This document shows positions 1 through 11,273 of a DNA stretch of 11,273 nt, in pieces (within the stretch, counting starts at the first letter, position 1; every line of letters begins with the position of its first letter). The translations under genes and the position numbers were made by a program. The DNA comes from a virus. The DNA lies in the IMG/VR virus record IMGVR_UViG_3300045988_083849, positions 1 through 11,273 of that record; one strand, written 5' to 3'. Under the pieces are notes generated by a model. The model saw only the letters and a program-made list of their open reading frames with translations. It had not been told where the DNA came from and did no database searches.

Positions 1-14
1 ATGCACAACTCCCC

Positions 15-46
15 CATTTTTAACATTTCCCAACACATTTTTAACA
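15..46 (+). repeat. Two phased direct repeats CATTTTTAACA inside the left ITR (15-25 and 36-46)
   Basis: Identical 11-mers whose starts are 21 nt apart, about two helical turns. Mirrored in the right ITR. Confidence 0.85.
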
Positions 47-59
47 GTCGCCAACATAG

Positions 60-80
60 TTTGGCACGCTTTTTGCATAG
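60..80 (+). promoter_or_regulatory. Sigma-54-type -24/-12 box (TTTGGCACGCTtTTTGCATAG), left ITR copy, pointing inward (rightward)
   Basis: Core at 62-77 is TGGCACG-cttt-TTGCA, an exact match to TGGCACG-N4-TTGCW. GG (63-64) and GC (75-76) are 12 nt apart. Confidence 0.55.
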
Positions 81-103
81 GCCGCGCCAAACCTCCACGA
101 AGA

Positions 104-143
104 AACAAAAAAAATAGCGTACCAAAATAGTTTGGCACGCTAT
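104..143 (-). terminator. Intrinsic terminator after the last (tail) gene
   Basis: On the minus strand, 12 nt after the TAG stop (156-158): AUAGCGUGCC (143-134), a 10-nt loop, then GGUACGCUAU (123-114). This is a 10-bp stem with one G:U pair, followed by U7 (plus-strand A-run 107-113). Confidence 0.75.
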
Positions 144-151
144 TTGCATAG
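131..151 (+). promoter_or_regulatory. Second sigma-54-type box (TTTGGCACGCTaTTTGCATAG), left subterminal, outside the perfect ITR
   Basis: Core at 133-148 is TGGCACG-ctat-TTGCA. It is the same 21-mer as the ITR copy except for one spacer base. It overlaps the 5-prime arm of the minus-strand terminator hairpin (134-143). Confidence 0.5.
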
Positions 152-155
152 GCCT

Positions 156-1979
156 CTAATCTATAAATACACCGCTTTGCAATAAATTAACAATTTCGGT
201 GTACTCGCTTTTCGGCACGTTGTCTATATCATTATTTACAATCTCATCAAATTTGTAAAAACCTTTTGCACATTGCGAAAGTACAACCTTTTTGTAGTCA
301 TTGCCGCGTCCACCGCTGTACTCATTTGTAAAGTAATTCAGCCGCACAAACGGCTCAAGTCCATACAAATTTTGTGCGTCCCACCTGTCACTACCTATTA
401 CGCTTGTGTCGTAAGTCGTGTAAAGTACATCCGTATTAGGTTGTACGTTATGCAATTGTATAGGTAAATCGTTATTATCCAATAATTTACAAACCCCGTC
501 ACCGCTAATTACATTTATATCGTACACCAATTTTACAGATTTACCGACATAATCAGAAGACAAACTAACAATACCCACGAACGGCAAAAATACCTCGATT
601 ATCATATTTTTGTCAAGTGTGGTATTATCTTTGCGCGGTATTGTGATACTACCGAAGTCAAGCGTTATTATATCCTTTTCGGGTAACTCTGCGTTTATTT
701 CTGTGTCGTAGTTGCCGCATTTTATTCGGTCCGTGCCTTTAGTAGGTATGTTCGTATAAATACGCTTAATGCGGTTAATATATTCGCTCAAATCTTGCTC
801 GTAAGTTATAAAAGTGCCGCTTTCTGTGAAGTACCGTTTTTTACTAAAAGCGTCAAGGTTATCCAACGTAACTACATACACATTTATAGACCCATAGTTT
901 TTAATGGTCGGTGTTACCTCAACTTGCGCCCCTCCACGAAATTCGATGTACTCAGTTTTGGGGCATTCGGTTGCGATGTCAAGTGTAACACTACCTTGCT
1001 TTTTATCCTCGCTAATAGTGAAACGTTTGTATTGTACACCTCCAAAATCGTCCGTGTATCTTATTTCGGGGGGGTCGGTCTCGCTTGTAAACTTGCTACC
1101 CTCATTTGCTTGTATTGTAACGTTTACTTTGTCGGTCGGGGTGTAATATGTGGGTATATTTTCGGCATTACAATTATATAGGGTATTTTTAACGGGTATG
1201 GCCTTAATATAAGTACCATTAATAACCACGGACACAGAAGTATCTACATTTGTTATTGCTATGGTTGCGGTGTCGCTGCTTTGTATGGTCATATCCTCGG
1301 TATGTGAGACACCGCTTGTATCTGTGTAGGTAACGTTGGCCGCTCGTATAACATAGTCGCTGTTTGTACCTTTTAGTGTTATGTTGAAAGTGCCATTATC
1401 GTAGATATATGTAGCGTTTGTGCCGTCTATGTTATTTGTTATTGTAATCGTTGGCGTACTCTCGGCAACCTCCCCGTTAAGTGTAAAAGCACTATTTTTT
1501 GCAGCGTCATCTATGGTAAAAGTAGCCTTGCTTTTGTCAGTGCTTACTACCCCGTTAGCGGTCGAAGTACCGCCAAAGCTATCAGTGTACACACAAGTAG
1601 GCGCAACATTGAATTGATACCCCGTATCAGCGGTAACTACAATGGTATGTACGCCACCGCTCGCTCTATACGTATAGGTAGTGTTTACTATATTGTTTGT
1701 TATCGTTGGTTCTGCGGGGGCGTCGGGGTCTACCTTAGTTGCACCCGTTAAACGTATATTTGTACCGCTAACACCGCTAAAGTTACACGTTTTTAGGTCT
1801 GTAGATACTTTGCCCTTAATACTGCCCCCTCCAAAATCATCATCAAAACGGGCGCGAGGTGTAGTTGCGGTATCAAACAAAAAACCCGTGTCAGCGGTGC
1901 TTATGATATTATACGCACCCACACTCTCAGTATATGTAAATGTAGTGTGCGGTATTTGGTTTGTTATTATATCTGCCAT
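156..1979 (-). CDS. Distal tail / receptor-binding protein. N-terminal four tandem ~85-aa Ig-like repeats, C-terminal ~250 aa resembling the C-terminal part of the phi29 gp9 tail knob
   Basis: 607-aa ORF and the last gene of the structural block. Internal repeats each begin with (TP)TI(T/K)N and each carry a YTDxFGG-like motif (aa ~45, ~130, ~217, ~307). The C-terminal end GFYKFDEIVNNDIDNVPKSEYTEIVNLLQSGVFI resembles, from memory, the gp9 C-terminus ([34 protein letters not shown]). Confidence 0.6.
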   Translation of the reverse strand: MADIITNQIPHTTFTYTESVGAYNIISTADTGFLFDTATTPRARFDDDFGGGSIKGKVSTDLKTCNFSGVSGTNIRLTGATKVDPDAPAEPTITNNIVNTTYTYRASGGVHTIVVTADTGYQFNVAPTCVYTDSFGGTSTANGVVSTDKSKATFTIDDAAKNSAFTLNGEVAESTPTITITNNIDGTNATYIYDNGTFNITLKGTNSDYVIRAANVTYTDTSGVSHTEDMTIQSSDTATIAITNVDTSVSVVINGTYIKAIPVKNTLYNCNAENIPTYYTPTDKVNVTIQANEGSKFTSETDPPEIRYTDDFGGVQYKRFTISEDKKQGSVTLDIATECPKTEYIEFRGGAQVEVTPTIKNYGSINVYVVTLDNLDAFSKKRYFTESGTFITYEQDLSEYINRIKRIYTNIPTKGTDRIKCGNYDTEINAELPEKDIITLDFGSITIPRKDNTTLDKNMIIEVFLPFVGIVSLSSDYVGKSVKLVYDINVISGDGVCKLLDNNDLPIQLHNVQPNTDVLYTTYDTSVIGSDRWDAQNLYGLEPFVRLNYFTNEYSGGRGNDYKKVVLSQCAKGFYKFDEIVNNDIDNVPKSEYTEIVNLLQSGVFID

Positions 1980-1980
1980 A

Positions 1981-2421
1981 CTATTTATTGCCTTTGAGTG
2001 TTACCATTATAATACTACCCTCTTTGTCAAATAGTTGTGAGTTTGGAAAGTGTAAAATATCAGTTTGCGGAAAAACGTTGAACACGTTACTATTTACTGA
2101 CAAATCTCGGTTTGCGTTGTCGCTCTCCACAATTAGGGCCGTACTTTGTAGTATTACATCTTTGTACGTCTGTAGTACATCAAGCGACAAAGTAAGTAAA
2201 TACGTTTGCCCTCCTAAATACCTAAAGTTGTCTACAAAGTAGTACTTTCCGAAATCCTCAATGTACACGTAATTAAACCCATACATATTAGGGGGCATTT
2301 GTATTTTTAGCGTTGGATTATGTACGTTAAGTTCGGGACGCAAAGCAACGTTAATTGTACCCAATTGTGTAAGTGCTTTGTTTATGGTGTTAGGTTGTCC
2401 CTTATAGTTATATAATATCAT
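1981..2421 (-). CDS. Tail knob N-terminal-domain-like protein (phi29 gp9 N-terminus-like)
   Basis: 146-aa ORF immediately after the MCP terminator. NYVYIEDFGKYYFVDNF...LSLDVLQTYKDV resembles, from memory, gp9 YIMFQNADYGNKWFYAFV...EIDVLQTWMFD. The TAG stop is followed by one nt and then the ATG of the 607-aa ORF. Confidence 0.45.
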   Translation of the reverse strand: MILYNYKGQPNTINKALTQLGTINVALRPELNVHNPTLKIQMPPNMYGFNYVYIEDFGKYYFVDNFRYLGGQTYLLTLSLDVLQTYKDVILQSTALIVESDNANRDLSVNSNVFNVFPQTDILHFPNSQLFDKEGSIIMVTLKGNK

Positions 2422-2426
2422 AGCGT

Positions 2427-2461
2427 TAAATTAAAAAAGGTGATGTATATTACACCACCTT
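2427..2461 (-). terminator. Intrinsic terminator directly downstream of the major capsid gene
   Basis: Minus strand: AAGGUGGUGUA (2461-2451), loop AUA, UACAUCACCUU (2447-2437). This is an 11-bp stem with one G:U pair, followed by UUUUAAUUUA. It starts 20 nt after the MCP stop. Confidence 0.75.
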
Positions 2462-2481
2462 AATACAACAATATTAACTAA

Positions 2482-3651
2482 TTAAGCAACAAAGAAAACT
2501 ACAAAGTTTTCGTTAGTATCATTGTAGTAGCCTGCATCAAACTTGTAGTAATTGTTGAAGAACTCGGCTTTTGCATTATAGTTAGTAGTTACGCGTCGGT
2601 TGAGGTTACAAACGCCTAACGCGTCCCTATCAAACATAACACCTAATACGCCGCTAATATCAACTGGTTTTCCTCCCGTCTCCTTGATTGTTATGTGTGC
2701 TGTGCTTGCAAAGTCGTACTTAGTACCGCTACCCTGCCAAAATGGGACACTTTCCGCGTTAGGTAAAAGTACCTGCTCTTTGTTGTACGTATCGCTGTAC
2801 AAGTAAGCACGCGCGGCCTTTTCAAAGTCTGACAACAATACAACGTGCAAGTTTTCGCGCGGTGTAAAGCGTGGCTTACCTCCAATGTTGAATACGTTTG
2901 AAATGCTTGCAAGTCTATCAGTGTACAAACCAATCGTGTAACTTGCAAACTTGATAAAATCGGGGTCTGTCAGTGCCTTTGCAGCGGTCAAAGTAGTACC
3001 TTTGTTATCGTTGTACAACTTTAGCAAGTTAACGCAACGCGCTGTACTTGCACTTGTGTAGTCGGGTGATTCACCACCAAAGGCCGATTTATCAGCTATT
3101 AAAGTTTGCGCTATCATGTTATTGATAGTACGCATTATTAACGCGTCCGTCTTAATGGTTATAGACTTTTCGACCGCGTTGTATATCATCGACAAAAATG
3201 CGTTTAGTTGCTCAGAGCTGCTGAATGACTCTTTAACTTGTCGCTCGGTTATAGAAACGGGTACCTCGAAAGTTACCTTAGAATTAAAGAACTTTGCCGT
3301 AACTTGCGGCTTGTGGAATACATCTTGCGAGTAGTCAGTACCGTCCGTTAGCTCCCAACTTTTATTCTCTTCGGCTTCTGGTAAGTCCGCGCTAATCTTT
3401 TCCAGGACGCTTCCGAACTCCCACGCGTCCATAAGTACAGACGGAATTTTACCTGCGTAGGGGCGATTGACAAAAACCACTTTGCCAATGTGGTTAACAA
3501 GTGATTTTACGTAATTGTCCACTGCATTTTGGTTAAAGACTTCGTTTCCGAGGTCGACCAACCCAGTTAAATCCTCTTTAACAAGTTCCGATTTTCCCAA
3601 AACCTCTTGTGATACGGAATTTATCAGATTGTAAATTTGTTTTACTTGCAT
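2482..3651 (-). CDS. Major capsid protein (HK97-fold, phi29 gp8-like core without the Ig-like C-terminal domain)
   Basis: 389-aa ORF in the position expected for the MCP and followed by a strong terminator. Segments YVKSLVNHIGKVVFV, LNAFLSMIYNAVEKS and the C-terminal FFNNYYKFDAGYY...VVFFVA resemble phi29 gp8 blocks from memory (FITSLVDRIGLVVI, FESFVSSIINAIYNSAE, YWNYYYHVWQ...AVAFV). Confidence 0.8.
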   Translation of the reverse strand: MQVKQIYNLINSVSQEVLGKSELVKEDLTGLVDLGNEVFNQNAVDNYVKSLVNHIGKVVFVNRPYAGKIPSVLMDAWEFGSVLEKISADLPEAEENKSWELTDGTDYSQDVFHKPQVTAKFFNSKVTFEVPVSITERQVKESFSSSEQLNAFLSMIYNAVEKSITIKTDALIMRTINNMIAQTLIADKSAFGGESPDYTSASTARCVNLLKLYNDNKGTTLTAAKALTDPDFIKFASYTIGLYTDRLASISNVFNIGGKPRFTPRENLHVVLLSDFEKAARAYLYSDTYNKEQVLLPNAESVPFWQGSGTKYDFASTAHITIKETGGKPVDISGVLGVMFDRDALGVCNLNRRVTTNYNAKAEFFNNYYKFDAGYYNDTNENFVVFFVA

Positions 3652-3652
3652 A

Positions 3653-4222
3653 TCAATAAATTAATTTAGTTATATCATTTATAATTGCAAAAATAATGCT
3701 TTTGCGCCAATTTTGCAAATTAAATTCAATTTCTTTTTTTAACTCGTCCGTTACTGATTTATTACCCAATCCTACAACCTTTTGTGTACTCGTCACGTTA
3801 TTAGTACGTGTATTGTCGTATGTGGTACTATCTTTGTCATACTCCACAAAATCAGTTGCGTTGTATGGTTTGTTAGACGCTACATTTGTATTGTTATTGT
3901 TGGCGTTTTCCGTGATATTGTCTTCGCGCGTTGTCTGCTGCTGTACTGGGTTAAGTACATCATATTGCGCATTGTAGGCACTCGCCACGCGTACCCAATT
4001 GTTAACACTCAACGCAATGATATTTTTTATATACTCGTTTGCGTTTGCTTGTGTTATGGTGTTTACGACCTCGCGCTCGCTGTAGTTGAGTAGTACCAAC
4101 GTATCAAGTCCCACGCTATCCATTTCGCCAAATATTGCATTGTATTCCGTGGGGAAATTATCCTTGAACACCTCCGTAAATAGGCCGTGTTTAGGGTCGG
4201 GGTATAGGTCAATTATTTTCAT
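3653..4222 (-). CDS. Structural protein of unknown role (candidate lower collar/adaptor or scaffold)
   Basis: 189 aa counted from the first ATG (4220-4222). This start overlaps the portal stop by 14 nt, and the stop lies 1 nt before the MCP ATG. It has helical-looking N- and C-terminal parts flanking an N/T/Q-rich central segment. The longer track ORF (to 4378) starts at GTG inside the portal repeat and is not favoured. Confidence 0.6.
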   Translation of the reverse strand: MKIIDLYPDPKHGLFTEVFKDNFPTEYNAIFGEMDSVGLDTLVLLNYSEREVVNTITQANANEYIKNIIALSVNNWVRVASAYNAQYDVLNPVQQQTTREDNITENANNNNTNVASNKPYNATDFVEYDKDSTTYDNTRTNNVTSTQKVVGLGNKSVTDELKKEIEFNLQNWRKSIIFAIINDITKLIY

Positions 4223-5186
4223 TTTCTTCTTCCTTTTCTTCGTCCGTTTCGGTTTCGGTTTCCGTTTCGTTGTCCGTTTCGGTGTCCGTTTCGGTGTCCG
4301 TTTCGGTGTCCGTTTCGGTTTCTGTTTCGGTTTTATTTTCTTCTTTGCGAATGGCCCAACTGCTTGCAAGTTCAACACTTATGTTTGTGCCAAACATAGC
4401 GTTTATCTTTTCTACTGCCTTTTTGCGCTCTTGTAGCATATTATCAACGTAGGGGTTTAGGGCGTCCACATTCATTTGCACTTCGGACGTGTTCAACCGC
4501 TCGCGCTTTAGGTTGTAGTTGGCATTCAACCCAATTTCGTTAAAGGCCGACGCCTTGAAGTATTGTAATAACTCAATGAGTTGCGTTATTTGGTTGGCGC
4601 TCTGCGTGGATATACTTTGCAAGTTGACGCCCTTAAAAAATGCGTTTTCACCAATTACGGAAAAATCGCCCTGCAAAATCTTTGTTATGAAATCGTCAGC
4701 GCTTTGTTTGGTCTTGTCATCGCTCGCACTTATTAACATAGTAATGCGAGAGAGTACCGAACATGTATTTAAAGACAAAAGCGTGTCACTACACAACACA
4801 CCATATTTGCCAAAGATTGGCAAAAGGCTATTTGCTCCACTATCGTTTTTAATTAGTACGCCCTCAACGCCTATTTTGTACGACTTGTTTAGTTGCAAAT
4901 ATGGGTTACTTACAATGTATTCTGTCGCCTCATTGTACGCGTTGGGAGTACCTCCAAAGCCGCCAGTAAAAGCGTACATTTTGCCGTCTACCTCAGTTAC
5001 AAAAACATTTCCGTTTGTCTGCAAAAGGTTTTCGAGATTGCTTTGTGGTAATGTTTCGGGCAAACCTTTATACACAAACATTGCCTGCGTTATAGCCAAC
5101 ATTTTTTTAATGTAGCCATTTACGCTTTTATCTTTGTTTTTTATTTGCTCTTGATACTTTATGTATAAGTTATCCTTCTTTGCCAT
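4209..5186 (-). CDS. Portal / head-tail connector (phi29 gp10-like) with a long acidic C-terminal tail
   Basis: 325 aa. MLAITQAMFVYKGLPETLPQSNLENLL, EIGLNANYNLKRERLNTSEVQ and RKKAVEKINAMFGTNISVEL parallel, from memory, phi29 gp10 blocks ([67 protein letters not shown]). Confidence 0.9.
   Translation of the reverse strand: MAKKDNLYIKYQEQIKNKDKSVNGYIKKMLAITQAMFVYKGLPETLPQSNLENLLQTNGNVFVTEVDGKMYAFTGGFGGTPNAYNEATEYIVSNPYLQLNKSYKIGVEGVLIKNDSGANSLLPIFGKYGVLCSDTLLSLNTCSVLSRITMLISASDDKTKQSADDFITKILQGDFSVIGENAFFKGVNLQSISTQSANQITQLIELLQYFKASAFNEIGLNANYNLKRERLNTSEVQMNVDALNPYVDNMLQERKKAVEKINAMFGTNISVELASSWAIRKEENKTETETETDTETDTETDTETDNETETETETDEEKEEENENN
4242..4333. repeat. Coding tandem repeat (hexamer-periodic; unit GTCCGTTTCGGT, four perfect tandem copies at 4272-4319 plus one at 4242-4253)
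   Basis: Read directly. In the portal frame (minus strand) it encodes TETETETDTETDTETDTETDNETETETETD. Confidence 0.95.
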
Positions 5187-5376
5187 TTGTCAAAGTTTTT
5201 ATAAGGGTGCTTAACTCACTTAGTACTTTGGTGTTATCCTCCAAAGTTGTACGTAAATTGTCGGTCTCCTCTTTGTGCTGCTCGTCGTGCTTTGTCATGT
5301 AGTAAAATACTATGAGACACATCGCGATAGGAAAACCAACGTTTGAAATCATTTGTGTAACTTGTGTAATATCCAT
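5170..5376 (-). CDS. Small single-pass membrane protein, YvrJ-like (SNVGFPI motif); candidate holin or lysis factor
   Basis: 68 aa. It has an N-terminal hydrophobic helix (ISNVGFPIAMCLIVFYYM) and then a charged helical tail. The ATG lies 20 nt downstream of a TAnnTTTG box. The stop overlaps the portal start by 17 nt. Confidence 0.6.
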   Translation of the reverse strand: MDITQVTQMISNVGFPIAMCLIVFYYMTKHDEQHKEETDNLRTTLEDNTKVLSELSTLIKTLTNGKEG

Positions 5377-5396
5377 TTTGTAAGGTTTTATTACTG

Positions 5397-5404
5397 CAAA
5401 TGTA
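5397..5404 (-). promoter_or_regulatory. Bacteroidota-type -7 promoter box (TACATTTG) ahead of the structural block
   Basis: The minus strand reads TACATTTGCAG, 20 nt upstream of the ATG at 5376, in the short gap after the ATPase stop (5411). There is a partial -33-like ATTG 20 nt further upstream. Confidence 0.5.
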
Positions 5405-5410
5405 CATAAA

Positions 5411-6541
5411 TTATTTTATACTTACAATGTTAGTTTTTGCAGAAGTCATTAAATAATTTCGTACAATTTCGCCAACCTCATTATTTTGGTAAAATACTTT
5501 GTCAGTGGCAAAGTACCGCGCAACTTGACTCTCTAAGTACGTTGCACTACTTATTAACTTGCGCTTGTAGTTTGGTTTTCCGTTCATTTGTAGGCTGTAT
5601 ATTAGTGAGTTTTCGGGGTCTTTTATAGGGGTTGTCTTTGCGTGTATGTATGTAAAGTTTTCGTTTCCGTGCTGAATTATGTTGCCTTGCAAAATGTAAT
5701 CGTTAAAAACAATGTAATACACAAATAGCACGTCATTTGGTTTGTACTTCGTTGGCAAATGTGGATAGGCCGCCATTTCCCATTTGCCCCCTGTTATCAT
5801 TTCAAGATTTTGGTTATCAAAGCAAAAATACTTATTACTTGCTTTTTGTTTAACAATGTTACTGCAATACTCCACCGCTACTACTGCTCCATGCTGCCCA
5901 AACTTGTATATGTCAATCGTGCCTTGCTCCATGTTAGTTACTTGCTTCAAGCCCATCTCCGTAAAGTAGGGGCAAAACTTGTTTATTGTGTTACCAAGCA
6001 TAAATACTTTAACGTTGTCGCGCTGTCTTATTATGGTGCTTAACAAGTTCATATACAACATAAACTCATCAGGTAGGTAATACCTACGAGTTAAAAACTC
6101 ATCAAAAACTATTGTTGTAACATTGGGGTAACTGCTACTTTTTTCGTGCTCTTGCTCTGACAGACAAAAGCCATAGCAAAAAGGTGTAGTTTGTGGTACG
6201 TACTTCTTCTTTTCTGGGTCGTACTTTGCAAGATACCATTTGCCGCCTATATAAAAAACAGAGTTAAACTCTCCCTTTGTTATCTCTTCTATATAGCCAT
6301 TGGCTACATGGTTAGCAAACAGATTTTCAGCGCGTTTGCCGCGTAAATCCTCGCGCCAACGTCTTATATATGCCATTTGCTCGCCTGTTTGTATGTAACG
6401 TTTAATACCATACGCCAAAGTAGCGTATGTTTTGCCGTTTGAGCGTTCGCCAAATATTATGTTATAATCTGCCTTTTTGTTTAGGATATTGGCGAGGGAG
6501 TAAAATTTTATCGTTTCTTTTTTCGTGGTTTCTTTCTTCAT
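5411..6541 (-). CDS. DNA packaging (encapsidation) ATPase, phi29 gp16 family
   Basis: Walker A is GERSNGKT and Walker B is TTIVFDEF. SSSYPNVTTIVFDEF closely matches remembered phi29 gp16 YPNVSTIVFDEF. The start is set at the ATG at 6539-6541 (MKKETTKKE...), because the track's upstream ATG (6583) lies inside a 16-bp palindrome. Confidence 0.92.
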   Translation of the reverse strand: MKKETTKKETIKFYSLANILNKKADYNIIFGERSNGKTYATLAYGIKRYIQTGEQMAYIRRWREDLRGKRAENLFANHVANGYIEEITKGEFNSVFYIGGKWYLAKYDPEKKKYVPQTTPFCYGFCLSEQEHEKSSSYPNVTTIVFDEFLTRRYYLPDEFMLYMNLLSTIIRQRDNVKVFMLGNTINKFCPYFTEMGLKQVTNMEQGTIDIYKFGQHGAVVAVEYCSNIVKQKASNKYFCFDNQNLEMITGGKWEMAAYPHLPTKYKPNDVLFVYYIVFNDYILQGNIIQHGNENFTYIHAKTTPIKDPENSLIYSLQMNGKPNYKRKLISSATYLESQVARYFATDKVFYQNNEVGEIVRNYLMTSAKTNIVSIK

Positions 6542-6566
6542 TGTTTTAATTTTTAATTGTTTGAAT

Positions 6567-6582
6567 TGTTCCACGTGGAACA
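6567..6582. promoter_or_regulatory. Perfect 16-bp palindrome TGTTCCACGTGGAACA (candidate operator) between the polymerase and ATPase genes
   Basis: Read directly. It lies between the polymerase stop (6586-6588) and the ATPase ATG (6541). It is related to the two sites at 10225-10265. Confidence 0.6.
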
Positions 6583-6585
6583 TTT

Positions 6586-8772
6586 TTAATCTTTTAGTTT
6601 TATACCCTTTAGGTAATTAAGGTACATTACACTCAAAGATAGGTTGTAACTTGTTGGCTCTAAATGTACACCCGTGTTTTCGGCAAATGTACACTTTTTA
6701 CCTTGATAGTCGGTAACTTCACCCGTTATTTTGTAGTCTATGTACGTATGTATGTTTTTGCCCGTTGCTTCGCACGGAAACTCAAGATAATTCGTAAATG
6801 CGTTAAATATGTTGTCACCATACTTTTTACATAGGTATGGTATTGCAGCCTTTTTGTTTACACCGCTAATTGTCAAACTATATTCATAACTTTTGCCTCC
6901 TACGTTTAGCGCGTTTTCTTCTTGTATCATATAGCGCTTTGCTCCCAACGTCTTAAAACGTTTATATGTACCTTCGTAGTCCCAAACGCCTAATGTTTTA
7001 GTAACTCCCTTAATGGTTTCGGGTTCGCATTTGGCAAAGTCGATGTTATGATGTTTACACGCGGCATTTAATTTGTTATACACTACATTGTTATACATAT
7101 CAAAATACCTTTTGTGTGCTGCTGCGTTACGGAGTTTAATGCTGTCAGTATCGCTATAAATGTAATCTTGCTTTGCTTCGTAGATTGCAGTAAATAAATT
7201 GCGCCTTGCGTAGGCAGTCACAAAAACACCCCACGGGTAAAACAAAAAGCGGTTTTTGCTTTCGTTGTACTTTTGTAGCATTTCGGATTTTTCGCTGTCT
7301 GTAAATGTGTTTTCGTCCCATTGTCCATTGTACACAAATTCATCGCGCAAAGGGTTAGTAACACACATACCATAGCAAGAATTTAACATCTCTTTGCTAT
7401 TTAGATACTCCACTTCATTACCTCGCACGCCTTTTAATTTGGTTTTGTTTTCGTACAAATCCAAGATTGTACGTACAAATTCAGTTGGTAAATAGTCGGC
7501 CTTATAGCAATACATTGCACCGATACGGACACCGCCCCACGTGTAAAAGTTGCGTATTATGTTGTAGTCTATGTTAGTTATTGTAGTGGCTATCTTTGCA
7601 GCACAAACTAAACGTCCATTGTTTTCAACGTGGTTAACCTTGACAAAGCATTTGCTTACACTTATAGGGTTGTCCTGCAACTCTTTTGCAAAAATGTTTG
7701 TAAATTCCACGTCAAAGATACAAAGGTACTTACTTGTGTAGTATTTAAATTCTTTAATATCTCGAGGCTGTACCCTTACACCTTTCGACATCGGGAATTT
7801 TTCCGACACCATAACATAAGGGTAACTACTTGTAAAATCGTAACTTGCTACATCTTCACAAATTTCGTCTATATGGTTAGCGTTACCATGAGTATAGCCG
7901 CCACTAAACGCCCTTTGTAACATATTAAATTCATCCAATCCGTTGATAGTTAGTGAATGGATTAAATTTATACACTGCCAATTACGCGAGGTTTTGCCGT
8001 TTACCTTTTTACTTAACATCGCTTTGCGGCAATGTTTACGGACGTACCCCGTTTTTGTTAGGGGCAATCTTGTTATTAACTTGTTTTGCTCTAATTGCTC
8101 TTGTATGTAATTCATCACGATTTTTATATCATTTACGCAATAAAGCAACTCTTTCGGTGTTAACTCTGTTTGTGTATGTCGTATTTTGGTATAGTCCAAA
8201 TCTCCAACCATTTTTGCACACTTGTACGTTTGTAGTTGCTCGCCTAACTTTGCAAGGTTGTAGCCACTTAGTAAGTAACTACAACGGAACTCAATGCCTA
8301 TTGTTGTAGTTGCGTATAAGGGTTTGCGTAGGTCAATGCTGAAAACCTTTTCCCATTCAAATAAAGTACGAAGAAATTGAAATTCATAAGATAGATTGTG
8401 TATGTACACAATTAGTTTTTTTTTAGTGGATAACTCCAACGTTTTTGCTATCGTGTTACACATAGTTGTAAACTCGTCCCATGTTCTGCCTACTATTACG
8501 TACCCATTTATACCAAACTGCCACACGTACATAATAGCACATTTTTCCATTTTTACGCCTAATTTGGTGTACTGCTCGTATGTGTATGTGTTGCCGTCTT
8601 CGTATCTATAAAAGCTACTTACTTCAATATCAAAGGCACAAGGGACGTTGTAAAATTTACACCCCTTATTGTTGCCTATTACGTTTTTGTCATTTACGGC
8701 CAACTGCAAAATATCTTTTATGTCGGTTGCCTTATATATACCGCTGTGCTGTTCATATTGCACTTTTTTCAT
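6586..8772 (-). CDS. Protein-primed family-B DNA polymerase
   Basis: 728 aa. Exo I is CAFDIEVSS, Exo II is HNLSYEFQF and Exo III is YCVNDIKIV. Motif A is YDFTSSYPYVM, motif B is KEMLNSCYGM, motif C is YIYSDTDSIK and the KxY motif is GAKRYM. The genome has ITRs and the upstream gene overlaps by ATGA. Confidence 0.96.
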   Translation of the reverse strand: MKKVQYEQHSGIYKATDIKDILQLAVNDKNVIGNNKGCKFYNVPCAFDIEVSSFYRYEDGNTYTYEQYTKLGVKMEKCAIMYVWQFGINGYVIVGRTWDEFTTMCNTIAKTLELSTKKKLIVYIHNLSYEFQFLRTLFEWEKVFSIDLRKPLYATTTIGIEFRCSYLLSGYNLAKLGEQLQTYKCAKMVGDLDYTKIRHTQTELTPKELLYCVNDIKIVMNYIQEQLEQNKLITRLPLTKTGYVRKHCRKAMLSKKVNGKTSRNWQCINLIHSLTINGLDEFNMLQRAFSGGYTHGNANHIDEICEDVASYDFTSSYPYVMVSEKFPMSKGVRVQPRDIKEFKYYTSKYLCIFDVEFTNIFAKELQDNPISVSKCFVKVNHVENNGRLVCAAKIATTITNIDYNIIRNFYTWGGVRIGAMYCYKADYLPTEFVRTILDLYENKTKLKGVRGNEVEYLNSKEMLNSCYGMCVTNPLRDEFVYNGQWDENTFTDSEKSEMLQKYNESKNRFLFYPWGVFVTAYARRNLFTAIYEAKQDYIYSDTDSIKLRNAAAHKRYFDMYNNVVYNKLNAACKHHNIDFAKCEPETIKGVTKTLGVWDYEGTYKRFKTLGAKRYMIQEENALNVGGKSYEYSLTISGVNKKAAIPYLCKKYGDNIFNAFTNYLEFPCEATGKNIHTYIDYKITGEVTDYQGKKCTFAENTGVHLEPTSYNLSLSVMYLNYLKGIKLKD

Positions 8773-9407
8773 AATCCGAAGTTATTAAATTCTTCTAATA
8801 TGCTATTTATTTCACTTTCTACTTCGTTCGTTAGTTTGTTGGCTTCGCTCTCGATATTGCTATCTATGGCGTTTTGTAGGCTTACCGCTTCACTCTCAAT
8901 TTGTTCGCTCGCGTCCCTTGCGCTTTGCTCCAAATCTCCAGTAAAATCTTTATACTTCATTAGGTACTTTTCCACAAAATCGCTATCGCTTAAACTTGTT
9001 ATCTTTTCGTTTAATTTGTCTGCCATTAAATTAAATTCTTTATCTGTAAGGCCGTAGGCGGTTTTTAGATGTTCGTTGTACGCTCTTGTGCCTTGAGCTG
9101 TACTCGTAGGCTGACGCAAAAAAGATACTGCCTTTGCGTACTCTATTTTTATCTCGTCCCAACTTTGGTCTCTAACAGAAAATTTGCTAAAGACTTTAAT
9201 ATCTCCTTTGTTTAAGGCAGTTACCGCGGGGCTTAATAAACCTTTGTCTTCAATGTTTTGTATTCTTCGGTTGGCCTGTTGAAATACGCGTCTTACTTCC
9301 TTTCTTAATTCGGGGCTACTTTCAACGCTTTGTATAATATCTTGTCGTAACTCGGCGCGTTGCGTTGCCGTAAATACGCTTTGTTTGTATCCTATCTTGT
9401 TAGGCAT
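8769..9407 (-). CDS. Candidate terminal protein (replication primer)
   Basis: 212 aa. It sits immediately upstream of the polymerase and is translationally coupled to it (ATGA overlap), as gene 3 and gene 2 are arranged in phi29. The N-terminus is basic and the C-terminal third is acidic, Ser-rich and helical. There is a weak remembered resemblance around SFLRQPTSTAQGTRAYNEHLKTAYG (phi29 TP SFTNRANMRYQFEKNAYG). Confidence 0.5.
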   Translation of the reverse strand: MPNKIGYKQSVFTATQRAELRQDIIQSVESSPELRKEVRRVFQQANRRIQNIEDKGLLSPAVTALNKGDIKVFSKFSVRDQSWDEIKIEYAKAVSFLRQPTSTAQGTRAYNEHLKTAYGLTDKEFNLMADKLNEKITSLSDSDFVEKYLMKYKDFTGDLEQSARDASEQIESEAVSLQNAIDSNIESEANKLTNEVESEINSILEEFNNFGL

Positions 9408-9452
9408 AACTATAAAATTAAAATAGGTAGGTAGTTATATGCTACCTACCTA
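9408..9452 (-). terminator. Intrinsic terminator or attenuator between the early ORFs and the replication genes
   Basis: Minus strand: UAGGUAGGUAG (9452-9442), loop CAUAUAA, CUACCUACCUA (9434-9424). This is a perfect 11-bp stem followed by UUUUUAAUUUUAUAGUU, which runs straight into the ATG at 9407. Confidence 0.65.
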
Positions 9453-9465
9453 ATTGTGTTACTTG

Positions 9466-9819
9466 TTAGATGTCTTTAAAAATAATAGTGTGACAGTCGC
9501 GGCCGTGGCTCTCGTACTTTCGCACTACAAAACCAACTTTTCCGTTTTTGATGTCATTTACCGCGTCCGTGTTATTTACAACGTCATTAAATACCTTGGT
9601 TAGGTATGTAGGAATATCCACGCGCTTTTTAACGTCTGACATCACCACAACTACTTTTACGCCAAACTTACCGCGCGTAAAATAAAAGCCGTCTAACGCG
9701 TGTACCTTATTAGGGTCGGCGTTGTATAACTCTTTAAGGCTCGTAAAGTCGTAGCCTTTAAGGTCAAACTTAAAAGGGTTTTCATTTCCCTTATTGTACT
9801 TTTCTGCAAAACTTGTCAT
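9466..9819 (-). CDS. Early protein of unknown function (positional candidate for an ssDNA-binding protein)
   Basis: 117-aa ORF with an ATG start, upstream of the TP-polymerase pair where phi29 encodes its SSB. I recognise no diagnostic motif. Confidence 0.6.
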   Translation of the reverse strand: MTSFAEKYNKGNENPFKFDLKGYDFTSLKELYNADPNKVHALDGFYFTRGKFGVKVVVVMSDVKKRVDIPTYLTKVFNDVVNNTDAVNDIKNGKVGFVVRKYESHGRDCHTIIFKDI

Positions 9820-9830
9820 AACTCAAGATG

Positions 9831-10001
9831 TTAATTGTTGGTGTTGTGTTCGTTTCCTAAAGACTCCAAAAAGTTTCTAAACTTCGAGATTTTAAGGAGT
9901 GTGCGAGTGTTCGCGTTAATCTCTTTGGTTGTCATAAGTTGGCCTAATGATGTAAAAGCTGTAAAAATCGCTTCATCAAAAACGTTTCTTTCTTCGTTCA
10001 T
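9831..10001 (-). CDS. Small early ORF not in the supplied track (56 aa: MNEERNVFDEAIFTAFTSLGQLMTTKEINANTRTLLKISKFRNFLESLGNEHNTNN)
   Basis: Translated by hand. Its ATG (9999-10001) overlaps the TGA (9998-10000) of the upstream ORF as ATGA. It fills an otherwise empty 178-nt gap in a gene-dense genome. Confidence 0.55.
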   Translation of the reverse strand: MNEERNVFDEAIFTAFTSLGQLMTTKEINANTRTLLKISKFRNFLESLGNEHNTNN

Positions 10002-10207
10002 TTCTTTGTGTATTTTAGTAGTGTGTTGTGGTTAATGTGGGTTGTGTCGGTAGTTACAATTGTTGTACGGCCGTTAATGTCGGTCTGTCGGTACATTGAG
10101 CAACTTTGCAAAGCCATGCAAAGGCCGTAAAGCACAGAAACCAATACAAGCACGTAAGAGGTGCAAAAAAGAAATGTACCCACTTTCTTTAAAATCTTAT
10201 TTTTCAT
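9998..10207 (-). CDS. Small lipoprotein-like or membrane-anchored early protein (69 aa from the ATG at 10207)
   Basis: MKNKILKK is followed by a long hydrophobic stretch, then LQSC (lipobox-like L-x-S-C), then a ~34-aa polar T/N-rich mature part. The track's longer version starts at a GTG (10256-10258) inside a palindrome. Confidence 0.55.
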   Translation of the reverse strand: MKNKILKKVGTFLFCTSYVLVLVSVLYGLCMALQSCSMYRQTDINGRTTIVTTDTTHINHNTLLKYTKK

Positions 10208-10224
10208 TTCGTTTGTTGGTTTTT

Positions 10225-10265
10225 TGTTCCACGTTAAACAATTTGTATTTTGTTTCACGTGAAAC
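10225..10265. promoter_or_regulatory. Pair of CACGT-centred operator-like sites: TGTTCCACGTTAAACA (10225-10240) and the perfect palindrome GTTTCACGTGAAAC (10252-10265)
   Basis: Read directly. The site centres are 26 nt apart, and the sites lie 18-58 nt upstream of the ATG at 10207. They fit the same consensus (TGTTYCACGTGRAACA) as the 6567-6582 palindrome. Confidence 0.55.
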
Positions 10266-10281
10266 GTTATATAATAGGGTT

Positions 10282-10533
10282 CTAAACTCGCTTCATAAAA
10301 CGCTCCATGTAGAAGTTATTGGCGCTGTTTCGCTCGATATCTTTCATTTGCGAGTTTTCGCGCGCCTTTATTTCTGTACTTATATTGTCTACTAAAGTAG
10401 CCAAATTACCTAACGTTGTCGCAGAATCGAAAAGTAATTGAGATTTGTTACGTTCTGCTTCATACTCGAGATTGTTACGAGTTACGCGCAAAATACGTGC
10501 AATCTCATCGTACATTTGTGGGGTTGTCGCCAT
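10282..10533 (-). CDS. Early protein of unknown function (83 aa, predicted helical)
   Basis: ORF with an ATG start on the coding strand and no overlap with other genes. No motif recognised. Confidence 0.55.
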   Translation of the reverse strand: MATTPQMYDEIARILRVTRNNLEYEAERNKSQLLFDSATTLGNLATLVDNISTEIKARENSQMKDIERNSANNFYMERFMKRV

Positions 10534-10551
10534 TTTTTCGTTTTGTTTGTT

Positions 10552-10572
10552 GCCCCACTGGTTGAGTGGGGC
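10552..10572. other. GC-rich hairpin GCCCCAC-(7 nt)-GTGGGGC between two early ORFs
   Basis: Perfect 7-bp stem. On the coding (minus) strand it is followed by an A-rich rather than a U-rich tract, so it is not a canonical terminator there. On the plus strand a short T-run follows after 6 nt. Confidence 0.4.
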
Positions 10573-10581
10573 GTTACCTTT

Positions 10582-10848
10582 TTAAAGTTCCCTTTCAGAT
10601 AGACAAACGCTATATAAAACGCGGTAGGTTGTCGGTTGTGGATTGTTGTCTGTACGCTCACCTACAAGCGTCAAACTATTCTCATAAGTAATTGTGTAGC
10701 ACTCTTCATTTAATAAGTCCTTCACACCCTTTAAGGCTGCTTTTACGGCCTTCAATGATTTATAAGGTGTATCGTTGTACAAAGTAGTTACTTTTGTTTC
10801 GTGGTTGTCATCGCTATTTGAGCGTGTAAAATAAATTTCGTACTTCAT
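10582..10848 (-). CDS. Early protein of unknown function (88 aa)
   Basis: ORF with an ATG start on the coding strand. No motif recognised. Confidence 0.55.
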   Translation of the reverse strand: MKYEIYFTRSNSDDNHETKVTTLYNDTPYKSLKAVKAALKGVKDLLNEECYTITYENSLTLVGERTDNNPQPTTYRVLYSVCLSEREL

Positions 10849-10894
10849 TGCTGTAATGTTTATTTTATACTTCTAATTATTGCAAACGCACCTT

Positions 10895-11023
10895 TTATTG
10901 TGGTGTATTTGTTATTCCATATTTCTTCAACGGCCTTAACTCTTTAGTTGTGAGATAAAGACCAACGAAACCGCGCCAATCGTTAAATTCACCTATGTTT
11001 TTTATTTTCTGAATGATTTCCAT
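10895..11023 (-). CDS. Possible first early ORF, not in the track (42 aa: MEIIQKIKNIGEFNDWRGFVGLYLTTKELRPLKKYGITNTPQ)
   Basis: Translated by hand. Its ATG lies 19 nt downstream of a TAnnTTTG box and it fills the only sizeable non-terminal gap. Being short, it is weakly supported. Confidence 0.35.
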   Translation of the reverse strand: MEIIQKIKNIGEFNDWRGFVGLYLTTKELRPLKKYGITNTPQ

Positions 11024-11042
11024 TTGTTTTATTTTGATATTG

Positions 11043-11074
11043 CAAAGGTAGTTACTTCGTGTACTATATGCAAA
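11043..11074 (-). promoter_or_regulatory. Bacteroidota-type promoter: -33 TTTG (11074-11071) and -7 TACCTTTG (11050-11043)
   Basis: The minus strand reads TTTG, then 20 nt, then TACCTTTGCAA, with the ATG (11023) 19 nt after the -7 box. The architecture matches the 5397-5404 box. Confidence 0.5.
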
Positions 11075-11120
11075 TTTTTAGTCTTAATAAATCTTAAAAT
11101 GGTATTTTTTTGTTTTGTGT

Positions 11121-11141
11121 CTATGCAAAGAGCGTGCCAAA
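11121..11141 (-). promoter_or_regulatory. Second sigma-54-type box, right subterminal, outside the perfect ITR, pointing leftward
   Basis: The minus strand reads TTTGGCACGCTcTTTGCATAG. TGGCACG is the complement of 11133-11139 and TTGCA the complement of 11124-11128. Predicted start is near 11113. Confidence 0.55.
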
Positions 11142-11193
11142 TTGTTTTGCGGTGAAGTGTTTTTTTTTATTGGATTTGGAGGTTTGGCGCGGC

Positions 11194-11214
11194 CTATGCA
11201 AAAAGCGTGCCAAA
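11194..11214 (-). promoter_or_regulatory. Sigma-54-type -24/-12 box, right ITR copy, pointing leftward in the direction of all genes
   Basis: The minus strand reads TTTGGCACGCTtTTTGCATAG. TGGCACG is the complement of 11206-11212 and TTGCA the complement of 11197-11201. Predicted start is near 11186. Confidence 0.55.
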
Positions 11215-11227
11215 CTATGTTGGCGAC

Positions 11228-11259
11228 TGTTAAAAATGTGTTGGGAAATGTTAAAAATG
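11228..11259 (-). repeat. Mirror copies of the CATTTTTAACA direct repeats in the right ITR (11228-11238 and 11249-11259)
   Basis: The plus strand reads TGTTAAAAATG twice, 21 nt apart. These are part of the perfect ITR. Confidence 0.85.
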
Positions 11260-11273
11260 GGGGAGTTGTGCAT

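Follow-up and report, generated by a model that had tools for sequence, protein, structure and literature searches.

A probable member of the Astrithrvirus-like group of minimal phi29-related phages among uncultured human-gut podophages

We consider, with a probability of about 0.85, that the window (the whole stretch of 11,273 nucleotides analysed, 11.3 kb) is the nearly complete linear genome of an uncultured human-gut podophage belonging to the Astrithrvirus-like phages, which are minimal relatives of phi29. These phages of Gram-negative bacteria, which form cluster 23 of the major capsid protein (MCP) in Evseev et al. 2024, include Salmonella Astrid, astrithr and assan, Pectobacterium DU_PP_III, Enterobacter Entb_47, Shigella vB_SHGBLB0004 and Vibrio K58 g2; such isolates, of 11.15-11.9 kb, have been on record since 2020 (reviewed in PMC11476376). 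The size of the window is thus ordinary, since the known group is equally small. The ITRs and the gene content (Table 1) support the original prediction that the genome is minimal and essentially complete and comes from a phi29-like podophage with protein-primed replication.

Table 1. Features of the window, with coordinates and supporting matches
Feature	Position	Strand	Remarks
Left ITR	1..97		perfect, 97 nt
Sigma-54-like motif TGGCACGCTTTTTGCA	62..77	+	inside ITR, points inward
15-bp hairpin and T-run	112..145	-	directly 3' of tail gene; terminator of the long transcription unit
Second sigma-54-like motif TGGCACGCTATTTGCA	133..148	+	inward; just beyond the perfect ITR
Distal tail/knob protein, 607 aa	156..1979	-
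146-aa protein, putative split knob	1981..2421	-	resembles N-terminal part of phi29 gp9 tail knob
Hairpin and T-run, terminator/attenuator-like	2437..2461	-	3' of MCP gene
MCP	2482..3651	-	Phi29_MCP family, HK97 fold; PF25622 4e-55
190-aa virion-module protein	3653..4225	-	homologous to astrithr gp07
Second Bacteroidota-type promoter match	3688..3719	-	about 70 nt upstream of MCP gene, inside coding sequence
Portal/upper collar, gp10-type	4209..5186	-	PF05352 3e-15; 1FOU 2.7e-10
68-aa protein, holin-like	5170..5376	-	one transmembrane segment; position kept in Astrithrvirus isolates
DNA packaging ATPase, gp16-type	5411..6583	-	PF05894 8e-23; 5HD9 2e-21
PolB, protein-primed family-B DNA polymerase, 728 aa	6586..8772	-	family and structure profile matches
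Candidate terminal protein (TP), 212 aa	8769..9407	-	homologous to astrithr gp02 and Phanie gp2
Strong hairpin, then T-run, terminator-like	9424..9452	-	between SSB and TP genes
Single-stranded DNA-binding protein (SSB)	9466..9819	-	phi29 p5 analogue; predicted structure
Conserved early protein, 56 aa	9831..10001	-
Small lipoprotein	9998..10207	-	signal peptide, LQSC lipobox; ORF open upstream to 10258 (GTG)
o83, helical early protein, 83 aa	10282..10533	-
o88, accessory early ORF, 88 aa	10582..10848	-	only in some close relatives
o42, doubtful ORF, 42 aa	10895..11023	-	no homologue in relatives; within indel region
Bacteroidota-type promoter match TTTG-N20-TACCTTTG	11043..11074	-	just upstream of first gene
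Sigma-54-like motif TGGCACGCTCTTTGCA	11124..11139	-	inward, along the gene array direction
Right ITR	11177..11273		perfect, 97 nt; gene-start end of genome
Sigma-54-like motif	11197..11212	-	within right ITR, inward

Genome ends and gene array

Self-comparison shows that the first 97 nt of the window are the perfect reverse complement of the last 97, the likeness reaching 114 nt at 94% identity; such an inverted repeat is impossible by chance. The left ITR carries the conserved blocks TTTTTAACATTTCCCAAC and TTTTTAACA and one sigma-54-like motif. The genome had been proposed to be bounded exactly by these repeats: the perfect 97-nt repeat stands, but its outer edges are not the exact physical ends. 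Because the 5' ends of relatives read AAATATGCAC, and because in one of them (L015) the Illumina adapter is joined straight to AAATATGCA, the true ends are 5'-AAAT-ATGCAC and the window is short by about 4 nt (AAAT) at each end.

The array contains 15 closely packed genes, about 94% of the sequence being coding, and all credible genes share, as foreseen, a single strand, which is the minus strand of the window. The tight junctions are equally real: 4-nt ATGA overlaps join TP to PolB and o86 to o56, and several further junctions have gaps of 1-2 nt.

Profile searches confirm the predicted gp16-type ATPase, gp10-type portal and HK97-type MCP. The same holds for the protein-primed PolB, which matches PF03175 (5e-14), phrog_1907 (3e-71) and the phi29 DNA polymerase structure 1XHX (2.9e-11), and whose motifs FDIE, YCVNDI, DFTSSYP, KEMLNSCYG, YSDTDS and KRY are whole. 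The 212-aa protein keeps its status of candidate TP, by its position, its homology to astrithr gp02 and the role published from HHpred for the Astrid and Phanie homologues (PMC11476376); hhalign gives no detectable similarity between it and phi29 gp3. It has an invariant T-S-T motif, in which Ser102 (codon 9102-9104) is a candidate priming residue. Foldseek aligns the AF2 model of the SSB (pLDDT 86) best, in BFVD, with its counterpart from Staphylococcus phage JBug18 (E 1.9e-8, TM 0.79), and in the PDB weakly with OB-fold SSBs, among them PRD1 P12.

Among the virion proteins, the C-terminus of the portal is an acidic tail of low complexity, (TETD)n, whose codons form a 12-nt repeat at 4216-4347, and the 190-aa protein is probably a short lower collar/adaptor, as weak profile matches and PMC11476376 suggest. 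Knob-like tail proteins are supported in the form of a knob split between 146-aa and 607-aa products. The putative knob role of the former draws on a weak hhalign match to gp9 residues 91-130 and on PMC11476376. The latter has four N-terminal Ig/FN3-like domains (residues 1-350) followed by a conserved C-terminal knob part; no enzyme domain was found in it, it varies most among the relatives' genes, and it is likely the receptor-binding protein. The 68-aa protein, besides its holin-like reading, weakly matches an Rz-like i-spanin family. The mature part of the small lipoprotein, about 38 aa, bears an IVTTDTT motif.

As had been noted, no appendage, head-fibre, gp13-like or endolysin (peptidoglycan hydrolase) gene was detected in the window; as a positive control, the same method does find the CHAP endolysin carried by Astrithrvirus isolates.

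In the mechanism that we propose, the 212-aa protein would prime replication at both ends, where 5'-AAA termini would permit a sliding-back in the manner of phi29, and the displaced strands would be coated by the SSB. The ATPase would then package unit-length TP-DNA through the portal into a small capsid, perhaps roughly T=3 judging from genome length. Transcription would proceed from the gene-start end and traverse the entire array, passing internal hairpins and a promoter ahead of the MCP gene.

Kinship with phi29 and with the known minimal podophages

With the Bacillus phage phi29 (Salasmaviridae) the window shares a sequence-detectable protein-primed PolB, gp16 ATPase, gp10 portal and gp8-type MCP, as well as 5'-AAA termini and an SSB gene upstream of the TP and polymerase genes. 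By contrast, phi29 has 19.3 kb, ITRs of 6 nt, opposed early and late operons and an unsplit knob gene, and it possesses a pRNA, the scaffold gp7, a head fibre, the appendages gp12, gp13 and the endolysin gp15, none of which was found in the window. A search of the window for a pRNA found none, so its packaging motor may be unlike the one in phi29.

The resemblance to the Astrithrvirus-like isolates goes further. Both have a genome of 11-12 kb with ITRs and no appendage or head-fibre genes, and both keep the core order TP, PolB, ATPase, small transmembrane protein, portal, protein of about 185 aa (190 in the window), MCP, protein of about 146 aa (N-part of the knob) and large tail protein with Ig domains. 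Identity to the nearest isolates is 55-60% for MCP, about 52% for the ATPase, 40-44% for the portal and 41-45% for PolB. Acinetobacter phage Aci01-2-Phanie belongs to the same group, with the same synteny, an MCP 56% identical, a long ITR (171 nt versus 97-101 nt), a split knob and a tail protein rich in Ig-like domains; unlike the window it has a CHAP+CW_7 lysin, two leftward genes and an experimentally shown helper dependence.

Public collections hold many closer relatives, from human gut metagenomes, in which length and ITRs are conserved. IMG/VR and GTDB contain hundreds of them, of 10.6-12 kb; 340 IMG/VR stretches encode relatives, of which 80 loci were retained, and the full-length contigs are mostly of 10.6-12 kb with ITRs of 85-350 nt. 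Among these uncultured gut contigs (IMG/VR, ENA, Logan, GTDB MAG bins) the tail protein and the early genes vary. The closest, L004 (IMGVR_UViG_3300045988_035343) and L005 (_035751), show the same layout and ITR; their DNA is about 88% identical along almost the entire genome, which is below the 95% species threshold, and their core replication and virion proteins are 91-97% identical.

Competing readings of the genome

The window could instead resemble Phanie and be a satellite-like podophage: it would have its own capsid and DNA replication but need a co-infecting helper phage, which would also supply host lysis, the window's own endolysin being lost. We consider this unlikely. Phanie, a member of the same group, needs the contractile tail of its helper for entry and is reported to be non-infectious unless bound to the tail of the myophage Aci01-1 (Pourcel et al. 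2024, via PMC11476376); the same review suggests that its relatives may act in a similar way. No muralytic enzyme is detectable in the window or in 79 of the 80 gut relatives, and the gut clade is abundant in metagenomes, yet without any isolate. Nevertheless lysis genes are often unrecognisable in Bacteroidota phages; Phanie itself retains an endolysin, and the loss of the lysin therefore lies outside the known satellite phenotype. Besides, a preprint (bioRxiv 10.1101/2025.06.18.659913) describes Salmonella Astrid as not being a satellite.

The original prediction saw possibly a distinct lineage of very small podophages, at or below the size of the smallest known isolates; this reading would place the window outside all classified groups. 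Megablast of the window indeed returns no match to any isolate, PolB is just 41-45% identical to the nearest ones, the early-gene layout differs and the endolysin is absent. However, the core synteny and the MCP identity place the window among the Astrithrvirus-like phages, whose isolates are of the same size (Salmonella Astrid, 11,713 bp; astrithr, 11,569 bp; Shigella vB_SHGBLB0004, 11,151 bp; Phanie, 11,885 bp), and many relatives are smaller than the window, e.g. ITR-bounded contigs of 10.7-10.9 kb. This reading is largely refuted and retains little probability: at the family level the relatives are, for the most part, ordinary classified phages of this size, but at the genus level the window stands outside Astrithrvirus because nucleotide similarity is lacking.

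The missing lysin would also make sense if the window were not a lytic virus but a linear plasmid or phage-plasmid with protein-primed replication, persisting in its host; linear replicons of the protein-primed kind can indeed be plasmids, and the review mentions phi29-related sequences annotated as such. This is nonetheless very improbable: a full virion and packaging module occupies about 60% of the genome, partition, toxin-antitoxin, integrase and repressor genes were sought in the window and none detected, a holin-like gene is kept, and GTDB occurrences are only small stand-alone contigs in inconsistent MAG bins, none in cultured isolates.

Hardly credible, finally, is an assembly artefact (a fold-back ITR, or a truncated or chimeric piece of a larger genome), which the suspiciously long ITRs of a few relatives (617 nt in L014; 1050 nt in L057, including a reversed tail gene fragment) and the adapter sequence left in several public contigs might evoke, but against which stand the block-by-block conservation of the first 80 nt or so of the ITR in dozens of contigs that were assembled independently and come from different samples and two clades, the adapter junctions falling on one terminal nucleotide in several relatives' contigs, the ITR of the isolate Phanie, a complete gene content syntenic with isolates, and relatives' lengths tightly clustered at 10.6-12 kb.

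Transcription signals, host and origin of the one-strand layout

The motif at 62..77 is an exact sigma-54 -24/-12 consensus (TGGCAC-N5-TTGCW), and that at 133..148 overlaps the hairpin 3' of the tail gene; a scan of three isolate genomes (astrithr, Phanie and Vibrio K58 g2) found no such ITR motifs. The place of the promoter match before the first gene is kept in L004-L017, with a variable spacer, and the match before the MCP gene is conserved among members of the window's clade. Of 11 genes in the window, 1 has a Shine-Dalgarno-like motif in front of its start, versus 5-8 of 10-11 in Proteobacteria-infecting isolates. The matches to the Bacteroidota -33/-7 promoter, together with these starts devoid of Shine-Dalgarno motifs, suggest on sequence grounds a member of Bacteroidota as host; taxon labels are inconsistent among the MAG bins holding relatives. 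Promoters, starts and gut-metagenome origin all set the window apart from the Astrithrvirus-like isolates.

The isolates also have a CHAP endolysin gene 3' of the tail gene and leftward genes at the far end, both missing from the window, where the early genes all lie upstream of TP on the same strand. Part of this early region is labile: L004 and L005 do not have the 439-nt indel region 10585-11023 that carries o42 and o88. L014 and L057 contain o83 in both ITRs; we take these long ITRs as intermediates, though they could be assembly artefacts.

Four differences from the isolates are real: the absence of an endolysin, the early genes gathered at one end, the Bacteroidota-style promoters and starts, and the conserved sigma-54 motif in the ITRs. 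The one-strand layout is a derived one, because in the sister clade the o83 homologue (about 117 aa) is found on the other strand and at the other end of the genome, pointing inward; over the o83 family, 50 members occupy this far-end position and 16 the gene-start end on the main strand. In the window's clade o83 would most simply have reached the gene-start end through expansion and contraction of the ITRs.

Gene content and genome ends

The window is a genuine and essentially complete podophage genome, of the minimal protein-primed type, and a new, uncultured member, at genus or higher rank, of an already known group of phages. Credible ORFs are found on its minus strand only and make up ~94% of its length; they are listed, with the other features, in the gene direction. 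Pfam and PHROGs name four of the proteins: PolB (PF03175, 5e-14; phrog_1907, 3e-71), whose translation keeps the Exo and Pol motifs intact, and the ATPase (PF05894), the portal (PF05352) and the MCP (PF25622, 4e-55), each of these three above the curated Pfam cut-off. Among PDB sequences, PolB matches the phi29 DNAP (1XHX, 2.9e-11), the ATPase gp16 (5HD9, 2e-21, and 7JQQ) and the portal the connector (1FOU, 2.7e-10, and 1H5W).

Features of the window in gene direction, from position 11273 to 1
Feature	Position	Strand	Remark
ITR
Sigma-54-consensus exact matches	11124-11139, 11197-11212	-	in or beside right ITR, inward
Leader
Bacteroidota-type -33/-7 promoter match	11043-11074	-	just upstream of first gene
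o42 + o88	10585-11023	-	poorly conserved
o83	10282-10533	-
69-aa lipoprotein	9998-10207	-
o56		-
o117	9466-9819	-	assigned as SSB
Strong hairpin
212-aa protein		-	candidate TP; ATGA overlap with next start
Ser102 codon of 212-aa protein	9102-9104	-	candidate DNA-linking residue
PolB		-	728 aa
gp16-type ATPase		-	390 aa
68-aa protein		-	one transmembrane segment
Portal		-	325 aa
12-nt tandem repeat of portal gene	4216-4347
190-aa protein (p190)		-
Bacteroidota-type -33/-7 promoter match	3688-3719	-	~70 nt upstream of MCP gene
MCP		-	389 aa
Hairpin
146-aa protein (p146)		-
607-aa tail protein (tail607)		-
Short direct repeats of tail gene	1039-1058, 1559-1594, 1828-1847
Hairpin
Sigma-54-consensus exact matches	62-77, 133-148	+	in or beside left ITR, inward
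ITR

As these families and the matches to phi29 structures are recovered, the original prediction was correct on the gene content and the 97-nt ITR. It was also right that no appendage gp12, gp13 or endolysin gene of phi29 type is present, none being detected among the window proteins by Pfam or PHROGs, and the opposed early and late operons are absent. Its one-strand claim holds for the common orientation of all genes, but the strand is the minus strand of the window. For the pRNA, Rfam at E<=10 gave two chance matches only, and the 267-nt leader at the gene-start end (the 11273 side) does not fold better than its shuffles (z = 0.2); as pRNA is, to our knowledge, known from Bacillus phages only, its lack neither includes nor excludes a phi29-like membership.

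The two nearest IMG/VR relatives, L004 and L005, share ~88% DNA identity with the window genome-wide, save a 439-nt indel containing the small early ORFs o42 and o88. This region is missing in both and variable in other relatives, so that o42 and o88 are accessory or non-genes. A 50-aa ORF at the contig end (11121-11273) was rejected, being within the ITR and upstream of all promoters. The portal has a C-terminal acidic (TETD)n tail encoded by the 12-nt tandem repeat; in relatives, the acidic tails differ in length and composition. A frame overlapping the same repeat, which stays open from the 190-aa gene upstream as far as a GTG at 4378, gives a highly basic (KRTP)n peptide, probably as a side effect of the purine-rich repeat.

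The inverted repeat at the window ends is perfect over 97 nt, and the similarity extends to 114 nt at 94%. Both the length and the ITRs, whose conservation had been left to be checked, are kept by most relatives: the MCP scan of IMG/VR gave 340 of them, and the 80 that we kept (L004-L083) are nearly all of 10.6-12 kb, most with exact ITRs of 85-350 nt. Protein searches of ENA and Logan assemblies add hundreds more of like length, and those relatives that were traced originate in human gut metagenomes. The window's own MCP and SSB, looked up as exact proteins to trace its sample, had no recorded match. Many contigs of the window's clade (L004-L017) begin 5'-AAATATGCA, and at the right end of L015 an Illumina adapter (…CTCTTCCGATCT) is joined directly to AAATATGCA. 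The ends of the sister clade—the second branch beside it, of 44% GC—are 5'-AAAGGTACGC, with the same type of adapter fusion in L066, L072 and L082. Because the adapter is fused directly to the terminal sequence, the physical DNA ends are marked. The ends of the relatives thus read 5'-AAAT... or AAAG..., and since the window begins ATGCAC it is without 4 nt per end; the real genome is of about 11,281 bp, with an ITR of about 101 nt, and the complete linear form is predicted to start 5'-AAATATGCAC at both ends. The ITRs had been thought to bound the window exactly, which has to be amended, the adapter-marked ends of relatives putting the physical termini 4 nt further out. Sliding-back initiation is established for phi29, and the 5'-AAA termini would fit an initiation of this type. 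Besides, adapter or Nextera sequence was left at the ends of several IMG/VR contigs, e.g. L055, L075, L009, L024 and L070. That the ITR would be a fold-back artefact of assembly is strongly disfavoured by the terminal alignment of both clades, in which the first ~80 nt are conserved in blocks, by the independence of the assemblies, and by the 171-nt ITR of an isolate, Acinetobacter phage Aci01-2-Phanie (hereafter Phanie).

Place among the Astrithrvirus-like phages

Against 50,697 phage records, tblastn retrieved as isolates the Salmonella phages Astrid (11,713 bp), astrithr (11,569 bp) and assan and the Shigella phage vB_SHGBLB0004 (11,151 bp), and further Pectobacterium DU_PP_III, Enterobacter Entb_47, Acinetobacter Phanie (11,885 bp) and Vibrio K58 g2. 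PolB of the window is 41-45% identical to theirs and MCP 55-60% over the full length, and BLASTP of every ORF gives a one-to-one correspondence. The common core consists of a small ORF, a ~200-aa protein, PolB, the ATPase, a small TM protein, the portal, a ~185-aa protein, MCP, a ~146-aa protein and a large tail protein; as in the Astrithrvirus-like group (MCP cluster 23), two proteins share the knob of the window, a small one with its N-part and a large one with Ig-like domains and its C-part. Megablast of the whole window against the same records gave no match, and a genus-level similarity to Astrithrvirus astrithr is absent. With no nucleotide match and relatives at the protein level only, the window lies outside the genus Astrithrvirus and inside the same higher-level group. 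This group was described as phi29-related phages of Gram-negative bacteria, of 11-14 kb, with a putative TP, an SSB and a knob encoded over two genes (PMC11476376), and Astrid and astrithr, at 11.6 kb, were named as the smallest tailed phages in isolation (bioRxiv 10.1101/2025.06.18.659913). The claim of a record-small phage of a distinct lineage is therefore deflated, since isolates with this core and this MCP identity were already known and already of this size; the window leaves the minimum size known for tailed phages as it was.

The layout of the genes on one strand does not mark a separate lineage either. Astrithrvirus isolates carry 2-4 leftward genes at the far end, and the window none; the sister clade has exactly one, of ~117 aa, and the profile of this family matches + strand genes of the gene-start end in L012, L008, L015-L017 and others. 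An iterative profile of the window's early ORF o83 collected 66 members. Of these, 16 belong to the main strand and lie at the gene-start end, and the other 50 belong to the opposite strand and lie at the far end; in either position the gene adjoins the ITR and points inward. In L014, with an ITR of 617 nt, a gene of this family lies inside both repeats (314-607 and 10983-11276), and so it does in L057 (ITR of 1050 nt; 366-719 and 11967-12320). We propose that o83 would have moved from end to end by an expansion of the ITR followed by a loss at one end; L014 and L057 would then be the expected intermediates of the transfer, if they are not mis-assemblies. As the o83 family occupies opposite ends in the two clades, the one-strand layout is a derived rearrangement within a known group. 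The window is a clean natural example of a gene switching ends of a linear protein-primed genome, most simply via ITR expansion and contraction.

Proteins without Pfam names and the lack of an endolysin

The AlphaFold2 model of o117 is confident (pLDDT 86) and Foldseek places it structurally closest to the SSB of JBug18, a phi29-like phage of Staphylococcus (E 1.9e-8, TM 0.79), with weaker matches in the PDB to OB-fold SSBs, PRD1 P12 among them. On this modelled fold we assign o117 as an SSB; the idea of a small lysin, from an invariant His/His/Cys set, was dropped after the fold match. The 212-aa ORF, which overlaps the start of PolB, has as homologues gp02 of astrithr and gp2 of Phanie, both called TP by HMM (PMC11476376). 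It has no Pfam or PHROG match and hhalign against phi29 gp3 was null, so that its designation as candidate terminal protein rests on its position, its family-wide conservation and the published HMM evidence (PMC11476376). The candidate TPs of the gut clades and the homologues of astrithr, Phanie and Vibrio K58 g2 all share an invariant T-S-T motif, whose serine (Ser102) is a candidate DNA-linking residue.

Of the two proteins homologous to astrithr gp09 and gp10, p146 and tail607 respectively, the latter was modelled by AlphaFold2 with four Ig/FN3-like β-sandwich domains over residues 1-350 (pLDDT about 90) and a C-terminal region of lower confidence. This layout agrees with the published description of Phanie gp10 (PMC11476376). 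No enzymatic domain was found in tail607, and Foldseek of the model against the PDB returned generic Ig/FN3 matches, no enzyme or knob. Its gene varies more among relatives than any other (30-37% identity between subclades), as expected of a receptor-binding protein. The short direct DNA repeats of the tail gene mirror a D(D/S)FGG motif recurring in successive Ig-like domains, which indicates a tandem domain duplication. When the profiles of the candidate TP, p190, p146 and tail607 were aligned by hhalign to phi29 gp3, gp11 and gp9, weak local hints at co-linear positions were all that appeared: p146 with residues 91-130 of gp9, and p190 with gp11. These matches are consistent with the published roles and prove nothing. 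PDB sequence searches with the profiles of o117, p190, tail607 and MCP gave nothing significant.

Astrithrvirus isolates encode a CHAP endolysin downstream of the tail gene, and the window does not. The searches were able to find such enzymes, as the CHAP endolysins of astrithr and Phanie were readily recovered (PF05257, phrog_21357); with the same tools (Pfam, PHROGs), no lysin family matched any protein of the window, CHAP was in none of its proteins or reading frames, and tblastn of three isolate lysins against the window and the 80 IMG/VR relatives gave nothing significant. Among these 80, L014 is the sole lysin carrier, with an Amidase_2 (PF01510, 1e-16; 10537-10938) non-homologous to the CHAP lysin of the isolates and located in the same slot, directly after the tail gene. 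A muralytic enzyme is thus consistently lacking in the ITR-bounded, apparently complete genomes of the gut clade, i.e. the uncultured human-gut relatives.

Several routes are then options for the exit from the host: a holin acting with host autolysins, a single-gene lysis protein, lysis provided by a helper, or an enzyme that is not recognised as such. Two small proteins bear on this point. The 68-aa TM protein matches a PHROG holin family at 1.8e-11 and, weakly, an Rz-like spanin family. The 69-aa lipoprotein of the early region has a signal peptide, a mature part of ~38 aa with the motif ATIVTTDTT in the protein, and an LQ[GS]C lipobox kept in 64 of 65 homologues; its possible roles are those of an o-spanin-like protein, of superinfection exclusion, as T5 Llp, or of lysis. 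As for a helper, Phanie must attach to the tail of its helper, a myophage, to be infectious, according to the part of Pourcel et al. 2024 related in PMC11476376, which concerns experiments on Phanie only.

Host and terminal motifs

Of the 11 genes of the window, 1 is preceded by a Shine-Dalgarno-like motif; the figure is 0-1 of 10-12 genes for gut relatives and 5-8 of 10-11 for the isolates that infect Proteobacteria. The Bacteroidota promoter pattern TTTG-N19-21-TAnnTTTG has two matches on the coding strand, vs 0.45 expected, and both are kept in position in L004-L017, with varying spacers. Taken with the gut origin and a GC content of 39%, this scarcity and these matches make Bacteroidota the probable host, with a sizeable margin of doubt. 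Downstream of the SSB, MCP and tail genes there are hairpins resembling terminators. In GTDB, 64 relative loci (L084-L147) were found, all of them small contigs in MAG bins; we rejected these bins as host evidence, their labels being mutually inconsistent. These labels include Prevotella, Melainabacteria, Staphylococcaceae, Methanobrevibacter, Elusimicrobiaceae and others, and several fragments of phages of the Astrithrvirus-like group are present in the isolate assembly of Herbiconiux daphne CPCC 203386. As taxa from Prevotella to Methanobrevibacter are unrelated, mis-binning is likely, and the GTDB occurrences, those of Herbiconiux included, look like mis-binning or contamination of public genomes.

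At either end of the window, a 33-nt repeat with the sequence TGGCACG-N4-TTGCA in it is present twice. The consensus of sigma-54 promoters, with GG at -24 and GC at -12, is TGGCAC-N5-TTGCW. The window has four exact matches to it, all within 150 nt of an end, while 0.38 are expected even with one mismatch permitted. Throughout the gut clade the motif occurs in 2-4 inward copies per end, with no variation in the terminal alignment; astrithr, Phanie and Vibrio K58 g2, the three isolate genomes scanned, do not have it. Judged from its sequence, it could be a sigma-54 promoter; however, no enhancer-binding activator encoded in the window was found by Pfam or PHROGs. Promoters of this class work with an AAA+ enhancer-binding activator, its upstream activating site and a host that has rpoN; only ~60 nt lie upstream of the outermost copy, and our literature search returned nothing relevant on sigma-54-dependent phage promoters. 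Equally well, the motif could serve as an origin element or as a site of protein binding that both ends require. In the sister clade (L018-L083), a palindrome, GGTTYGGCACGAAATTTGCACCAAACC, is conserved at ~5200-5400, where the ATPase gene gives way to the holin-like one, and it also fits GGCAC-N5-TTGC; the window has no equivalent at this junction.

A more ambitious picture would bring these features together, and we hold it, as a whole, to be rather unlikely: the gut clade would be a minimal, Bacteroidota-infecting branch without peptidoglycan hydrolase, exiting either via the lysis and entry machinery of a helper, by a hitch-hiking in the gut as that of Phanie, or via a small membrane protein or lipoprotein, like the single-gene lysis of microviruses and leviviruses; and the sigma-54 motifs of the ITRs would be real RpoN-dependent promoters or origin elements. 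If true, such promoters or origin elements in ITRs would be very unusual for a phage.

The window documents a branch of the smallest known tailed phages that is uncultured but well sampled from the human gut. Its secondary features of interest are the absent lysin, the relocated early genes, a probable Bacteroidota host, the sigma-54-like motif of the ITRs and a possible Phanie-like dependence on a helper. The motif raises the question of how such a phage is transcribed or replicated, and the steady lack of an endolysin the testable one of how an 11-kb tailed phage exits its host. If the host prediction holds, the Astrithrvirus-like group would span from Proteobacteria to Bacteroidota.

Follow-up and report, generated by a model that had tools for sequence, protein, structure and literature searches.

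The left end of the linear phage genome analysed here carries two inward-facing copies of a promoter-type sequence at an end where the genes run the other way, which raises the question of why both copies are kept. The window, by which we mean the whole stretch of 11,273 bases, is a near-complete linear genome (11.3 kb) of a small phi29-like podovirus related to Astrithrvirus. Its long ORFs with a family match are all on the minus strand, in keeping with the initial annotation, and include the Phi29-type major capsid protein (2482-3651), the connector (4209-5186), a Gp16-type packaging ATPase (5411-6583) and a protein-priming family B DNA polymerase with a DNA_pol_B_2 match (6586-8772). The ORF at 1981-2421 has its homologue in the tail-knob ORF of Astrithrvirus, and that at 8769-9407, a candidate for the terminal protein, in the ORF upstream of the Astrithrvirus polymerase. 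The last gene of the long minus-strand operon (156-1979, minus strand, 607 aa) had been called a tail gene. That label holds as far as position goes, the gene coming after the tail-knob homologue, but no match was found for it in Pfam, PHROG or Astrithrvirus, and we call it a distal tail or receptor-binding protein on positional grounds only.

No close phage was found in GenBank at the DNA level. The nearest isolates are those of the Astrithrvirus group (Salmonella phages astrithr and Astrid, Acinetobacter phage Phanie and Pectobacterium phage DU_PP_III), which likewise have 11-12 kb phi29-like genomes with inverted terminal repeats (ITRs), the same gene order, a family B polymerase (PolB) 41-45% identical to that of the window, and homologues of both its tail-knob ORF and the ORF upstream of PolB. 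Two features of the coding region were noted in passing. A 12-nt unit, (GTTTCGGTGTCC)n, is repeated eight times in register at 4204-4347, in the overlap of ORFs 3653-4378 and 4209-5186; translated from the minus strand, it would give a short acidic/Thr-rich peptide repeat. A strong hairpin of 11-12 bp (TAGGTAGGTAGC...) at 9424-9452, followed by a T-run on the minus strand, stands between ORF 9466-9819 and the terminal-protein candidate and is likely an internal terminator or attenuator of the early region.

The initial annotation placed a 21-mer at 60-80, within the ITR, and at 131-151, outside its perfect part, both on the plus strand, and both were found there, the subterminal copy agreeing at 20 of 21 positions. 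The pattern TTTGGCACGCTNTTTGCATAG has four occurrences in the window, two per end and all pointing inward, against a chance expectation of 0. The full 21-mer, TTTGGCACGCTTTTTGCATAG, matches with zero mismatches inside the ITR at 60-80 (plus strand, left copy 1, with TGGCAC at 62-67 and TTGC at 73-76) and at 11194-11214 (minus strand, right copy 1). Each subterminal copy differs from it at position 12, by T to A at 131-151 (plus strand, left copy 2, beyond the perfect ITR) and by T to C, at a spacer position, at 11121-11141 (minus strand, right copy 2). No match was seen in any of 200 shuffles. The core TGGCAC-N5-TTGC is without mismatch in all four copies and has no other perfect match in the window, and its extended form, TGGCACG-N4-TTGCA, is also perfect in all four. 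The right copies lie upstream of and face a gene, right copy 1 pointing to the early genes. The left copies, from which transcription would start near 88-89 and 159, have no gene ahead of them and face the 3' end of the minus-strand tail gene, as had been described.

Two other descriptions of the box were tried and discarded. As a Bacteroidetes primary-sigma promoter it fails, its TTTG elements lying 11-12 nt apart, not 19-21, with no TAnnTTTG. A hairpin at copy 1 (60-91) formed by TTTGGCACG and its imperfect inverted partner CGCGCCAAA (83-91, plus strand) folds no better than shuffles (z about -1.3); the partner reads CGTGCCAAA in close relatives and is not kept family-wide.

Sigma-54 promoters have a -24/-12 consensus, TGGCACG-N4-TTGCA, and need an ATP-driven activator to fire; P-II genes are their classic targets. 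The boxes fit this consensus, and the proposal that they are of sigma-54 type was supported by a scan for the exact 21-mer in one genome each of 185,579 bacterial and archaeal species (596 Gb), which returned 14 matches; with 20 fixed bases and 2 x 596 Gb, about one was calculated to occur by chance. Each of the 14 lies between genes and points at the following sequence, and 12 have an ATG-started ORF 24-48 nt past the box; as for the other two, contig L136 stops right behind the box and no ORF lies near the L140 site. Downstream genes confirmed by Pfam were P-II in Fibrobacter MAGs and one alphaproteobacterial MAG, and a MacB-like permease, GrpE, Hsp20 and HtpG in Bacteroidales MAGs, the confirmed products coming mostly from Bacteroidales and Fibrobacter. 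Because the same 21-mer precedes P-II genes, the phage box is, judged base for base, a promoter sequence that bacteria use with sigma-54. It shares with bacterial promoters such as those of glnB/glnK (P-II) both the TGGCACG-N4-TTGCA sequence and the placing of GG and GC one helical turn apart. The phage boxes differ from them in forming arrays of 1-4 in the terminal repeats of a linear genome, in being separated from the first gene by 100-400 nt and a further promoter, in having T at -12 in the innermost copies and, in two copies of the window, in facing no gene. No enhancer site or activator for the phage boxes was identified. As a separate observation on the bacterial side, the 21-mer stands ahead of grpE, hsp20 and htpG in three Bacteroidales MAG contigs (L139, L143 and L144), which hints that chaperone genes may be under sigma-54 control in these Bacteroidales.

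The same box could instead be the site of a phage-encoded DNA-binding protein, with its likeness to sigma-54 promoters incidental. In line with this, TTTGGCACG recurs inverted beside copy 1 (83-91) and copy 2 (118-126), and conservation extends to spacer bases (TTT) that are not part of the sigma-54 consensus. However, agreement at 11 positions with one known consensus is very unlikely to arise by accident, the inverted partner is not conserved across the family, and a search of the phage ORFs for DNA-binding domains, sigma-54 or an activator (enhancer-binding ATPase) found none. We regard this explanation as highly improbable.

The perfect ITR is 97 nt long (1-97, plus strand; 11177-11273, minus strand), with mismatch beginning at position 98, and it contains two tandem 21-bp repeats, CATTTTTAACAnnnnCCAACA (15-56, plus strand), whose TTTAAC motif marks the ITR across the phage family. 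In relatives L006, L017, L027 and L048, sequencing (Illumina) adapters are joined directly to AAAT/AAAG termini; these ends read AAATATGC... or AAAGGTAC... and mark the physical DNA termini. Judging from them, the window is short of its first four bases (AAAT) at each end. Physical ends that start with AAA in the relatives fit sliding-back initiation, and the features of a protein-primed origin are present, namely a linear genome, the 97-nt ITR, a DNA_pol_B_2 polymerase and the AAA termini of the relatives. An Rfam search of the ends, including phi29 packaging RNA, matched no family, and the right-end leader between the boxes was unstructured in folding.

To place the window among its relatives, IMG/VR was scanned with the box, the polymerase and the ITR motif, yielding 125 distinct related genomes of 9-13 kb with polymerases 60-100% identical to that of the window. 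In 210 of 213 family ends the distance of copy 1 from the ITR repeat motif is the same, which puts it at nt 64-84 from the adapter-defined physical terminus. Over 116 distinct ends its conserved block, T-TGGCACG-S-TTTTTGC-W, covers exactly -26 to -11, and conservation falls off on either side. Within copy 1 the GG and G-13 are each present in 100% of sequences and C-12 in 88%. The -12 C is replaced by T in 11% of copy-1 sequences and in 46% of subterminal ones (C in 54%), and almost always in the innermost box, so that arrays read C, CT, CCT or CCCT. Ends hold one to four boxes in tandem, all inward, with box-to-box spacings that cluster at 48, 58 and 68-73 nt, and in relatives a TTTAACA lies 15-17 nt upstream of each box. 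ITR length ranges from 90 to 617 nt, mostly 200-400, and the repeat usually encloses all boxes; in L002 and L018 it extends past all boxes and the promoter into the 5' end of the first gene. ITRs are shortest in the window's subclade, and copy 1 is kept even in the shortest repeats, of 90-105 nt.

What follows the boxes inward is also shared across the family. In the window a Bacteroidetes-type primary-sigma promoter, TTTG-N20-TAccTTTG, lies at 11043-11074 (minus strand) upstream of the first early ORF (ATG at 11023), and such a promoter is kept in the relatives at one or both ends; its presence at the right end suggests that the host may belong to Bacteroidota. Close reading of the ends of L027, L048 and L036 (L028 being an exception) gave one order at both ends: terminus, TTTAAC repeats and boxes, primary-sigma promoter, inward genes. 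The boxes stand about 100-400 nt from the first ATG, with the separate promoter in between. In 78 of 105 left ends, one or more inward ORFs of at least 60 aa separate the innermost box from the first long minus-strand gene, so that boxes upstream of and facing a gene, if at an unusually long distance, are the rule at that end too. The Astrithrvirus isolates resemble most of this family in having inward genes at both ends, unlike the window's subclade, which has none at the tail end; no sigma-54 box was found in the ITRs of these isolates.

Two further sequence elements deserve mention here. The palindrome GTTYCACGTGRAAC occurs in the window at 6568-6581, at the polymerase/ATPase junction, where it overlaps the ATG of the packaging ATPase, and at 10252-10265 in an early intergenic region, with a degenerate copy at about 10227-10243. 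It is found twice per ITR in about half of the relatives, and 50 of the 125 genomes carry four copies at their ends but no internal one. Where the ends were read closely, its place is between the boxes and the early promoter (in two of L027, L048 and L036). The palindrome looks like an operator for some regulator, and the TTTAAC and GTTYCACGTGRAAC repeats are candidate activator-site repeats, with no link to an activator seen. The second element is a near-perfect internal sigma-54-like site (TTGGCACGAAATTTGCA or TCGGCACG...) at 1185 (plus strand) in L042 and at the homologous site in many genomes of the 65% clade, conserved on the antisense strand in many relatives. In the window there is only a sigma-54-like sequence with two mismatches, at 5726-5740, which may correspond to this internal site in position.

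The left end is where the window departs from the family pattern. A box 7-16 nt from the tail-gene stop codon is confined to the window's 8-genome subclade, and the left-arm genes of other clades have no homologue in the window. In the reading that we favour, with modest confidence, the boxes are host-type sigma-54 (RpoN) -24/-12 promoter sequences of which left copy 1 has been kept with the ITR, while left copy 2 is a leftover that now serves as a terminator arm. The family arrangement would be one to four inward tandem boxes inside the terminal repeats, ahead of a primary-sigma promoter and genes at most of the ends examined. In the window's subclade the left gene arm would have been lost and the ITR would have shrunk to about 97 nt. 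We take this to be the simplest reading because the ITRs here are the shortest, the left region 98-155 can still be aligned with its right-end counterpart, and relatives keep left-arm genes. The inner part of the formerly longer ITR would then have diverged in the window's lineage. Left copy 1 (60-80) would stay as part of a terminal repeat kept identical at both ends, and left copy 2 (131-151), a remnant of the longer repeat, would persist since 131-145 pairs with 112-126. The match to bacterial sigma-54 promoter sequences, the layout of the family's ends and the hairpin with its covariation are established by the comparison; binding of the boxes by sigma-54 RNA polymerase, their firing and the course of evolutionary events are proposed.

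On the subject of the left arm, most relatives have a 140-aa ORF there (L020 806-1231, L036 1036-1458 and L048 1319-1741, counting the tail-side end as position 1) that looks by eye like an M15-type peptidase and is a probable endolysin. The window has no homologue of it anywhere in the genome, nor a recognisable endolysin.

The pairing that would hold left copy 2 in place belongs to an intrinsic terminator of the minus-strand operon (107-145, minus strand). A 15-bp stem, 131-145 with 112-126, closes a 4-nt loop (127-130), begins 10 nt past the stop codon (156-158) of ORF 156-1979 and is completed on the minus strand by eight U, those of 107-111 plus three within the stem. In these respects it resembles other Rho-independent terminators; it differs from them in that one of its arms derives from a promoter-type box that would be older than the terminator. 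The minus strand folds with a dG of -23.8 kcal/mol (z -5.7) and the plus strand with only -16.2, because a G.U pair becomes an A.C mismatch there; the plus strand also has no U-run. The segment 134-143 had been described as a terminator arm, and it lies inside the real arm, 131-145, where covariation now backs that assignment. Across the 8 genomes 118 of 118 cells are paired and three pairs have changed on both sides, involving a box spacer base in L008, C to T in L004 and A to G in L006, a level of pairing reached by none of 500 shuffles and by no slid control. The L006 copy has drifted from the sigma-54 consensus to GGCGCG, and the stem is kept by the change in its partner. The six box bases outside the stem (146-151) show one change in the 8 genomes, indistinguishable from neutral or shared descent.

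The right end provides a natural comparison. Within the subclade, right subterminal copies have core mismatches in about five of 11 genomes while the left copies are intact. The right-end homologue of arm 112-126 does not pair, and right copy 2 forms no hairpin in the window (dG -2.3, z +0.7). Because the right copy drifts where there is no hairpin and the left one stays intact, the left subterminal copy is, as we read these sequences, conserved as a terminator arm, and arm 112-126 appears to have evolved to match the older promoter-type box. Other clades, L017 for example, have a different terminator for the late operon, apart from the box.

The same junction borders a gene exchange. L004 and L006 have an unrelated 739-aa gene instead of the window's distal tail gene (their left 2.4 kb compared with 156-2480), and the exchange is bounded by the left box/terminator on one side and, on the other, by a point close to the tail-knob gene. 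Module swapping of this kind is typical of receptor-binding proteins; here the conserved box forms one of the junctions.

If the left copies were active sigma-54 promoters, plus-strand RNA starting at about 88 and 159 could regulate the tail gene by convergent transcription. The GG-N10-GC core is intact in both copies, and the hairpin, with its A.C mismatch and missing U-run, would be no terminator for plus-strand RNA. Set against this, no conserved ORF or structure lies downstream on the plus strand, the arrangement is restricted to the 8-genome subclade, where it would have arisen by left-arm loss, and conservation of copy 2 is accounted for by the stem, as the near-neutral record of the six bases outside it and the drift of the L006 copy with its compensating partner both illustrate. 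We therefore consider regulation of the tail gene by these copies unlikely; antisense RNA from them, which would need a host enhancer-binding ATPase, would be incidental at best.

It had also been argued that conservation of the 21-mer at both ends favours a replication-origin or other end-specific role over a transcriptional one. That inference found no support in the wider comparison, and it is unnecessary because the family architecture and the hairpin together explain the left copies. Genes lie behind the boxes in 78 of 105 relatives, the ITRs are usually long enough (200-400 nt) to enclose all boxes, whose number varies from one to four, and the left subterminal copy of the subclade is held by its hairpin while the right one drifts. 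Relatives lacking a left subterminal copy had been named as evidence that would speak against the end-specific role; 42 of 105 left ends do lack one, which goes part of the way towards that refutation.

Some findings nevertheless count against the relic reading and keep the ends themselves in view, although they do not revive the argument from a subterminal copy conserved at both ends. With neither sigma-54 nor an enhancer-binding ATPase among the phage ORFs, any activation would have to come from the host. Between box and first ATG lie 100-400 nt, compared with 24-48 nt in the bacterial matches, the -12 C is often T and systematically so in the innermost box, and the fixed distance of copy 1 from the terminus, together with its retention in the shortest ITRs, fits a cis role as well. 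The boxes, copy 1 above all, might accordingly be an end-specific cis element that binds a protein for protein-primed replication, packaging or DNA entry, the protein being sigma-54 holoenzyme as a stable closed complex or another, with firing secondary or absent. The near-invariant offset of copy 1 and its survival at 90-105 nt would suit such an element, as would box spacings of 48, 58 and 68-73 nt, which rise in steps of about one helical turn, the TTTAACA upstream of each box, the distance from genes, whose evident promoter is a separate primary-sigma one, and the dispensability of the -12 C in many copies. However, the conserved block is exactly a sigma-54 footprint and bacteria use the 21-mer as a promoter; the isolated relatives (Astrithrvirus) have no box in their ITRs; copy number varies from one to four, with 42 of 105 ends having only one; ITR identity follows from the replication mode and requires no selection on each end; and the spacing classes may stem from two ancestral repeat units and not from phasing. 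On these grounds the element remains a doubtful alternative.

A further possibility, which we consider less likely than not, is that binding of sigma-54 RNA polymerase at the genome ends is the function itself in well over 100 small phi29-like phages, probably of Bacteroidales. It would act either as an activator-gated early or entry switch or as an auxiliary origin or nucleoprotein element, and the gene-less left copies would then be kept for an end-specific role and would not be relics. Parallels can be drawn with known systems. The adenovirus ITR has an auxiliary origin with NFI and Oct-1 sites, and phi29 forms a p6 nucleoprotein complex at its genome ends. The likeness would lie in a protein-primed genome with sites of a transcription type of factor some tens of bp from both termini; here, by contrast, the factor would be a bacterial sigma holoenzyme, and the related proteobacterial phages have no boxes. 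The promoters A1-A3 of T7, and A2b/A2c and C2 of phi29, are tandem, activator-free primary-sigma early promoters near the entering end. As there, several promoters of one direction lie by the genome end, inward and upstream of early genes, but sequences of the sigma-54 class require an ATPase activator, and the phage has a primary-sigma promoter in addition.

The boxes could also serve as a decoy, 2-8 high-affinity sites per genome titrating scarce host sigma-54 and so blunting a sigma-54-dependent host response. Their perfect consensus, arrayed and far from genes, would suit titration, for which no activator is needed, and the 21-mer precedes grpE, hsp20 and htpG in Bacteroidales MAGs. The idea is nonetheless purely inferential and gives no reason for the fixed terminus distance or the single orientation, and we think it very unlikely.

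A literature search on sigma-54 sites in phage genomes or terminal repeats, and on sigma-54 in Bacteroidetes, found nothing relevant, and arrays of sigma-54 boxes in phage terminal repeats appear to be undescribed. To our knowledge, phages are not known to build end-proximal control regions from sigma-54 promoters. The occurrence of these arrays in the terminal repeats of a large phage family is a more notable result than the relic at the left end of the window. With perfect boxes at a fixed place in the ITR, infection could be gated by a stress or nutrient signal of the host; alternatively, a host sigma holoenzyme could be put to a use at DNA ends other than ordinary transcription. The window itself offers a clean, small example of reuse, in which a stranded promoter box would have become a terminator arm and the other arm would have evolved to fit it.

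Follow-up and report, generated by a model that had tools for sequence, protein, structure and literature searches.

What use could a phage make of promoters that need an activator, if no such activator is apparent in its own genome? Transcription from sigma-54 promoters does not begin before an ATPase activator has remodelled the bound polymerase, and a lytic phage which carries the promoter half only must either read a signal of its host or use the locked complex in another way. The question arises from a viral DNA of 11,273 nt, which was analysed over its whole length (called the window in the following) and for which two exact sigma-54 boxes had been predicted at the right terminus.

The phage genome, its relatives and the probable host

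The window represents an almost entire linear phage genome, in which every gene is read from the minus strand. The phage is phi29-like and related to Astrithrvirus: a protein-primed family-B polymerase, a gp16-type packaging ATPase and a phi29-type connector and capsid protein are encoded, and the genome is bounded by inverted terminal repeats (ITRs). The polymerase gene (6586-8772, minus strand), which sets the genome type, was recognised with Pfam, PHROGs and a protein search. The ORF at 8769-9407 (minus strand) is probably the terminal protein, because it is situated directly upstream of the polymerase gene and resembles ORF002 of Salmonella phage Astrid, which occupies the equivalent position (32% identity over 91 aa, E = 9e-12). 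At the gene-proximal right end, the first ORF (42 aa; 10895-11023, minus strand, ATG at 11023) lies downstream of the boxes; at the left end, the boxes point in antisense direction into the last gene (607 aa; 156-1979, minus strand), which probably encodes a tail protein. A search for near-identity between the window and GenBank phages gave no match, and the protein search yielded only cousins with identities of up to 44%. The nearest cultured relatives belong to Astrithrvirus (from Salmonella, Pectobacterium, Acinetobacter and other hosts), with 42–44% polymerase identity.

At least 273 contigs in IMG/VR matched the polymerase of this lineage. From the polymerase search 88 relatives were examined, which fall into four clades with 65–95% polymerase identity: clade A, consisting of the window and 10 contigs (91–95%), clade A' (4 contigs, about 80%), clade B (69 contigs examined, about 67%) and clade C (5 contigs, about 65%). 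Most of the 88 originate from one IMG/VR dataset.

The ITRs of the window (1-97 and, as mirror image, 11177-11273) are perfect over 97 nt, and the inverted repeat is 94% complementary over 114 nt. The window is short of 4 nt (AAAT) at each end, since the sequencing adaptors of relatives join directly to AAATATGCAC; with the absent terminal bases the perfect repeat amounts to 101 nt. The Illumina adaptor (...CTCTTCCGATCT) was found fused straight to AAATATGCAC in clades A and A' and to AAAGGTAC in clades B and C (junction contigs L128, L132, L196 and L208, the true end AAATATGCAC being read from L128 and L132). These genomes begin with 5'-AAA, as does the terminus of phi29 (AAAGTA). In three contigs (L133, L139 and L160) the ITRs seem to measure 366 to more than 600 nt and to extend through the sigma-A promoter into the first gene; such long ITRs may be assembly artefacts or real.

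No Shine-Dalgarno motif precedes any of the 15 genes of the window. A sequence of the form TTTG-N20-TAccTTTG at 11043-11074 (minus strand) is located between the inner right box and the first ATG; it is kept in relatives, and a sequence of the same form also stands before the first genes of clades B and C. TTTG-N20-TAnnTTTG (-33/-7) is the promoter form of Bacteroides and Flavobacterium. From the absence of Shine-Dalgarno sites together with the presence of this promoter, the host is most probably a member of the Bacteroidota. The position of the boxes upstream of a housekeeping-type -33/-7 promoter and of the first ORF, which had been part of the original prediction, was borne out. A scan for sigma-70 promoters showed no enrichment in the window (38 matches, with 30 expected), as should be the case with a host from the Bacteroidota. 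An assignment of the host from MAG bin labels was rejected; the labels were contradictory (Melainabacteria/Gastranaerophilales, Prevotella, Scatosoma, Staphylococcaceae). The related MAGs are labelled human-gut or faecal, and thus the question should be approachable with the genetics of Bacteroides or Prevotella.

A host of this kind would possess sigma-54. One rpoN gene each was reported in 27 of 27 genera of Bacteroidia surveyed, with about nine enhancer-binding proteins per genome on average (supplement of PMC12316311), and chaperone genes of Bacteroides thetaiotaomicron are reported to depend on sigma-54 (PMC12316311). Published promoter sequences of Bacteroides groES and grpE were sought to see which regulon of the host the phage might mimic; only the statement of sigma-54 dependence was found, and the supplementary file named "PSSM" in the same publication holds protein motifs of activators. 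Relatives with polymerase identities of 55% or less (L214, L216, L217 and L219) showed no boxes and instead sigma-70-type promoters and Shine-Dalgarno sites; the boxes therefore appear to follow the clades with Bacteroidota-like signals.

The terminal boxes and their conservation

Direct reading and a pattern search gave four exact matches to TGGCACG-N4-TTGCA in the window, at 62-77 and 133-148 on the plus strand and at 11124-11139 and 11197-11212 on the minus strand. The expectation by chance was 0.01 according to 200 dinucleotide shuffles, none of which contained four matches. Thus the two boxes at the right terminus exist as had been predicted, and the estimate that far fewer than one match should occur by chance was sound. 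Written as 21-mers, the outer right box TTTGGCACGCTTTTTGCATAG (11194-11214, minus strand; 22.2 bits in the matrix described below) is inside the ITR and has a predicted start at about 11186, and the inner right box TTTGGCACGCTCTTTGCATAG (11121-11141, minus strand; 22.1 bits) has a predicted start at about 11113. The outer left box (60-80, plus strand), also inside the ITR, is directed inward and antisense to all genes, with a predicted start at about 88; from the inner left box (131-151, plus strand) transcription would start at about 159, antisense to the 3' end of the last gene. Since the perfect ITR comprises 97 nt, the inner copies are beyond it, as had been noted for the right end. All genes are on the minus strand and therefore only the right-end boxes are co-oriented with them; the claim of co-orientation with the whole gene set holds for this pair, but not for the left-end copies. 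Among the four 21-mers the sole variable base is the third base of the spacer (T/A/C/T), in agreement with the prediction that variation is confined to the non-consensus part. The inner copies, beyond the perfect ITR, retain an identity of 20/21 with diverged flanks.

For scoring, a position weight matrix was built from 52 validated sigma-54 promoters (supplement of PMC12316311). The four boxes reached 22.0–22.2 bits, well above the median of the training set (17.3; maximum 23.0) and above the best of 200 shuffles (18.4). All 12 consensus positions were matched in each of the four boxes, compared to one of 24 E. coli promoters. The -24 GG and -12 GC elements (TGGCAC-N5-TTGC) are present in all four copies, and their spacing is invariant in relatives. 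The box also has a T-tract before the GC. Such a tract is linked to strong closed complexes and to binding by sigma-54 alone, as in the S. meliloti nifH promoter. Binding of sigma-54 without core RNA polymerase has been described (PMC2715252). The canonical promoters of S. meliloti nifH and E. coli rtcB and pspA resemble the boxes in the sequence TGGCACG-N4-TTGCW, the GG-GC distance of 12 nt and the T-tract. In contrast to these, the boxes are situated in the ITRs of a linear protein-primed phage, where each end has one to four of them in tandem; a matching activator gene or enhancer is not apparent, and half of the boxes point away from any gene. A reading of the box as a -33/-7 promoter of the Bacteroidota type was ruled out by the spacing and by the TA of TAnnTTTG, which does not fit. 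Neither a packaging RNA nor any other RNA family was detected when the window was scanned in full with Rfam; the boxes thus do not belong to any known structured RNA.

Neither an AAA+ activator (whose absence had been stated in the prediction) nor a sigma-54 DNA-binding domain was found among the ORFs of the window with Pfam and PHROGs, and no upstream enhancer site for the boxes was recognised in the window. The same databases indicated no DNA-binding domain in any ORF of the window; six small early ORFs are uncharacterised. Between the terminus and the outer left box there are two 21-nt direct repeats, CATTTTTAACAnnnnCCAACA (15-56, plus strand; mirror copy at 11218-11259); their TTTAAC and CCCAAC parts do not vary between any of the clades. 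These repeats are candidates for elements of the origin, for binding elements of the terminal protein or polymerase, or for activator-binding elements. Their TTTAAC/CCAAC motifs are situated 107–143 nt upstream of the predicted inner start site and may be regarded as an enhancer candidate only; upstream of the predicted outer start site there are only about 90 bp.

The assembled termini of all clades carry boxes, and among the 88 relatives strong boxes occur within the terminal 400 nt only. All boxes of clade B (222 of 222), clade A' (20 of 20) and clade C (4 of 4) are directed inward. In clade A 37 inward boxes and 16 weak outward sites, which overlap the outer box, were counted; every strong box is inward. 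The weak outward site of the window (TGGCGCGGCCTATGCA, 74-89, minus strand; 12.7 bits) shares the central TGCA with the outer box, and its mirror copy (11185-11200, plus strand) overlaps the outer right box; it is specific for clade A, where it arises from an inverted CGTGCCAAA on the 3' side of the outer box. The number of boxes per end ranges from one (clade C) to four (clade B), and in clades A, A', B and C alike the first of them starts at nt 66, counted from the true end; it thus lies at a fixed distance from the terminus and within the ITR, as would be expected of an auxiliary origin site for a host factor.

In an alignment of 38 unique termini from the four clades, the longest invariant block was TGGCAC-g-n-T-t-TTTG-c. 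Around this block, the three bases before and the five bases after differ between clades, and paralogous copies in a single genome have only the sigma-54 core in common. Conservation in related contigs, which had been proposed as a check of the prediction, was found for the core. Variants in relatives (TGGCAT, TTGCT, TTGCC and TTGT) all occur among validated promoters, TTGT for example in E. coli pspA and pspG.

Possible functions of the boxes

The motif and its conservation suggest that the four boxes are in good probability genuine sites for the sigma-54 holoenzyme of the host. They represent a conserved terminal-repeat module of a large gut phage family of the phi29-like, Astrithrvirus-related type, which probably uses a host factor needing an activator that the phage does not encode. 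The identity of the motif, as put forward in the original prediction, thus appears well supported, and the two functions proposed there, host-gated early transcription and a closed complex at the origin, are both possible.

The best single mechanism would appear to be that of activator-gated inward promoters upstream of a constitutive early promoter, although this is preferred tentatively, at slightly less than an even chance. The sigma-54 holoenzyme would sit on each box as a stable closed complex, and the boxes would fire inward only if an enhancer-binding ATPase of the host is active, with starts at about 11186 and 11113 (minus strand) and about 88 and 159 (plus strand). At the gene-proximal end, a condition-dependent transcript into the early operon would then be added to the output of the constitutive -33/-7 promoter. 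The gene-distal boxes could persist because the ITR is copied between the ends, because both ends carry inward early genes in related clades, and because, in the clade of the window, the inner distal box was recruited as one arm of the last-gene terminator. This latter element (112-145, minus strand) is an intrinsic terminator with a 15-bp stem (AAAUAGCGUGCCAAA / UUUGGUACGCUAUUU) followed by U8 and a predicted fold of -23.8 kcal/mol (z = -5.7); the -24 half of the left inner box forms one arm of its hairpin.

Activator-gated promoters are supported, as far as sequences can tell, by the 12/12 matches, scores in the top range, the invariant core, the T-tract before the GC, variants which are known from real promoters, the restriction of strong boxes to the terminal 400 nt and the strict inward orientation. 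By analogy, support is also provided by the inward ITR promoters of the cousins, the rpoN-bearing Bacteroidia and the one precedent reported for a lytic phage, YuA. The Astrithrvirus phages compared (Pectobacterium phage DU_PP_III, Acinetobacter phage Phanie and Salmonella phage Astrid) share with the window the gene order, a size of about 11.5 kb and the polymerase identity given above. Their ITRs (83–219 nt) carry or adjoin inward promoters, similar to the position of the boxes; these are, however, of the sigma-70 type, with early genes at both ends; as in the distant relatives above, Shine-Dalgarno sites are present and sigma-54 boxes are lacking. Since DU_PP_III has a sigma-70 promoter (TTGACG-17-TAGAAT) inside the ITR, promoters embedded in ITRs may be considered a habit of the family. 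In clades B and C inward early genes are present at both ends, as in Astrithrvirus; in the clade of the window nothing is encoded inward from the left end. Strong host-polymerase promoters in tandem, directed inward from a genome end, are also known as A1-A3 of phage T7, but these depend on sigma-70, need no activator and are found at one end only. Pseudomonas phage YuA is a 58-kb siphovirus. A sigma-54-dependent promoter was reported for this lytic phage (Ceyssens et al. 2008, cited in bioRxiv 10.1101/2023.10.13.562163), which would rely on host sigma-54 for part of its transcription, as is proposed here; it is a single internal promoter without ITR arrays, in another type of phage and another host phylum.

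Several observations argue against activator-gated promoters. The early genes already have a sigma-A promoter, the phage has no activator gene, an enhancer site could not be recognised, and the distal boxes in the clade of the window would yield antisense RNA only. The gene-proximal inner box is changed at critical bases in five of nine clade A relatives (TTGTA twice, TCGCA, GGCAAG and GGCCCG), whereas the gene-distal, antisense inner box is intact in eight of nine. In clade B the innermost copy is almost always TTGTT, and an indel of 1 nt is tolerated. The inverted -24 half CGTGCCAAA in clade A would also fit a protein that binds independently of orientation. A role at the origin or in the titration of sigma-54 is therefore still viable, since the distal copies are antisense and one of them is half of a terminator.

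The second explanation, less probable than the first but a serious rival to it, assumes that sigma-54 or its holoenzyme does bind, and that the stable closed complex itself is useful, rather than any RNA. The ITR boxes would be docking sites which load host sigma-54 or the locked holoenzyme onto both termini, where it could assist or mark the protein-primed origin, act as a roadblock shielding the terminus from read-through transcription, or serve as a sink for the small sigma-54 pool of the host as genome copies multiply. Such a role would agree with the presence of boxes at both ends, whether or not genes lie downstream, with the lack of an encoded activator and with the T-tract class of the motif, which is tied to very stable closed complexes. 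Only the outermost box is present throughout the family; it lies beside the invariant TTTAAC/CCCAAC repeats, and its fixed position at nt 66 in all clades hints at a link with the origin. A parallel exists in adenovirus, another protein-primed linear genome, whose ITRs contain sites for the host transcription factors NFI and Oct-1 some tens of bp away from the core origin; their role in replication is demonstrated, whereas for the phage it is a possibility only, in which a sigma factor or holoenzyme would take the place of NFI and Oct-1. A binding platform or sponge, however, would not need the strict inward orientation, the cousins have true promoters at the equivalent location, and a holoenzyme 60 bp from the end might equally hinder strand displacement. 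To our knowledge, there is no precedent for sigma-54 in replication, which also counts against this role; if replication or titration should prove true, this would be a new use of sigma-54 and also a bacterial parallel to the host-factor-assisted origins of adenovirus.

Box arrays in other viruses also bear on this point. A scan of IMG/VR with the exact pattern gave 343 boxes in 953 kb among the 120 stretches listed, where chance would account for about one beyond the required 120. Three or more boxes within 500 bp were present in 38 of these 120 stretches, only one of which is a relative of the window phage; examples are L041:8251-8447, L053:2642-2838, L006:17-256, L010:12297-12706 and L035:4-92. 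In an uncultivated podovirus-like group (L041), nine boxes in alternating orientation are packed into about 200 bp between divergent replication and packaging modules; a search for cultured relatives of array-bearing phages of this type found none. Other contigs contain periodic arrays with 27 or 35 nt at their ends, and some unrelated phage contigs pack eight to nine boxes at a spacing of 27–47 nt or as face-to-face pairs 5 nt apart. This density exceeds the need of a promoter and the simultaneous binding of holoenzymes, and a non-promoter reading is thus kept alive. The arrays suggest an overlooked layer of phage-host regulation; if the terminal boxes were indeed docking sites, they would exemplify a more general and as yet undescribed habit among phages, that of possessing dense consensus sigma-54 arrays.

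It is unlikely that the boxes are iteron-like sites for a phage protein (terminal protein, polymerase or an early DNA-binding protein) or for another host protein, with a coincidental likeness to sigma-54 sites. Iterons are also short direct repeats clustered at an origin, and the boxes are arrayed in ITRs adjoining it; in clade B each is preceded by TTTAACA at a fixed distance of 15 nt, the -12 C is dispensable in inner copies, inverted copies of TTTGGCACG are present in clade A, and the six small early ORFs without known function might supply a binding protein. In clades A and A', however, the inner boxes lack the TTTAACA association. Iterons bind an initiator encoded by the replicon, and none was identified here; the phage encodes no sigma-54 DNA-binding domain, and the repeat matches the consensus of a host sigma factor. 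Agreement with an independent consensus at 12/12 positions would arise with a probability of about 6e-8 per register; in four clades the conserved block has the same limits as the sigma-54 core, and the tolerated variants are the same as in real sigma-54 promoters.

Much less probable still is the view that a nucleic-acid structure is what counts, i.e., arms of terminators or hairpins in RNA or displaced single-stranded DNA, and that the likeness to promoters is irrelevant. The terminator stem at the left inner box and the inverted repeats around the outer box (GCCAAC-N4-TTTGGC and TTTGGCACG-N14-CGTGCCAAA) would fit; yet only one of the four copies is part of a terminator, the -12 half is conserved though it lies outside every stem, and the inverted partners are specific for clade A, whereas the box is family-wide. 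That the boxes are hitch-hikers without function, which were duplicated as the ITRs expanded and stay uniform through copying from end to end, as the variation of ITR length and box number between clades might suggest, is hardly credible in view of a core which is invariant down to 65% polymerase identity while adjacent bases have turned over, and of the near-identical inner copies amid diverged flanks.

Further elements in the genomes

Two box-like sequences were noticed in the interior of clade B genomes. Matrix hits of 14–17 bits (TGGCAAGGAACTTGCA) are inside the coding sequence of the terminal protein and were set aside as coding-constrained. An exact 12/12 box, TTTGGCACGAAATTTGCAC, occurs antisense in a coding region of about 20 of the 69 clade B genomes, at approximately 5100-5340 on the minus strand (e.g., L140:5184, L163:5334 and L213:5100); it may be a chance sequence kept by coding constraint, or an antisense promoter.

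A direct repeat TTAAGA-N4-TTAAGA at 11079-11094 (minus strand) immediately precedes the -33 element of the early promoter, and both clade A and clade A' retain the block CTTTTAAGATNTNTTAANAC; a regulator site or an UP-like element is possible. The palindrome GTTYCACGTGRAAC, which fits TGT-N10-ACA, is present in two copies at 10225-10264 and once more at 6564-6582. These sites are intergenic, upstream of an ORF for a small membrane protein and at the junction of the polymerase and ATPase genes, respectively. In clades B and C, the ITR contains two to three copies in the interval that separates the sigma-54 boxes from the sigma-A promoter. The palindrome is probably an operator for a phage regulator.

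Besides the terminator of the last gene, two strong terminator-like hairpins with T-runs are present on the minus strand, one at 9424-9452, which separates the small early ORFs from the terminal-protein gene, and one at 2437-2461, after the capsid gene; they suggest three transcription units. Finally, a 12-nt periodic repeat (GTTTCGGTGTCC-like) extends from 4204 to 4347 in the overlap of ORFs of 241 and 325 aa and encodes, on the coding strand, an acidic repeat rich in T, D and E, which corresponds to the C-terminus of the connector or the N-terminus of a scaffold; the contigs of several relatives (L158, L209 and L210) break at this repeat.
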